Assembly (NCBI GenBank): GCA_017440805.1
Contig: JAFSGN010000009.1
Span: forward strand, 4,302-68,301
Length of the DNA: 64,000 nucleotides
Source of the DNA: Clostridia bacterium
Lineage (GTDB): Bacteria; Bacillota; Clostridia; Oscillospirales; SIG627
Direction of reading: 5' to 3'
Both the position numbers and the translations under genes were made by a program. Positions 1 to 64,000 of the stretch are shown one piece after another. The notes below the pieces were generated by a model. That model saw only the letters and a list, made by a program, of their open reading frames with translations, did no database searches and was not told the origin of the DNA. The number at the start of each line of letters is the position of its first letter. Positions within the stretch are counted from its first letter, which is position 1.

Positions 1-1564
1 ATTTGTATATTCCCGTATCGACACCGACGCCACTCCGCTTTTTTATTTTTCTGGAAACAAGTCTGAACGCATACATGATAATGTTGTGGCTTTTGATGTT
101 GACGGTGATACGGTTTACTACACCGATAAAAATGATAATACGATTAATTCCCGCAGTCTTTCCACCGGGAAAGTGAAAATGCTGCACGACATATATCTTA
201 CAAACCTCATATATGACAACGGCACAATATACGGAAAAGGCGATAATGACTATATTGTTTACGAGTATAATGTTGCAAACGACACCATTACCTCAGGTGC
301 ATACGACATTTATTCCGTATTCAATATCATTGACGGCAAAGTAAAAGGAGTATATTATTCAGGTGCACTGCTTTCACAAACGATTTTTGACAGTTATTCT
401 CCCGCTGTTCTTACATCATATCTTCCCGACGGTGAATATAAGAACTGGAAACAGTACGATTCCCGCTGGGCAAATATCAAATTTCCCAACGGTGAGACCA
501 TAAAGCAGGTTGGCTGTCTTGTAACAAGTATTGCAATACTTGTTGTGGGTTCGGGAATACGCGATGAGGTGGAGTTTAATCCCGGAACTTTTGTGGAATC
601 CCTTAAAAACAACAACGGTTTCAGCGGGGCATCACTATACTGGTCGGCGGTAGAGCGGGTTATACCCGAATTTAAACTGTATTCTTCATGGACATCTCTC
701 AACGGAACAAAAAAAGAAAAAGCACAACTTATCTCCTCTCATCTTGAACAGGGAAGAAAAGTTGTTGTCCGTGCAGTATCAAATCAGCACTGGGTTGCAG
801 TTGACAAGGTTGAAAACGGGAAAATATACATTTGCGACCCGGGTCGGAATGTGACCGATTTATTTGATTATTACGATGCAAACGATGTTACAAGAATTGC
901 AATTTTTCACCCCGTTTCTTCCGAAACGGTAAAATATGAAAGCGGTCTTTATTCCATTACTTCCGACAACGGACTCAGACTCCGTGCAGGTCCCGGTCTT
1001 AACTATGACAGACTTTCTCTCATCCCTTTTGAAGAGGTTGTGGAAATCAAATCTGTGGGAGACCAATGGGGTTATACCACATACAACGGTGTTAACGGAT
1101 GGGTTTTTATGGAATACACAAAGTTTATCCAGCCTTTGATGTATACTGTTAAATACAACGCAAACGGCGGTATAAATGCTCCCGAATCCCAGCAAAAAAC
1201 TCACGACTCTCCCCTTGGCCTTACTCTTTCCCAGCCACAGTATGACGGATATATATTTTTAGGTTGGTCGCCCGACCCCTCTGCATCTTTTGCAGCATAT
1301 TTTCCGGGTGATGTATACCAGATGAACGACAATATCACCCTTTATGCCGTATGGCAGAAAAGTTCCTCCCCCTTTATTTACGGCGATACCAATCTTGACG
1401 GTATTTTTTCCCTTGCAGATATTGCCATTACAGCATTGCACATAAAAAATCCCGACGAACATCCCCTGACCTACGAAATGTTCTCTGCTGCGGATATTAA
1501 CAAGGACAATGTTGTAAATATAATTGACCTGGAACTCATGAAAATAAAACTTGCGTCAATATAA
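1..1564 (+). CDS. Secreted multidomain protein, 5'-truncated by the window edge: C39-like cysteine-peptidase domain, SH3, Listeria/Bacteroides-type (Flg_new) repeat and C-terminal type I dockerin
   Basis: The frame is open from nt 2 with no stop upstream of the GTG at 86, so the real start lies outside the window. Motifs: YDSRWANIKF..QVGCLVTSIAI (C39_2-like Cys), GLRLRAGPGLNYDRL..GWVFMEYT (SH3), YTVKYNANGG..LGWSPD..ITLYAVW (Flg_new), and a dockerin at the C-terminus. Confidence 0.8.
   Translation, partial: FVYSRIDTDATPLFYFSGNKSERIHDNVVAFDVDGDTVYYTDKNDNTINSRSLSTGKVKMLHDIYLTNLIYDNGTIYGKGDNDYIVYEYNVANDTITSGAYDIYSVFNIIDGKVKGVYYSGALLSQTIFDSYSPAVLTSYLPDGEYKNWKQYDSRWANIKFPNGETIKQVGCLVTSIAILVVGSGIRDEVEFNPGTFVESLKNNNGFSGASLYWSAVERVIPEFKLYSSWTSLNGTKKEKAQLISSHLEQGRKVVVRAVSNQHWVAVDKVENGKIYICDPGRNVTDLFDYYDANDVTRIAIFHPVSSETVKYESGLYSITSDNGLRLRAGPGLNYDRLSLIPFEEVVEIKSVGDQWGYTTYNGVNGWVFMEYTKFIQPLMYTVKYNANGGINAPESQQKTHDSPLGLTLSQPQYDGYIFLGWSPDPSASFAAYFPGDVYQMNDNITLYAVWQKSSSPFIYGDTNLDGIFSLADIAITALHIKNPDEHPLTYEMFSAADINKDNVVNIIDLELMKIKLASI
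1379..1561 (+). other. Type I dockerin module (duplicated Ca-binding segments)
   Basis: YGDTNLDGIFSLADIAITALHI ... SAADINKDNVVNIIDLELMKIKL shows two F-hand-like loops, DTNLDGxxxxxD and DINKDNxxxxxD. Confidence 0.75.
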
Positions 1565-1571
1565 CCAAATC

Positions 1572-1616
1572 AAAAAAAGCCATAACCCTTGTATTACAGG
1601 GATTATGGCTTTTCTT
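1572..1616. terminator. Bidirectional rho-independent terminator between convergent genes
   Basis: An A-run is followed by the stem GCCATAACCCT / AGGGATTATGGC (one bulge) and a T-run. Confidence 0.6.
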
Positions 1617-2379
1617 ATTTAATAAGTTCAAGTGCTTCTCTGTGTGCGTTTTCTGTCCCGGCAAGTACCGAGCAGGGTTTGTTTAATGTAACAGGTGTAT
1701 TTTCCATTGTGGTAACCGTACCTCCTGCCTCACGGACAATAAGTGATGCAGCAGCATAATCCCAGGGTTGTAACTGCAGTTCAAAGAAAAGGTTGCTGCA
1801 GCCGCATGCCACATCGCACAGGTCCAGAACAGCACTGCCGGAACGCCGTATATCCATCGATTTTTCAAGAAAAAGTTCTGCCAGACCAAGAGTTTCATGC
1901 GCCGTTTTCCGATTGTACGGAGTTGTTCCGAAAGATACAATTCCTTCAGAAATACTGCCGTTTCCCATTTTTACGGCTCTTCCGTTAAGAAATGCTCCCT
2001 GTCCTTTTAGTGCAGTATACATCTTATTTTTGTAAGGGTTATATACAACGCCGAAAATCACTTCACAGTCTTTCACAAGTGCTACCGATATTGCACTGTG
2101 GTCAAATCCTTTTATAAAATTTGTTGTTCCGTCTATGGGGTCAATAATGAAAGTATATTCATTCATATCGGGGACTGCACTTCCGCTTTCTTCTGCAAAA
2201 AAATTTGCCTGCGGAAGAATTTTTGAAAGCCCCTCTATCAGACATTCCTGAACCTTTACATCATAAGCGGTAACAAAATTTGCATCACCGTTTTTTTCTG
2301 ATATTTCAGCCTGAATATCAGATGCGGAAAGCACAATCTCCCCCGCCGTTTTTATGAGTTCCGTTATTTGCCGGTACAT
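1615..2379 (-). CDS. Inositol monophosphatase family protein (SuhB/IMPase-like)
   Basis: IIDPIDGTTNF and WDYAAASLIVREAGG motifs. 254 aa. Confidence 0.85.
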   Translation of the reverse strand: MYRQITELIKTAGEIVLSASDIQAEISEKNGDANFVTAYDVKVQECLIEGLSKILPQANFFAEESGSAVPDMNEYTFIIDPIDGTTNFIKGFDHSAISVALVKDCEVIFGVVYNPYKNKMYTALKGQGAFLNGRAVKMGNGSISEGIVSFGTTPYNRKTAHETLGLAELFLEKSMDIRRSGSAVLDLCDVACGCSNLFFELQLQPWDYAAASLIVREAGGTVTTMENTPVTLNKPCSVLAGTENAHREALELIK

Positions 2380-2393
2380 ACTGCTTATTATTC

Positions 2394-2996
2394 CTATTCA
2401 AGTACAAGTTCACCGAAAAATTCAGGTCTGTGGTAATCGGGAGTGGGAGTGTCTACCGGTGACCAGAGAGCATAGTGCGGAATTTCGGTTTTGTCTCCGC
2501 ATTTAAAGAAGTTTGCTTTATAAACCGCACCGCTCTGGGTGTTTATTGTTCCAAACATTTTTTCCAGCATATCTGTTGTCAGAAGATATTCAACCTGCCA
2601 ATAGTCCTCCTGCTTTTCAACCTTGATTTCGGGCAGATTATCCCATAAATTTGTTACTAACACTCTGTCGTGTCTGCTGCTGCCGAAACTGCAGTCAATA
2701 GTTCCCAGGGCGTTTACTTCCATATTCGCATATTTATCCTGTTTTTCAGGTGCAAAATTGAAGAAAAATTCTACACAACTGTCATTGCATACAGGGTCAT
2801 GATAATTTTTGTATACCGCACGGGGATTTTTTTCCATGCATTTCATGCGGACATAAAAACCTTCACCCTTTACAAAAATAACCTGTGCGTATGTTTCGGG
2901 TTTATATCCGTCAAGCCAGGAAAAAACATCAATCTTTAATGTATCTGCCTTTGAAAAATCCTTTTCATCGAGGTTTCTGATAATATACTGTTTCAT
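2394..2996 (-). CDS. Carbohydrate-binding family 9-like protein
   Basis: The family-typical C-terminus YALWSPV..PDYHRPEFFGELV is present. I moved the start to the ATG at 2996, preceded by AAAGGA N8, instead of the ORF-track 3020. Confidence 0.55.
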   Translation of the reverse strand: MKQYIIRNLDEKDFSKADTLKIDVFSWLDGYKPETYAQVIFVKGEGFYVRMKCMEKNPRAVYKNYHDPVCNDSCVEFFFNFAPEKQDKYANMEVNALGTIDCSFGSSRHDRVLVTNLWDNLPEIKVEKQEDYWQVEYLLTTDMLEKMFGTINTQSGAVYKANFFKCGDKTEIPHYALWSPVDTPTPDYHRPEFFGELVLE

Positions 2997-2998
2997 TT

Positions 2999-3445
2999 TT
3001 ATTTTCCTTTCGTCAAACAAAAGTTAAGTTTATTTCCGCAAAATCCGCAGAATACCGCCTGTGAATTTGTTTTCTTCCCGCACCGGAAACAGACGGACTC
3101 TTGTGTTTTATTCTTTAGTCCGCACAATGTACAGAAATTGGAGGTGTTTTCTTTTCCGCATCTGCACCGCCACATCATAATGCGATGTTCCCCGGAAACA
3201 GGTGAAACATCATCTATTCTGAAATTCCCTACAAAGCAGGAGGAAACCTCTTGGTTATTGTAAAACATACCGCAGTGACACATATCACAGGGAAGGGCGT
3301 ATTTGTTTTGTATCTCTTCAAGAATTATTCTGCAGACTTTTTCGATATCAGAAATTTCATCTCTGTGAGAAACCACTCCGCGAAAGCGGTAATCCTTCAG
3401 TGTTATATCAAAATTTTGAGTTTTCATATCTTTCGTTCCCATCAT
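2999..3445 (-). CDS. Zinc-ribbon domain protein (double CxxC ribbon at the C-terminus)
   Basis: CRCGKENTSNFCTLCG..CFRCGKKTNSQAVFCGFCG. It lies 2 nt upstream of the next gene in the same operon. The start codon is uncertain (ATG at 3445, 3442 or 3427). Confidence 0.6.
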   Translation of the reverse strand: MMGTKDMKTQNFDITLKDYRFRGVVSHRDEISDIEKVCRIILEEIQNKYALPCDMCHCGMFYNNQEVSSCFVGNFRIDDVSPVSGEHRIMMWRCRCGKENTSNFCTLCGLKNKTQESVCFRCGKKTNSQAVFCGFCGNKLNFCLTKGK

Positions 3446-3457
3446 AAGTTAGATTAC

Positions 3458-3486
3458 ATTATACCCTTTTTTATTCATTTTTTCAA
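3458..3486 (-). promoter_or_regulatory. Sigma-A-type promoter for the zinc-ribbon/CBM9-like/IMPase operon
   Basis: The minus strand reads TTGAAA-17 nt-TATAAT. The -10 lies only about 13 nt from the first ATG, so the leader is very short. Confidence 0.45.
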
Positions 3487-3651
3487 TAGCATAACACAAA
3501 AAAGCACCTGCAGATTGGAAGAATGCTCTGTATAGTAAAGAAAGTTAACATACTATTAATCTTTCAGAAATAATTGTATGAATTTTTTCGTAATTTACCA
3601 TTAAGAAATCTTCAATTATGCATTTTATACAGAAAAACATTGCCGTAACGG

Positions 3652-3680
3652 TTGCATTTCTCATTATTTTAGTATATAAT
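3652..3680 (+). promoter_or_regulatory. Sigma-A-type promoter for the M23 peptidase gene
   Basis: TTGCAT-17 nt-TATAAT, about 115 nt upstream of the ATG at 3798. Confidence 0.45.
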
Positions 3681-3797
3681 AACCAAGAATGCGGTTTTGG
3701 ATATACATATATTATAATGGTATAAAATGCGGTTGCTCAAATCCGGCAGCCGTCAATCGTGATATTTTCTCTACTTGATTAAAGAAGGAGTGACTTC

Positions 3798-5663
3798 ATG
3801 CGGAACGAAAAAAACAGCCATAACAAGTCCCGAACAAGCGAGTTTTTCAATGCATTATTGTCCGTGCTTATGTTACCGGTATCGTTTGTTCTGTCCTTGC
3901 CGCAAAGGATAAAAGGATTTGTGAAGAAACTCGGCAACAAGGAACTGTATAAGAACGCTGCTCACTATACATTGAACTGCAAATCATACAATCCCTCTTT
4001 TTCAGGACTTTTCGTGTGTTTCAAAGCATCGGGATTAGGCTTTTTTGACAGTTTATACAATGCTCTTTACATGTATGTAAGCGAGAAAGTTTTCCGTTCC
4101 GAAGATTTACCCAAAAAACGCTACGGAAATACTGCCATTCACCCGTTGGGTTACAACCGGAAAAACAGTAAAGTTACTTTCTGGTCGTTTGTTACAGGTA
4201 TACTCGATGTTATTCCCCGTGTTTGCTTTATCCCATCAAAGATTTCAGCGAAATTAAAATCAAACAGACTTCTCAACGAAAACAGTTTTTCCAATATAAT
4301 GAGATTTGTCTCGGGTTGCCGCAGAAAAGTTTCCTACATACTTCCCGTTATTATGGCTGCGGCAGTCGGTTTATACATCTACAATGTTTCCTCTTCGGAA
4401 ATTGTACTTAATGTATCATACAACGGCATTGAACTGGGACATGTGGAAAACAGCGATGTAATAAACAATGTTATCAACTCGGTGGAAGAAACAATTTCGG
4501 GTGCATCGGGAGTTTCCATGAAACTTTCGGGAAATATCACCTACTCCACCTCCAAAACATCCTCCCCCGACTATGCAACCTCTTCCGAACTTTATTCAGA
4601 CATACTCACGGAAGCAAAAAAAGATTATACCGACGCATACGCATTATATATTGACGGCACATTTGTTGCGGCATGTCAGACAAAAACCGAAATTGAAAGT
4701 GTTCTTAACGAGTTTTCAGGCGGTGACTATACGGTGATTGCCAACGGAATACAAATTCTCAAACAGGATTACCCCAAAAACTCCGTGAAAACTGCAGAGC
4801 AACTCAGAGAAATTCTGGGTAACGGCTCAAAACCAAAAGAAAAACTTGTAGTTATGTCCCTTAATGCAACAACTATAAAAGATGAGCCTGCAGCACCGGT
4901 AAAAGTTCTGAGAAACATTCCTGCCCCCATAAATGACGATGAGGTCGACTTTTCCAACGCATATGCTATTGACGACACTCAAAAGGTACTTGAAATAAAT
5001 TATCTTACCGAAGAATTCCAGCAAAAGACAGTTGTTTCCAAATACGAAACAAGATACGAATACGACCCCGATATGTATATTACATCAAAATATGTAAAAC
5101 AGTACGGAAGAGACGGGTCAAAAAAAGTTACAGAAAAAATAACATATATCAACGGCATAGAAGATTCCCGACTCACAGTAAGCGAAGAAACCATAAAACA
5201 GCCGATTGACAAAATTGTGGTATGCGGGCTCAAACCACTGCCCGAAAACAGCCGTTCCGGTGAGGGAAAAGTAATGATATGGCCCTACGAAGGCGAAATA
5301 AACGAACACTTCGGCTGGAGGGTCAGAAACAACTCTTATTATGAATATCATGCCGGAATTGATATGTCCGCTCCCAGAGGCACTCCCATTTTTGCAGCAG
5401 CATCCGGTGTGGTGGAAAAAGCAGGAAATTTCTACAACGGTTACGGAAAAATGGTAATAATTCACCACGGAGACGGCATACAGACCTACTACGCACACAT
5501 GAACGATATTTATGTTTCCACAGGTGATGTTATCACCCAGGGTACAATTATAGGTGAAATAGGTTCAACAGGTGATTCCACCGGAAACCACATACATTTT
5601 GAAGTTCGTGTCGACGGCACTCCTGACAATCCGTTGAACCACCTTATACCAAGAGGAGAATAA
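3798..5663 (+). CDS. M23 family peptidoglycan metalloendopeptidase with G5 domain and long membrane-anchored N-terminal region
   Basis: HAGIDMSAPRGTPIFAAASGVV and GNHIHFEV (M23 Zn motifs). A G5-like segment YEYDPDMY..GRDGSKKVTEKITYINGIE precedes them. RBS is AAGGAG. Confidence 0.85.
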   Translation: MRNEKNSHNKSRTSEFFNALLSVLMLPVSFVLSLPQRIKGFVKKLGNKELYKNAAHYTLNCKSYNPSFSGLFVCFKASGLGFFDSLYNALYMYVSEKVFRSEDLPKKRYGNTAIHPLGYNRKNSKVTFWSFVTGILDVIPRVCFIPSKISAKLKSNRLLNENSFSNIMRFVSGCRRKVSYILPVIMAAAVGLYIYNVSSSEIVLNVSYNGIELGHVENSDVINNVINSVEETISGASGVSMKLSGNITYSTSKTSSPDYATSSELYSDILTEAKKDYTDAYALYIDGTFVAACQTKTEIESVLNEFSGGDYTVIANGIQILKQDYPKNSVKTAEQLREILGNGSKPKEKLVVMSLNATTIKDEPAAPVKVLRNIPAPINDDEVDFSNAYAIDDTQKVLEINYLTEEFQQKTVVSKYETRYEYDPDMYITSKYVKQYGRDGSKKVTEKITYINGIEDSRLTVSEETIKQPIDKIVVCGLKPLPENSRSGEGKVMIWPYEGEINEHFGWRVRNNSYYEYHAGIDMSAPRGTPIFAAASGVVEKAGNFYNGYGKMVIIHHGDGIQTYYAHMNDIYVSTGDVITQGTIIGEIGSTGDSTGNHIHFEVRVDGTPDNPLNHLIPRGE

Positions 5664-5670
5664 TTCAAGA

Positions 5671-6204
5671 ATGAAAAAGATTTTATTTATTTTGTTTGCT
5701 TTTTGCCTTATATTGCTTACATCTTGCTCTGACGGCAGTATGGGCGGTCATCCGGTGGGCAAAATGGAACTTTCCAACAAGGCGGTTGACTTCACTTTTT
5801 ACTATCCTGACACATGGCTTACCAATATGAACGAGGGTATGGTTTGCCTTTATGTCGCAAACGACGACCCGTCAAATGTATCTGTAACAACATTCGGACT
5901 GGGCGAGGATTTTTCCACACTGGACGAATATATTTCTGGACTCCCCGAGAGTTTTACATCCCAGTGGAACGCAGTATTCGGTCAGACAGATTTTGGCACT
6001 CCCGAAGAAATAACTCTGGGCGGTGTTCCCGCAAAGAAACTTACTTATGAAGTTACTATCGGTCAAATTCCCTACCGTTATATTCAGGTGTTTGCACTGA
6101 AAGACTCAAATGTCTACACTCTCACATACGCGGCACGAACCGAAGTCTTTGACAAACATCTGAAAAATGTCAACGGAATAATCGAAAGTTTCAGTTTCAA
6201 ATAA
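5671..6204 (+). CDS. Lipoprotein of unknown function
   Basis: Signal peptide with lipobox LLTSC. The start is 7 nt after the M23 stop. Confidence 0.7.
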   Translation: MKKILFILFAFCLILLTSCSDGSMGGHPVGKMELSNKAVDFTFYYPDTWLTNMNEGMVCLYVANDDPSNVSVTTFGLGEDFSTLDEYISGLPESFTSQWNAVFGQTDFGTPEEITLGGVPAKKLTYEVTIGQIPYRYIQVFALKDSNVYTLTYAARTEVFDKHLKNVNGIIESFSFK

Positions 6205-6223
6205 TCATAAATCAAATGATACA

Positions 6224-6287
6224 ATCCCCTTAGAGCAGTACTCGAAAACAAAAAGTTTTCAGGACTACGCTAAGGGGATTTCTTTAA
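6224..6287. terminator. Bidirectional terminator (long imperfect hairpin)
   Basis: The outer stem AATCCCCTTAG/CTAAGGGGATT encloses the inner stem CGAAAAC/GTTTTC(A)G and is followed by TTTCTTT. It lies between convergent genes. Confidence 0.5.
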
Positions 6288-6306
6288 AGTCTGCCTACAT
6301 ATGACT

Positions 6307-7611
6307 TTATTTATTCAGATATTGAATGTATTCCTCAAGACACATATCAAGTTCGTACATTCTCATGGCGTGGAATCTGCCCACATAACGAAAATGCCAC
6401 GGCTCATACATTATACCGGTTATTTCGGTTTTATCTTCCGGATAGCGGAGAATAAAACCAAAATACTGACAGTTTTCTTCCAGCCATTTTGCCTGACTTG
6501 TGCCGGCAAATTTCATTGACGCGGTAGAACGGTTGTGTATATCGGCGGTAAGTCCGCTCTGATGTTCACTTGCGCCGGGTGGATTTACCGATTTTTTTGC
6601 CTCTTGTTCAGCATTGTCGCCGTATTGGTCTCTCAAGGACTCTACTTCTTCCTGATACAGCCACGATTGAGTCTTATAACTTCTGTACGCACTTGTAACC
6701 CATAAATCGCTGAAACCGTATTTTCTTGCCTCTATCATCATTGCATCCGCAGCCATCTGTGCATTAAGGCACATTTTCTGTTTGTCACGGTCAGGTTTTG
6801 TATATTCAACATTTCTCAGATTTTCGGGTACAAAATCCTCGGAAAGAAGATTTGATGTATTCACAAGGTACAGGAAATCGTCTCTGTTTTCGGGGTTCAT
6901 ATACTGCTCGTATTTGTAAAGGTCGGCCCTGAACTTTATCGGCAAATCATTAAAATACCGGCTTTCTTCAATGTAAGGAGTGGTTTGTGCCGGTTTATTG
7001 TAAAAAGATATTTGTTTGGTACCGTCGTTCTTTATGGTACAGGTATGCCGGTCCTTTTCTATTGTAATTCCGTCAACTCCCGTTTCAAAAAATTCAAACG
7101 GAATATACAACTCATCATCTTCTATTACCGCCTTTGCACCAAGGGTTACAGAGGTTCCGTTTACAGTAGCCTTTTGTGAGTCAACTCCAAATGACGCCCA
7201 TTCATCTACACCGTTCAATATAATTGTCACATTGTTGACGGGATCTCCCGCACGGGTTATATCGGCGCCCAAAAACTCAAATGCAGAAGCCGGTATATAT
7301 GCAGTTCCCTCGCTTCTGGCAATTTTTTTAACAGCGCTGAAATCAACAAAATCTTGTGTTTCAAGAACCTTTCCGGTTTCAGAATCCACAGAATAGTTTA
7401 TCAGTTTTATATCACTGCTGTGAGGCGGTGTTTCGGTACGGCGGAACCTTATGCTTAACGCAACCCCGAACACATAAATCAAACAGAAAACAAAATAAAA
7501 AACAAGAAAGAAAAACAGTCCTGCAATAAATTTTCCTTTTCTTTTAGCCTTTTTTCTTTTTTTTCGGTATTGTGCGGTTTTTCCCGGAAGAGATTTATTC
7601 TGATTATTCAT
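6307..7611 (-). CDS. D-alanyl-D-alanine carboxypeptidase family (VanY/M15B) with N-terminal TM anchor and copper-amine-oxidase-N-like stalk domain
   Basis: SAYRSYKTQ, ASEHQSGLTADI and EPWHFRYVG (M15B motifs). N-terminus is basic followed by a TM helix. Confidence 0.85.
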   Translation of the reverse strand: MNNQNKSLPGKTAQYRKKRKKAKRKGKFIAGLFFFLVFYFVFCLIYVFGVALSIRFRRTETPPHSSDIKLINYSVDSETGKVLETQDFVDFSAVKKIARSEGTAYIPASAFEFLGADITRAGDPVNNVTIILNGVDEWASFGVDSQKATVNGTSVTLGAKAVIEDDELYIPFEFFETGVDGITIEKDRHTCTIKNDGTKQISFYNKPAQTTPYIEESRYFNDLPIKFRADLYKYEQYMNPENRDDFLYLVNTSNLLSEDFVPENLRNVEYTKPDRDKQKMCLNAQMAADAMMIEARKYGFSDLWVTSAYRSYKTQSWLYQEEVESLRDQYGDNAEQEAKKSVNPPGASEHQSGLTADIHNRSTASMKFAGTSQAKWLEENCQYFGFILRYPEDKTEITGIMYEPWHFRYVGRFHAMRMYELDMCLEEYIQYLNK

Positions 7612-7667
7612 ACCATACCTTTCTTTCTGCGCGTCACGGATTGTGTACTCATAATTTTATAAAAGAC

Positions 7668-7696
7668 TTGATTAACCGTCCCTTTTATGTTATACT
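7668..7696 (+). promoter_or_regulatory. Sigma-A-type promoter for ygiQ
   Basis: TTGATT-17 nt-TATACT. Confidence 0.4.
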
Positions 7697-7742
7697 ATAT
7701 TATAATATTCAATACTTATATTGTCAAGTAAAATGGTGAATT

Positions 7743-9650
7743 ATGAATAATGATTTTTTGCCCGTTTGCGCAGAGGATTTAAAAGTGCGCGGCTGGGAAG
7801 ATGTTGATTTTGTATATGTTACGGGTGATGCCTATGTGGACCACCCTTCTTTTGGTGTTTCCATTATTTCAAGAGTGTTGGAAAAAGCAGGCTATCGTAT
7901 AGCCATTTTGTCACAGCCCGACTGGCGAAAACCCGAAAATTTTAAAATATTCGGCAAACCCCGTCTTGGCTTTCTTGTAACCTCGGGAAATATTGATTCA
8001 ATGGTTGCACACTATACTGCATCAAAGAAAAAGAGAAGCAGCGACTATTATTCTCCCGGCGGAAAAGCAGGTTTACGCCCCGACAGAGCAGTTATTGTAT
8101 ACTGCAATATGATTCGTCAGGCATACGGGGATATTCCGATAATTATAGGCGGTCTTGAAGCGTCTTTACGGCGTTTTGCCCATTACGACTATTGGGACAA
8201 CAAGGTCAGACGCAGTATACTGTGCGACTCCCGTGCAGATATTTTAACCTATGGTATGGGTGAAAATATACTCTTGCGTATTGCAACTCTTTTGGACAAG
8301 GGTGTTCCCGTAAAGAAAATCCGCGATGTAAGAGGTACTGTCGTACTGTGTGAAAAAGATTATAAGCCGTCGGGAGAAACCATATTCTGCGGTGATTATG
8401 ATAATCTGAAAACCGACAAAAATCTGTATGCAAAGGCTTTTGCAATACAATATAAAAACAACGACCATATAAACGGAAAAATTATAACCGAGGGCTATGA
8501 CAATAAAATTCTTGTCCAGAACCCCCCAATGCCTCCCCTTGAAAGAGAGGAACTTGACAGGGTTTATTCCCTGCCGTATATGAGGGATTACCATCCCATG
8601 TACCAAAAAGACGGCGGTGTTCCTGCGATAAACGAAGTAAAGTTTTCCATTACTCACAACAGAGGTTGTTTCGGCGGTTGTGCCTTTTGTGCTCTTGCAT
8701 ACCATCAGGGCAGAACAGTCAGAAGCCGTTCTGTAAAATCGGTTGTACGGGAGGCAGAAATAATTGCCTCTATGCCCGATTTCAAAGGATATATTCACGA
8801 TGTGGGCGGTCCTACCGCAAATTTCCGATACCCTTCCTGCAAAAAACAACTTACCCATGGAATGTGCAAAAACAGACGATGTCTTACGCCCACTCCCTGT
8901 CCCAATCTTGAAGCAGACCACAGCGAATATATACGGCTTTTGCACGAAGTGGAAAAGGTAGAGGGAGTCAAAAAAGTTTTTATCCGCTCCGGAATACGAT
9001 TTGACTATATGTTAGCCGACAGTAATGATTCATTTTTCAAGCGTCTGGTATCCCGTCATACCAGCGGACAACTTAAAGTAGCACCCGAACACTGTTCCGA
9101 CCGTGTATTAAAGCAAATGGGTAAACCCTCTATACAGGTCTACAACAAATTCAAAGAAAAATACTTTTCTCTGTGCGATAAATTCGGTCTTGAGCAATAC
9201 CTTGTACCGTATCTTATGTCCAGTCATCCGGGCTCTACCCTTAATGACGCCATTGAACTTGCTCTCTATCTTAAAAAAAGCGGTTATTCGCCTGAGCAGG
9301 TTCAGGATTTTTATCCCACTCCCGGAACTGCATCTACTTGTATGTTCTACACCGGCACAGACCCCTTTACAAACAAAAAAGTATATATTCCCTCTGACTA
9401 TGAAGAAAAGCGTATGCAAAGAGCACTTTTACAATTCAAACGCCCCGAAAATCACCCGCTTATAAGAAAAGCACTTATAAAAGCGGGCAGAAATGACCTT
9501 ATCGGATTTGGTGCAAACTGCCTTGTTCCTCCCGAAAGAAACTCCTCCTCGGCACAGCAGAAAGGCAAAAAACACCTTAGCGAGGCAAAGGGTAAACATC
9601 AGGTTGCTTCCCATGGCAAAAAACAAGGAAAAATAATGAAAAAGAAATAA
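7743..9650 (+). CDS. ygiQ: YgiQ family radical SAM protein (UPF0313), with lysine-rich C-terminal tail
   Basis: Family-typical N-terminus [26 protein letters not shown], and a radical-SAM cluster CFGGCAFC. Confidence 0.9.
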
Positions 9651-9668
9651 ATAATTCTTCCAAAAGTA

Positions 9669-9697
9669 TTGATTTTTTTGAAAACTTGTGATATAAT
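9669..9697 (+). promoter_or_regulatory. Sigma-A-type promoter (extended -10) of the rimP-nusA-infB operon
   Basis: TTGATT-17 nt-TGaTATAAT, about 180 nt upstream of rimP. Confidence 0.5.
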
Positions 9698-9728
9698 AAC
9701 AATAGTACAATTTAAGATGAAGGATGAT

Positions 9729-9762
9729 GAAAGAGTGGTTGACGCCACTCTTTCAAGTTTTA
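9729..9762 (+). promoter_or_regulatory. Terminator-like hairpin in the rimP leader (candidate attenuator)
   Basis: A perfect 10-bp stem GAAAGAGTGG/CCACTCTTTC with a 6-nt loop, followed by AAGTTTTA. It lies about 30 nt downstream of the predicted TSS. Confidence 0.35.
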
Positions 9763-9876
9763 TATAAGCAAACAGACAAAAAATTCAATCAATCCGAATA
9801 AATCCGGCAAATATAAAACGATATCCCGAAAATCCACAATTCTTGTTTATTATTTATTTATATACAGGAGGAACAA

Positions 9877-10368
9877 ATGGCTGAAAAGAAAAAAAATGCC
9901 TCCTCCGGCGGCATTGCAAAGCAGGTGGAACTGCTTGTCAAACCCAAGGTTGAAGAACTGGGGTATACGCTGTGGGATGTGGAATACGCCAAGGAAGGCG
10001 TAGACTGGAATCTGACTTTATTTATTGACAAGACAGATGTTCAGGTGGGAATTGATGACTGTGTCACGGTTCATCATGCAGTGGAACCTATCATTGATGA
10101 GGCTGACCCCATAAAAGATTTTTATTATCTTCAGATTTCCACAGCGGGAATCGAACGGGAACTCAAACGCCCTGAACACTTTGAGTTTTATTTGGGACAT
10201 AAAATCGAAATTAAATTTTTCGCCCCCTTTGAAATTGACGGAAACAAGGTAAAGACACTTGAAGCCGTTCTTGAAAAATATGATAATAAAATTATAACTA
10301 TAAATTACGGAGGTAAAATATTCGATATCGAAGAGGCAAAATGCGCCTCTGTCAAAAGCGTCGAATAA
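9877..10368 (+). CDS. rimP: Ribosome maturation factor RimP
   Basis: Position immediately upstream of nusA. Conserved LWDVEY and ISTAGIERELK segments. RBS is AGGAGG. Confidence 0.9.
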   Translation: MAEKKKNASSGGIAKQVELLVKPKVEELGYTLWDVEYAKEGVDWNLTLFIDKTDVQVGIDDCVTVHHAVEPIIDEADPIKDFYYLQISTAGIERELKRPEHFEFYLGHKIEIKFFAPFEIDGNKVKTLEAVLEKYDNKIITINYGGKIFDIEEAKCASVKSVE

Positions 10369-10380
10369 AGAACAACAAAA

Positions 10381-11454
10381 ATGAACACAGAATTTTTCAC
10401 TGCCCTCGACCTTTTGGAAAGCGAAAAAGGCATTTCAAAAGAATACATGCTTGAAAAGGTTGAAGCGGCCCTTCTTGCAGCCTACAAAAAAGATGCCAAC
10501 GGTGCAAATGTAAAGGTTGTTATCGACCCTGTAAAAAAGGATGTAAAGATGTACCAGGAAAAAACGGTTGTTGAAGTTGTGCAGGATGAGTCAACCGAAA
10601 TCACTCTTGAAGCAGCACACAAAATCAGCAAACGCCTGAAAATCGGAAGCATCGCGGATGTGGAAGTCAAAACAAAAAATTTCGGAAGGATTTCGGCTCA
10701 GACCGCAAAACAGGTTATTATCCAGGGCATCCGTGAGGCAGAACGAGAACTGATGATAAAAGAATACGAATCAAAAAGAGATGATATTCTTACCGCACTG
10801 GTTACAAAAGTTGACCCATTGAGCGGAAATGCCGTTCTCGAAATCGGAAAAAACCAGGCCACCCTCATTAAAAGCGAACAAATCCCCGGCGAAGACCTGC
10901 GTGTGGGCGACCGCATAAAAGTGTATGTTACTGAAGTCAAAAAAGAAACAAAAGGTCCTATTGTTTTACTTTCAAGAAATACTACGGGAATTGTCAAAAG
11001 ACTTTTTGAACTGGAAATTCCCGAAATCCAGGACGGCACGGTAATTATTCACTCTGTTTCCCGCGACCCCGGAAGCAGAGCAAAAATTGCGGTTTATTCA
11101 CGGAACGCCGATGTTGATGCAATCGGCTCATGCATAGGTCCCAAAGGTATGAGAAAAGCAAATATAATGAACGAACTTGCAGGTGAAAAAATTGATATTG
11201 TTGAATACAGTGAAATTCCCGAAGATTTTATAAAAGCGGCTCTTTCTCCCGCAACAGTACAAAGTGTAACAATCACCTCCCAGGACCCCAAAACCTGCAA
11301 AGTAATGGTTGCAAATGACCAACTTTCCCTTGCAATAGGAAAAAAAGGACAAAATGCAATGTTGGCGGCAAAACTTACAGGCTTTAAAATTGATATTAAA
11401 TCTCCCGAACTTGAAGCAAAGGAAACTGCTTCTCCGGCGGAAGATAACCAATAA
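10381..11454 (+). CDS. nusA: Transcription termination/antitermination factor NusA
   Basis: S1 and two KH domains (GDRIKVYV, IGPKGMR, AIGKKGQN). Confidence 0.95.
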   Translation: MNTEFFTALDLLESEKGISKEYMLEKVEAALLAAYKKDANGANVKVVIDPVKKDVKMYQEKTVVEVVQDESTEITLEAAHKISKRLKIGSIADVEVKTKNFGRISAQTAKQVIIQGIREAERELMIKEYESKRDDILTALVTKVDPLSGNAVLEIGKNQATLIKSEQIPGEDLRVGDRIKVYVTEVKKETKGPIVLLSRNTTGIVKRLFELEIPEIQDGTVIIHSVSRDPGSRAKIAVYSRNADVDAIGSCIGPKGMRKANIMNELAGEKIDIVEYSEIPEDFIKAALSPATVQSVTITSQDPKTCKVMVANDQLSLAIGKKGQNAMLAAKLTGFKIDIKSPELEAKETASPAEDNQ

Positions 11455-11471
11455 CAACACGGGAGGTTACA

Positions 11472-11747
11472 ATGCAGTACAAAACTCCCGAAAGACGCTG
11501 TACGGGGTGCGGTAATACCATTCCGAAAAAAGACCTTCTCCGTGTGGTAAGAGAGCCTGACGGTACAATATCCGTTGACAGTACCGGAAAAAAGTCAGGG
11601 CGGGGAGCATACATCTGTAACAAAAAAGAATGTTTTCTCAAAGCACAAAAAACAAAGCGGCTTGAAAACAGTCTTAAATGCAGTATATCCCCTGAAGTTT
11701 ACCAGAATCTCCAAAGCCGTATACAAGAGGAGGAAAGCCATGAGTAG
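11472..11747 (+). CDS. ylxR: YlxR/RnpM family RNA-binding protein (DUF448)
   Basis: RRCTGCG..KKDLLRVV..GRGAYIC motifs. Conserved position after nusA. Confidence 0.9.
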   Translation: MQYKTPERRCTGCGNTIPKKDLLRVVREPDGTISVDSTGKKSGRGAYICNKKECFLKAQKTKRLENSLKCSISPEVYQNLQSRIQEEESHE

Positions 11748-12075
11748 TCACCAGGACAAAGTACTGAGTGCTTTAGGTCTTGCCATGCGTGCCGGGAAAC
11801 TCAGTCTGGGAACAGAAATGGTTCAGGACTCGGTAAGAAACGGCAAATCGCATCTTGTGGTTTGTGCCGGTGACATTTCAGACGGAAGCAGAAAAAAACT
11901 TACAAACACCTGCTCGTACTACAATGTCGAACTTATAGAACATTCGGAAATGTCCTCTCTTGCATCAGCACTTGGCAAAAAAAAGCCGATAAGTTCCGTT
12001 TCAGTAAATGATTTGAATTTCAAAATACTTATAAAAAAACAGTTTGCACCTACGGTGAAAACAGAAAATGATTGA
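11740..12075 (+). CDS. ylxQ: L7Ae-family ribosomal-protein-like protein YlxQ
   Basis: [10 protein letters not shown] motif. The ATG at 11740 is preceded by AGAGGAGG and overlaps the ylxR stop by 8 nt. I discarded the ORF-track start at 11575. Confidence 0.85.
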
Positions 12076-12089
12076 TAAGGTGGGATTAT

Positions 12090-14675
12090 ATGTCCGCAGA
12101 AACTAATAACAAATTAAACACTCTTGCCAAGGATTTTGGCATTAAATCCAAAGATATGGTTAAAATATTTGAGGACAACGGAATGGATGTTAAAAACAGA
12201 CTTTCCGCGTTGCGTGATGACGAGGTTAACTTTATAATAGAGTATCTCTCAAAGTCCTCACCCGTATCCGATATTGATAAATACCTTTCGGGCGAAATTA
12301 AAATTGATTTCCCCATCGCTGCACCCGTAAAAGAGACAAAGAACGAACCTGCACCTAAAGTTGAGGAAAAGAAAGAGGTTTCTAAACCGGAAGAAAAGAA
12401 ACCCGAAATACAGAAAACTCAGCCTAAAGAACAACAGCCTCAGCAGAAAAAGCAGATTCCTCAGCAGAGAGTGCCTGAAAAAGAGGTTCAGAACAAAAAG
12501 CCTGTTCAACCCATCCGTCCTCAGAACGATAAGAAGCAGCCTCAGAAGTCTGCAAATGCTCCCCAGAAGAGTGAACCCCGCAGTGCAATTGACAAATTCA
12601 ATCAGAAGATTACAAAAAGCCAACCCTCTTCCCAGCAACCGCAGAAAAAGGACACTTCTTCCAAAGAGCAATTTACCCGTACTCAGAATACTCCAAACCG
12701 TACAGCCCAGGGCTTTGCCGAAGTCAAAAAGAATGTGCGTGTGGTTGACACAAGAATTGTCGATGTAGACCTTTCAAAATACGATGAAAAACTTATGGAC
12801 CACATGGGAGATTCGGGTCGCGGAGATGGCGGAAGTGCAAAACAGAAGTTTAAAAAGTTTGGTTCACGAAACGATAAAAAACCCGGTTTCAAAAAGAAGA
12901 GCGAGCCTGTTAAACCTATTCTCCCCACTTTGATTAATCTTCCTGATAATATGATTGTATCCGACCTTGCCCGTGAACTTCATCTGACAACAGCGGTAGT
13001 TGTTAAAAAACTTATGTCATTGGGTATGATGGTTACACTCAACCAGTCCATTGACTTTGACACTGCAGCAATTGTGGCAGATGAGTTTGGTGTTAAGGCA
13101 GAAAAAATTGTTGTTGTAAGTATAGAAGAAAAACTTATAGACGAAAGTCAGGACAAAGCGGAAGATTTGGTGGAAAGAAGTCCTGTTGTAGTTGTTATGG
13201 GACATGTTGACCACGGTAAAACTTCTCTGCTTGACGCTATAAGAAATGCAAATGTAACCGCAGGAGAAGCAGGCGGAATTACTCAGCACATCGGTGCTTA
13301 CAGAGTTAATGTCAACGGTAAAGATATTACTTTCCTTGACACTCCCGGACATGAAGCATTCACCGCAATGCGTGCAAGAGGTGCAAAAGCAACCGACATT
13401 GCAATTCTTGTTGTTGCTGCCGACGACGGTATTATGCCACAGACAGTTGAAGCAATAAACCATGCCAAAGCGGCAGGAGTATCAATCATCGTTGCAATAA
13501 ACAAAATAGATAAACCCGCTGCAAATCCTGAAAATGTAAAAACAGAACTTACAAAATACGAACTTGTTCCTGAAGAATGGGGCGGCGATGTTATCTGTGT
13601 ACCCGTATCCGCTCTCACACATCAGGGTATTGATGACCTTCTGGAAAATGTTCTTTTGGTGGCGGAGATTGCTGAACTCAAAGCAAATCCCAACCGTGCC
13701 GCAAAAGGTATCGTAATAGAAGCACGGCTTGACAAGGGCAGAGGACCTGTTGCAACTGTTCTTGTTCAGAACGGTACTCTCCATGCAGGAGATACCCTGA
13801 TTGCCGGAACTGCAGTTGGTCGTGTAAGACTTATGACCAATGAAAAGGGTGAAACACTCAAGGAGGCAGGTCCTTCTGTTCCTGTTGAAATTTTAGGTCT
13901 TGCGGAAGTTCCCAGTGCAGGAGATGTATTTAATGCCGTTTCCGATGAAAGAATGGCTCGTGAACTTGCACAACAACGCCGCGACAAAGAAAAAGAAGAA
14001 GAATTCATGCAGAATTCCAAAGTTTCTCTTGACGATTTGTTCAGTCAGATTAAAGAGGGCGTTAAGGAACTCAACATTATAGTCAAAGCCGATGTTCAGG
14101 GCTCTGCAGAGGCGGTTAAGGCGTCTCTTGAAAAGATTTCCAATGAGGAAGTCCGTGTAAGAGTCATCCACAGCGGTGTAGGTGCCATAAGAGAAAATGA
14201 TGTTATGCTTGCTGCCGCTTCAAATGCAATCATTGTCGGATTCAACATCCGTCCCGACAAGGGTGCAATTGAATCTGCCGAAAGACAGCAGGTTGAAATA
14301 AGAACTTACAGAATAATTTACGAATGTATCGAAGAAATCGAAGCCGCTATCAAGGGTATGCTTGCTCCTAAATTCAAAGAGACAATACTCGGTATGGCTG
14401 AAGTCCGTCAGACCATTCATGTACCCAATGTGGGAACTATTGCCGGTTCCTATGTTACAGACGGAAAAATCACAAGAAACGCAGGTATTCGTATTGTCCG
14501 TGACGGTGTGGTTATATTTGAAGATAAAATCTCATCTCTCCGCCGTTTCAAAGACGATGTGAAAGAAGTCAACCAGGGTTATGAATGCGGTGTCGGACTT
14601 GAAAAATACAACGACATCAAGGTGGGAGATGTATTTGAAGCATTCGTAATGGAAGAAATTAAAGCAGGTGAATAA
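12090..14675 (+). CDS. infB: Translation initiation factor IF-2 with long K/Q/P/E-rich N-terminal region
   Basis: G-domain [17 protein letters not shown] and NKID. The ATG at 12090 preceded by AAGGTGGG is preferred over the TTG at 12072. Confidence 0.95.
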
Positions 14676-15059
14676 ATGCCGGGTAATTACAGAAAAAACC
14701 GTATAAACGAAACTGTGGCACACGAAATTGCAAATATAATACGCCAGGTCAAAGACCCAAGAGTACAAAGTGCTTTTATAACAATAACCTCTGCACAGGT
14801 GACAGGCGACCTTAAATTTGCAAAAATCTTTTACAGTTTCATGCAGGGCGACGAAAAGGAAATTAAAAAGGGACTTATAAGTGCAACAGGTTTTATACGC
14901 CGTGAACTTGCATCAAGACTCAACCTCAGGATAACTCCCGAACTCAAATTTATATTCGACGATTCTCCAAAGCACGGTTCGGATATATCGGCAATTCTCA
15001 AAACACTGGATATAAAACCTGACGATGAGGAACAACAAGATGAACAGTCTGAGTTTTGA
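14676..15059 (+). CDS. rbfA: Ribosome-binding factor A
   Basis: R..R+NE.+..E+A.I+ pattern (RKNRINETVAHEIANII). The start abuts the infB stop. Confidence 0.9.
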   Translation: MPGNYRKNRINETVAHEIANIIRQVKDPRVQSAFITITSAQVTGDLKFAKIFYSFMQGDEKEIKKGLISATGFIRRELASRLNLRITPELKFIFDDSPKHGSDISAILKTLDIKPDDEEQQDEQSEF

Positions 15060-16023
15060 ATATACAATTGACAGAGAATTTTATGAAAATTTGTATCGCT
15101 GTCTTGTACAGGACACTGTTGACAATTTCAGAATTGTCATACACTCCCGCCCCGACGGCGATGCAGTCGGAAGCGGATATGCTCTTGCATATATTTTGAA
15201 TTCTCTGGGGAAACGCGCCTGTGTCGTTTGTTACGATGATGTGCCCAAAAAGTTTGAGTATATCACGGATATCGGATTCACCGAATTTGAACATCAGTTC
15301 ATCATAACAGTGGATGTTGCAGACATGACACTTATCGGAAACGATGTTGAACTTCCGATACTTTGTGCCATTGACCACCACATGAGAAATTCGGTGAATA
15401 CTTCCGAAAAATTTGTAAAAAGCGAAAAAGCCTCCTGTGGTGAAATAATTTTTGAGTTTGCGCTCTTTTGCGGTGTAAAGTTTGACTCATACCTTGCAAA
15501 ATGTCTGCACACAGCCATTTCCACCGATACGGGAAGTTTCAAGTACGAAGCAGTAACCGAAAATACTTTCCTTGCGGCAGCGTATCTTGCCCGCTTTATT
15601 CCCCGTGAAGAGGCGGCAAAAATCAATCTTACAAACTTTGATATTAAAACCAAAAAGCAAATGCAACTGGAATGTTATGCCGTACAAAACATTCATCTGC
15701 ATTTTGCAGACACTGTGGGAATTTGCATAATAACCGACGGGATAAAGGAAAAATTTGGTGCAGACGACGAGGACACGGGATGTATTTCACAGATTCCGCG
15801 CCAGATTGATACTGTGGAAAGTTCTTTTTCAATCAAGCAAAAGACAGACGGAACATGCAAAGTTTCCATGCGTACAAAGGAATATGTTGATGCGGCACAG
15901 TTTTGTTCAAATTTCGGCGGAGGCGGTCACAAACGCGCTGCAGGCTGTACCATACAGGGTACTCCCGCGGAAGTTGAGAACAAGATAATCGAAATGTACC
16001 GCAAAACTATAGTGCAAAGATGA
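15040..16023 (+). CDS. nrnA: DHH/DHHA1 phosphoesterase (NrnA-type oligoribonuclease / pAp phosphatase)
   Basis: HSRPDGDAVGS, DHH (AIDHHMRN) and GGGGHKRAAG. The ATG at 15040 has a GAGGAA RBS. Confidence 0.85.
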   Translation: MNSLSFEYTIDREFYENLYRCLVQDTVDNFRIVIHSRPDGDAVGSGYALAYILNSLGKRACVVCYDDVPKKFEYITDIGFTEFEHQFIITVDVADMTLIGNDVELPILCAIDHHMRNSVNTSEKFVKSEKASCGEIIFEFALFCGVKFDSYLAKCLHTAISTDTGSFKYEAVTENTFLAAAYLARFIPREEAAKINLTNFDIKTKKQMQLECYAVQNIHLHFADTVGICIITDGIKEKFGADDEDTGCISQIPRQIDTVESSFSIKQKTDGTCKVSMRTKEYVDAAQFCSNFGGGGHKRAAGCTIQGTPAEVENKIIEMYRKTIVQR

Positions 16024-16919
16024 ACGGAATACTTAATTTATACAAACCATGCGGAATAACCTCGCACACTGCAATAAGTGTTGTAAAAGGAATTTTCGGT
16101 GTCTCAAAAGTCGGACACACAGGCACTCTTGACCCTATGGCATCAGGTGTTTTGCCTGTGCTTATAGGTAAAGCCGTAAAACTAAGCGAATATATGATAT
16201 GCGACCATAAGAAATACAAAGCACGGCTTAAACTCGGACTTACCACCGATACAGAGGATATAAGCGGAAAAGTGCTGACGGAGTGCGGTGACATTCCCCC
16301 GGAAGAACAAATAAGAGATGCGGTTATGAGTTTCGTCGGGGATTACATGCAAACTCCCCCTATGTATTCGGCACTTAAAAAAGACGGAAAAAAACTGTAC
16401 GAACTTGCCAGAAAAGGACAAGAGGTACAGCGGGAAGCAAGACAAGTCACTATTCACTCAATAGAAATACTTGAAGTCGGATATGATTTTTGTGATTTTA
16501 TTGTATCCTGCTCCAAAGGTACATATATTCGTACCTTATGTGCTGATATAGGAAAAAAACTGGGTTGCGGAGGAATTATGTCTTCTCTTGAGAGAGTGAC
16601 GGCAGGGGGATTTGATGTTGAAAACAGCATTACCCTTGAACAACTTCGTGCAATACCCAAAGAAGAACTTTTCCAATGCCTCACAACCATAGAAGACTTT
16701 TTTTCGGAACTTGAAAAAATTAAACTCAATTCCTTTTATTCCGCCCTTGCACTTAACGGTGCACACATATATGTTTCAAAAATCAAACCCGCAACACCTT
16801 TATCTCCCGGGCAAAAACTCCTGATGTATACACACGATGACCGTTTTTTTGCCCTGGGCGAAGTAAGACAACTCGAAAACCAACTTGTCATAAAACCCGT
16901 AAAAATGTTCGGAATATAA
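16020..16919 (+). CDS. truB: tRNA pseudouridine(55) synthase TruB
   Basis: KVGHTGTLDPMASGVLPV with the catalytic Asp. 4-nt overlap with nrnA. Confidence 0.95.
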   Translation: MNGILNLYKPCGITSHTAISVVKGIFGVSKVGHTGTLDPMASGVLPVLIGKAVKLSEYMICDHKKYKARLKLGLTTDTEDISGKVLTECGDIPPEEQIRDAVMSFVGDYMQTPPMYSALKKDGKKLYELARKGQEVQREARQVTIHSIEILEVGYDFCDFIVSCSKGTYIRTLCADIGKKLGCGGIMSSLERVTAGGFDVENSITLEQLRAIPKEELFQCLTTIEDFFSELEKIKLNSFYSALALNGAHIYVSKIKPATPLSPGQKLLMYTHDDRFFALGEVRQLENQLVIKPVKMFGI

Positions 16920-16949
16920 AATAGGAATATAAAATAAAAGGAGAAAAAA

Positions 16950-17219
16950 ATGCAAGCAGTAATTACAGTAACAGGAAAAGACAGTGTTGGCATTATTGCC
17001 AAAGTATCACAGAAATGTGTTGACTATAATGTCAACATAATTGACATTTCACAAAGTGTATTGAAAGACTATTTTGCAATGATTATGCTGGTTGAAATTG
17101 ACAAACTCAGTATCCCGTTTACAAATTTTGTAGATGAAATGAGCAATATAGGACAGACCAACGGACTCTCAATACATACAATGCACGAAGACATTTTTAA
17201 CTCTATGCACAAAATATAA
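16950..17219 (+). CDS. ACT domain protein (UPF0237 family)
   Basis: [18 protein letters not shown] at the N-terminus. Paired with the UPF0210 gene downstream. Confidence 0.85.
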
Positions 17220-17242
17220 TTAACATCAGGAAAGGAGTTATT

Positions 17243-18607
17243 ATGCTGGGAATTAATACAAACGAAATTCTCGAAACCATAAATATGATACGGGATGAAC
17301 ACCTGGATATTCGTACCGTAACCATGGGGATATCGCTGTTTGACTGTGTAAGCGAAAATCCGGAAAAACTCTGTGAGAACATTTACAACAAAATAACCAA
17401 TACTGCAAAAAATCTTATTCCGGTGTGCGAAACCATTGAAAAAGAATACGGCATACCGATTATCAACAAACGAATTTCACTCACTCCCATCTCACTCATA
17501 GGTGCAGGCTGCAATTCCGATGAGTTTGTCAAGATTGCAAAAACACTGGATAAAGCAGCAGACACATTGGGCGTAAACTTTATAGGCGGATATTCTGCAC
17601 TTGTGCAAAAGGGATTTACAAACGGAGCCCGTGAACTTATAAACTCAATCCCCCAGGCACTTACCGAAACCTCAAGAATCTGTTCTTCAGTCAATGTTGC
17701 TACCACTAAATCAGGCATAAATATGGATGCGGTAGCAGAAATGGGACAGATAATAAAACAAACCGCTTTCCTTACAAAAGAAAACGACTCTATCGGATGT
17801 GCAAAACTTGTGGTATTTGCCAATGTTCCTGATGACAATCCTTTTATGGCAGGTGCTTTTCACGGTATGGGTGAGCCTGAAACCGTTATAAATGTGGGTG
17901 TTTCGGGTCCGGGTGTTGTAGCAAGTGCTATTGAAAAAGCAGGAAACTGCAATCTTACACAGATTTCTGACACAATAAAAAAGACCGCGTTCAAAATAAC
18001 CCGTATGGGACAACTTGTAGCCTACGAGGCATCCAAGCGTCTTAATGTTCCTTTCGGAATAGTTGACCTTTCTCTTGCTCCCACCCCTGCAATAGGTGAC
18101 TCGGTTGCCGATATTCTCGAGAAAATCGGTCTTGAGAAAACAGGTGCCTGCGGTACTACCGCCGCACTTGCCATGCTGAATGACGCTGTTAAAAAAGGCG
18201 GTACCATGGCATCCAGCCATGTAGGCGGTCTTTCGGGTGCATTTATTCCCGTTTCAGAAGATGCCGGTATGATAAGTGCTGTTGAATGCGGCTCACTCAC
18301 CATTGAAAAACTGGAAGCAATGACTGCGGTCTGCTCGGTAGGCCTTGATATGATTGCTGTACCGGGTGATACAACAGCAGAAGTTATTTCGGCACTTATT
18401 GCAGACGAAATTGCGATAGGAGTTATAAACAACAAAACCACCGCTGTGCGCGTTATTCCCGCTTACAATAAAAAAGTGGGAGACAGTGTTGAATTCGGCG
18501 GTCTGTTAGGTGAGGCTCCTGTTATGAAAATAAACACTGCTTCTCCTGATATATTCATAAAACGCGGAGGCCGTATCCCGGCGCCTATACATAGTTTAAG
18601 AAACTAA
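17243..18607 (+). CDS. PFL-like / UPF0210 (DUF711) family protein
   Basis: [27 protein letters not shown] is the family-typical N-terminus. 454 aa. Confidence 0.85.
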
Positions 18608-18650
18608 AACTACAATAACCTTTCTTATGATACACTTTTTTGGAGGTCTT

Positions 18651-19910
18651 ATGTTTAAATGTATTGTTTGCGGAGCAGTTTTTGAACAAAGCGAAACTGT
18701 TTGTCCCGTGTGCGGTGTTGGACCTGAAAATTTTGAAATAATACAGCAGGAAAAAGAGGAGTTCATCTCCTCACCTGCCAAACAGCAGATATATCTTATA
18801 ATCGGCGGAGGCCCTGCGGCAGTATATGCCGCAGAAGCCATACGGGAGAGAGACCAAAACAGCGGAATTTGTATTCTGACTGAGGAAAAGTATCTGCCTT
18901 ACAACCGTCCCATATTGACAAAAAAGCCTACCGCTCCTCCAGAAACCATTCTTATGCATAAAAAGGAGTGGTATGACCAAAAAAACATTTGTGTTCTGAC
19001 CGAAAAGAAAGTTACAAAAATATCTCCCGAACTTCATGAAATCATTGTGGGAGACAATGAAAAATACCACTATGACAAACTGATTTATGCAACAGGTGCT
19101 CACTGTTTTATTCCCGACATACAAAACAATGGGCTTTACGGTGTCTTTGCCATCAGAGGAATTGAAGATATAAATGCCATTGCCTCTTTTCCCAACAGTG
19201 ATATTGAAGATGCCGCGATAATCGGTGGAGGTGTCCTGGGACTTGAAGCAGCATGGATGCTCAAAAAAAGCGGTATAAAGAATATTACCGTTCTTGAAGC
19301 CTCGGAGCGTATTATGCCCCGTCAGTTAGACAGAGAATCCTCGGAAGAACTTTGCAAAATTGCTTCTCAAAAGGGAATAAACATCATAACCTCAGCAGAA
19401 ATAGAAAAAATAAACGGAACACAGGCAGCTGAGGGAATAACCCTTAAAGACGGAAAATTTGTTCCCGCCCGTATTATAATTATTTCCTGCGGAATTCGTG
19501 CCAACCTTTCTCTTGCGAAAGAGTGCGGTCTTGAAACAGGAAAAGGGGTTAAAGTAAACTCACATTGCCAAACTTCCAATCCCGAAATTTTCGCTTGTGG
19601 CGACTGTGCCGAATTTGACGGTAAAAACTACGGTCTCTGGGCTCAGGCTCTGGCGATGGGAAAAACGGCAGGTGCCTGTGCTGCGGGTGACAATGTTACT
19701 TTTGAATTTTCCAACTATCCCTTAACCTTCAGCGGTATGGACACAATGTTATACGCCATCGGTGACTGTATGAGCAACCCGGAGGAAAAATATACGGTGG
19801 AACGCCCCAACCCTCACACCAAAATTTTCAGAAATTCTGACGGAAAACTGTGCGGTGCGGTACTGACAGGCAATATTACAGGTGCTTCCTCTATTAAACT
19901 TGAAATTTAG
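18651..19910 (+). CDS. NAD(P)/FAD-dependent oxidoreductase with N-terminal rubredoxin-type zinc ribbon
   Basis: CIVCG..CPVCG ribbon followed by GGGPAAVYAA and GGGVLGLEAA dinucleotide folds. The ATG at 18651 follows GGAGG. Confidence 0.8.
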   Translation: MFKCIVCGAVFEQSETVCPVCGVGPENFEIIQQEKEEFISSPAKQQIYLIIGGGPAAVYAAEAIRERDQNSGICILTEEKYLPYNRPILTKKPTAPPETILMHKKEWYDQKNICVLTEKKVTKISPELHEIIVGDNEKYHYDKLIYATGAHCFIPDIQNNGLYGVFAIRGIEDINAIASFPNSDIEDAAIIGGGVLGLEAAWMLKKSGIKNITVLEASERIMPRQLDRESSEELCKIASQKGINIITSAEIEKINGTQAAEGITLKDGKFVPARIIIISCGIRANLSLAKECGLETGKGVKVNSHCQTSNPEIFACGDCAEFDGKNYGLWAQALAMGKTAGACAAGDNVTFEFSNYPLTFSGMDTMLYAIGDCMSNPEEKYTVERPNPHTKIFRNSDGKLCGAVLTGNITGASSIKLEI

Positions 19911-19928
19911 AAACAGAGAAAGAATTTT

Positions 19929-20759
19929 ATGCAAATAATAAAAAATAAAACCTTTGACCATGAGCGTGCATTGTATGGAAGTGACGGAATTCACGCCTTA
20001 AACTGCAGATTTGACGGTCCTGAGGACGGTGAAAGCGCTTTTAAGGAAAGCGGCAATATAAAAGTTGAAAATTGTTTTTTCAATTTGCGTTATCCTTTCT
20101 GGCACGACACAAATGTAGAGATAACCAACTGCGAAATGACCTCTCTTTGCCGTGCGGCACTGTGGTACTCGGAAAACATAAAAATTACAAACTCAAAACT
20201 TTTGGGCATAAAAGCATTGCGGGAATGCAGTAATGCGGAAATATACGGATGCAATATTGTTTCCCCCGAGTTTGGCTGGTTTTCCAAAAATGTTACCATG
20301 AAAAACTGCAATGCCGAGAGCGAATATTTTATGATGCATTCGGAAAAGTTATCCTTTGAGAATGTTTCACTTTCGGGTAAATATTCCTTTCAGTACATAA
20401 CAGATTCAAACTTTGACAGGTGCAAATTCAATACAAAAGATGCTTTCTGGCATGCAAAAAATATTGTAATAAAAGACAGTATAATAAATGGCGAGTACCC
20501 TGCGTGGTACTGCGAAAATGTAACATTTGAAAACTGCATCATAACCGGTACTCAACCCTTTTGCTACTGCAAAGGTCTGAAACTCATAAATTGTCAAATG
20601 AATAATGCCGATCTTTGTTTTGAAAAATCCGAAGTCAGTGCTGATATTACAACCCATGTAATCAGTATTAAAAACCCGGATTTTGCGATTATTACCCTTC
20701 CCTCTGTCGACCAACTCATTGAGTGCGATAAGGAAAACTGCAAGATAACACTTGGATAA
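19929..20759 (+). CDS. DUF3737 family protein (beta-helix repeats)
   Basis: ERALYGSDG..L.NC.F.G..DGESAFKES N-terminus and repeated NC/ENV beta-helix turns. Confidence 0.7.
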   Translation: MQIIKNKTFDHERALYGSDGIHALNCRFDGPEDGESAFKESGNIKVENCFFNLRYPFWHDTNVEITNCEMTSLCRAALWYSENIKITNSKLLGIKALRECSNAEIYGCNIVSPEFGWFSKNVTMKNCNAESEYFMMHSEKLSFENVSLSGKYSFQYITDSNFDRCKFNTKDAFWHAKNIVIKDSIINGEYPAWYCENVTFENCIITGTQPFCYCKGLKLINCQMNNADLCFEKSEVSADITTHVISIKNPDFAIITLPSVDQLIECDKENCKITLG

Positions 20760-20763
20760 TGAT

Positions 20764-20796
20764 AAAAGAGTGAGATTTTTTAAATCTCACTCTTTT
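20764..20796. terminator. Bidirectional terminator
   Basis: Perfect stem AAAAGAGTGAGATTT / AAATCTCACTCTTTT flanked by A- and T-runs. It lies between convergent DUF3737 and clpX. Confidence 0.75.
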
Positions 20797-20798
20797 AT

Positions 20799-22055
20799 TT
20801 ATTTGTATTCAATTTCTGCCTGTGCGTTTTCGGTAATAACCTTATCTGTTATTATAAGTTTTTTCACATTTTCACAAGAAGGAATATCGTACATATATTT
20901 CTGCATAATTTCTTCCATTATAGAACGGAGACCTCTTGCACCTGTATTCCGCTTTACTGCAAGTCGTGCAATTTCCGCATATGCCTCTTCTGTGAATTCC
21001 AGTTCAACCCCGTCCATATCAAAGAGTTTTTTATACTGCTTTGTAAGTGAATTTTTCGGTTCTTTAAGAATACGGACAAAAGCCGCCTCATCAAGAGGTT
21101 CAAGTGCAGTTATTACAGGAATACGGCCGACAAGTTCAGGAATAAGTCCGTATTTCACCAGGTCATGAGAGATAATTTTGGAAAGAATTTTTTCGTCCTG
21201 TCTTTCCTTTTTTGTGTGAACAGATGCTCCGTATCCTATTGACTGACTTCCTGTTCTTTGTTCTATAACCTGTTCAATCCCGTCAAAAGCACCTCCGCAT
21301 ATAAACAAAATATTGGAGGTGTCCACAGGAATAAATTCCTGATTGGGATGTTTTCTTCCACCTTGCGGCGGTACATTCGAAACCGTGCCTTCAAGAATTT
21401 TCAAAAGTGCCTGTTGCACACCCTCACCCGAAACATCTCTTGTTATGGAACGGTTTTCACTGCGTCGGGAAATTTTATCTATTTCGTCTATATATATAAT
21501 TCCCTTTTCCGCCTGCGAGACATCATAATCTGCCGCCTGGATAAGCCTTAACAGTATATTTTCAACATCCTCACCTACATAACCTGCCTCGGTAAGTGTT
21601 GTAGCATCTGCAATTGCAAAAGGTACTTTCAAGGTTTTTGCAAGAGTCTGTGCAAGAAGTGTTTTTCCGACGCCGGTAGGACCTAAAAGCAAGACATTGC
21701 TCTTTTGTATTTCTACATCATCGCTTTTGTCCTGAAGAATACGCTTATAGTGATTATACACCGCAACAGAAAGCGCCGCTTTTGCACTTTCCTGACCTAC
21801 AACATACTGGTCAAGCGCCTCTTTGAGTTGAGCCGGTTTTGGAAGAGTCTTGAGTGAAAGAGGGTTTTTCTCAGCAGCCTGTGTGTCTTTTTCGTCCTGT
21901 ATAATAATATTGCAGGTTGAAACACAGTTATCGCAAATATAAACCCCTCCGGGACCGGGAATAATATAATCTACTTCGTTTGCAGGTGCCCCGCAAAACG
22001 AACAACGGGGAATATCAGCAGTATTATTACCGCCGTTTTTATTTTTCTCTGCCAT
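20799..22055 (-). CDS. clpX: ATP-dependent Clp protease ATP-binding subunit ClpX
   Basis: Zinc ribbon CSFCG..CDNC, Walker A GPTGVGKT, and IYIDEIDK. Confidence 0.97.
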
Positions 22056-22096
22056 ATTTACTGCGCAAAAAGGTTGCGCCGTCCTTTCAATTCAGA

Positions 22097-22681
22097 TTAT
22101 GCTCTCTTTTCAATCACACGGTCAATAAGTCCGTATTCGGCTGCCTGAGCCGCATACATAAAGTTATCACGGTCAGTATCTCTTTCAATAACTTCAAGAG
22201 GCTGTCCTGTGCGTTCAGCAAGTATTTTATTCAGAGTCTGTTTTGTGCGGATGATGTGGTCGGCATGAATTTTTATATCACTTGCCTGTCCCTGATATCC
22301 TCCCAAAGGCTGATGAATCATAATTTCGCTGTGAGGAAGAGCAAGTCTTTTGCCCTTGGCACCTGCTGCCAGAAGAAACGCGCCCATACTTGCAGCCATA
22401 CCTATACAGATAGTTGAAACATCGCATTTAATAAAGTTCATTGTGTCGTATATTGCCAGTCCCGCACTTACTGAACCGCCGGGACTATTGATATAAAGCG
22501 AAATATCTTTGTCAGGGTCTTGTGCTTCCAAAAACAGAAGTTGTGCTACAACAAGAGACGCAGTAACATCATTTACCTCATCGGCAAGAAATACTATACG
22601 GTCATTAAGCAGACGGGAATATATGTCGTATGCTCTTTCACCTCTGCCGGTCTGTTCAATTACTGTTGGTACAAGTGCCAT
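22097..22681 (-). CDS. clpP: ATP-dependent Clp protease proteolytic subunit ClpP
   Basis: [25 protein letters not shown]. Catalytic GMAASMG, H and D are present. The ATG at 22681 is preceded by AAGGAGGA, and I discarded the ORF-track extension to 22978. Confidence 0.95.
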
Positions 22682-22760
22682 AATTATGTCCTCCTTGAAA
22701 TCTTTTGTTTCGGTTAATTTATTTTTGGGGAAGGACTTTCTGCCCTCCCCCAAAAGTAAT

Positions 22761-24257
22761 TTATTTGTCGCTTTCAGCGGTTTCTGTTTTCTTTTTTCTT
22801 GTGGTCTTGGGTTTTTCCTCGCCCTCAGCCTTAGGTTCTTCTGTCTTTTTCTTTCTTGTGGTCTTGGGCTTTTCCGCTGTATCGGAAGTTTTTTCTTCTG
22901 CTTTTTCAGCAGTCTTTTCCGCAGCCTTTTTTGTTGTCTTTGCCTTGGGTTTTGCAGTTTCTTTCTTCTCTTCGGCAACTTCTGTTATCTTTGCGTTATC
23001 TTTGATAAATTCAGATGCTTTACGCATTGCAAGGTCCTTCTTAACCGCATCTTTTTCAAGTGCTTCCTGAACCTTTTCAATTTCCATCTTATATGCATCT
23101 GCAATTGCCTTGTATTCTGCAGTAATGTCTTCTTCGGTAGGCTCAATCTTTTCAAGTTCAACAACTTTTTCAAGTGCAAGACGAACTTTTACCTGACGCT
23201 CTGCCTGAGGCTTCATCTGTGCCTTAAGGTCATTGATGGTAGTACCTGTGTACTTGAAGTAAGTATCAAGGTCAAGTCCCTGTGACTGCATACGGTAAGC
23301 ATAGTCGTTTACCATACCGTCAACTTCCTGGTCAAACATAGCCTGAGGAATGTCTGCTTCTACATTGGCAATAAGTGCGTCATAAATTTTTTCCATAACT
23401 GCACTGTCTGCGGCATCGTTGTATCTCTTTTCTATTTTTGCCTTAACATCTGCCTTATATTCAGCCAAAGTATCAAATTCGGAAACATCTTTTGCGAACT
23501 CGTCGTCAAGTTCGGGAAGTTGCTTAACTTTAAGTGCGTTGAGAGTAACTGTAAATACAGCATCCTTGCCTTTAAGTTCTTCTGCATGGTATTCTTCGGG
23601 GAACTTAACATTAACATCAAATGTTTCGCCTATGTTATGACCTGCAATCTGGTCTTCAAATCCGGGAATAAACTGTCCGGAGCCTAATTTAAGGTCATAT
23701 CCTTTTGCGGCACCGCCGTCAAAAGCAACTCCGTCAACCTTACCTAAGTAATCAATGTTTGCGGTATCATCCATTGCAGCCGCACGGTCTGTAATGTCTA
23801 TCATACGGGAGTTACGCTCTCTTGCTGCGTTTACATCCCTGTCAACATCTTCGTCGGTAACTTTCTTTACAACTTTTTCTGCTTCAAGTCCCTTGTAGCT
23901 CTTAAGACTTACTTCAGGCTTTACAAAAACCTTTGCGGTAATTTCAACGCCTTCGTCTGTAATATCTCCAACAGAAATTTCAGGCTGTGCTACCGGCTCG
24001 ATACCGCTTTCTTTAACAGCCGCTTCGTATTCTGCAGGGATAAGATTATTGAGTGCTTCTTCATAAAATACACCCTTGCCGTACATTTTTTCAATAATGC
24101 TCTTAGGTGCCTTACCCTTACGGAAACCGGGAATATTGATTTTGGGTGCATTCTTTTTGTAAACCTTGAGTACTTCTGCTTCAAATGTTTCCTTCGCAAT
24201 GACAAACTCAAGTTCCACAGTGTTTTTTTCGGTTGTTTTTGTGTTCTTTAAACTCAT
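22761..24257 (-). CDS. tig: Trigger factor with about 73-aa K/E/T-rich C-terminal extension
   Basis: GFRKGKAP ribosome-binding motif and an FKBP-type PPIase core (GFEDQIAGH). The tail is [15 protein letters not shown]...[12 protein letters not shown] x2. Confidence 0.95.
22783..22876 (-). repeat. Two 37-nt direct repeat units (33/37 identical, 57-nt period) inside the tig 3' tail, each encoding [12 protein letters not shown]
   Basis: Plus strand: TTCTGTTTTCTTTTTTCTTGTGGTCTTGGGTTTTTCC at 22783 and TTCTGTCTTTTTCTTTCTTGTGGTCTTGGGCTTTTCC at 22840. Confidence 0.8.
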
Positions 24258-24295
24258 TTTGGGAAATCCTTTCTCTTGATATGTATATCATATAT

Positions 24296-24323
24296 ATTCT
24301 AATCAAAAATCAGTTCTTGTCAA
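24296..24323 (-). promoter_or_regulatory. Sigma-A-type promoter of tig
   Basis: The minus strand reads TTGACA-16 nt-TAGAAT. Confidence 0.5.
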
Positions 24324-24351
24324 TAGTTTTTGAAAAATTTTACAATATCTT

Positions 24352-25056
24352 TCAATCTATTTTCAAGGGAATAAACTTTAAATAATCACAGGAAACAAGA
24401 TTAAGTTCAATTCCGTATTTTGTACGGCAAAGTCCTGCGTTATCAGATATGCCGTGAAGATGTCCGTAATACAGTCTTTGTATACCGTATGAAAGCAGAG
24501 TGTCAAATATTATTTCCTGAACCGTTCCCGTAACCGCCGGCGGATAATGCATAAATACAATTATTTCAGCATCGGGATTTTTTTCGAGAAGTTTTTTTGC
24601 ACATTCCAAAGACATCTGCAGTCTTTGGTTTTCACGGTTAAGAATCTTCAAATCCTCGGGTTTAAGTGAGTTTTCGCAAATCCAGCCCCTTGTTCCGCAA
24701 ATAATCTTGTTTTCGCAAAGATAGGCATTGTTATGAAGAAAATCTATAGTGGAAATATCATTTTCCGCCTTGAATTTTTCCAGTTTGGAAAAAGTCTCCC
24801 ACCAGTAATCGTGGTTACCCTTGCCAATAATTTTTCTGCCCGGCAGACTGTCCAGCCACTTAAAGTCGCTGGCTGACTCTTCAAGGGTCATACCCCAGGA
24901 AATATCGCCCGGTATAATTACCGTGTCATCATCTGTTACCGTACTTTTCCAGTTACTTTCGAGTTGGCAGGTATAATTCTCCCATCGTCTCCCGAAAACA
25001 TCCATCGGCTTATCGCAACTTAATGATAAATGGGGGTCGGATATGGTATATATCAC
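24352..25056 (-). CDS. Metallophosphoesterase family protein
   Basis: SDPHL, GDISWG, GNHDYW and HYPP/GHLHG motifs. Confidence 0.8.
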   Translation of the reverse strand: MIYTISDPHLSLSCDKPMDVFGRRWENYTCQLESNWKSTVTDDDTVIIPGDISWGMTLEESASDFKWLDSLPGRKIIGKGNHDYWWETFSKLEKFKAENDISTIDFLHNNAYLCENKIICGTRGWICENSLKPEDLKILNRENQRLQMSLECAKKLLEKNPDAEIIVFMHYPPAVTGTVQEIIFDTLLSYGIQRLYYGHLHGISDNAGLCRTKYGIELNLVSCDYLKFIPLKID

Positions 25057-25060
25057 AAAT

Positions 25061-26536
25061 TTATCCTCGTTTCAGAAATTCAAAAACCTGTTCTGCCATT
25101 TCTTCCTTATTAACAACGGTATTAAATCTTGCACTCTTTCCGCAAAGTTCTGCAATAGGTGCAGGTACCTGTGTGGAGGTTTGCTCTTTGAGTGCATCAA
25201 TAGCAGAAAACTCATCTCCCTGTGACGATTTTCCGAAAGAGGAAAGTACATCTGCGGCAAATTTGTACGGACTTGCTGTAGATACTATTATCATTTCGGT
25301 ATTGTCGCAGGTATTTTTACGGTACTGCTCTGCACAATAGGTTGCAACCGCTGTGTGAGTATCCATAAGATAGGAATAATCTTCAAAATACTTTTGAATT
25401 GTATTCCGTGTGTTGTCCTCGTCACAATAAGCACCGTAAAACATCTTTTCTATTTTTGCATGGGTCTGGTCACTTATTTTATATACACCGTTTTCATTGA
25501 GCAACTTCATATTCTGTGCAGTTTGCTCGCTGCCGTCAAGAAGATACAAAAGTCTTTCAAGATTGCTGGAAATAAGTATATCCATAGAGGGAGAAACAGT
25601 CTGATAGAACGGACGGTTTCTGTCATAAACACCTGTTTTTATAAAGTCTGTGAGAATGTTGTTTTTATTTGAGGCACACACAAACTTGCCGATATTGAGT
25701 CCCATTTCCTTGGCAATATATGCGGCAAATATATTACCGAAATTACCTGTAGGAACGCAAACATTGACAGGGTCGCCAAGATTAATCTTTTTGTTGTTTA
25801 CCAAATCACAGTACGCGGAAATATAGTAAACAATCTGCGGTGCAAGTCTGCCCCAGTTGATACTGTTGGCACTGGAGAAGAAATATCCTGCCCGGTCAGC
25901 CTTCTGTGCATAAGTTTTGTCACCGAATATTTTCTTTACTCCGCTTTGTGCATCATCAAAGTTTCCTTTAATTGCACAAACATTCACATTGTCACCTTCC
26001 TGAGATGACATCTGAAGTTTCTGGATTTTACTTACACCGTCACTGGGATAAAATACCATTATTTTAATTTTGTCAAGGTTCTTATAACCCTCCAGTGCCG
26101 CTTTTCCGGTATCGCCCGAAGTTGCAACAAGAATGCAGGCATCCTTGTCGCTTTGAGTCATTTTAAGCGACTCGGAAAGTGCCAGAGGCATAAACTGAAG
26201 TGCCATATCCTTGAAAGCACAGGTAGGACCGTGCCATAACTCAAGAAAACTGTAATCTCCCGCTTGTTTTACGGGTGCAGGGTTTTCCCCGAAATTTTTT
26301 TCGCTGTACGCCTTTTCGCAGAGTTGAGCAAGGTTCTGATAGTCATCAAGAAAAAGGCTCAGCACCTTTTCTGCACGGGACTTGTAGTCCAGGTTGCAAA
26401 GAGATGATATAAAATCGTTGTCAATCTGAGGAATCATTTCGGGCATATAAAGACCGCCGTCATCTGCAATTCCTTTTTTAATGACCTGTGCTGATGTGAG
26501 GTGTTTTTTTTCACCCCGTGTACTTGAATAATACAT
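25061..26536 (-). CDS. thrC: Threonine synthase (long form)
   Basis: YYSTRG..GIADDGGLYMP N-terminus. PLP-lysine context CAFKDMALQ. 491 aa. Confidence 0.9.
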   Translation of the reverse strand: MYYSSTRGEKKHLTSAQVIKKGIADDGGLYMPEMIPQIDNDFISSLCNLDYKSRAEKVLSLFLDDYQNLAQLCEKAYSEKNFGENPAPVKQAGDYSFLELWHGPTCAFKDMALQFMPLALSESLKMTQSDKDACILVATSGDTGKAALEGYKNLDKIKIMVFYPSDGVSKIQKLQMSSQEGDNVNVCAIKGNFDDAQSGVKKIFGDKTYAQKADRAGYFFSSANSINWGRLAPQIVYYISAYCDLVNNKKINLGDPVNVCVPTGNFGNIFAAYIAKEMGLNIGKFVCASNKNNILTDFIKTGVYDRNRPFYQTVSPSMDILISSNLERLLYLLDGSEQTAQNMKLLNENGVYKISDQTHAKIEKMFYGAYCDEDNTRNTIQKYFEDYSYLMDTHTAVATYCAEQYRKNTCDNTEMIIVSTASPYKFAADVLSSFGKSSQGDEFSAIDALKEQTSTQVPAPIAELCGKSARFNTVVNKEEMAEQVFEFLKRG

Positions 26537-26561
26537 TTTATGTTATCTCCTGAAAGAATTA

Positions 26562-26948
26562 TTACTTGCTTATAAAAGCATCTTTTATGTGGTTTATTTT
26601 TATCCCGCCGTTTTGGGGAATTATTGCCTCAATCACATCAAACCGGTATGTTTCGCATTTGACGGAACAGAATTTAAGATAATACTTTGCGGATTTAATA
26701 ATATTCTGCTGTTTTTTGTAATTAACAGATTCAGCAGGTGTGCCGTACCTTACGCAAAGGTTCTCACTCCTCGAGCGTACCTCCGCAAATATAAGTGTTT
26801 TTTTCTTTTTACATACTATATCAATTTCGCCGTAGGGCGAATAAAAATTGGAATCAAGTATACGATAACCGTTAAGCACCAGGTAAAGTCTGACCTTAAA
26901 TTCGGCAATATTTCCTCTCAGTTTACGGCTTAATTTCAGGTTACTCAT
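26562..26948 (-). CDS. yraN: YraN family endonuclease-like protein (UPF0102)
   Basis: GEIDIV..FAEVR motifs. Conserved pairing with rnhB. Confidence 0.8.
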   Translation of the reverse strand: MSNLKLSRKLRGNIAEFKVRLYLVLNGYRILDSNFYSPYGEIDIVCKKKKTLIFAEVRSRSENLCVRYGTPAESVNYKKQQNIIKSAKYYLKFCSVKCETYRFDVIEAIIPQNGGIKINHIKDAFISK

Positions 26949-27547
26949 TTTTCACCGTACAATTTTTTCAGAAAACTAATGCGGTGCAACGGTGTAGGGC
27001 CGTGTTCCATAATTGCCCCATAATGTGCTTTTGTGGGATACCCTTTGTGTTTTGCAAGACCATACTGCGGATATTTCCTGTCCATTTCAAGACAATATCT
27101 GTCCCTTGAAACCTTTGCAAGTATTGATGCCGCGGCAATTGAGGGGATTTTTCCGTCGCCTCCCACTACCGCTTTTCCGTCAATATCAAAGTCACGGTAT
27201 ATATTTCCGTCTACCAAAAGAAAATCAGGCTTTACACTCATATTTTCCACCGCTCGTCTCATTGCAAGAAGCGATGCATTAAGAATGTTGATTTGGTCTA
27301 TTTCAAAGGGCTCACAGACACCTATTCCGTAACTTATTGCATCACGGATTATGATATCAAAAAGTTTTTCCCGCTTTTTTTCGGTAATCTTTTTTGAATC
27401 GTCAAGCCCTTCAATTTCATATCCGTCGGGAAGTATTACCGCCGCCGCATATACTGCACCGAACAGCGGTCCTCTGCCTGCCTCGTCAAGACCTGCAGCC
27501 ATACAGGAATTTTCAGGCACAATCTCTCTGTAGATATCCCAGTTCAT
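26945..27547 (-). CDS. rnhB: Ribonuclease HII
   Basis: GLDEAGRGPLFG, DDSKK, and ASILAKV.RD. Confidence 0.93.
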   Translation of the reverse strand: MNWDIYREIVPENSCMAAGLDEAGRGPLFGAVYAAAVILPDGYEIEGLDDSKKITEKKREKLFDIIIRDAISYGIGVCEPFEIDQINILNASLLAMRRAVENMSVKPDFLLVDGNIYRDFDIDGKAVVGGDGKIPSIAAASILAKVSRDRYCLEMDRKYPQYGLAKHKGYPTKAHYGAIMEHGPTPLHRISFLKKLYGEK

Positions 27548-27617
27548 ATAACTTTTCCCTTTCAGAAAACACCCGTACTCTGAATTTATTGAATTCGCCG
27601 ATATTACGACGAAAAAA

Positions 27618-28469
27618 TTAAATTCTGTCGAGTGTAATTCTTCCTATCTTGCCGCCTCGGAATTCGTCAAGAATGGCGGTACAACAACGGTCATAGTCAA
27701 TCTCTCCGCCGGAAATAAGAAAACCCCGTTTTCTGCCCACTGCCTCAAGTATTTCAAGAGGTGTACCGTCAAGGTCAGAAAGTTTGTATCTTGCCTTAAA
27801 TTGTTCGGGGTAATATCTGACAAGTTTTTTTATCAGTGCGAGAGTAATATCATCGGTATAAAGGACATCATCCTTTATAGCACCTGTAACCGCAAGATTT
27901 TCAGCCACTGTCTGGTCATCAAATTTCGGCCACAGTACACCCGGCATATCCAGAAGTTCTATTCCGATTTCGGTACGAACCCACTGTTTCTGAAGTGTAA
28001 CTCCGGGTCTGTCTTCCACTGCCGCTTTTTTTGAACCGCACAATTTATTGATTATAGAGGATTTACCCACATTGGGTATTCCCACTATCATTGCTTTTAC
28101 GGTCCGACCGCTCATGCCCTTAGCGTCATAGCGTTCAAGTTTTTCTTTAAGTACATTCCGTATATTTGAAGCAATATCCGAAAGTCCCTTAGCAGTCATA
28201 CAATCGGTCACAATAACCGTTGAACCCTCTTTTTCCATTGCACTTTTCCATCTGGCTGTCATATCGGGATCGGCAAGGGAATACTTGTTCAGCAGGGTTA
28301 TCATCGGTTTCGAGCCCACAAGACGCAATATTTCCGGATTTCTGCTGCTGTGCGGAATGCGGGCATCAAGTATTTCAATTATTATATCAACATTTGAAAG
28401 GTTTTCGCTTATCATCCGGCGTGTTTTCGCCATATGACCGGGAAACCATTGTATATTGGCACTTGGCAT
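27618..28469 (-). CDS. rbgA: Ribosome biogenesis GTPase YlqF/RbgA
   Basis: IQWFPGHMAK and circularly permuted G motifs (LNKYSLAD, GIPNVGKSS). Confidence 0.93.
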   Translation of the reverse strand: MPSANIQWFPGHMAKTRRMISENLSNVDIIIEILDARIPHSSRNPEILRLVGSKPMITLLNKYSLADPDMTARWKSAMEKEGSTVIVTDCMTAKGLSDIASNIRNVLKEKLERYDAKGMSGRTVKAMIVGIPNVGKSSIINKLCGSKKAAVEDRPGVTLQKQWVRTEIGIELLDMPGVLWPKFDDQTVAENLAVTGAIKDDVLYTDDITLALIKKLVRYYPEQFKARYKLSDLDGTPLEILEAVGRKRGFLISGGEIDYDRCCTAILDEFRGGKIGRITLDRI

Positions 28470-28478
28470 TTTTCACCT

Positions 28479-29045
28479 TTATTCTACGGGTTTTACTTCC
28501 CCGATTTTGTTAATGGGTGTTACACGGAAAAGAACTTTTCCCATGATGCTCCGTTTATCCACTGAGCCGAAATGACGGCTGTCCCGGGAGTTATTGCGGT
28601 TGTCGCCCATAACAAAAACCTCTCCCTCGGGTACTTTAAAAGGAAACTGTGTAATTCCTGTACGCATTGAAACCCCTTTTATAAAGTTTACATAGGGTTC
28701 TTCAATTACTTTTCCGTCAACCATTACAATCCAGGTATCAAAATCTATATCAACAACCTGTCCCTCTGTGGCAATAACCCTTTTTATAAGGGGAGAAGTA
28801 TAATCTTCAAGTTGCTGAAAAACCACTATATCGCCTTGTTTTGCTTCAACCAAATCCGTAATAACAAGAGTATCGCGGTGTTCCAGTGTTTTCATCATAC
28901 TTTCGCCGTCTACTGCAACGATTCGTACAACAAATGTAAAAACAAGAACCACCGACACAAGCGCGGTAACAAAGGTTTCCACCCAGTCGTAAAGTTCTTT
29001 TGTAAGGCTGTCACCCGGCTTTTTATTTATGGATGTTCTCATCAT
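28479..29045 (-). CDS. lepB: Signal peptidase I
   Basis: GESMMKTL (catalytic Ser box), KRVIA and GDNRNNSRDSR. Confidence 0.92.
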   Translation of the reverse strand: MMRTSINKKPGDSLTKELYDWVETFVTALVSVVLVFTFVVRIVAVDGESMMKTLEHRDTLVITDLVEAKQGDIVVFQQLEDYTSPLIKRVIATEGQVVDIDFDTWIVMVDGKVIEEPYVNFIKGVSMRTGITQFPFKVPEGEVFVMGDNRNNSRDSRHFGSVDKRSIMGKVLFRVTPINKIGEVKPVE

Positions 29046-29055
29046 AAATTCTCCT

Positions 29056-29100
29056 TAAAAATACATATCGGTATTTCCGCAAAGCCGCGGAAATACCGAT
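29056..29100 (-). terminator. Hairpin between rplS and lepB (terminator or partial attenuator)
   Basis: A 14-bp perfect stem ATCGGTATTTCCGC/GCGGAATACCGAT-type is followed on the minus strand by ATGTATTTTT. Confidence 0.5.
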
Positions 29101-29114
29101 ACTCCGAACACAAA

Positions 29115-29456
29115 TCAGATGCGTTCCTTGACTTTTGCGGCTTTACCGGAAAGTCCGCGCAAATAATAAAGTTTAGCTCGGCGGATTTTACCCTGTCTTA
29201 CGGTTTCAACCTTGTCAACATTGGGCGAATGGATAGGGAAAGTTTTTTCAACTCCGACACCGTAGGAAACGCGTCTTACAGTGAAGGTTTCGGAAATGCC
29301 GCCGTTTTTCTTTGCGATAACGGTGCCTTCGAAAATCTGAATTCTTTCTCTTGTACCCTCTTTTATTCTGTTGTGAACACGAACTGTGTCACCAACCTTA
29401 ATAACGGGTACTTCCTTTTTAAGTTGCTCGTTTGTGAAAGCTTTAATCAAATCCAT
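29115..29456 (-). CDS. rplS: 50S ribosomal protein L19
   Basis: [27 protein letters not shown]. The ATG at 29456 is preceded by GAAGGAGGAG, and I discarded the ORF-track extension to 29561. Confidence 0.95.
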
Positions 29457-29583
29457 AAAGCTCCTCCTTCCTTGGTTTAGGAAAGCAGAAATGTTCATGC
29501 CGAGCACGGCAGCGGACCATTTCTTTGTCTTACCAAATTGTATTTTTTCCGAAAAGGGCACAATATCCCCATTTCAGTTTAAC
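29457..29583 (-). promoter_or_regulatory. Structured 5' UTR of rplS (candidate L19 autoregulatory leader)
   Basis: The leader is about 127 nt. It contains the nested hairpin AGAAATG-..-GCCG-TGCT-CGGC-..-CATTTCT just upstream of the RBS. Confidence 0.3.
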
Positions 29584-29589
29584 AGACAT

Positions 29590-29618
29590 ATTATACCACG
29601 CATGTTACAATACTTCAA
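29590..29618 (-). promoter_or_regulatory. Sigma-A-type promoter (extended -10) of rplS
   Basis: The minus strand reads TTGAAG-17 nt-TGgTATAAT. Confidence 0.55.
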
Positions 29619-29651
29619 TAGAAAACCAAAAAATTTACAGTTTTTTCATCT

Positions 29652-30653
29652 TTATCTGTCGCAAGTGGCATACGCATTGAGGTCTATTCTAGCAATATTG
29701 CCGTTTCTGTAATCATAAAAGGCCTGTGCGCCTATCATAGCCGCATTATCTCCGCAAAGGGATATGGGCGGAAGATACAGTTCAATTCCTTTTTCTTTAC
29801 AGAATTTTTCAAGTGTTTTTCTTATATGGCTGTTGGCACTTACTCCACCTGCTGCTGCAAGTTTGTTGTACGGATAATCCTCCAGTATCCTTTCAAGACG
29901 GTCCAGCAATGTTTCGGTAACATTTTTGGTAAAAGATGCCGCCACATCTTCGCGGACTATTTCCGTGCCCTTCTGGGCACTGTTATGCAATGTGTTTATT
30001 ACCGCAGTTTTAAGCCCCGAAAAAGAAAAATCGTAGGGCGAGTCCTTAATACGCACAAAAGGAAAAGTATATGCCAAAGGATTACCCTCAGAAGCAAGGC
30101 GGTCCATTTCTTTTCCGCCGGGATATTCCAGTCCCATCACTCTTGCAACCTTGTCAAACGCCTCACCTATGGCATCATCTCTTGTTCTGGCGATGGTTTT
30201 GTACTCCGAATAACTGTCCACACCTATAACCGAAGTGTGTCCTCCCGAAATAACCAATGCCAGAAATTCCGGCTCAAGGTCCGGATTCACAAGATAATTT
30301 GCGGCTATATGTCCCATAATATGATTTACCGGTATAAGTGGTTTATTGATTGAGTATGCAAGACCTTTTGCAAAATTCACTCCCACAAGAAGTGCCCCTA
30401 TAAGACCGGGGCGGTTGGTAACTGCCACAGCATCAATCTGTTCAAGCGTAATCTGTGCTTTTTCCAGAGCAGTTTTAACAAGAGGGCTTATTGCCTCAAT
30501 ATGTGCCCGGGAGGCAATTTCGGGAACAACGCCTCCGTATCTCTTGTGTATATCAATTTGTGAGAGAATTTCATTTGAAAGTATAATCCGTCCGTCTTTA
30601 ACTACGGCAGCGGATGTTTCGTCACAGGATGACTCTATCGCAAGAATTAACAT
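29652..30653 (-). CDS. tsaD: tRNA N6-adenosine threonylcarbamoyltransferase TsaD
   Basis: ILAIESSCDETSAAV, HIMGHI and GGVSAN motifs. Confidence 0.95.
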   Translation of the reverse strand: MLILAIESSCDETSAAVVKDGRIILSNEILSQIDIHKRYGGVVPEIASRAHIEAISPLVKTALEKAQITLEQIDAVAVTNRPGLIGALLVGVNFAKGLAYSINKPLIPVNHIMGHIAANYLVNPDLEPEFLALVISGGHTSVIGVDSYSEYKTIARTRDDAIGEAFDKVARVMGLEYPGGKEMDRLASEGNPLAYTFPFVRIKDSPYDFSFSGLKTAVINTLHNSAQKGTEIVREDVAASFTKNVTETLLDRLERILEDYPYNKLAAAGGVSANSHIRKTLEKFCKEKGIELYLPPISLCGDNAAMIGAQAFYDYRNGNIARIDLNAYATCDR

Positions 30654-31534
30654 AGTTTTAAATCAAATAATTCGGCATCCTCCACGGGAGAGGAATAATA
30701 GTTTTTACGGACGCCGACCTTTTCAAAGCCTTTCTTTTTATAAAGTGAAATTGCACTGCTGTTTGAGGCGCGTACCTCCAGCCTTACACACGAAGCATTT
30801 TTATCTTTTGCAAACCTTACTGCTCTGTCAAGAAGTGCCTGACCTATTCCCATACGGCGAAACTCCGAGGATACGGCAATGTCGGTAATTTCAATCCAGT
30901 CATCTATACAGTATATAGTTACAAAGCCTGTTATTTTCCCGTCTTTCAATGCGACAAATCCTCTTGCATATTCATTGGCATCAAGACGGCAGAACTCTTG
31001 TTCACTCCACGGATTTGAAAAGCATTCTGCGGCTATGCGGTACATATCATGTGCATATCTTACATTATACGGATGAATTTCAAAATCTTCGTATTCCTCC
31101 ACATCGCACAGGTGTGAGAAAATACTTTCTATCCCGCTTTCAATCATCTGAAGGCACTTTTGGTATTCATCAACACCGCATCCGTACGGGTCGCTTATAT
31201 CTTTGGGCATAGATATAACCACCTTGCCTTTAAGATTATCAGGAAAGAGGTTTTTTATCATTTCGGTATGGGCGGAGGTAATTCCAACTATAATCTGACT
31301 TTGCTCAACAAGGGCGGCATTTATCTGAATTGCCCGGTGAATTACCTCTTTTCCGTAGCGTTTTTCAAGAACTTCTTTTGCATTTTTGGTAATACTGTCA
31401 CCTATTCCCACAGCGATACCGCAGGACTGTGCCGTATACGGAACACCGTTTTTCTCAAAAAAATTATCCGCACAAACCTGTGCCATAGGACTTCGACAAG
31501 TATTTCCCGTGCAAACAAACAAAACCTTTGTCAC
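30647..31534 (-). CDS. Fusion protein: low-molecular-weight phosphatase (YwlE/arginine-phosphatase-type P-loop) fused to RimI-type GNAT N-acetyltransferase
   Basis: N-terminal about 145 aa carries VCTGNTCRSPMA (CX5RS) and DISDPYG. C-terminal about 150 aa carries NPWSEQEF and RRMGIGQALL (GNAT/RimI). 7-nt overlap with the tsaD start. Confidence 0.85.
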   Translation of the reverse strand: MTKVLFVCTGNTCRSPMAQVCADNFFEKNGVPYTAQSCGIAVGIGDSITKNAKEVLEKRYGKEVIHRAIQINAALVEQSQIIVGITSAHTEMIKNLFPDNLKGKVVISMPKDISDPYGCGVDEYQKCLQMIESGIESIFSHLCDVEEYEDFEIHPYNVRYAHDMYRIAAECFSNPWSEQEFCRLDANEYARGFVALKDGKITGFVTIYCIDDWIEITDIAVSSEFRRMGIGQALLDRAVRFAKDKNASCVRLEVRASNSSAISLYKKKGFEKVGVRKNYYSSPVEDAELFDLKLC

Positions 31535-31606
31535 AGAAACCTCCTTATCAGATGATAAAAATTTTCTACGGTCTGCCGATGTGAATTTACTGCCGAAAAG
31601 TCAGAA

Positions 31607-32092
31607 TCAGTATCCGAAAGTACCGTTGAGACTGTCATCGTCATTTATCCATTCTTCAACATCTATTTCGGTGTACAGTTCAGGAGTATTGCGGACAATA
31701 ACCTTTGAGATACCTGCATTTATAATAAGTTTTTTACACATCTGACAACTGCATCCGTTAGGAATCAGTTCTCCTGTTTTACTGTCTATACCTGCAAGAT
31801 ACAGTGTTGCATCCAGCATATTTTCACGAGATGCAGAAATAATTGCGTTTGCCTCCGCATGAACAGAACGGCAGAGTTCATATCGTTCGCCTCTGGGTAT
31901 ATTGAGTTTTTCACGCTGACAAAATCCCAAATCACAGCAATTCTGTCGTCCTCTGGGTGCTCCCGCATATCCGGTTGAGACAATACTGTCATTTTTTACT
32001 ATTATTGCACCGTACTTTCTTCTCAGGCAAGTTCCTCTTTTGGCAACCGTCTGGGCAATATCCAGATAATAGTTAATTTTACTTACTCGCAT
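31607..32092 (-). CDS. Deoxycytidylate (dCMP) deaminase, ComEB family
   Basis: HAEANAI and SCQMCKKLIINAG zinc-binding motifs. Confidence 0.88.
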   Translation of the reverse strand: MRVSKINYYLDIAQTVAKRGTCLRRKYGAIIVKNDSIVSTGYAGAPRGRQNCCDLGFCQREKLNIPRGERYELCRSVHAEANAIISASRENMLDATLYLAGIDSKTGELIPNGCSCQMCKKLIINAGISKVIVRNTPELYTEIDVEEWINDDDSLNGTFGY

Positions 32093-32131
32093 ATATGTAT
32101 TCCTTTCAGCAAATAATTGACAGGTTTCTTT

Positions 32132-33004
32132 TTATATGGTCTTTGAGAACACCTTTAAAAACCTGCGGAATTCTTCTCCCACTTCGTCATTCTTTACACC
32201 CATCATAACATTTGCCATCAAAAATCCCAGTTTGCTTCCCATATCGTGACGGATTCCCTCATATTCGTATGCCATGACTTTACCTGATTTTGCCTGTACT
32301 GCCATAGCGTCGGTGAGCTGAATTTCATTTCCTGCACCCGGTTGAACATTTTCCAGAATATCAAAAATATCCGGTGTGAGAAGTGCTCTGCCGAGAATGG
32401 AAAGATTTGAATATTTCTTTTCAATGGGCGGTTTTTCTATCATATCGGATACCTTATAAATTCTGTCGCTGCACTTTTCCACTTTAAGCGAACAGTATTT
32501 TACTATCTGCTCATCGGTAACCTCCTGAACTCCCACAACAGACATGCCGTACTCATTGTAAACATCTACCATTTTCCTGGTTGTAGACACAGGAGCATCT
32601 ATAACATCATCACCGTAAAGTACCATAAAAGGCTCATCGCCTACAAAGGACCTAGCACGGAGAACCGCGTGTCCCAGTCCCTTGGGCTCTTTCTGACGGA
32701 TAAAATATATATTTGCAAGATTGGCAACACTGCGCTGATTTTCAAGAAGTTGAAGTTTTCCGGATGAAGCCAGTTTATTTTCGTATTCAACAGAATAGTC
32801 AAAGTAATTTTCAATTGCCTCTTTGCCACGGTTTGTTATTATAAGTATATCTGTAATTCCTGCCTCAACCGCTTCCTCAACAAGATACTGAATAGACGGC
32901 TTATCCACAATGGGCATAATTTCCTTGGGTACACCTGCTGCCGCAGGAAGCATTCTTGTTCCCAAACCTGCTGCCGGAATAACTGCCTTGGTAATCTTTT
33001 TCAT
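32132..33004 (-). CDS. galU: UTP-glucose-1-phosphate uridylyltransferase
   Basis: AVIPAAGLGTRMLPA..PKEIMPIVDKPSIQYLVEEA. The ATG at 33004 has an AGGAG RBS. Confidence 0.93.
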   Translation of the reverse strand: MKKITKAVIPAAGLGTRMLPAAAGVPKEIMPIVDKPSIQYLVEEAVEAGITDILIITNRGKEAIENYFDYSVEYENKLASSGKLQLLENQRSVANLANIYFIRQKEPKGLGHAVLRARSFVGDEPFMVLYGDDVIDAPVSTTRKMVDVYNEYGMSVVGVQEVTDEQIVKYCSLKVEKCSDRIYKVSDMIEKPPIEKKYSNLSILGRALLTPDIFDILENVQPGAGNEIQLTDAMAVQAKSGKVMAYEYEGIRHDMGSKLGFLMANVMMGVKNDEVGEEFRRFLKVFSKTI

Positions 33005-33196
33005 TGTAAATCCCACTCCTTTTAAATAAATTATACAATTCCAATTATATTATACAACAAAAGCCTGAATAATTCAAGACACAATGATAAAATAAATTAT
33101 CTGACAAAAAATGTCCCGAATGCTATTTACTTTTAGTTTTAAATAGTGTATAATATACTGTATAAGTTTTCATTTTAATATTAAGGAGTTACAAAT

Positions 33197-34375
33197 ATGA
33201 CACAAGAGATGAAAAATGCGGCAATAGAATCCGCCGTTGAAAAATTCAAAACACTTCTGAGTGCACAACTTGACCGTGCACAGAACATAAAAAAAGACTC
33301 TGAGTTTGTCGACTATTCAAAACTTGACAAAATAATTATCGGTATCTGCGGAGGCGACGGTATAGGTCCTGTTATTTCCGCCCAGGCACAGAGAATTATG
33401 GAATACCTGCTCAAAGATGAAAATGCGAAGGGCAAAGTAGAATTCCGTGTTATAGACGGTCTTACCATTGAAAACCGTGCCGCTTGCGGAAAAGCAATTC
33501 CCGATGATGTAATGGAACAACTTTACCAATGCCATGTTATTCTCAAAGGACCCACAACAACTCCCCAGGCAGGCGACGGTTGGCCCAACATCGAAAGTGC
33601 CAATGTTGCAATGCGTAAAAAACTTGACCTGTTTGCAAATGTACGCCCGGTAAAAGTTCCCGACCAGAACATTGACTGGACCTTCTTCCGCGAAAACACC
33701 GAGGGCGGATATGCTGTAGGCAGTCAGGGTATTCATGTAGATGACGATCTGGCGGTAGACTTTGTTATTACAACAACCGAGGGTACCGACCGTATTGCCC
33801 GTCTTGCTTACGATTATGCAAAGAAAAACGGAAAAGACCATGTTTCTATTGTTACAAAAGCAAATGTAATAAAAACAACCGACGGCAAATTCCTGAATCT
33901 CTGTCAGAAAGTTGCTTCGGAATACCCTGAAATACGCACAACCGAATGGTACATAGACATTATGACCGCAAAACTGGTTGACCCCAAGAGAAGATGCGAC
34001 TTCCAGGTAGTAGTTCTTCCTAACCTTTACGGCGATATACTTACCGACGAAGCAGCAGAGTTCCAGGGCGGTGTAGGTACTGCGGGAAGTGCAAACATCG
34101 GTAAAAAGTACGCAATGTTTGAGGCAATTCACGGCTCTGCTCCCCGTATGGTTAAAGAAGGTCGTGCAGAGTATGCCGACCCCTGTTCAATGCTCAGGGC
34201 AGTTGTACTTCTGCTGAGTCACATCGGATATCAGACAGAATCCGACAGACTCGCAAAAGCCCTTGATATATGTATGTTTGAAGAGAAAAAACTTACCATG
34301 ACCGGCCGTTCCGACGGTGCTACCGCCGCACAGTTTGCCGATTATGTTATGGAAACCATAGAAAAGATTAGATAA
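33197..34375 (+). CDS. Isocitrate/isopropylmalate dehydrogenase family protein (probable isocitrate dehydrogenase)
   Basis: GGDGIGPV, RENTEGGY and NLYGDILTDEAA motifs. 392 aa. Confidence 0.8.
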   Translation: MTQEMKNAAIESAVEKFKTLLSAQLDRAQNIKKDSEFVDYSKLDKIIIGICGGDGIGPVISAQAQRIMEYLLKDENAKGKVEFRVIDGLTIENRAACGKAIPDDVMEQLYQCHVILKGPTTTPQAGDGWPNIESANVAMRKKLDLFANVRPVKVPDQNIDWTFFRENTEGGYAVGSQGIHVDDDLAVDFVITTTEGTDRIARLAYDYAKKNGKDHVSIVTKANVIKTTDGKFLNLCQKVASEYPEIRTTEWYIDIMTAKLVDPKRRCDFQVVVLPNLYGDILTDEAAEFQGGVGTAGSANIGKKYAMFEAIHGSAPRMVKEGRAEYADPCSMLRAVVLLLSHIGYQTESDRLAKALDICMFEEKKLTMTGRSDGATAAQFADYVMETIEKIR

Positions 34376-34378
34376 AAT

Positions 34379-35017
34379 ATGAAAAAAACAATCGAACAAA
34401 AACAAATTTCCAATGCCGTTATCAACCGACTCCCCAGATATCACCGGTACCTGGGCGAACTTTTAAAGAGCGATATTACCCGTATTTCTTCTAATGCCCT
34501 TGCACAGAAAATGTCTATCACCGCCTCGCAAATCCGTCAGGATTTGAACTGTTTCGGTGGGTTTGGCCAACAGGGATACGGATATAATGTTGCGCTCCTT
34601 TACAAGGAAATCGGAAAAATTCTGGGGGTTGACAAATCATATAATGCAATAATAATTGGTATAGGAAACCTGGGACATTCTCTTGCATCACATCATATGT
34701 TCAAAAACCGCGGTGTTAATCTTATCGGTTTGTTTGATGTAAATCCCGATATTGTAGGAACAAATGTTCTTTCATTACAGGTAAAAGAAATATCGGAACT
34801 GGAAAATTTCTGCCATAACAATCGGGTAGACATTGCAGTTCTTACAGTACCGAAAGCCGAAACGCCCATAATGTGCGAACGACTTGCGGAACTCAATGTA
34901 AAGGGATTCTGGAACTTTTCCAATATGGAACTTGAACTTCCCGGTTACGATGTGCAGATTGAAAATGTCCACATGGGTGACAGCCTTATGAAACTTTGTT
35001 ACAGACTGACGCAATGA
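34379..35017 (+). CDS. rex: Redox-sensing transcriptional repressor Rex
   Basis: RLPRYHRYL winged helix and GIGNLGHSLA Rossmann fold. The start is 4 nt after the dehydrogenase stop. Confidence 0.92.
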   Translation: MKKTIEQKQISNAVINRLPRYHRYLGELLKSDITRISSNALAQKMSITASQIRQDLNCFGGFGQQGYGYNVALLYKEIGKILGVDKSYNAIIIGIGNLGHSLASHHMFKNRGVNLIGLFDVNPDIVGTNVLSLQVKEISELENFCHNNRVDIAVLTVPKAETPIMCERLAELNVKGFWNFSNMELELPGYDVQIENVHMGDSLMKLCYRLTQ

Positions 35018-35057
35018 TTTGTTCGTTATGCCCTTTTGTTGTATAAATTTACAATAC

Positions 35058-35097
35058 AAAAGACAGAAGTCAACCTGACTTCTGTCTTTATTCTTTT
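35058..35097. terminator. Bidirectional terminator
   Basis: A 12-bp perfect stem AGACAGAAGTCA/TGACTTCTGTCT with loop ACC, followed by TTATTCTTTTTT. Confidence 0.7.
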
Positions 35098-36564
35098 TTA
35101 TAGTACGGTATCGCAAAGACCGAAAACGGTAAGATTTACAAGTCCCGGAGTAATTCCCTTCGGCGCACCCAGTATTTTCAGTCTTACGGCACAGGTTCTT
35201 ACTGTATCAAATTCACGGTAATCAACCACAAGGTCCCGGTCATTTTCCGATGCATCTACCAGTGTATGCCAGTTTGTCTGTTTTGTGTCCGATGCATATT
35301 CTACAACATATCTGAACGGCCCGGGATTTATTCCGTTTTCGGTATCCATACCGATATCACGCCACAAAAGACGAATTGAGGAAACATTATAAAAAGTTTC
35401 GTTTCTTCCCACTGTATAAGTGATACAGGGTTGTTTGTCATCTTCGGCAGGCTGCCACCAGGTCAATACGCTTTCGTCTGAAGCATATATAGGCTCTCTT
35501 CCTTCTTTGAAACTGGTTGCACAAGGCCACACATTAAATGTCAAAGGCAGAAGTCCCGCACTGTTTCCTTCTTCAGGATGATTAAGTACACCGGGAGCAT
35601 ATTGAGGTGTTTCGGTAATACCGGGGCAGAAAATCTCGCCGTTTTCATCCACACCTACAGGGTCCATACCGATACGCCGTTCAAATTTATGGTTGAATCC
35701 GAAAACAGAAGAATAAAACATCCATAAAGTATCATTGGGACCTTTTACAATACTTCCGTGCCCTGCGCCTTTTACAACTCCGTATCGGCTCTCGGCAAGT
35801 GGGTTGTGGTTTTTCTGAGGTCTGAAACCTGAAAGAGGTCCCTGGTCGGAATATACCACCGCATTTACATATCCCGAATACTCTGTTCCGCATCCCGAAT
35901 ACATAAGATAGTATCTGTTGCCGATTTTAAACGCCCACTGTCCTTCTATCCAGCCCATGCGTCTGTTTTGATTATATTCTCCTGTGCATTGCCACTGTTT
36001 TGTCTTGTCAAATTCATTTATAACAACCGGCTCGGTTATAAGCATCCAGGGTTTGTCCGGGTCAAGTTCAGCACCCACGGTACTGGTATAATATTCAACA
36101 TCCCTTTCTCCGCAAATGTCCTTATCACTGCTGCCCTCGTGCCAGTAAAAATAAAGTCTGTCTCCGTCTGCAAGATAGCATCCGTCAGGCACTTTCATAT
36201 GATTTCCTTTTGTATCGGTAAGCATTCCGCAAAGTTTAAAAGGTCCTTCCGGACTGTCGGCGCAATACACCTCAGGTCTGCTATGACCGGAAAGATACCA
36301 TTTACCCCTAAACTCAACGATAGCAGGGCTGTAATTTACATTATCAACGCCTATATCTATCTTTTTCCAGTTTACAAAATCCTCACTTACATATGCCAGT
36401 TTATAACTGGGGTACATATACCATTTACCGTCATGGTATACAACACTTGGATCTCCCATTGAACGGTAATCGTTGATTCCTGACTGTTCCTTTGGCACTC
36501 TTACATCGTCTCTGTATCCGCTGGGCATATCCTCTACCGGAAGAGGATTACAGTATGTTTTCAT
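35098..36564 (-). CDS. Glycoside hydrolase family 43 protein with C-terminal discoidin (F5/8 type C)-like domain; no signal peptide
   Basis: NP.P..GDPSVVYHDGKWYMYPS and the GH43 five-blade pattern. The C-terminus NVSSIRLLWRD..YVVEYASD..WHTL is discoidin-like. The ATG at 36564 follows AAAGGA. Confidence 0.8.
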   Translation of the reverse strand: MKTYCNPLPVEDMPSGYRDDVRVPKEQSGINDYRSMGDPSVVYHDGKWYMYPSYKLAYVSEDFVNWKKIDIGVDNVNYSPAIVEFRGKWYLSGHSRPEVYCADSPEGPFKLCGMLTDTKGNHMKVPDGCYLADGDRLYFYWHEGSSDKDICGERDVEYYTSTVGAELDPDKPWMLITEPVVINEFDKTKQWQCTGEYNQNRRMGWIEGQWAFKIGNRYYLMYSGCGTEYSGYVNAVVYSDQGPLSGFRPQKNHNPLAESRYGVVKGAGHGSIVKGPNDTLWMFYSSVFGFNHKFERRIGMDPVGVDENGEIFCPGITETPQYAPGVLNHPEEGNSAGLLPLTFNVWPCATSFKEGREPIYASDESVLTWWQPAEDDKQPCITYTVGRNETFYNVSSIRLLWRDIGMDTENGINPGPFRYVVEYASDTKQTNWHTLVDASENDRDLVVDYREFDTVRTCAVRLKILGAPKGITPGLVNLTVFGLCDTVL

Positions 36565-36637
36565 AACAGGATTCCTTTCGTAATACAAAAGATTTTTTTA
36601 TTGCAGACGAATTATAGCATATGCACTATAAAAAGTC

Positions 36638-36673
36638 AACAGGTATTTCAAAAATTGAAATACCTGTTTTTTT
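36638..36673. terminator. Hairpin terminator downstream of carB-dapF
   Basis: AACAGGTATTTCAA/TTGAAATACCTGTT 14-bp stem. There is a T7 run on the plus side and GACTTTTT on the minus side. Confidence 0.55.
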
Positions 36674-36679
36674 AACTTA

Positions 36680-39600
36680 TTAATACTGTATTTCGCCCTC
36701 ATAAATCAATGAGGCTGTTCCTGTCAGATATACGGCATCGTCTGTGTAGTTTACAATAACATCTCCGCCTTTGAGTTTGACGGTTATATCTTCATCCTTA
36801 CTGCACATTCCGTTTTCAACTGCCGCAACAACTGCCGCACAGGCACCTGTTCCGCAAGCAACTGTTTCTCCGTTTCCTCGTTCCCAAACACGCATTTTCA
36901 ATGTATTTTTATTTACAAGGCGGACAAACTCGGTGTTGGTCCGTTCAGGAAAAAGCGGTGAGTTTTCAAACAACTGTCCTACCGTCTGAACATCAACATT
37001 ATCAACACGGTCGCAGAACACAACGCAGTGAGGGTTACCAAAAGAGACACAGGTAATATCGTATTCCTTTTCACCCACGGTAACCTTGCGGTTTACCGCA
37101 ATATCACCATCCAGATTAACAGGAATATCTGCAACCTTAAGGGAAGCCTTGCCCATATCAACCTCAACCGAACTTACAACGGAATTCATGATATACAGTT
37201 TCAGTTTACGAACACCTGACGGAGTTTCAACAGTCATAACTTCCTTGGGAACAAATCCATAGTCATATAGGAATTTTCCAACACAGCGTATGGCATTGCC
37301 CGCCATTTTTCCTTCGCTGCCATCAATATTGAACATACGCATTTTTGCATCGGCAACATCTGATTTTTCAATAAGCAGAAGTCCGTCCGCACCGATGCTG
37401 TAATGACGGTTAGTGTAGTTAACCGCAAGAGATTCAGGACATGAAATATCGCCGTTCATATTATTTAAAACAATGTAGTCGTTACCTGTTCCCTGCATTT
37501 TGTAGAATTTCAGTTTTTTGCGGGAAGAACGAAGGTCATTGATATTTACAAGTTCGGTATTGTTCTGTGTAAATCTTCCCAGCAATATATCGGCAAGAGC
37601 ATTTGCCGTATCAAGAGATGTTATGCAGGCAACCGAAAGTTGCAATGCACGGCGGTGAAGTCTGATATAATCATCGATAGAAGACTTCTTCTTTGCACCG
37701 GTATAGATAGTGTAAATAATCTTACCAGTTTCAAGAAGTTTTATCATATCGTCGCTGTGGCTGAGTTTATCTACCACCTCAACATCAATATCCAGCGAAG
37801 AAATTGCACGGGCAGTTCCCTCTGTTGCATATATCTTAAGACCCAGGTCATCAAGTTTCTTTGCAAGTTTTACAATTTCAAGTTGATCCTGCTTGCTTAC
37901 ACTTATAAGAACTCCGCGTCTGTGAGGGTCCTGAACATGTGATATATGGAAACCTGCCGAAACAAGTCCCTTGAAAAGTGCCTCTTCAAGTGTCTTTCCT
38001 ATACCCAGAACTTCTCCGGTAGACTTCATTTCAGGTCCGAGTGCCGAGTTTACATCGTTAAGTTTCTCAAAAGAGAACACAGGTACTTTTACCGAGAAAT
38101 AAGGCGGTGTCTTATAAAGTCCTGTTCCGTAACCCAGGGATTTAAGTGTTTGGCCAACCATTATTTTGGTTGCTATGTCAACCATAGGCACACCGGTTAC
38201 TTTGCTTATATAAGGTATTGTACGGGAAGCACGGGGATTAACCTCAATAACATAAAGTTCGTTCTGATAGATAAGGTACTGAATATTTACAAGTCCTTTG
38301 GTTCCCAGAGAAAGTGCAAGTTTAGTGGAGGACTCAATAACCTGATTCATCATTTTATCGTTTATGCTGTACGGAGGATAAACCGCAATTGAGTCACCGC
38401 TGTGTACGCCTGCGCGCTCGATATGCTGCATAATACCGGGGATAAGAACATCTTTTCCGTCTGATATAACATCAACCTCAAGTTCATTACCCATCATATA
38501 CTTATCAACAAGAACAGGATTTTCAATCTTCTGGGAAAGAATGATTTCCATATACTGCTCAACATCAGCCTGTGTATACGCAATTGTCATATTCTGACCG
38601 CCGATAACATATGAGGGGCGGAGAAGCACGGGATATCCCAGATTTTCTGCCGCTTCAAGCGCCTGTTCCAGTGTCATAACACCGATACCCTTGGGACGCT
38701 TGATATTAAAGGTTTCAAGAAGTGCATCAAATCTTTCTCTGTCTTCCGCAATGTCTATTCCGTCTGCAGATGTTCCGAGAATTGTTATATTGTTCTTTGC
38801 AAGGAATTTTGTAAGTTTTATTGCTGTCTGTCCGCCGAATGCCACAACAACACCGATAGGCTTTTCAATTTCGATTATATTCATAACATCTTCCGATGTC
38901 AGAGGTTCAAAGTAAAGACGGTCAGCAGTGTCAAAGTCTGTAGATACTGTTTCGGGGTTATTGTTTATTATAATAACCTCATAACCCAGTTTTTTCAGTG
39001 CCCATACACAGTGTACCGACGAATAATCGAACTCAATACCCTGACCTATACGGATAGGTCCTGAACCGAGAACTATAATTCTTTCCTTTTTACCTGTGAT
39101 ATGGTCAAGTGCCTCGTTCTTAGTATCATACGATGAGTAGAAATAAGGTGTCATTGCCTTATATTCACCGCCACATGTATCAACTGTTTTATAGGAGGCA
39201 CTCAGGTGTTTTTTAACTTTTGTACCCGAAATGCGTTCGATTGCAGTATCGGTATATCCCAGTTTCTTACCTTCAAGGTAAAGTTCATCGGTAATATGAC
39301 CTACAATACTCTTCTCGTAATTTACAAGATTCTTTATTTTATTTATAAACCATTTGTCTATACGGGTTATAGCATTGATTTCATCCACAGACACACCTCT
39401 CTGGAGTGCCTTGAATACCGTAAAAATACGCACATCATCAACATCTTCAAGTTTTTTCTTGATGTTATGTACCTGGTTGAGTGACTTCATATCCAGAGTG
39501 TCCTGAGATATTTCGGCACCTCTTACCGCTTTCATAAGCGCCGCCTCAAAACTTTGTCCTATGGACATTACTTCTCCGGTCGCTTTCATCTGAGTGCCCA

Positions 39601-40714
39601 GTTTTCTTGATGCGTTTACAAATTTATCAAAAGGCCATTTGGGGAATTTGATTACCGCATAATCCACGGTAGGCTCAAAACATGCCCAGGTTGTGCCTGT
39701 AATATCGTTTTTGATTTCGTCAAGTGTATATCCGAGAGCAATTTTTGTGGTAACTTTTGCAATGGGGTATCCTGTCGCTTTGGATGCGAGGGCTGATGAA
39801 CGGGATACACGGGGGTTTACCTCAATAACTGCATATTCAAAACTGTCGGGATTGAGAGCAAACTGACAGTTACATCCGCCTTCTATACCAAGTTCGCTTA
39901 TAATCTCAAGAGATGCGGAACGAAGCATCTGAAACTCTTTATTTGCCAGAGTCATTGCAGGGGCAACAACTATACTGTCGCCTGTGTGAACGCCTACCGG
40001 GTCAACATTTTCCATACTGCACACCGCAATAACATTGCCCACCGCGTCACGCATTACTTCAAATTCTATTTCTTTCCATCCGTAGATGTACTTTTCAACC
40101 AATACCTGAGTGATAGGCGAAAGCATAAGTCCGTTGGAAGCAACTGTAACAAGTTCCTCCTCGTTATATGCAACGCCGCCGCCTGCACCGCCAAGAGTAA
40201 AAGCAGGTCGGATGATTACGGGATATCCTATTTTCTTTGCAATGGATACGGCAGTATCAACATCATTTGCTATATCGGAAGGAATGCAGGGCTGGTTTAT
40301 TTTCTGCATTGTATCACGGAAAAGTTGTCTGTCTTCCGCTTTGTCAATAGCCTCTGCGCTTGTTCCCAAAAGTCTTACTCCCATGCTGTCAAGGAAACCG
40401 CACTTTGAAAGTTGCATTGCAATTGTAAGACCTGTCTGTCCGCCGAGAGAGGCAAGAAGACTGTCGGGTTTTTCTTTTTCTATAATTCTCTTTATTGTGT
40501 CAACTGTAAGAGGTTCAAGGTATATTTCGTCAGCAAGTGCCTTATCGGTCATAATGGTAGCAGGGTTTGAGTTCACAAGAACAACATTGAGTCCTGCCTC
40601 TTTCAGAACACGACATGCCTGTGCGCCTGCGTAGTCAAACTCAGCCGCCTGACCAATTACAATAGGTCCTGAACCTATAACAAGAACTTTCTTTATACTG
40701 GTGTTCAACGGCAT
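36680..40714 (-). CDS. carB: Carbamoyl-phosphate synthase large subunit fused in frame to a C-terminal diaminopimelate-epimerase-like (DapF) domain
   Basis: 1344-aa ORF. Residues 1 to about 1067 are a full CarB (two ATP-grasp halves plus an MGS-like domain). There is no stop before ..SSRKKLKFYKMQGTGNDYIV.., which opens a 277-aa DapF fold. Confidence 0.9.
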   Translation of the reverse strand: MPLNTSIKKVLVIGSGPIVIGQAAEFDYAGAQACRVLKEAGLNVVLVNSNPATIMTDKALADEIYLEPLTVDTIKRIIEKEKPDSLLASLGGQTGLTIAMQLSKCGFLDSMGVRLLGTSAEAIDKAEDRQLFRDTMQKINQPCIPSDIANDVDTAVSIAKKIGYPVIIRPAFTLGGAGGGVAYNEEELVTVASNGLMLSPITQVLVEKYIYGWKEIEFEVMRDAVGNVIAVCSMENVDPVGVHTGDSIVVAPAMTLANKEFQMLRSASLEIISELGIEGGCNCQFALNPDSFEYAVIEVNPRVSRSSALASKATGYPIAKVTTKIALGYTLDEIKNDITGTTWACFEPTVDYAVIKFPKWPFDKFVNASRKLGTQMKATGEVMSIGQSFEAALMKAVRGAEISQDTLDMKSLNQVHNIKKKLEDVDDVRIFTVFKALQRGVSVDEINAITRIDKWFINKIKNLVNYEKSIVGHITDELYLEGKKLGYTDTAIERISGTKVKKHLSASYKTVDTCGGEYKAMTPYFYSSYDTKNEALDHITGKKERIIVLGSGPIRIGQGIEFDYSSVHCVWALKKLGYEVIIINNNPETVSTDFDTADRLYFEPLTSEDVMNIIEIEKPIGVVVAFGGQTAIKLTKFLAKNNITILGTSADGIDIAEDRERFDALLETFNIKRPKGIGVMTLEQALEAAENLGYPVLLRPSYVIGGQNMTIAYTQADVEQYMEIILSQKIENPVLVDKYMMGNELEVDVISDGKDVLIPGIMQHIERAGVHSGDSIAVYPPYSINDKMMNQVIESSTKLALSLGTKGLVNIQYLIYQNELYVIEVNPRASRTIPYISKVTGVPMVDIATKIMVGQTLKSLGYGTGLYKTPPYFSVKVPVFSFEKLNDVNSALGPEMKSTGEVLGIGKTLEEALFKGLVSAGFHISHVQDPHRRGVLISVSKQDQLEIVKLAKKLDDLGLKIYATEGTARAISSLDIDVEVVDKLSHSDDMIKLLETGKIIYTIYTGAKKKSSIDDYIRLHRRALQLSVACITSLDTANALADILLGRFTQNNTELVNINDLRSSRKKLKFYKMQGTGNDYIVLNNMNGDISCPESLAVNYTNRHYSIGADGLLLIEKSDVADAKMRMFNIDGSEGKMAGNAIRCVGKFLYDYGFVPKEVMTVETPSGVRKLKLYIMNSVVSSVEVDMGKASLKVADIPVNLDGDIAVNRKVTVGEKEYDITCVSFGNPHCVVFCDRVDNVDVQTVGQLFENSPLFPERTNTEFVRLVNKNTLKMRVWERGNGETVACGTGACAAVVAAVENGMCSKDEDITVKLKGGDVIVNYTDDAVYLTGTASLIYEGEIQY
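36683..37513 (-). other. DapF-like domain; first catalytic Cys replaced by Ala
   Basis: FNIDGSEGKM-A-GNAIRC, with a GCG codon at 37301-37303 where DapF has CGNG. FGNPHCV and ERGNGETVACGTGA are retained. Confidence 0.8.
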
Positions 40715-41781
40715 ACCTTTTCATCCTCCATCATCTTGCAGAATTTGTCTGTCATTTTCATTGCCTCGGTGGGACCCGGGCATGCTTCGGGCGGGAACTG
40801 GAGAGTAAATGCTTTAAGTGATGGGTAATCCATTCCTTCGCAAGTATTGTCATTTACATTAACATGAGTAACTACCGCATCTTTGGGAAGTTTTTCTATG
40901 TCAACGGCATATCCGTGACTTTGCGATGTTATAAATACTCTGCCTGTTTCAACATTCTTTACGGGGTTTCCCCCACGGTGACCGTGGGGCATCTTGAAGG
41001 TATCTCCCCCAAGGGCAAGCGCCATAAGTTCATGTCCCATACCTACACCGAAAATCGGTTTTTTTCCGATTAATTTTTTGATTTGCTCTATACACAAAGA
41101 ATTGTCCTTCGGGTCGCCGGGACCGTTGGACAGCATAATGCCGTCAGGGGAAAGTTTAAAAACTTCCTCTGCCGTTGTATTATAAGGCAGACATGTTACA
41201 TGACAGCCTCTTTTTGTAAGAGTTGCAATAAGACTCTCGGTAACACCGTAATTAAGCAGTGCCACTCTGTACTTTTCTTTCCCCTGTGCGGGATATTCTT
41301 TTACAGTATTATCGGAAACCGTTTTTACTGCGTCGGAAATACGATAATTCTTTACTGCAGAAAGTACCTCATCAGTAACCTCATTTACAACAGCCGCATT
41401 CATACAACCGTTTTCCCGTATAATTTCCGTAAGTTCACGGGTATCAATTCCGTAAATTCCGGGGATTTCATATTGCTTCAAAAATTCGTCAAGAGTCATT
41501 TCACAACGGAAATTTGACGGGGTGTCGCAATACTCTCTCACAACATATCCCTTGAGTTGCGGTTTTGAACTTTCAAAGTCCTCTTTCGCAAGGCCGAAAT
41601 TGCCTACAAGAGGGAATGTGTGCATTACTATCTGTCCGTAAAAGGACGGGTCGGTAAGAATTTCGGTATATCCGCCGACACCTGTGGTGAAAACAATTTC
41701 CCCCACAGTGTCGCCGTCAAATCCAAAGCCTTTGCCTTCAAATATTTTTCCGTTTTCCAAAACAAGAAATTTCTTTTTCAT
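40705..41781 (-). CDS. carA: Carbamoyl-phosphate synthase small (glutaminase) subunit
   Basis: Triad context GVGMGHELM (where canonical CarA has the nucleophile Cys in G(I/V)CLGHQ, so Cys->Met here, not pursued) and HGHRGGNPV. 10-nt overlap with the carB start. Confidence 0.95.
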   Translation of the reverse strand: MKKKFLVLENGKIFEGKGFGFDGDTVGEIVFTTGVGGYTEILTDPSFYGQIVMHTFPLVGNFGLAKEDFESSKPQLKGYVVREYCDTPSNFRCEMTLDEFLKQYEIPGIYGIDTRELTEIIRENGCMNAAVVNEVTDEVLSAVKNYRISDAVKTVSDNTVKEYPAQGKEKYRVALLNYGVTESLIATLTKRGCHVTCLPYNTTAEEVFKLSPDGIMLSNGPGDPKDNSLCIEQIKKLIGKKPIFGVGMGHELMALALGGDTFKMPHGHRGGNPVKNVETGRVFITSQSHGYAVDIEKLPKDAVVTHVNVNDNTCEGMDYPSLKAFTLQFPPEACPGPTEAMKMTDKFCKMMEDEKVCR

Positions 41782-41800
41782 ATATTTTTCTCCGAAGATA

Positions 41801-42700
41801 TTATTTCATCAATTTTACAAGTACTGCCTTTTGTGCGTGTAATCTGTTTTCCGCCTCGTCAAATATTTCAGGATGCTCCTCAAACACCTTATCGGTTATT
41901 TCTTCCTCGCGGTGTGCCGGCAGACAGTGAAGAACCATTGCATCTTTTTTAGCCCAGCCCATAACACTGTCGTTAATCTGGTAGTTTTTGAAAACAACCT
42001 TACGCTTTTCCGCCTCACCTTCCTGTCCCATTGACGCCCATACATCAGTATAAAGAACATCGGCGTTCTCAGCGGCAGCCTTGATATCCTCTGTGCAGGT
42101 GAATTTTCCGTTTTTCTCTGCCCACGCCATAATATCTTTATCAGGCTTATAATCTGCAGGGCATGCTACGGAAACCTCCATACCCATCTTAATTCCGCCA
42201 ACTATAAGTGAGTTTGCCATATTGTTTCCGTCGCCGATAAAGCACATCTTCAGACCTTTAAGTGTCTTTTTGTATTCGCGTATTGTCATAAGGTCTGCAA
42301 GGACCTGACATGGATGTGCATAGTCGGTAAGTCCGTTTATTATAGGTATTGAGCCGTATTCTGCAAGTGCCTCAACTTCGCTCTGTTCATAGGTACGAAT
42401 CATTATACCGTCAAGATACCTTGAAAGAACGCGGGCGGTATCTTTTACGGGTTCACCTCTTCCTATCTGCAGGTCGTTGGAACTGAGGAACAGTGCTGTA
42501 CCGCCAAGTTGGTACATACCCGCTTCAAAGGACACACGGGTGCGGGTTGAGGATTTCTGGAATATCATTCCCAGTGTTTTTCCTTTGAGAATGGTGTGTT
42601 CAACCCCCATCTTGCGCTCACTCTTAAGTTTGTCCGCAAGGTCAAGTATTTCGGTTATCTCATCCGTAGACAAGTCCGAAAGTTTTAAAAGATGCTTCAT
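41801..42700 (-). CDS. argF: Ornithine carbamoyltransferase
   Basis: STRTRVSFE, HPCQ and HCLP motifs. The ATG at 42700 follows AAAGGA. Confidence 0.93.
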   Translation of the reverse strand: MKHLLKLSDLSTDEITEILDLADKLKSERKMGVEHTILKGKTLGMIFQKSSTRTRVSFEAGMYQLGGTALFLSSNDLQIGRGEPVKDTARVLSRYLDGIMIRTYEQSEVEALAEYGSIPIINGLTDYAHPCQVLADLMTIREYKKTLKGLKMCFIGDGNNMANSLIVGGIKMGMEVSVACPADYKPDKDIMAWAEKNGKFTCTEDIKAAAENADVLYTDVWASMGQEGEAEKRKVVFKNYQINDSVMGWAKKDAMVLHCLPAHREEEITDKVFEEHPEIFDEAENRLHAQKAVLVKLMK

Positions 42701-42819
42701 ATATATCAGTCCTTTCATTAATTCAAACTGAAAACCGCAGGGATATTCTTCATAAAAATTGTACTGTCATATTACCTCATGGAAATGACCGTTACTATTG
42801 TTTTATAACCGAAGAATTA

Positions 42820-43983
42820 TTACTCTCCTGCTACCTGTCTGATTATGCTTACCGCCTGTTCAAGAAGATTATCGGGAATATTAAGTGCAGGAAGAAGTCT
42901 GACTTTATTCTTTGCCGTAAGAGGTACAACACCTTTTTCTATACAGCCCAGAACAACCTCTTTTGCAGGTTTCTCGGTTTCGATACCCAGCATAAGTCCC
43001 ATTCCGCTTATACTTTTAATGCCTTTTGCTCCTGTGAGGGAGTCAATAATGTATTTACTTTTCCGATTAACCTCATTACAAAGGTTATCGTCTATTCTCT
43101 CAATTATGCTGAGAGCACCTGCGGCACACACGGGATTTCCGCCGAAAGTTGAACCGTGGGAACCGGGAGTAATGGTATCTTTGGTTTTTTCACCCATAAG
43201 AGTTGCTCCCATGGGAAGTCCGCCGGCAAGTCCTTTTGCGGTAGAAACAATATCCGGCATAATGCCGTAATTCATATAACAGTAGAGTTGTCCGGTCCTG
43301 CCGTTACCGGTCTGTACTTCATCAATAATCAGCAGTATATCCTTTTTTTTGCATATTTCAGCAACTTTTTTCACATATTCAGATTCAAGTGCTATAACTC
43401 CGCCCTCGCCCTGAACAAGTTCCATCATAATCGCACAGACTTTATCATCAATAAGACCTGCAATACTGTCTGCATCATTTGGCTCGGCATACCGGAATCC
43501 CTCTGTGAAAGGTCCGAAGGTTGTATGGAACACATCCTGTCCCGTTGCCGCAAGAGTAGTGACTGTTCTTCCGTGAAAACTGTTTTTAAGCGTTATTATT
43601 ACATTCCGTCCGTCGCCGTATTTATCAAATGAATATTTTCTTGCACATTTTATGGCACATTCGTTTGCCTCTGCTCCCGAATTTGAGAAAAAGACTTTTT
43701 TCATTCCGCTTTTTTCGCAAAGCATTTTGGCAAGTTTTGCCTGGGGAGAGGTATAATAAAGATTTGAAGTATGCTGAAGTTTTGAAAGTTGCTCTTTTAC
43801 AGCCTCCTGCCACACCTCATCACAAAGTCCGAAAGTGTTTACCGCTATACCGCTTCCCATATCTATGTACTTTTTGCCGTTTTCGTCATACAACAGTGAG
43901 CCTTCGCCTTTTTCAAACTGCAAATCAAATCTGCCGTATGACGACGCAATATATTGGCTGTCAAATGATTTAATGTCGTTCAT
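42820..43983 (-). CDS. argD: Acetylornithine aminotransferase
   Basis: Class III aminotransferase with SGAEANE, DEVQTG.GRTG and STAKGLAGG (PLP Lys). Confidence 0.92.
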   Translation of the reverse strand: MNDIKSFDSQYIASSYGRFDLQFEKGEGSLLYDENGKKYIDMGSGIAVNTFGLCDEVWQEAVKEQLSKLQHTSNLYYTSPQAKLAKMLCEKSGMKKVFFSNSGAEANECAIKCARKYSFDKYGDGRNVIITLKNSFHGRTVTTLAATGQDVFHTTFGPFTEGFRYAEPNDADSIAGLIDDKVCAIMMELVQGEGGVIALESEYVKKVAEICKKKDILLIIDEVQTGNGRTGQLYCYMNYGIMPDIVSTAKGLAGGLPMGATLMGEKTKDTITPGSHGSTFGGNPVCAAGALSIIERIDDNLCNEVNRKSKYIIDSLTGAKGIKSISGMGLMLGIETEKPAKEVVLGCIEKGVVPLTAKNKVRLLPALNIPDNLLEQAVSIIRQVAGE

Positions 43984-44068
43984 AATAAACCTCTTGTATC
44001 CGGTTAAAAGTTTTGGTTGGTTTTTTCATATTTTATAGTGTTAGACTCACTGTTTAAGTGCTGTGTGT

Positions 44069-44920
44069 TTAAACAAACATAGTACCGATACCTTCATCGG
44101 TAAGTGTTTCTATAAGTATCGCATGAGGAATTCTGCCGTCTATAATAAAGACCTTTTTAACACCCTCGTTTATTGCTTCCACACAGCAGTTTGCCTTAGG
44201 TATCATTCCGCCGGATATTACACCGCTGTTTATAAGTCCGGGGACCTCCGAAGCCTTTATTTTGGAAATAAGGGTTGACGGGTCATCTTTATCACGCATT
44301 ATTCCGCTGATGTCTGTCATGGAAATAAGACTTTCAGCCTTGAGCGCACCCGCTATTCTTGCTGCCGCCGTATCTGCATTGATATTGTATATATTACCGT
44401 CTTTGTCATATCCTACGGTTGAAATTATGGGGATATATCCGTTTTGCAGAAGGTCTGCAATAGGCTGCGGATTAATTTTCTTTATTTCCCCTACATAACC
44501 CAGGTCGGGATTGAGCATTTCCGCCTCAATCATTCCGCCGTCCATTCCGCAAAGTCCTATGGCGTTTCCGCCGATATTACCCATAAGCGTAACCAGACTC
44601 TTGTTGATTTTACCGGCAAGTACCATCTGGACTATCTGTGCCGTTTCTTCATCGGTTACACGAAGTCCGTTTCTGAACTCGCTCTTTTTTCCCATTTTGT
44701 CCATCATCTCGGTGATTTCAGGACCTCCGCCGTGAACAAGCACAACCTTGACACCTATAAGTGACAACAGCACAAGGTCTCCCATAACGGCATTTTTCAA
44801 CTCGCTGTTTATCATGGCGTTTCCGCCGTATTTTACAACGACAATTTTATTGTTATACGATTGTATGTAAGGAAGTGCATGTATAAGCACCTCTGCCCTT
44901 TCGGCGTTGGAAAGATTCAT
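44069..44920 (-). CDS. argB: Acetylglutamate kinase
   Basis: VVKYGGNAM, VLVHGGGP and NINADTAA. Confidence 0.95.
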   Translation of the reverse strand: MNLSNAERAEVLIHALPYIQSYNNKIVVVKYGGNAMINSELKNAVMGDLVLLSLIGVKVVLVHGGGPEITEMMDKMGKKSEFRNGLRVTDEETAQIVQMVLAGKINKSLVTLMGNIGGNAIGLCGMDGGMIEAEMLNPDLGYVGEIKKINPQPIADLLQNGYIPIISTVGYDKDGNIYNINADTAAARIAGALKAESLISMTDISGIMRDKDDPSTLISKIKASEVPGLINSGVISGGMIPKANCCVEAINEGVKKVFIIDGRIPHAILIETLTDEGIGTMFV

Positions 44921-45013
44921 AAAAATTCCTTTCTTTATTGGAATGTGCGGAAATTCTTTGTTCTGCCCGGCTAATAATGCATTGGGAAAACTTATATAAA
45001 ACAGGTTTTATCT

Positions 45014-46237
45014 TCAGGTTCTGTAGTCTCCGTTTATCTTGACATAGTCGTATGTAAGGTCGCATCCGCGGGCAACGGCTTCGCTTTCACCCGAATTGAG
45101 ATTTATGTCAATGCATATCTCGTTTTCGGAGAGAACTTTTTTCGCAACCTCTTCGGAAAACTCTATTCCGCTTCCGTTGCGGCAAACTTCAACTTTACCC
45201 GCCGAAGAGATGAAATCCACATCAACCTTATTCACATCAATATCTGCACCGCTGTAACCTATGGCACACAGTACCCGTCCCCAGTTAGCATCTGCACCGA
45301 ACATTGCGGCCTTGAGAAGACTGGAACAAACAACGGATTTTGCAACGGTACGGGCAACTGTCTTATCCGATGCACCATGTACTTTGCATTCGAGAAGTTT
45401 TGTTGCACCCTCTCCGTCTTTTGCAATCATACGGCAAAGATATGCTGTAACCCGCGAAAGTGCCTCTTTGAACACATCAAAATCCGCACCTTCACAAGTA
45501 ATCTTTCTGTTACCTGCCATACCATTGGCAAGTATTGATACCATATCATTGGTAGAGGTATCTCCGTCAATACTTACCATATTAAAACTGTCGGTTATAT
45601 CTTCACTGAGGGCTTTCTGAAGCATCTCCGGTGAGATGTCCGCATCTGTGGTTATAAACACCAGCATTGTTGCAAGGTTGGGGTGAATCATTCCGCTTCC
45701 CTTTGCTATGCCGCCGATACGGCAACTCTTACCGTCAATGCTGAATTCTACTGCGGTTTCCTTAAGAAGTGTATCCGTGGTCATGATTCCCTCGGCAGCA
45801 GATGTGCTGTTGTCACCAAGACCTTTGCATAAATCTTCCATTCCTTCCGCAATGGGAAGTATATCAAGCGGCTGACCTATAACACCTGTGGAGGCTACTA
45901 TAACATCATTTGCAGGAACGCCTGTATGCTTTTGGACAAGTCCGCACATTGCTTTTGCAATCTCAATACCGTTGGCATTGCAGGTATTGGCATTTCCGCT
46001 GTTGCATATAACCGCTTGTGCAATACCGTTTGCAATATTTTCACGGGTTACATAAATGGGTGCACCCTTCACAAGATTTTTTGTGTACACACTTGCGGCG
46101 GCGCAAGGGACCTCACTCAATATGAGAGAAAGATCCTTTTTTGTTTTGTTTTTGCGTATTCCGCAATGAATACCGTTTGCTCTGAATCCTTTTGCGGCAC
46201 ACACTCCGCCTGTGATTGTATTTATCGTACTGTTCAT
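45014..46237 (-). CDS. argJ: Bifunctional ornithine acetyltransferase / N-acetylglutamate synthase
   Basis: The autoprocessing site context ATMLVFITTDA and GMIHPN are present. Confidence 0.95.
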   Translation of the reverse strand: MNSTINTITGGVCAAKGFRANGIHCGIRKNKTKKDLSLILSEVPCAAASVYTKNLVKGAPIYVTRENIANGIAQAVICNSGNANTCNANGIEIAKAMCGLVQKHTGVPANDVIVASTGVIGQPLDILPIAEGMEDLCKGLGDNSTSAAEGIMTTDTLLKETAVEFSIDGKSCRIGGIAKGSGMIHPNLATMLVFITTDADISPEMLQKALSEDITDSFNMVSIDGDTSTNDMVSILANGMAGNRKITCEGADFDVFKEALSRVTAYLCRMIAKDGEGATKLLECKVHGASDKTVARTVAKSVVCSSLLKAAMFGADANWGRVLCAIGYSGADIDVNKVDVDFISSAGKVEVCRNGSGIEFSEEVAKKVLSENEICIDINLNSGESEAVARGCDLTYDYVKINGDYRT

Positions 46238-46239
46238 AA

Positions 46240-47178
46240 TTAATCTCCTATAGTCAGGCCGAAGTCATCATCCAACCCCAGCATTATATTCATACACTGC
46301 ATTGCGGCACCCGAAGCACCTTTTCCCAGATTATCAAACTGAGATATGAGAACACATCTGTCATTGTTGCCGGTAATAATTATTTCCATATCGTCTCTGC
46401 CTGCCATATCGTTTGACGCAACAAAGCCTTCGGAAACAACCGGTCTGACTTTTACCATCTTACTGTTTCTGTATTTCTCACAGAACATATTGTATATATC
46501 ATCAATCGATGGGTTACCTTTTAAAAGTTTGGGGTAAACAGGTATTGAAACCTGCATACCGCTGTAAAAATCACACACAGTAGGCAAGAATACCGGCTCG
46601 GAAGAAAGTCCTGTTATATACTTCATCTCCGGCAGATGCTTATGATTCTGAGTAACTCCGTACTGTCTGGGGCTGTCAAACTCTGCCGGACGGCCGGTGT
46701 CCTGATATTCCGTTATCATCTTTTTACCGCCGCCGCTGTAGCCTGTAAGAGAAAAACAGGTAACAGGATAATCCGGAGTCATCATACCGCATTCCGTAAG
46801 AGGATATACCAATGATACAAATCCACTTGCATGGCATCCAGGCACTGCTATTCTTTTTCCGTTTATAACAGCAGTTCTGAACCTTTCGCCAAGTTCCGCA
46901 AATCCATACGCCCACTCAGGATTTGTCCGATGCGCTGTAGACGCGTCTATAATATGAACCTGAGGATTATCGCAAAGAGAAACCGACTCTTTAGCCGCCA
47001 CATCAGGCAGACAGAGAAAGGTTATGTCGGAACTGTTTATAAGTTTCTTTCTTTCATCGGGGTCTTTTCTCTTGCTGTCGTCTATTTCCAGAATTTCTAT
47101 ATCCTTACGGCAGGAAAACCTTTCGAATATTTTCAGGCCAGTTGTTCCCTCTTTGCCGTCGATAAACACTTTATACAT
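46240..47178 (-). CDS. argC: N-acetyl-gamma-glutamyl-phosphate reductase (short type)
   Basis: MYKVFIDGKEGTTGL and the catalytic PGCHASG. The ATG at 47178 follows GGAGA, and I discarded the ORF-track extension to 47262. Confidence 0.92.
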   Translation of the reverse strand: MYKVFIDGKEGTTGLKIFERFSCRKDIEILEIDDSKRKDPDERKKLINSSDITFLCLPDVAAKESVSLCDNPQVHIIDASTAHRTNPEWAYGFAELGERFRTAVINGKRIAVPGCHASGFVSLVYPLTECGMMTPDYPVTCFSLTGYSGGGKKMITEYQDTGRPAEFDSPRQYGVTQNHKHLPEMKYITGLSSEPVFLPTVCDFYSGMQVSIPVYPKLLKGNPSIDDIYNMFCEKYRNSKMVKVRPVVSEGFVASNDMAGRDDMEIIITGNNDRCVLISQFDNLGKGASGAAMQCMNIMLGLDDDFGLTIGD

Positions 47179-47233
47179 CTTAACTCTCCATTTATTCCGC
47201 AGCAAATTTGCCGCATTTTCCACATTGTATAAT

Positions 47234-47262
47234 ATTATAATACAAAATGCAAAAAAAGTCAA
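47234..47262 (-). promoter_or_regulatory. Consensus sigma-A promoter of the arg-car operon
   Basis: The minus strand reads TTGACT-17 nt-TATAAT. Confidence 0.6.
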
Positions 47263-47270
47263 TAGTCATT

Positions 47271-47286
47271 TTGCATAATTATTCAT
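47271..47286 (-). promoter_or_regulatory. ARG box (ArgR/AhrC operator candidate)
   Basis: The minus strand reads ATGAATAATTATGCAA, giving TGAAT-AATT-ATGCA against consensus TGAAT-W4-AT(T/G)CA. It lies immediately upstream of the -35. Confidence 0.4.
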
Positions 47287-47442
47287 TTGCTCCTGCGAAT
47301 TTATGCATAAACATTGTATAATATGTATGGATGTCAATTCCTGACTGTTTTTTTATTTTTTTAACGGATATTGTAATTTAAAATCATACATTGTATCAAA
47401 TTGCTGTTAAAAAAAAATTAACATTCCAACATCTTAAAATTA

Positions 47443-47471
47443 TTTACAAAAAAGTCATTTTATGGTATCAT
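47443..47471 (+). promoter_or_regulatory. Sigma-A-type promoter (extended -10) of the NCS2 permease gene
   Basis: TTTACA-17 nt-TGgTATCAT. Confidence 0.4.
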
Positions 47472-47523
47472 ATTTGTAGCATAATTCTAAAAATTTATTT
47501 TTTGGTCGAAAGGATTTCCAGCA

Positions 47524-48975
47524 ATGAAAAATGTTTTGCAATCTGTCGGCTATCTGCCCGACGAACGCCCCAGTTTTTTTAAGTTGTTCCTTTACGCACT
47601 CCAACAAGTAATTGTTATGTTCCCGGCAACCGTTACCGTGGCTCTCATAACCGGTTTTCAGGTTTCCACAACAATTTTCGCCAGCGGTCTTGCAACAATA
47701 TGTTTTATATTGGTTACAGGACAGAAAATCCCGCTTTATTATGGTTCTTCGTTTGCATACCTTACTGCAATAGCAAGTCTTGTGACAAGTGATGCCATAA
47801 TGGCAAAACTTTCCCCCGAAGCAATGGCTCAGGTCCAGGCATGGCAGCAGGGTGCAAGTGCAACTCTACCGGCAGAAGCAATTCAATATGCACAGTTTGG
47901 TATTGTTATGTCCGGTTTTGTTTCTATTGCCGCAGGTCTTCTTATTAAATTCAGCGGAGCAAAAGCCGTTGAAAAAATACTCCCTCCGTCAATAACAGGT
48001 CCTATTGCAATGGTTATAGGTCTTACTCTTGCAGGAAACGCCCTCGGCGATGCATATACTCCTTCGGCTACATTCACAGGTGACATGGGACTTGTATGGG
48101 TTGTTTCCCTTGCAACACTCCTTTCCACCATTTTGTTTTCAAGATATCTTAAAGGTGTTCTCGGTCAGTTGCCTCTCCTTCTGGGTGCTGCAGTAGGATG
48201 TCTTACCGCAGGTCTGGTTTACTGGATTGGCGGAAGCACACCCGATTTCAACCTTTTTGACTCCATGACAATTGAAACCATAGTTTCCGCATCTGCATGG
48301 AAACTGGGTGACGGCGGAATTTTTGCTCTCCCTGCTTTTACACTCCCCAAAGTATCAATAGAAGCACTGATTGCAATTATGCCTGTTGCAATTGCTACAA
48401 TTCCCGAGTCAACAGCACATATGTATCAACTTGATATTTATGTAAACAATGTTGCAAAAGAAAAAGGCAAAGGCAAATACGACCTTGTATCCAAACTTGA
48501 CAAAAACCTTATCGGTGACGGTATAGGCGATATGATTACCGGTTTAATCGGCGGTCCTGCAGGTACAAACTACGGTGAAAACATAAGTACCATGGCTATA
48601 ACAAAGGTATTTTCCGTACCTGTTCTTGTTGTAGCGGCTGTAATCGCAATGGTTGTATCCTGTTTCACACCCCTTATTCAATGCATTTACGCAATTCCCA
48701 CCGCAGTTATAGGCGGTCTTGAAATATACCTCTTCGGTGCTATTGCCGCACAGGGTATTGCAATAATGATTGACAAAAATGTGGATATGTTCTCCGCCAA
48801 GAATATTGCGGTTATTGCAACTGTTATGGTACTTGGTATCGGCGGAAACTACAAGTTCGGCGGTAACATTCCTTTCTTCGGCATTGAAGTTCCCTGCATT
48901 GCAGGTGCTGCAATTTTCGGTATAATTCTCAACCTCATTCTCAGCATAGGCGAAAAGAAAAAGTCTGCCGAATAA
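47524..48975 (+). CDS. Nucleobase:cation symporter-2 (NCS2, uracil/xanthine permease) family transporter
   Basis: About 13 TM segments with the NCS2 signature region GPAGTNYGENISTMAITKV. Confidence 0.85.
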   Translation: MKNVLQSVGYLPDERPSFFKLFLYALQQVIVMFPATVTVALITGFQVSTTIFASGLATICFILVTGQKIPLYYGSSFAYLTAIASLVTSDAIMAKLSPEAMAQVQAWQQGASATLPAEAIQYAQFGIVMSGFVSIAAGLLIKFSGAKAVEKILPPSITGPIAMVIGLTLAGNALGDAYTPSATFTGDMGLVWVVSLATLLSTILFSRYLKGVLGQLPLLLGAAVGCLTAGLVYWIGGSTPDFNLFDSMTIETIVSASAWKLGDGGIFALPAFTLPKVSIEALIAIMPVAIATIPESTAHMYQLDIYVNNVAKEKGKGKYDLVSKLDKNLIGDGIGDMITGLIGGPAGTNYGENISTMAITKVFSVPVLVVAAVIAMVVSCFTPLIQCIYAIPTAVIGGLEIYLFGAIAAQGIAIMIDKNVDMFSAKNIAVIATVMVLGIGGNYKFGGNIPFFGIEVPCIAGAAIFGIILNLILSIGEKKKSAE

Positions 48976-48994
48976 TCATTTTAAACATTACAAT

Positions 48995-49033
48995 GAAAAA
49001 ATGCATGGATTTTAAAAATCCGTGCATTTTTTT
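48995..49033 (+). terminator. Rho-independent terminator
   Basis: ATGCATGGATT/AATCCGTGCAT stem followed by T7. Confidence 0.75.
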
Positions 49034-49120
49034 GTATAAAAACAGATAGGCCGCTCCCCGTCACATTTGTGTTAAATGAACAATTCATGTTGTTTATAAC
49101 ACATAACTTACAAATATGTG

Positions 49121-49149
49121 TTGACTTTATACGGAGTCAGTGCTAAAAT
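49121..49149 (+). promoter_or_regulatory. Sigma-A-type promoter of the AEC transporter gene
   Basis: TTGACT-17 nt-TAAAAT. The inverted repeat AACACATA-N9-TATGTGTT (49098-49122) overlaps the -35. Confidence 0.4.
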
Positions 49150-49180
49150 AAATACCAGTCCTATTAAAAGGAGTGTACTT

Positions 49181-50152
49181 ATGGAGGTTTTCAATCTTAC
49201 CTTACAGCAAATGCTTGTGATGTTTATCATCATGGCGGCGGGATATATACTTAGAAAAGGAAATTACATACCCGAAAACAGTTCGGTGGCAATATCCAAA
49301 ATCCTGGCTTTTTTTCTGGCACCTGCATTGACGCTTCAAAATATGGCAGTCAATTGCACTCCTGAGACATTCATTGAAAATTCACGGCTGTTCATTTACA
49401 GTATTGTAATTGTACTGATTGCTGTTGGTATTTCCTATTGCCTGTCGGCGTTGTTTGTACGAAACAAGGAAAAATCACGGGAACTGGAATATCAGCGTCA
49501 GATTTATAAATATGCTCTGACATTCGGTAATTATGGTTATATGGGCACATACATAATTCTGGGAATATGGGGAGACGAGATGTTGTTCAAGTACAATATG
49601 TTCTGCCTTGTACTAAGCATTGTAGTATATTCCTGGGGCATTTACATACTTGTACCGAAATCCGAAAATTCCCCCGGCATTCTGGACAATCTGAAAGCAG
49701 GCCTGACAACCCCTACCATGATATCAATACTGTTGGGCGTTATTATAGGTCTGAGCGGGTTAAGTCGGTTTATTCCGGGTTTTGTCCTGTCCTCCATGGA
49801 AACTGCAGGAAACTGCATGGGACCCATGTCCATGCTTCTGGCAGGAATTGTTATCGGCGAGTATAATCTTCCTGAACTTATGAAAAATAAAAAAATATAT
49901 CTTGTTTCTTTACTCCGGTTGATTATTCTTCCTGCATTGTTTGTGGGAGCCCTGAAACTTATGAATCTCCCCGGAGATATTATGATTGTAGTACTGATTG
50001 CCTTTGCCACACCCCTGGGACTGAATACAGTTGTTTTTCCCTCCGCCTACGGCGGTGACAAGAAAACAGGGGCATCAATGACTGTGATATCAAGTCTGCT
50101 CTCAATTATAACAATCCCTCTCATGTACTATGTTTTTCTTGTTTTGATGTAA
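49181..50152 (+). CDS. AEC (auxin efflux carrier) family membrane transporter
   Basis: 10 TM segments, two-repeat organisation, and family-typical N-terminus Q.L.MF.IM..GY.LRK. The ATG at 49181 follows AAAGGAG. Confidence 0.8.
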   Translation: MEVFNLTLQQMLVMFIIMAAGYILRKGNYIPENSSVAISKILAFFLAPALTLQNMAVNCTPETFIENSRLFIYSIVIVLIAVGISYCLSALFVRNKEKSRELEYQRQIYKYALTFGNYGYMGTYIILGIWGDEMLFKYNMFCLVLSIVVYSWGIYILVPKSENSPGILDNLKAGLTTPTMISILLGVIIGLSGLSRFIPGFVLSSMETAGNCMGPMSMLLAGIVIGEYNLPELMKNKKIYLVSLLRLIILPALFVGALKLMNLPGDIMIVVLIAFATPLGLNTVVFPSAYGGDKKTGASMTVISSLLSIITIPLMYYVFLVLM

Positions 50153-50173
50153 ATATAATTCCAATAAAAACAG

Positions 50174-50216
50174 TGCCTCAGTAGATATAAAACTACTGCG
50201 GCATTTTATTTTTTTG
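50174..50216 (+). terminator. Rho-independent terminator
   Basis: TGCCTCAGTAG/CTACTGCGGCA stem (one mismatch) followed by TTTTATTTTTTT. Confidence 0.65.
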
Positions 50217-50561
50217 TCATATTACAATATAGCCGTTATGTTGTTTCTTTCCGGTACATTTTCTGTTCACACAGGGATAATACCGTCAAATCCGGAATAA
50301 ACCTGCAGATATTTCTGTTCACATAACCATCTCCCTGATTGCATTTTTACATGTTAATGTGCGACATATCAAGCATTTGCCGTTTTTTGCGTATATTTTC
50401 ATTATTTATGTGGATTTTTTCGTTTTTCGAAAGAAAAAGAGTGTTATAATATACTCAGATTTTTCTGTGATTTCAGACACCTGATGAAGAAAAACACACC
50501 ATTATCTCAAAATGCAAAGAAAAAATCAATAATACACATTCAAAATGAAAGGCGGATTTAT

Positions 50562-50852
50562 ATGAAAATCGGATACTTACCCCTTTACATCAAACTATAT
50601 GACGATATCGGTTCAAAAAGAGATGACATAATAAAATTCTATCTGGATACAACAGATATGTTCAGGCAACGCGGACTGGAAGTTATAACAACAGACTTCT
50701 GCCGTATAAAACCGGAATTTGAAAAAACCGCAGGATTTACAAAAATCATCAACGATTTATGTGTTGATATAAGTGCACAACTTTACAAACCCGACTGTCC
50801 CCCCTGCTCTACTTTTAAACCGCCTGTTACAACCGACGACAAAGTTCCGTAA
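50562..50852 (+). pseudogene. Probable 5' relic of an L-fucose/L-arabinose-isomerase-family gene (only about 57 N-terminal residues are recognisable)
   Basis: MKIGYLPLYIKLYDD..RGLEVITTDFCRIKPEFEKTA resembles the N-terminus of proteins about 470-500 aa long. The frame then runs into unrelated sequence and stops after 96 codons. Confidence 0.3.
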
Positions 50853-50976
50853 GTATTTCTGAAAAAATCGAAGAGGGTTTACAAAAATTAATATAATACA
50901 TTTCGGATGTAATTAAAGCAGCAAGTACCACGGTATCAGAAATTTAAACAGCACTTCGGTTGAGATGCTGTTTCTC

Positions 50977-51005
50977 TTGCTTTTTTTATTTGAATGTGAT
51001 ATAAT
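50977..51005 (+). promoter_or_regulatory. Sigma-A-type promoter (extended -10) of ppa
   Basis: TTGCTT-17 nt-TGaTATAAT. Confidence 0.45.
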
Positions 51006-51045
51006 ACAATACCTGAAACATTCTTATAGGAAAGGAGATATTCCA

Positions 51046-51579
51046 ATGTCTAATATCTGGCATGACATTTCACCAAAAAGAATACACGCCGAAGATTTTA
51101 TCTGTGTTGTGGAAATTTCAAAAGGAAGTAAGAAAAAATACGAACTTGACAAAGAAACCGGCTTTCTTATGCTGGACAGAATTCTGCACACATCAACACA
51201 CTATCCTGCAAACTACGGGTTTATTCCCAGAACTTACGGTGACGACAATGACCCGCTTGATGTACTCCTGTTATGCTCCGAGCAGATTGAACCGATGACG
51301 CTTGTCCGTGCATATCCTATCGGAGTAATTTCCATGATTGATAACGGACGCAATGACGAAAAAATAATTGCTATCCCTTTCAACGACCCAAACTATAATA
51401 TGTACAAGGATATAAGTGAACTGCCTAAACACATTTTCGAGGAAATGAGCCACTTTTTCTCGGTATATAAAAATCTTGAAAACAAAGAAACCGCAGTAAA
51501 CGAAGTCAGCGATTATAAAGTCTCGCTTAAAATAATTGACAAAGCAATCAATAATTACATAGACAAGTTTTGCAAATAA
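51046..51579 (+). CDS. ppa: Inorganic pyrophosphatase, family I
   Basis: EISKGSKKKYELDKETG, YPANYGFIP.T.GDDNDPLDVL. The ATG at 51046 follows AGGAAAGGAG. Confidence 0.93.
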   Translation: MSNIWHDISPKRIHAEDFICVVEISKGSKKKYELDKETGFLMLDRILHTSTHYPANYGFIPRTYGDDNDPLDVLLLCSEQIEPMTLVRAYPIGVISMIDNGRNDEKIIAIPFNDPNYNMYKDISELPKHIFEEMSHFFSVYKNLENKETAVNEVSDYKVSLKIIDKAINNYIDKFCK

Positions 51580-51628
51580 CGGGTATTTTACCGTAATCCG
51601 TGCGGTTATTCCGAAATCTGTATGTTCA

Positions 51629-51934
51629 TTAATATACTGGCAAAATCATACCACAAGCAATCTTTGTACCGGAATTACCCGACAGCTGGGTTATAAAGTC
51701 ATCCGGCGACGAATGAATTATAACAGTTTTTCCTATTATTTCCTCGGGAGAAAATCTGTCTGTCAAAAAAACAGAAAATCCATATCCGTCCGCACCAAAC
51801 ACAGGGGGCATATCTCCCGCGTGGTAAGGGTGTGGGCAACTGTCGGGATTATAGTGCGTCATCGCATCGGCAAATAGGTCTGTGTTGTTTCCCGTGCAAC
51901 TCCCGCCGTTATGTATATGAACCGCAAAAACAGG
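51629..51934 (-). pseudogene. 5'-truncated Cu/Zn-superoxide-dismutase-family gene fragment
   Basis: The open frame reads PVFAVHIHNGGSCTG..MTHYNPDSCPHPYHAGDMPPVF..VIIHSSPDDF..SGNSGTKIACG. This is only the C-terminal about two-thirds of the SodC fold. A TAA sits directly upstream at 51935-51937, and an upstream terminator hairpin lies about 30 nt away. The first ATG lies after the HxH motif. Confidence 0.5.
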
Positions 51935-51962
51935 TTACATACTTACTGATTTGTCTTTAATA

Positions 51963-52004
51963 TCAAAAATACCGCTGAAACGATGTCGTTTCAGCGGTAT
52001 TTTG
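51963..52004. terminator. Perfect-stem terminator downstream of the Fe-S protein gene
   Basis: ATACCGCTGAAACG-ATGT-CGTTTCAGCGGTAT 14-bp stem flanked by A5 (T5 on the minus strand) and TTTGTT. Confidence 0.7.
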
Positions 52005-52037
52005 TTATCCGGTGGTTTTCTGTTACGCCTTATAAAA

Positions 52038-52739
52038 TCACTCAATAATATTTCCGTCTGTGGAAATTGTAACCACTCTCCAGGGAATAAATTTTCCGCT
52101 TGTCATAAGAGCATTTTTTACACTAAATTCTATTCCTCCGCAACAGGGTACTTCCATTCGTACTACCGTTACACTTTTTATATTGTTGTTTGCAATTATG
52201 GCAGACAGTTTTTCCGTATAGTCGCCCTCATCAAGTTTTGGACAGCCGATAAGTGTTATATGGTTTCTTATAAATTCGTTATGAAAGTTTCCGTATGCAT
52301 ATGCTGTACAGTCTGCGGCTACCAGTAAATTTGCTCCGTCAAAATACGGTGCATTTACCGGTACAAGTTTTATCTGTACCGGCCACTGAGACAATCTGCT
52401 GATATTTTCGGTTGCAGACGGAATATTATCGGTACGGCATTCTCTGTGAATGGTTTTTGAGTGAGTTCCCGGACAACCGCAGGGAAGCGGTGTCTCCGAT
52501 TTTTGTTCCTTGGCTTTCTTCACTGCGTTTTCGTTATATACAGGGGCTTCCCTTTCTTCAAAGGTAATTGCTCCCGTAGGGCAGGCAGGCAGACAATCAC
52601 CCAGACCATCACAGTAATCCTCGCGTGTGAGTTTTGCTTTTCCGTTTATCATTTCAATTGCACCCTCATGACAGGCAGCGGCACACAAACCGCATCCATT
52701 GCATTTTTCTCCATCAATTTTTATTATTTTTCTTATCAT
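52038..52739 (-). CDS. 4Fe-4S dicluster domain protein with conserved Cys-rich C-terminal domain
   Basis: CNGCGLCAAAC and CDGLGDCLPACP ferredoxin motifs. The C-terminal part carries AADCTAYAY, IGCPKLD and VPCCGG. Confidence 0.75.
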   Translation of the reverse strand: MIRKIIKIDGEKCNGCGLCAAACHEGAIEMINGKAKLTREDYCDGLGDCLPACPTGAITFEEREAPVYNENAVKKAKEQKSETPLPCGCPGTHSKTIHRECRTDNIPSATENISRLSQWPVQIKLVPVNAPYFDGANLLVAADCTAYAYGNFHNEFIRNHITLIGCPKLDEGDYTEKLSAIIANNNIKSVTVVRMEVPCCGGIEFSVKNALMTSGKFIPWRVVTISTDGNIIE

Positions 52740-52752
52740 GTGTAATACCTCC

Positions 52753-52781
52753 TTGACTTTTCGGTTATATTATACTATAAT
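52753..52781 (+). promoter_or_regulatory. Consensus sigma-A promoter of the Crp/Fnr regulator gene
   Basis: TTGACT-17 nt-TATAAT. The palindrome GTTGT-TTTT-ACAAC at 52797-52810 lies in the leader. Confidence 0.5.
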
Positions 52782-52823
52782 AATTAAAACAAATCTGTTG
52801 TTTTTACAACGAAAGGCGGAAAA

Positions 52824-53516
52824 ATGAAAAATTTTATTCCGGTTCTGAAGAGAACACAGTTATTTTCAGGTGTAGGTACAGAAGAAACCGAATCTATGCT
52901 TTCCTGTCTTAATGCAAGACTCTGCGTATATCAAAAAGGCGAATATGTCATACGCCAGGGGGAGCATCTGAATGAGATTATTGTGTTGCTTGAAGGGAAT
53001 CTTCACATTCAGAATGACGATTACTGGGGAAACCGAAGCATATTAAGTCATATTACCCCGGGAGAAATGTATGGCGAATCTTATGTTTCACCGGAAAGCG
53101 GAACGGTTATCAACGATGTTGTTGCAACAGAAAAAAGCACCGTAATCTTTTTTAATGTCACAAGAATCCTTACAACCTGCTCTTCAGCCTGCAGGTTTCA
53201 TCAGAAAGTAATGCAGAACATGTTCTTCGCAATCTCAGAAAAAAACAGAAATCTTGTGCAGAAACTCGGACATATGTCCAAGCGTTCCACCCGTGAAAAA
53301 CTCGTTTCATATCTGTCGGAACAAGCAGGAAGACAAAACAACTCTCATTTCACCATTCCTTTCAACCGCCAGCAACTTGCGGATTTTCTGTCGGTTGACA
53401 GAAGTGCCATGTCTAACGAACTGTGCAAAATGCGGGATGAGGGACTTATAGAATTCAATAAAAACAGTTTTATTCTATTAGATAATCTGCGGAACAGTAC
53501 ACCTTCCACCGTATAA
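52824..53516 (+). CDS. Crp/Fnr family transcriptional regulator
   Basis: N-terminal cNMP-binding-like barrel and C-terminal HTH (RQQLADFLSVDRSAMSNEL). Confidence 0.88.
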   Translation: MKNFIPVLKRTQLFSGVGTEETESMLSCLNARLCVYQKGEYVIRQGEHLNEIIVLLEGNLHIQNDDYWGNRSILSHITPGEMYGESYVSPESGTVINDVVATEKSTVIFFNVTRILTTCSSACRFHQKVMQNMFFAISEKNRNLVQKLGHMSKRSTREKLVSYLSEQAGRQNNSHFTIPFNRQQLADFLSVDRSAMSNELCKMRDEGLIEFNKNSFILLDNLRNSTPSTV

Positions 53517-53550
53517 TAAAAATCTGCCTAAAAAATTTTTGCAAAAACTA

Positions 53551-53579
53551 TTGACAAATCCGATTTTATGTGTTAGAAT
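53551..53579 (+). promoter_or_regulatory. Sigma-A promoter of T-box unit 1
   Basis: TTGACA-17 nt-TGtTAGAAT. Confidence 0.6.
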
Positions 53580-53590
53580 ATCCCCCGTAA

Positions 53591-53862
53591 ACGCAGTGAT
53601 GCGGAATAGTATGCAAAGTATTTTTGCTTTGAGAGAGATGTCGGGCGGTGCGAGACATTGGCAGAATCTTGCAGAACTCACCGTTGAGCGGCTGTCGTGA
53701 ACTTACAGTAGGGACAGACGGAAACTCCCGTAACAGAGTTAAGATGTGTTAGCATCTAAAGGGCATCCTTACAGGATGAAAAAGAGTGGTACCGCGGAAA
53801 CATTATCTGAAGTTTAACGTTTTCGTCTCTTTGAGTCAACAAAGAGATGAGAGCGTTTTTTT
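53591..53862 (+). promoter_or_regulatory. T-box leader (riboswitch) 1, specifier CUC (Leu), transcription-attenuation type
   Basis: K-turn GTGATGCGG/CCGTTGAGCG. Specifier loop with AGTA on the 5' side and GAA-CTC-A on the 3' side (CTC at 53677-53679). AGAGAG bulge, GGTGCGA distal loop, T-box GAGTGGTACCGCGG (53784-53797). Terminator stem CGTCTCTTTG/CAAAGAGATG followed by T7. Confidence 0.85.
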
Positions 53863-53910
53863 GTTGACAAAACCTTTATATTATATTTTTTATGAAAGGA
53901 AATTTCAAAA

Positions 53911-55299
53911 ATGAGAACAATCTATGTTACAGACATTACTCTTAAGAAACTTTCAGAGGACCGTGAAATATCACTGCTTTTCCGCGAAAAATCCGCCATC
54001 GCTAATTGTGCCGATGCACTCGGTGTAAATGCTATAGAGTTGCCTGCTGTAAAAAATCTTCGTGAGGATACCATTATTTATAAAACCATTGCACAAAATG
54101 TTCAGCATGCAACCCTTGCCGTTCCGGTGGGATTCAACAAGCAGGATGTTGCGTCTGTATGGGAATGCATCAAAGACGCAAAACAACCTCGCCTTCAGGT
54201 TGAACTTCCCGTTTCAACAATTCAGATGGAATATACATATCATGTAAAGCAGTCGGTTATGCTCGAAAAAATTACCGAACTCATAAAAGAAGCAAAAACA
54301 TATTGCAATGATGTGGAATTTTCAGCACTGGATTCCACACGCGCCGATGATGACTTTCTTATCTCAGCCGCAAAAGAAGCAGAGTCCGCCGGTGCAAGTA
54401 TGATAACTCTTTGCGATAATGCCGGAGTTTCGACTCCCCGTCAAATCGAAGAGATGGTTGAAAAAATCAAACAAGCGGTAAGCATTCCAGTATATATTCA
54501 GGTTTCTGACCGTATAAATATGGGTGTTGCATCATCCTTTGCAGCGATTTCAAAAGGTGCAGACGGCATTAAATGTGCCATTGCCGGCAAAGACATTCTT
54601 TTAACCGGTGAATTTTCCGACGCAATGAGTGTCTGCGGCACTCAGATTGATGCTAAAATTGAACTTAACACCACAAAAATTCATGCAAGTATTGACGAAA
54701 TGCTGTCAAACATAAATCACAAAAACTATGAAAACGAAGTATCCGTAAGCGACAGAAAAAAGATTTTGCTTGATTCCGATTCTTCCATCTCCCAGGTTGC
54801 TCACGCAGCAGAGGTTTTGGGATACCAACTTTCTGATTCGGATATGGGAAATGTATATAAAGCACTGACACAGGTATGGGAAAAGAAAGGTGCAGTAGGT
54901 TCAAAAGAATTTGAAGCGTTGATAGCAAGTTCTGCCATGCAGGCTCCTTCGACATACCATTTTGAAACATACACAACAACAAGTAGCAATGCGACAAGTT
55001 CAATGTCACAGGTTACACTTAAATGCAATGACGAAATAATATGCGGTGTCAGCAGCGGAGACGGTCCGATAGACTCTGCTTTCCGTGCAATCGAACAGTG
55101 CATAGGACATCACTATGAACTTGATGATTTTCAGGTTCAGTCCGTAACAGAAGGTAAAGAAGCCCTGGGTTCTGCGTTGGTAAGACTTCGCAACAACGGA
55201 AAACTTTATTCAGGTAACGGAACATCAACCGATATTGTCGCTGCAAGCATAAGAGCATATATAAATGCACTTAACAAAATTGTTTTTGAGGAGGCATAA
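53911..55299 (+). CDS. 2-isopropylmalate-synthase-like protein with degenerate active site but intact C-terminal LeuA regulatory/dimerisation domain
   Basis: HMGL-type barrel similarity, but DTTLRDGEQ is replaced by DITLKKLSE and HxHND by QVSDR. The C-terminus GDGPIDSAFRAIEQ..VTEGKEALGSALVRLRNNGKLYSGNGTSTDIVAASIRAYINALNK is classic LeuA_dimer. Confidence 0.75.
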   Translation: MRTIYVTDITLKKLSEDREISLLFREKSAIANCADALGVNAIELPAVKNLREDTIIYKTIAQNVQHATLAVPVGFNKQDVASVWECIKDAKQPRLQVELPVSTIQMEYTYHVKQSVMLEKITELIKEAKTYCNDVEFSALDSTRADDDFLISAAKEAESAGASMITLCDNAGVSTPRQIEEMVEKIKQAVSIPVYIQVSDRINMGVASSFAAISKGADGIKCAIAGKDILLTGEFSDAMSVCGTQIDAKIELNTTKIHASIDEMLSNINHKNYENEVSVSDRKKILLDSDSSISQVAHAAEVLGYQLSDSDMGNVYKALTQVWEKKGAVGSKEFEALIASSAMQAPSTYHFETYTTTSSNATSSMSQVTLKCNDEIICGVSSGDGPIDSAFRAIEQCIGHHYELDDFQVQSVTEGKEALGSALVRLRNNGKLYSGNGTSTDIVAASIRAYINALNKIVFEEA

Positions 55300-55300
55300 A

Positions 55301-57760
55301 ATGAAGATAGTATTTTCAACCAAGGATGTAAGTCGTGCGACTTTCCTTGATACCTGCCGTTATGCCTTTGACTACGGATTTGAAGGTTTTGAAATATATG
55401 ATGCAATCAAAGAAAGAAGTTTTCATCACGACAGCATATTAAGGCGTGACCGCACTGCTGATGCCAAAAGAAAACTTGTAAACAGAAGTCTTTCGGTTTC
55501 GGCACTCCGTATGCCCGACGGTATTGATGACCAAAATACAACCGCGGATTCGGTGGTTAAATATGTAGATATGGCTTCGGCATCAGGGATTTCCAATGTC
55601 ATTGTACGCGTTAACAATAAAATTTCCTTTGGTGTCCTGGATGAAAAACTCTGCCGTGCCATAAAAAAGGCAGAAAATACGGATGTCAATATCCTGTTTG
55701 AAACTGTGGGGGCATTGGCAAACACAGAAAATGTAATTGATATAATAAACCACTTTTCTTCTGCTGTCATCGGTGCTTCCTGGAATGTCAGAGGTACATA
55801 TTTTGATGCAGGGGAAACATCCGAGGCAACTATCAAAACTTTGGGTGCTTACATCAAGTATGTTCGTCTGGGAGATATGAAAGACGGAAAAACAGTCCTG
55901 ATTGGCGAGGGTGAACTTGATGTGGCAAAACTTATCGGTGCTCTTTCGTCGCTCAACTATGAAGGATATATTTGTGCGGCATGGAATGAGGAAATTAATG
56001 ATGCAGATATAGTTTTAACTCACTTTGCAAATTATATTTCACAACTGAACCGTGAAAAGAAATCTTTTGATAAAGCCTACTACAACAGAGATAAGACCGG
56101 AACATTTGTATGGAAAAAATACGATGTTATTGATGCCACTTTTTCCGATGTGCTTGACACTATGGTTGAAAATTACCCGGACCAGTATGCATTCAAGTAT
56201 CCCACTCTGGATTACACAAGAACTTATGAACAGTTCAGACGGGATGTGGATGATTGTGCGGCAGCCCTTATATCTCTCGGCGTAAAAGCAGGTGACCATG
56301 TTGCAGTCTGGGCAACAAATGTACCCGAATGGTTCATCACCTTCTGGGCAACAACAAAAATCGGCGCAGTTCTGGTTACTGTAAACACTGCGTATAAAAT
56401 TCATGAAATTGAATATCTTCTGAAACAGTCTGATACACATACTCTGGTTATGATTGAGTTTTGTAAAGACATCAATTACAAGGAAATTATTGAGGAACTC
56501 TGTCCGGAACTCAAAACTCTTACTCCCGGTCAACCCCTCTATTCTAAAAATCTTCCGTTCCTCAGAAATGTTATAACAGCAGGATTTTCTATGGACGGAT
56601 GTCTTACCTGGGAACAGATGCTTTCCCGTTCCTATCTTGTTCCCCGTGAAGAAGTAAGAAGACGCGCGTCCCTTGTTAAGCCTGACGATGTATGCAACAT
56701 GCAGTATACATCAGGTACAACAGGTTTCCCAAAAGGTGTTATGCTTACACACCGTAATATCGTTAACAACGGTAAAACTATCGGTGACAGAATGGATTTG
56801 TCAACAGCCGACCGTATGATGATTCAGGTGCCTATGTTCCATTGCTTCGGCATGGTGCTTTCAATGACATCAATGATGACTCACGGCGGAACACTTTGTC
56901 CCATTCCGTATTTCTCACCCAAGTCATCTCTTGCCTGTGTAAATGATGAGAAAATCACCTGCTTTAACGGTGTACCTACAATGTTTATTGCAATGTTTGC
57001 CCATCCTGATTTTGCAAAAACAGACTTTTCATATATGCGTACAGGTATAATGGCGGGTGCAAACTGCCCGGCAGATTTAATGCGCCGTGCATCTGTGGAA
57101 ATGAATATGCGTGAAATTATTTCGGTGTACGGTCAGACCGAGGCTTCCCCCGGATGTACCATGGGTGAAGTTAACGAAGACCTTGACCACAGAGTAGAAA
57201 CTGTCGGAAGTGCATTTCCCGGCGTTGAATGTAAGATTATTGACCCTGAAACAGGCAAAGAACTTCCCGACGGAGAGAGCGGTGAATTTGTTGCCCGCGG
57301 TTTCAATATTATGAAAGGCTATTACAAAATGCCGGAAGCAACCGCTCAGGCGATAGATGAAGACGGATGGCTCCATTCCGGCGACATTTGTATGAGAACA
57401 CCTGACGGATACTACAAGGTTACAGGTCGTCTTAAAGATATGATTATCCGCGGAGGAGAAAACTTATATCCAAGAGAGATTGAAGAGTTCTATCTTACAA
57501 ATCCGAAGGTACGCGATGTTCAGGTTGTGGGCGTACCCGACGAAAGATACGGTGAGGAATGTTGTGCCTGGGTTATTCTTCACAAGGGAGAAACTGCCGA
57601 CGAAAATGAAATGAAAGAATTCGGCAATGCTTCCATTGCAAGACATAAAGTGCCAAAATACTTCTTGTTTGTTGATAGCTTCCCAATGAACGCTGCAGGT
57701 AAAATTCTCAAATACAAAATGCGGGAGGAATCAGCCGAAAAATTAGGCCTTAAAAAATAA
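55301..57760 (+). CDS. Fusion protein: xylose-isomerase-like TIM-barrel (sugar-phosphate isomerase/epimerase family) domain plus FadD-type AMP-forming acyl-CoA ligase
   Basis: The N-terminal about 255 aa is a TIM-barrel family (GFEGFEI.., ..YEGYICAAWNEE). The C-terminal about 555 aa carries MQYTSGTTGFPKGVMLTH (A3), YGQTE, GWLHSGD and GKILKYKMRE. The ATG at 55301 follows GAGGAGG, 1 nt after the preceding stop. Confidence 0.85.
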   Translation: MKIVFSTKDVSRATFLDTCRYAFDYGFEGFEIYDAIKERSFHHDSILRRDRTADAKRKLVNRSLSVSALRMPDGIDDQNTTADSVVKYVDMASASGISNVIVRVNNKISFGVLDEKLCRAIKKAENTDVNILFETVGALANTENVIDIINHFSSAVIGASWNVRGTYFDAGETSEATIKTLGAYIKYVRLGDMKDGKTVLIGEGELDVAKLIGALSSLNYEGYICAAWNEEINDADIVLTHFANYISQLNREKKSFDKAYYNRDKTGTFVWKKYDVIDATFSDVLDTMVENYPDQYAFKYPTLDYTRTYEQFRRDVDDCAAALISLGVKAGDHVAVWATNVPEWFITFWATTKIGAVLVTVNTAYKIHEIEYLLKQSDTHTLVMIEFCKDINYKEIIEELCPELKTLTPGQPLYSKNLPFLRNVITAGFSMDGCLTWEQMLSRSYLVPREEVRRRASLVKPDDVCNMQYTSGTTGFPKGVMLTHRNIVNNGKTIGDRMDLSTADRMMIQVPMFHCFGMVLSMTSMMTHGGTLCPIPYFSPKSSLACVNDEKITCFNGVPTMFIAMFAHPDFAKTDFSYMRTGIMAGANCPADLMRRASVEMNMREIISVYGQTEASPGCTMGEVNEDLDHRVETVGSAFPGVECKIIDPETGKELPDGESGEFVARGFNIMKGYYKMPEATAQAIDEDGWLHSGDICMRTPDGYYKVTGRLKDMIIRGGENLYPREIEEFYLTNPKVRDVQVVGVPDERYGEECCAWVILHKGETADENEMKEFGNASIARHKVPKYFLFVDSFPMNAAGKILKYKMREESAEKLGLKK

Positions 57761-57788
57761 CAAGGTCTTATCAGCGGCTATAAATCCG

Positions 57789-58589
57789 ATGAAAAATTAC
57801 AAAATTATAGATGCTCACTGCCATATTTATCCGGATAAAATTGCTCAGAAAGCATCGGAAAGTACCGGAAATTTTTACAGCATTCAGATGAGTCTTGACG
57901 GCAAAATATCCACACTTCTGGAACATGGAAAAACTGCCGGTATCTCCCATTTCATAGTACAGTCTGTTGCAACTACTCCAAAGCAGGTTTCCAGTATAAA
58001 CAACTTTATTGCCTCTTCGGTCAATGAAAGCAACGGTGAATTTACAGGCTTGGGAACTCTTCATCCCGACAGCGAAAACTTGAAATCAGATGTTGATGAA
58101 ATATTGCGTCTCGGATTGAAAGGCGTGAAACTTCATCCCGATATACAGCAGTTCAAAATAGACGATTACCGTATGCTGAAAATATACGAACTTTGCGAAG
58201 AAAAACTCCCCATTCTTATACATACGGGAGACCACCGTTATGACCTTTCAAACCCAAACAGAATTATGCCCATACTCGACATATATAAAAATCTGACGGT
58301 CATAGGAGCACATTTCGGCGGTTGGTCCATCTGGGAAGAAGCAACAGAAAAACTTTGTAAGTACCGCAATTTCTATGTGGACTGTTCATCTTCGCTTTAT
58401 GCCATAACGCCCGACAAAGCAAAGGAACTTATTATGGCATACGGAACAAACAGGGTTCTTTTCGGAACAGATTATCCCATGTGGGAACCAAAAGAGGAAA
58501 TTGAAAAATTTATGCAGATTGACCTTACAGATGATGAGCGTCGGGACATACTGTATAACAATGCCGCAAAGTTGTTTGGCATACAATAA
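57789..58589 (+). CDS. Amidohydrolase-2 (PF04909-type metal-dependent TIM-barrel hydrolase) family protein
   Basis: IIDAHCHIYP (HxH) at the N-terminus, GVKLHP, and FGTDYPMW (Asp) near the C-terminus. Confidence 0.75.
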   Translation: MKNYKIIDAHCHIYPDKIAQKASESTGNFYSIQMSLDGKISTLLEHGKTAGISHFIVQSVATTPKQVSSINNFIASSVNESNGEFTGLGTLHPDSENLKSDVDEILRLGLKGVKLHPDIQQFKIDDYRMLKIYELCEEKLPILIHTGDHRYDLSNPNRIMPILDIYKNLTVIGAHFGGWSIWEEATEKLCKYRNFYVDCSSSLYAITPDKAKELIMAYGTNRVLFGTDYPMWEPKEEIEKFMQIDLTDDERRDILYNNAAKLFGIQ

Positions 58590-58633
58590 AAACGACGGGC
58601 TGAAAAATTTTTTAAACTTTTTTCAAAAACCCC

Positions 58634-58662
58634 TTGACAAATTGAAATTTGCGGAGTATAAT
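58634..58662 (+). promoter_or_regulatory. Consensus sigma-A promoter of T-box unit 2
   Basis: TTGACA-17 nt-TATAAT. Confidence 0.6.
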
Positions 58663-58691
58663 ACATTCCAAGGTTTGAATATCACAAAAAA

Positions 58692-58956
58692 CGACTGTGA
58701 CGAGGACGGTCGGATTGTGAGGCCTTGAGAGAGTTGCCGGGTGGTGCGAGGCAATGGCGGAACTTTCCAATGACTTATCACCTCTGAGTCGAAGGACCGA
58801 AAAGTTTTACTTAGTAGACTCCTTCCGTAACGCTGCGTAAAAGCAAAGAACTTGTTTGAGTTCAGTAAGTGACGGAATACTTGTATTCCGTAATTTGAGT
58901 GGTACCGCGGGTTGTTATAACTCGTCTCAAAGTTATCTTTGGGGCGAGTTTTTTGT
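58692..58956 (+). promoter_or_regulatory. T-box leader (riboswitch) 2, specifier position reads AUC (Ile; tentative), transcription-attenuation type
   Basis: Base stem CGACT/AGTCG. K-turn GTGACGAGG/CCTCTGAG. ATC-A directly 5' of the CCTC helix (58777-58780). AGAGAG bulge, GGTGCGA distal loop, T-box GAGTGGTACCGCGG (58897-58910). Terminator CTCGTCTCAAAG/CTTTGGGGCGAG followed by T6. Confidence 0.8.
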
Positions 58957-59013
58957 TTTATTCGGATTTGTAAACAAATATCACATTTGTCAGATTTGAA
59001 AGGAGACAAAACA

Positions 59014-61314
59014 ATGGATTACAGTTTAAAAGAAGTGGCAGGAAGAATCAAGGACCTGCGTGAAGCAAAAGGTTTTACGCCGGACCAACTTGCAAAACTT
59101 ACAGGTGTATCTGTTGAAGATTACAAAGTTTTAGAGAGAGGCGAAACAGACTTCACCTTCACATTCATTTACAAATGTGCAAAGGCTTGTGGCGTTGAAG
59201 TTGTTGATTTGCTCGAAGGAACAAGCAGTACCCTCACCTCTTTTACCGTTACAAGAAAAGGCGAAGGACTTAAAATTTTAAAGAAGCACGGGGTGGAATA
59301 CGACAATCTGGCTCCCAAGTTCAAAGAAAAACTTGCCGAACCGTTCCTTGTTAAATTCCCCTATCTTGAAGAAGAACAAAATCAGCCGATAAAATTGAGT
59401 TCACACAATGGTCAGGAATTTGATATCATTGTCAAAGGCTCTCTCAAAGTTCAGGTCGGAAACCATATAGATGTTCTCAATGAAGGTGATTCTATTTTCT
59501 ACAACAGTATCATTCCCCATGGTATGGTTGCTGTTTCAGAGGGCGGTTGTGAATTTCACGCAATCGTTTTAAATCCGCAAGACGGACTTGTAAGCGAAGA
59601 ATACCCCGATGCACCTATTTCATCTGAAAAGCATCTGGTAAAAGAGGTTAAATCCGGAACTGTTGCCGATGATTTCATTGAATCATCCTATGACGAAAAC
59701 GGTGTATTCAACGGCATAACCTTCAAAAATGCGGATAAATTCAATTTTGCATTTGACTGTGTGGATGCAATCGCACAAAAAAATCCCGACAAACTTGCAA
59801 TGATGTGGGTTGCAAACGATAAAACAGACAGAAGATTTACTTTCAGTGATTTGAAAAAGTATTCAAACAAAACCGCAAACTATTTTGAATCTCTGGGAAT
59901 CAAAAAAGGCGATACCGTAATGCTGGTATTAAAACGCCACTATCAGTTCTGGTTCTGCATGCTTGCACTTCATAAAATCGGTGCTATCGCAATCCCCGCG
60001 ACAAACCAACTTGTAGAACACGATTTTGATTACAGATATAAAGCGGCAAGAGTAAAAGCAGTTGTCTGCACAAATGACGGCGAGGTTTCATGTGAAGCAG
60101 AAAAAGCCGCGGCAAACTATCCCGGAATGGTAAAAGTTCTGGTTGGCGGTGAAAAAGAGGGATGGCACGATTTCAATGTTGAAATGGAACGCTTCAGCAC
60201 ACACTTTGACAGAAACGAAAACTCCCCCTGCGGAAATGAGCCTATGCTTATGCTCTTTACCTCCGGTACAACAGGATACCCCAGAATTGCAACACATTCA
60301 TATAAATACGCATTGGGACATTATCCCACAGCAAAGCATTGGCACAATGTAAATCCCGACGGACTTCATTTCACAATCTCCGATACAGGTTGGGGTAAGG
60401 CTCTCTGGGGCAAACTCTACGGTCAATGGTTATGTGAAGCAGCCGTATTTACTTATGACTTTGATAGATTCCGCTCGGAAGACATCCTGCCCATGTTTGC
60501 AAAATATCATATTACAACTTTCTGTGCTCCCCCTACAATGTACCGTTTCTTCATCAAGGAAGATTTGTCAAAGTATGACCTTTCATCCATCGAATATGCT
60601 ACAACAGCAGGCGAAGCACTGAACCCTGAAGTATTCAATCAGTTCAAGAAAGCAACAGGACTTACAATCATGGAAGGGTTCGGTCAGACAGAAACAACAC
60701 TTTCCATCGCAAACTTTGTAGGCTCAACTCCCAAAATCGGTTCAATGGGCAGACCCAGTCCTTTATATGATGTAGTTGTCCTTGACCCTGACGGAAACGA
60801 ATGTAAAACAGGCGACACAGGTGAAATCTGTATCCGCACAAAAGACGGTTCTCCCTGCGGTCTCTTTATCGGATATTACCTTGACGAGGAAAAGACCAAA
60901 GAGGTCTGGTATGACGGATACTATCATACAGGCGACCAGGCAACCATGGACGAAGACGGATATCTCTGGTATGTGGGCCGTATCGATGATGTAATCAAAT
61001 CCTCCGGCTACCGCATCGGTCCTTTTGAAATAGAAAGTGTTATCATGGAACTTCCTTATGTTCTTGAATGTGCAATTACTCCGGTTCCCGATGAGGTCCG
61101 CGGACAGATTGTAAAAGCGACAATCGTACTTGTTAAAGGAACAACCGGCACAGACGAGTTAAAAAAAGAAATCCAGGAATATGTAAAAACACATACTGCT
61201 CCTTATAAGTACCCGAGAATTGTCGAGTTTGTAGATGAACTTCCAAAGACAATCAGCGGTAAAATCAGGCGTGTGGAAATCCGTAAGAACGACCAGAAAA
61301 AAATGAGCAAATAA
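59014..61314 (+). CDS. Fusion protein: XRE-type HTH, cupin domain and ACSM/MbcS-type AMP-forming (medium/short-chain) acyl-CoA synthetase
   Basis: Residues 1-65 are an HTH_3 domain (LREAKGFTPDQLAKLTGVSVEDYKVLERGE). Residues about 100-195 are a cupin (GQEFDIIVKGSLKV..GDSIFYNS.IPHG). The remainder is an adenylate-forming enzyme (LFTSGTTGYPRIA, GFGQTET, YHTGD, SGKIRR). The ATG at 59014 follows AAAGGAGA. Confidence 0.85.
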   Translation: MDYSLKEVAGRIKDLREAKGFTPDQLAKLTGVSVEDYKVLERGETDFTFTFIYKCAKACGVEVVDLLEGTSSTLTSFTVTRKGEGLKILKKHGVEYDNLAPKFKEKLAEPFLVKFPYLEEEQNQPIKLSSHNGQEFDIIVKGSLKVQVGNHIDVLNEGDSIFYNSIIPHGMVAVSEGGCEFHAIVLNPQDGLVSEEYPDAPISSEKHLVKEVKSGTVADDFIESSYDENGVFNGITFKNADKFNFAFDCVDAIAQKNPDKLAMMWVANDKTDRRFTFSDLKKYSNKTANYFESLGIKKGDTVMLVLKRHYQFWFCMLALHKIGAIAIPATNQLVEHDFDYRYKAARVKAVVCTNDGEVSCEAEKAAANYPGMVKVLVGGEKEGWHDFNVEMERFSTHFDRNENSPCGNEPMLMLFTSGTTGYPRIATHSYKYALGHYPTAKHWHNVNPDGLHFTISDTGWGKALWGKLYGQWLCEAAVFTYDFDRFRSEDILPMFAKYHITTFCAPPTMYRFFIKEDLSKYDLSSIEYATTAGEALNPEVFNQFKKATGLTIMEGFGQTETTLSIANFVGSTPKIGSMGRPSPLYDVVVLDPDGNECKTGDTGEICIRTKDGSPCGLFIGYYLDEEKTKEVWYDGYYHTGDQATMDEDGYLWYVGRIDDVIKSSGYRIGPFEIESVIMELPYVLECAITPVPDEVRGQIVKATIVLVKGTTGTDELKKEIQEYVKTHTAPYKYPRIVEFVDELPKTISGKIRRVEIRKNDQKKMSK

Positions 61315-61322
61315 AACTTCAT

Positions 61323-61355
61323 GCCGAGGGAGATAAATCACCCTCGGCTTATTTT
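61323..61355 (+). terminator. Terminator-like hairpin between the ligase and ACT-MBL genes (possibly partial)
   Basis: GCCGAGGG-N10-CCCTCGGC followed by TTATTTT. Confidence 0.4.
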
Positions 61356-61374
61356 GTAAAAGAGGTGAATCGGG

Positions 61375-62811
61375 TTGAAAAAAACATATGTAACTTCCAT
61401 GCCAAACCATATAGGTGCCTTTTTGAAAGCAAGTAAATGCTTTTCGGAATTGGGGGTAAATATCACCCGTGTAAGTTATAACAAGGCAGTTGATTCCCAC
61501 ACCTTGTTTATTGACGCCGAAGGAACAGAGGAACAATTAAAAAAGGCAGATAACCAACTTGAGAAAATCGGATATCTGCAAAGCAATACGAATAAGACCA
61601 GTATCGTTTTGATTGAGTTCTGTCTTGAAGATGTACCGGGAAGTGTTACAAATGTACTTGAACTTATAAATAAATTCAACTTCAATATATCCTATATCAG
61701 TTCTCAGGAAAACGGTACAGATTATCAATATTTCAAAATGGGTTTATATGTTGATGATTTTGATAAAATTTCCGAGTTTTTAAAAGAAGTGGAGAAACTT
61801 TGTAAAGTTCGTGTGATAGACTACAACAGTTCCGAAAAGGTGTATGATAACAGTATTTTTTACAACACCTATGTTTTAGGTCTGTCGCAGACAATGGGAC
61901 TTTCGGAAAAAATAAGCCGTGAACTTTTGGTACATGTCAACCTTGCAATGCAGACACTTGACGAACAAGGACTGTCTCCGTACCGCACTTTTGACAGTAT
62001 AAGTAAGTTTGCCGAACTTTTAGGCGACTCAAAGGGGAAAAATTTTAATCCCCGCATAAGCACTCACAGAATAACTGACAACACCGAAATAATTCTTATA
62101 GAGCCTCCCTGCGGAAGCAATACCATAATTATAAAAAGCAATGAAAAGGTTCTGTTTGTAGACAGCGGATATGCCTGTTATGCGGATGAGATGCTGGAAG
62201 TATTCAAAAAATTATTTCCCGGGTTTGACAAAATGGAAAAGACAATTCTTGTAACTCACGCAGATGTGGACCACTGCGGACTTTTACCGTTGTTCGATAA
62301 GATAATTGCAAGTAAAAAAACTGCGGACTGTCTTGTTAATGAACACCAGGGCAAAAACGGTTACAGAGAATCAAATCCTCTCCATAAGCCATATATTAAT
62401 ATCTGTAAAATTTTAACATCATATCAGGCATTGGAGCCATGTAAAATAACTGCTATGTGGAATGATGTTCCCGACCTGACAGAACCTCTGACACAAATCG
62501 GATTTTTCAACTTTGAAGAACTGCACTTTGAGGTATACGAAGGAAAGGGCGGTCATCTGCCCGGCGAGATTGTGCTGATAGATTATTCAAAACATATTGC
62601 CATCACAGGCGACATTTATATCAACACACACGGCCTGACTGAAAAACAGGCAAAATACAACCAGTATGCACCAATCCTTATGACCTCAGTGGACACCGAC
62701 CCGAATTTGTGTTTAGAGGAAAGAAAAGCAATTATGCAAAGACTGGGCGTAGGCACCTGGCAGATATTTGGCGCACACGGATTCAAAAAAGATTATTCGG
62801 TTAATTTATAA
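61375..62811 (+). CDS. Fusion protein: tandem ACT domains plus metallo-beta-lactamase-fold hydrolase
   Basis: Two ACT-like units (NHIGAFLKASKCFSELGVNITRVS and DVPGSVTNVLELINKFNFNISYIS), then an MBL core (VTHADVDHCG as HxHxDH variant, ..ITGDIYI.., GAHG). The TTG start follows AGAGGTGA. Confidence 0.75.
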   Translation: MKKTYVTSMPNHIGAFLKASKCFSELGVNITRVSYNKAVDSHTLFIDAEGTEEQLKKADNQLEKIGYLQSNTNKTSIVLIEFCLEDVPGSVTNVLELINKFNFNISYISSQENGTDYQYFKMGLYVDDFDKISEFLKEVEKLCKVRVIDYNSSEKVYDNSIFYNTYVLGLSQTMGLSEKISRELLVHVNLAMQTLDEQGLSPYRTFDSISKFAELLGDSKGKNFNPRISTHRITDNTEIILIEPPCGSNTIIIKSNEKVLFVDSGYACYADEMLEVFKKLFPGFDKMEKTILVTHADVDHCGLLPLFDKIIASKKTADCLVNEHQGKNGYRESNPLHKPYINICKILTSYQALEPCKITAMWNDVPDLTEPLTQIGFFNFEELHFEVYEGKGGHLPGEIVLIDYSKHIAITGDIYINTHGLTEKQAKYNQYAPILMTSVDTDPNLCLEERKAIMQRLGVGTWQIFGAHGFKKDYSVNL

Positions 62812-62880
62812 ACCATAAAATCGTATGCCGACAGGCTTCGGTTTGTTAATTCTGAGACATTTTCCCATCTCATTGATTAC

Positions 62881-62927
62881 GGGGGTGTAAAAACTCTGTT
62901 TGAGTTTTTTACACCCCCTGTCTTTTT
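62881..62927. terminator. Bidirectional terminator
   Basis: GGGGGTGTAAAAACTC/GAGTTTTTTACACCCCC followed by TGTCTTTTT. Confidence 0.7.
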
Positions 62928-63817
62928 CAATCGGAAAAGTCTTTTTCAATTATGTATTTGAGCAAACTTTTAAGCGACCTTGACAACCACTTGTTTTTAT
63001 GGTAGATAAGCTGCTTCCAAATCTCAACATTCATATCGCAAATATCAAGATAACAAAGTTCCCCCGATTCAACCAGTTCTTTTGTAACGAAATCAGGAAG
63101 AAAAGAATATACATCATCTTTTGCAATCAACGAGGTTATCATATCTGTTCTTCCGATTTCAAGTATGGGTACTATTTCCAACGATTTTTTTGCAAGTTCC
63201 TTGTCAAAAACTCTCCTGTATCCCTGACCGTATTCGGTCAAAACAAATGGTTGGTCAATTATATCCCTGATTGATAAATTTTTAACTCCCGCGAATCTTG
63301 ACCGGGCATTCGCCACAAAGTGCATGGATACAGGTTCCTCTTTTGCAATGACATAATCCTTATGGTATGAGTGACTGTCAAGTGTTATAATAACATCTGC
63401 TTCGTTATGGTCAAGCATATCAAACATAACAGATGTGTCTGCAGTTGTAAATTTAACCGAAATACCGGGGTATCTTTTATGAAAATCAATATAATTCCCG
63501 GTAATCATGGCATCACACAATGAGTCGGGTGTTACAATATGTATATGTCCTTTGCATTCTCTGTCTTCCCCGGTATTTTCCTTGAATTCCTCTGTTAAAG
63601 AGCGAACACGGTGTGCATAGGAAACAAGTTCGTGACCTCTCTCGGTAAGGGTTACGGTATGATTTATTCTTTCAAACAAAAGACAACCCAGTTCATCTTC
63701 AAGTTGCTTTATCTGAAAAGATATGGTAGATTGGGAATACCCGAGTTGTTCCGCTGTTTTTGTAAAACTACCCAGTTCAGCAACATGAATAAAAGTGATT
63801 AAATTGCGTAATTCCAT
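62927..63817 (-). CDS. LysR family transcriptional regulator
   Basis: N-terminal HTH LRNLITFIHVAELGSFTKTAEQLGYSQSTISFQIKQLE, followed by a LysR substrate-binding domain. Confidence 0.92.
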   Translation of the reverse strand: MELRNLITFIHVAELGSFTKTAEQLGYSQSTISFQIKQLEDELGCLLFERINHTVTLTERGHELVSYAHRVRSLTEEFKENTGEDRECKGHIHIVTPDSLCDAMITGNYIDFHKRYPGISVKFTTADTSVMFDMLDHNEADVIITLDSHSYHKDYVIAKEEPVSMHFVANARSRFAGVKNLSIRDIIDQPFVLTEYGQGYRRVFDKELAKKSLEIVPILEIGRTDMITSLIAKDDVYSFLPDFVTKELVESGELCYLDICDMNVEIWKQLIYHKNKWLSRSLKSLLKYIIEKDFSD

Positions 63818-63845
63818 TGTTCCGCCCCCAACATATGAAATTTAG

Positions 63846-63865
63846 ATGGTAAACATTCAAACCAT
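63846..63865. promoter_or_regulatory. Inverted repeat in the divergent LysR intergenic region (candidate LysR-type box)
   Basis: ATGGT-N10-ACCAT, directly upstream of a TTGACT-17-TATACT promoter facing right. Confidence 0.35.
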
Positions 63866-63933
63866 TTGTTTGACTAATATTGAAAACTATTATATACTAT
63901 GTTAAGAAAAAAATCAATACTTGTAGGAAAAAA

Positions 63934-64000
63934 ATGAATAATGCACAACTTTATACCATTATTGCTCTTTGCGTGTATGCAATTGCGATGGCTCTGATTG
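63934..64000 (+). CDS. 5' end of a membrane protein gene (truncated by the window edge), divergent from the LysR gene
   Basis: MNNAQLYTIIALCVYAIAMALI.. is a hydrophobic N-terminal helix. Only 22 codons are visible and the RBS is weak. Confidence 0.3.
   Translation, partial: MNNAQLYTIIALCVYAIAMALI

What the first reader, a model, noticed from the sequence alone, without database searches (positions are those of the whole stretch)
59014..61314. HTH-cupin sensor fused to an acyl-CoA synthetase: possible BirA-like enzyme/repressor
An XRE-type DNA-binding domain and a small-molecule-binding cupin, the layout of stand-alone PuuR-type regulators, are fused N-terminally to an ACSM/MbcS-like adenylate-forming enzyme in one 766-aa ORF. 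By analogy with BirA (an HTH plus adenylating enzyme whose acyl-adenylate is the corepressor), the protein could couple carboxylate activation to transcription control. That would add a protein-level layer on top of the T-box.
Basis: inference. Interest (0 to 1): 0.6.

Follow-up and report, generated by a model that had tools for sequence, protein, structure and literature searches.

The report
Isoleucine-gated acid ligase with fused sensor
This is a real and very common, but undescribed, gut-Clostridia protein: a 2-methylbutyrate-type CoA ligase that probably starts isoleucine synthesis from a fermentation acid. It sits behind an isoleucine-starvation RNA switch and carries a fused regulator-like "HTH-cupin" module, which more likely senses a small molecule for the enzyme than acts as a BirA-style repressor.

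Summary
Positions 59014-61314 (+) encode one 766-aa protein with HTH_3, Cupin_2, AMP-binding and AMP-binding_C domains. It lies behind a sigma-70 promoter and an Ile (AUC) T-box.

The fusion is not an assembly error. The same ORF occurs in more than 100 independent assemblies. About half of 301 sampled Clostridia genomes carry the HTH-cupin subfamily, mostly fused. Where the module is a separate ~190-aa gene, the ligase gene follows directly in 14 of 15 informative cases, including a split paralogue in this genome.

The ligase half is closest to MacsMa (PDB 3ETC), whose preferred substrate is 2-methylbutyrate. IlvC and IlvD were not found in this 94%-complete genome, but 2-oxoacid:ferredoxin oxidoreductases and an IlvE-type aminotransferase are present. 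Paralogue clades carry either Ile or Val T-boxes.

The BirA analogy is not supported:
- No operator is conserved among close orthologues.
- The HTH is acidic throughout the subfamily (net -3 to -9), with Glu/Asp in the recognition helix.
- A disordered tether separates the module from the ligase.

The HTH is nevertheless under strong purifying selection. My best reading is a ligand-sensing partner module acting on the ligase (about 0.45). DNA binding remains possible (about 0.3).

The scan had already noted this cluster on the same DNA.

The parts
58634..58662 (+). sigma-70 promoter TTGACA-17-TATAAT
   Evidence: 12/12 match. The -35 and -10 elements are conserved in orthologues, while the spacer, which carries the palindrome CAAATTgaAATTTG, is not.
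58674..58688 (+). 15-mer TTTGAATATCACAAA at the 5' end of the leader, conserved in clade A only; function unknown
   Evidence: Conserved in L013-L017 although the flanks diverge. Unique in the window and in the genome. Absent from clades B1 and B2.
58688..58932 (+). T-box leader with specifier AUC (Ile)
   Evidence: RF00230 at 95 bits against a gathering score of 93. ATC is the invariant triplet at the specifier position while the bases before it vary.
58919..58960 (+). T-box terminator hairpin with U tract
   Evidence: 14-pair stem followed by TTTTTGTTTTA.
59014..61314 (+). CDS of the 766-aa HTH-cupin-ligase fusion (stop codon included)
59047..59208 (+). XRE-type HTH (HTH_3), residues 12-65; recognition helix VSVEDYKVLERG at residues 32-43
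   Evidence: Pfam 35.6 bits. Five-helix fold with pLDDT 82-95. Acidic. dN is comparable to that of the ligase.
59395..59565 (+). Cupin_2 barrel, residues 128-184; invariant His131, Glu135 and His169 (codons 59404-06, 59416-18, 59518-20) and near-invariant His151
   Evidence: Pfam 32.1 bits. Invariant columns in alignments A3 and A4. The triad aligns with the HppE metal ligands.
59578..59733 (+). variable tether, residues 189-240 (residues 189-213 predicted disordered)
   Evidence: pLDDT about 27. Pairwise identity 0.32 and dN 0.32-0.38, the least constrained part of the protein.
59767..60879 (+). ANL-superfamily adenylation (AMP-binding) domain, residues 252-622
   Evidence: Pfam 200 bits. 680 bits to MacsMa 3ETC. 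Motifs TSGTTGYPR, GFGQTE and YHTGD can be read.
61027..61263 (+). AMP-binding C-terminal domain, residues 672-750, with A10 motif PKTISGKIRR
   Evidence: Pfam 78 bits; sequence.
61375..62811 (+). downstream ACT / metallo-beta-lactamase-fold gene, probably co-transcribed; not a constant partner
   Evidence: Pfam. No terminator was found between the two genes. It follows the fused gene in L012, L013, L041, L100, L111 and L119, but not in the other loci searched.

Best explanation
The gene encodes the first enzyme of an isoleucine-from-acid route: an ATP-dependent CoA ligase for 2-methylbutyrate or a close branched short-chain acid. Its acyl-CoA product would be reductively carboxylated by a 2-oxoacid:ferredoxin oxidoreductase and then transaminated to isoleucine.

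Transcription is gated by an Ile (AUC) T-box, so the gene is read through only when tRNA-Ile is uncharged.

The N-terminal XRE-HTH plus cupin is a former separate gene that always sat directly upstream of this type of ligase. I think it most likely works as a metal-dependent small-molecule sensor or assembly module that acts on the tethered ligase after translation, for example by feedback or substrate gating of an ATP- and CoA-consuming step. In that reading its acidic HTH serves as a structural or protein-contact element rather than as a classical operator-binding domain.

Shown: the architecture, the T-box and its specifier, the conservation, the fused/split relationship, the closeness to MacsMa, and the genomic pathway context.

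Inferred: the substrate, the pathway flux, and above all the mode of action of the module.
For: Enzyme and pathway:
- All ANL core motifs are present. The best solved relative is MacsMa 3ETC at 680 bits, whose preferred substrate is 2-methylbutyrate (PMC10455477).
- The T-box specifier AUC is conserved in 80 fused loci. A sister clade of paralogues (support 1.0) carries GUA (Val) in all 15 parsed members, with G461A and L464M next to the A4 region of the ligase.
- No IlvD or KARI was found in the 94%-complete genome. Two OFOR sets and an Aminotran_4 gene are present.

The module as an obligate ligase partner:
- It is fused in all 30 loci from the same family and in essentially all of the 80 best loci from genome contigs.
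- 162 of 301 Clostridia genomes carry it. About four fifths of the 150 listed matches lie in frames of 720-830 codons (my count from the list).
- 14 of 15 informative stand-alone copies have the ligase gene immediately downstream.
- In this genome the split copy lies 36 nt before its ligase, inside a housekeeping operon, with no intergenic promoter region of its own.

Against operator binding:
- No palindrome is conserved among close orthologues, and there are no extra genomic copies beyond chance.
- The HTH net charge is -3 to -9 (pI 4.3-4.9) in fused and stand-alone members alike.
- Recognition-helix positions 35/36 are mostly Glu/Asp, and position 34 varies (V/T/A/I/P/L) among orthologues of 79-90% identity. 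Other HTH_3 proteins of the same genome show canonical S/R/Q/N/T helices.

Precedents and context:
- The functionally characterised solved structures with the same HTH-like plus cupin layout are enzymes (HppE, Psf4, HEPD, MPnS), not regulators.
- The other acid ligases near this gene are each paired with a ligand-binding regulatory module: a dead LeuA with its Leu-binding domain, and an ACT pair.
Against: - The module is by sequence and features a typical XRE-cupin. Characterised XRE-cupins are dimeric local repressors of the neighbouring enzyme gene (PMC7901475), which by itself explains the conserved adjacency.
- The HTH is under purifying selection as strong as that on the enzyme (dN 0.106 against 0.078; the linker is 0.375) and folds as a canonical five-helix HTH.
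- The long disordered tether and a pTM of only 0.65 give no sign of a fixed interface with the ligase.
- Split pairs mostly lack T-boxes and have ordinary promoters. One of them carries a perfect 15-bp palindrome in the promoter spacer (L122).
- No cupin residue distinguishes the Ile-type clades from the Val-type clade. This argues against the cupin reading the specific end product.
- Other HTH_3 domains in this genome can also be acidic (-4, -5).
- No biochemical data exist.
Confidence: 0.45

Rival explanations
1. Trigger enzyme. The fused XRE-cupin still binds DNA as a dimer and represses its own promoter and/or other genes, such as the oxidoreductase or transporters. A ligand in the cupin, or the state of the ligase, releases it. 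The result is an AND gate with the T-box.
For: - Full-length HTH_3 match above the cut-off.
- The nearest feature clusters are 'XRE family with cupin sensor'.
- XRE-cupins are local repressors of adjacent enzyme genes and bind palindromes as dimers (PMC7901475).
- The HTH is under strong purifying selection.
- The flexible tether would leave the HTH free to reach DNA.
- Recognition-helix positions 34, 35, 38 and 39 differ between paralogue clades, as expected for different operators.
- A 15-mer at 58674-58688 is conserved in clade A between the -10 element and the T-box.
- There is a perfect palindrome in the promoter spacer of one split pair (L122).
- An acyl-CoA ligase that also acts as a transcription factor has been reported (FadD1, PMC12754631).
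Against: - No palindromic operator is conserved among orthologues. The window's two palindromes are private to this genome and occur at chance frequency.
- The conserved 15-mer is not palindromic and is absent from clades B1 and B2.
- The HTH and its recognition helix are acidic throughout the subfamily.
- Position 34 of the recognition helix drifts among close orthologues.
- The split paralogue in this genome has no promoter region of its own.
- A repressor made in one-to-one amounts with an abundant enzyme is unusual.
Confidence: 0.3
2. Strict BirA analogy: the acyl-adenylate formed in the ligase active site is the corepressor that drives dimerisation and operator binding.
For: Only the formal resemblance: an HTH and an adenylate-forming enzyme in one chain.
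Against: - The catalytic domain is ANL superfamily (PF00501), not a BirA-type biotin-protein ligase domain.
- A whole cupin with its own conserved metal/ligand site and a disordered tether of about 25 residues lie between the HTH and the ligase.
- In many relatives the HTH-cupin is a separate polypeptide, so covalent coupling to the active site is not required.
- No operator was found.
Confidence: 0.05
3. The cupin is catalytic. The HTH-like plus cupin unit would be a metal enzyme, as in HppE and HEPD, that modifies the acid, the acyl-CoA or a later intermediate, and is fused to the ligase for channelling.
For: - Foldseek places the module next to HppE, Psf4, HEPD and MPnS (E 1e-14 to 1e-10).
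- The His-Glu-His triad aligns with the HppE metal ligands and is invariant in fused and stand-alone members.
- Several residues in the HTH are family-specific invariants (R11, Y37, D46, F51).
Against: - The acid to acyl-CoA to 2-oxo acid to amino acid route needs no extra chemistry.
- The known enzymes of this fold use O2, and these hosts are gut and rumen Clostridia, which I take to be anaerobes.
- TM-scores are only 0.4-0.5 and sequence identity about 20%.
- Many non-catalytic XRE-cupin sensors are expected to keep metal ligands too (my inference, not tested).
Confidence: 0.08
4. Artefact: two adjacent genes joined by a sequencing or assembly error.
For: A split form does exist in a paralogue and in other taxa.
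Against: The same uninterrupted ORF is found in more than 120 protein clusters from independent sources, in 30 of 30 family loci, and in roughly 100 further complete ORFs.
Confidence: 0.01

Closest known systems
MacsMa, medium-chain acyl-CoA synthetase of Methanosarcina acetivorans (PDB 3ETC)
   Same: ANL-superfamily ligase. It aligns over residues 30-552 of the 556-aa ligase part at 680 bits. Its preferred substrate is 2-methylbutyrate (PMC10455477), which fits the Ile T-box.
   Different: 3ETC is a 580-residue chain that aligns only with the ligase part. It shows nothing matching the HTH-cupin module. No T-box is involved there, and the biological role of MacsMa was not examined here.
MbcS (Staphylococcus aureus methylbutyryl-CoA synthetase) and human ACSM2A
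   Same: Same ligase subfamily. MbcS is the best NCBIfam model (455 bits) and ACSM2A scores 339 bits. MbcS activates branched short-chain acids (PMC10026030).
   Different: The score is far below the MbcS equivalog cut-off of 850, so this is not an MbcS orthologue. MbcS feeds branched-chain fatty-acid synthesis rather than amino-acid synthesis (PMC10026030). Neither hit covers the HTH-cupin part.
XRE-cupin transcription factors (PuuR, ErfA, PsdR, PauR; structure 1Y9Q)
   Same: Same two-domain layout and Pfam families. 1Y9Q is the best sequence and fold match. The conserved pairing with an adjacent enzyme gene matches their 'local functional unit' behaviour (PMC7901475).
   Different: This module is fused to its neighbour in most lineages. 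Its HTH is acidic, with Glu/Asp in the recognition helix, and no conserved palindromic operator was found. Transcription is already controlled by a T-box.
BirA (biotin protein ligase and bio repressor) and other trigger enzymes such as PutA and NadR
   Same: A DNA-binding-type domain and an enzyme in one polypeptide. The concept of an enzyme that reports its own metabolic state.
   Different: The catalytic superfamily is different. A separate sensor domain and a disordered tether are interposed. There is no operator and no evidence for adenylate-dependent dimerisation.
HppE / Psf4 / HEPD / MPnS (HTH-like alpha domain plus cupin Fe(II) enzymes)
   Same: Same two-domain fold and an aligned His/Glu/His triad. 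They show that this layout need not bind DNA.
   Different: Those are O2-dependent phosphonate enzymes with about 20% identity and an unrelated genomic context.

Membership tests
ANL superfamily acyl-CoA synthetase (MACS/ACSM/MbcS branch) | AMP-binding (PF00501) plus AMP-binding_C (PF13193) above the curated cut-offs | tested here: met
   200 bits (cut-off 29.9) and 78 bits (cut-off 24.5)
ANL superfamily acyl-CoA synthetase (MACS/ACSM/MbcS branch) | Core motifs A3 (TSGTTG), A5 (GxGxTE), A7 (YxTGD), A8 (GRxDDxIKxxGxRI) and A10 (PKTxSGKI) intact | tested here: met
   TSGTTGYPR, GFGQTE, YHTGD, GRIDDVIKSSGYRIGPFEIE and PKTISGKIRR were read in the translation. Most are invariant in 47 homologues.
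MbcS equivalog (NF047394) | Score at or above the NCBIfam equivalog cut-off of 850 bits | tested here: not met
   455 bits. It is a relative, not an orthologue.
ANL superfamily acyl-CoA synthetase (MACS/ACSM/MbcS branch) | Substrate is 2-methylbutyrate or another branched short-chain acid | not testable with these tools
   Inferred from 680 bits to MacsMa (substrate from PMC10455477) and from the Ile T-box.
T-box leader (RF00230) | Covariance-model score at or above the gathering threshold, with a specifier codon and a terminator | tested here: met
   95 bits against 93. AUC at the specifier position, conserved in 80 loci. Terminator at 58919-58950.
XRE-cupin transcription factors | HTH_3-type domain followed by a Cupin_2 domain | tested here: met
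   35.6 and 32.1 bits, both above the cut-offs. The folds were predicted with pLDDT 86.5.
XRE-cupin transcription factors | Palindromic operator at its own or the neighbouring promoter, conserved in orthologues | tested here: not met
   The window's palindromes are absent from orthologues of 88-90% identity and occur at chance frequency in the genome. Only isolated palindromes were seen in split relatives.
XRE-cupin transcription factors | Recognition helix with polar or basic base-contacting residues | tested here: not met
   VSVEDYKVLE here. Family positions 35/36 are mostly Glu/Asp and the HTH net charge is -3 to -9. Other HTH_3 domains of this genome read SRQSISKWE, HRTYISAIE and similar.
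XRE-cupin transcription factors | Sequence-specific DNA binding and repression | not testable with these tools
   Needs EMSA, DAP-seq or reporter assays.
BirA-type bifunctional ligase/repressor | Biotin-protein-ligase catalytic domain whose adenylate drives dimerisation and operator binding | tested here: not met
   The catalytic domain is PF00501, ANL superfamily. The HTH is separated from it by a cupin and a disordered tether. No operator was found. Adenylate dependence itself was not testable.
HppE/HEPD-type HTH-like plus cupin enzymes | Two-domain fold with a 2-His-1-Glu metal site | tested here: inconclusive
   Foldseek E 1e-14 but TM only 0.46-0.5. The triad aligns and is invariant. The chemistry and the context do not match.

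The most novel reading that the evidence does not exclude
The fused protein may be a T-box-dosed transcription factor as well as an enzyme. Isoleucine (or valine) starvation would set the amount of an XRE-cupin-ligase. Its cupin would read acid or acyl-CoA availability, and its HTH would then switch other genes that lack T-boxes, such as the oxidoreductase, transporters or the aminotransferase. That would extend the T-box regulon through a protein relay in roughly half of Clostridia.
Probability: 0.15. Interest if true: 0.8.

Novelty: new variant of a known kind. Interest (0 to 1): 0.58.

Why it matters
From textbook knowledge (not retrieved here), rumen and gut anaerobes have been known since the 1960s to need the "isoacids" isobutyrate, 2-methylbutyrate and isovalerate, and to turn them into valine, isoleucine and leucine by reductive carboxylation. 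The genes for the activation step and their control are poorly defined.

This family gives a sequence-readable marker:
- a MacsMa-like ligase whose T-box specifier (Ile or Val) tracks the paralogue clade;
- presence in about half of sampled Clostridia genomes;
- occurrence here in a genome where the classical IlvC and IlvD enzymes were not found.

It would allow isoacid dependence and cross-feeding in gut communities to be predicted from genomes.

The fused XRE-cupin module is also a tractable case for an open question. Is an apparently standard bacterial "transcription factor" architecture here a DNA-binding trigger enzyme, or has an XRE-HTH been repurposed as an enzyme-regulatory module?

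Tried and rejected
- **Operator search, window palindromes.** CAAATTgaAATTTG (promoter spacer) and ATTTGTaaACAAAT (between terminator and RBS) were rejected. They are not conserved in orthologues and occur twice each in the genome.
- **Operator search, conserved 15-mer.** TTTGAATATCACAAA is unique in the genome, is not palindromic and is specific to clade A, so it is kept only as an unexplained element.
- **Operator search, split pairs.** An inverted-repeat scan of 13 upstream regions of split pairs gave no shared motif. L122 and L141 (same family) share AATTCT-N3-AGAAT, but at different positions relative to the promoter.
- **GC-rich dyad** in the leaders of L129, L136 and L139. It varies by compensatory changes, so it looks like an RNA hairpin rather than an operator.
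- **Net charge alone as a test of DNA binding.** This is weakened because two canonical HTH_3 domains of the same genome are also -4 and -5.
- **dN/dS.** dS is saturated (1.4-2.5), so only relative dN was used.
- **Clade-specific residues in the cupin**, looked for as a sign of Ile/Val-specific sensing. None was found at the 85% threshold.
- **Whole-protein AF2 model.** It gave no information on a module-ligase interface.
Genomic context of the stand-alone homologues was obtained through the genome search instead.
- **RNA evidence.** No RNA holder was listed.
- **Literature searches** for the fusion found nothing in the held library.
Full report
**1. The observation.**

Positions 59014-61314 (+) are a single stop-free frame of 766 codons. 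An AGGAG lies 8 nt before the ATG. The longer TTG frame from 58939 begins inside the T-box terminator, and orthologues all begin at MDYSLKEVA, so 59014 is the start.

Pfam finds four domains, all above the curated cut-offs:
- HTH_3, residues 12-65, 35.6 bits, over the whole model
- Cupin_2, residues 128-184
- AMP-binding, residues 252-622
- AMP-binding_C, residues 672-750

All ANL core motifs can be read in the translation. The best NCBIfam model is MbcS at 455 bits, well under its 850-bit equivalog cut-off.

Upstream lie three elements:
- a perfect TTGACA-17-TATAAT promoter at 58634-58662
- a T-box leader at 58688-58932 (95 bits against a gathering score of 93)
- its terminator at 58919-58950

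**2. Not an artefact, and not rare.**

More than 120 protein clusters at 86-91% identity from four data sources carry the same domain string in 761-776 aa. At the 50%-identity level, further full-length fusions appear at 55% and 43% identity.

All 51 genomes of the window's family have relatives. In the 30 loci fetched, the HTH-cupin and the ligase are always one ORF. The "stops inside" that the search reported lie at the C-terminal end.

A scan of one genome per species found at least 585 relatives of the N-terminal module. The 80 best come from these groups:
- Acutalibacteraceae
- Oscillospiraceae
- Christensenellaceae
- Ca. Flemingiibacterium
- two Spirochaetales MAGs

These 80 are essentially all fused.

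In an even sample of the class, 162 of 301 genomes (93 of 178 genera) carry the module. By my count, about four fifths of the 150 listed matches lie in frames of 720-830 codons and the rest in frames of about 190-230 codons.

**3. Fused and split forms.**

The window's own genome (1.58 Mb, 94% complete) holds a split paralogue on another contig. It consists of a 186-aa HTH-cupin (37% identity) followed 36 nt later by a 557-aa ligase (51% identity). It has no T-box. The HTH-cupin start overlaps the end of an upstream ORF, and the pair is followed by an NAD synthase gene. It therefore has no intergenic promoter region of its own.

Sixteen stand-alone copies were fetched from other families:
- 14 have a ligase of the same subfamily directly downstream on the same strand.
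- One lies at a contig edge and is uninformative.
- One is followed by a YkuD gene instead.

The pairing is therefore nearly obligate, and the fusion joins two genes that were already neighbours. Split pairs mostly lack a T-box (3 of 16 have one), whereas fused genes nearly always have one. These counts are not phylogenetically independent.

**4. What the enzyme does.**

The ligase half matches MacsMa of Methanosarcina acetivorans (3ETC) at 680 bits. It matches human ACSM2A at 339 bits. MacsMa prefers 2-methylbutyrate (PMC10455477).

The T-box specifier, read from the cmscan alignment, is AUC. In alignments of relatives, ATC is the constant triplet while the preceding bases vary (CTT, CCC, CCT, TCT, CAT).

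A tree of 111 complete fused proteins has three clades:

| Clade | Members | Specifier |
|---|---|---|
| A (ours) | 19 | no codon other than AUC |
| B1 | 72 | no codon other than AUC |
| B2 (support 1.0) | 20 | GUA (Val) in all 15 parsed members |

Across clades A and B1, 80 of the 91 members could be parsed, and all 80 read AUC.

B1 and B2 often sit in tandem, each with its own promoter and T-box. The Val clade differs from both Ile clades at G461A and L464M, just after the DTGWG segment, and at M553L and L563M. This is what a smaller acyl pocket for isobutyrate would look like, though that is my inference.

Genomic context for the pathway:
- IlvD and KARI were not found.
- A three-subunit 2-oxoacid:ferredoxin oxidoreductase is present.
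- A paaK-iorA-iorB cluster is present.
- An Aminotran_4 gene is present.

The region also has two other gated ligases:
- A Leu (CUC) T-box stands before a dead-LeuA and TIM-barrel-ligase pair.
- Just past the window end, a third T-box that I read as UUC (Phe) stands before a PaaK-like ligase and an ACT-pair protein.

The coherent reading is that this small-genome anaerobe makes several amino acids from the corresponding fermentation acids. Each activating ligase is gated by the T-box of its end product. This gene would be the isoleucine entry.

**5. What the HTH-cupin does.**

The module is functional. Non-synonymous divergence in the HTH (0.106) and the cupin (0.104) is close to that of the ligase (0.078). 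The tether is at 0.375.

Both domains fold confidently. Residues 189-213 are predicted disordered (pLDDT about 27), and the whole-protein pTM is 0.65.

His131, Glu135 and His169 (plus His151) are invariant or nearly so in fused and stand-alone members. They align with the metal ligands of HppE.

*For a DNA-binding role:*
- The module is by every sequence measure an XRE-cupin.
- Characterised XRE-cupins are dimeric local repressors of neighbouring enzyme genes (PMC7901475).
- The HTH is conserved.
- The tether would leave the HTH free to reach DNA.

*Against a DNA-binding role:*
- The two palindromes in the window's control region are absent from orthologues of 88-90% identity and are at chance frequency in the genome.
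- The only conserved non-T-box element, TTTGAATATCACAAA at 58674-58688, is not palindromic and is confined to clade A.
- The HTH carries a net charge of -3 to -9 (pI 4.3-4.9) in the whole subfamily, stand-alone members included.
- The positions that contact DNA in 434-type HTHs (my mapping from textbook knowledge) are Val/Glu/Leu, Glu/Ala/Asp and Glu/Asp. The first of them drifts (V, T, A, I, P, L) among close orthologues. Other HTH_3 domains of this genome have canonical helices.
- The split copy in this genome has no promoter of its own.
- The functionally characterised solved proteins with this two-domain layout are enzymes, not regulators.
- The neighbouring ligases of the same pathway type are each paired with a ligand-binding regulatory module, not a transcription factor.

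I therefore favour a ligand-sensing partner module that acts on the ligase (0.45) over a DNA-binding trigger enzyme (0.30). A catalytic cupin gets 0.08.

No cupin residue separates the Ile and Val clades. This suggests that the ligand is common to both pathways (a metal, CoA, a nucleotide or a generic 2-oxo or acyl group) rather than the specific amino acid. That weakens the simplest feedback model and is an open point.

**6. The BirA analogy.**

It fails as a membership claim:
- The catalytic superfamily is different.
- No operator was found.
- The HTH is not adjacent to the adenylation site.
- The module works as a separate polypeptide in many genomes.

As a functional analogy ("an enzyme that also regulates") it survives only in the broader trigger-enzyme form.

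**7. Novelty and limits.**

Searches of the held literature found nothing on this fusion. The sources that name it call it "AMP-binding protein".

Both halves belong to known families, and the T-box is standard. What is new:
- the near-obligate pairing and fusion
- its breadth across Clostridia
- the link between specifier and paralogue clade
- the atypical acidic HTH

Everything about substrate, ligand and mode of action is inference, and no expression data could be obtained. Earlier notes of this scan had already flagged the cluster on this same DNA. I re-tested the specifier assignment, and I used the "sensor partner" idea only as a lead.

Noticed in passing
L153:2954-3201 (T-box), L153:3216-4598 and 4614-5045 (= G000:C6:69753-71845, about 1.4 kb beyond the window end): A third T-box lies in the same neighbourhood (108.5 bits). 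I read its specifier as UUC (Phe). It stands before a PaaK-like ligase (AMP-binding plus AMP-binding_C_2) and an ACT-pair protein. This looks like a phenylacetate-to-Phe counterpart of the Leu and Ile units.
   Followed up: partly
L010:5098-7368 (-) (= G000:C11): Split paralogue of the finding: a 186-aa HTH-cupin and, 36 nt later, a 557-aa ligase. It has no T-box and is embedded between an upstream ORF that overlaps the HTH-cupin start and an NAD synthase gene.
   Followed up: partly
L151:637-4324 (+) and L152:4019-6372 (-) (= G000:C22): A paaK-iorA-iorB cluster and a three-subunit 2-oxoacid:ferredoxin oxidoreductase. IlvD (PF00920) and KARI_C (PF01450) were not found in the 94%-complete genome.
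   Followed up: partly
L020-L040 and L045-L116 (relatives): Many relatives carry two or three fused paralogues, often in tandem (B1 then B2). Each has its own promoter and T-box, with Ile (AUC) on B1 and Val (GUA) on B2. The Val clade differs at ligase residues G461A, L464M, M553L and L563M.
   Followed up: partly
L129, L136 and L139, about 20-50 nt upstream of the stand-alone HTH-cupin start: A GC-rich nested hairpin (GCCCA..CCxCGxGG..TGGGC) in the leader of T-box-less split pairs. Its inner stem changes by compensatory substitutions, so it is probably an RNA element.
   Followed up: no
L122, about 124 nt upstream of the HTH-cupin start: A perfect 15-bp palindrome, AATTCTAATAGAATT, lies exactly in the spacer of a TTTACA/TAAAAT promoter of a split pair. 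A similar AATTCTTGAAGAAT occurs in L141 (same family) but further upstream. This is the only operator-like lead found.
   Followed up: partly
L019:4083-4200 (-): An Rfam Fusobacteriales-1 RNA match (80 bits against a gathering score of 52) lies downstream of a fused gene in a relative from the same family.
   Followed up: no
window 61375-62811: The ACT / metallo-beta-lactamase gene follows the fused ligase in only some relatives (L012, L013, L041, L100, L111, L119). It is therefore an accessory, not a fixed part of the unit.
   Followed up: partly
G000:C22:381921-382142, C16:110379-110612 (-), C11:9743-9941: Three further T-box leaders in the genome, one of them below the gathering score. Their downstream genes were not examined.
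   Followed up: no
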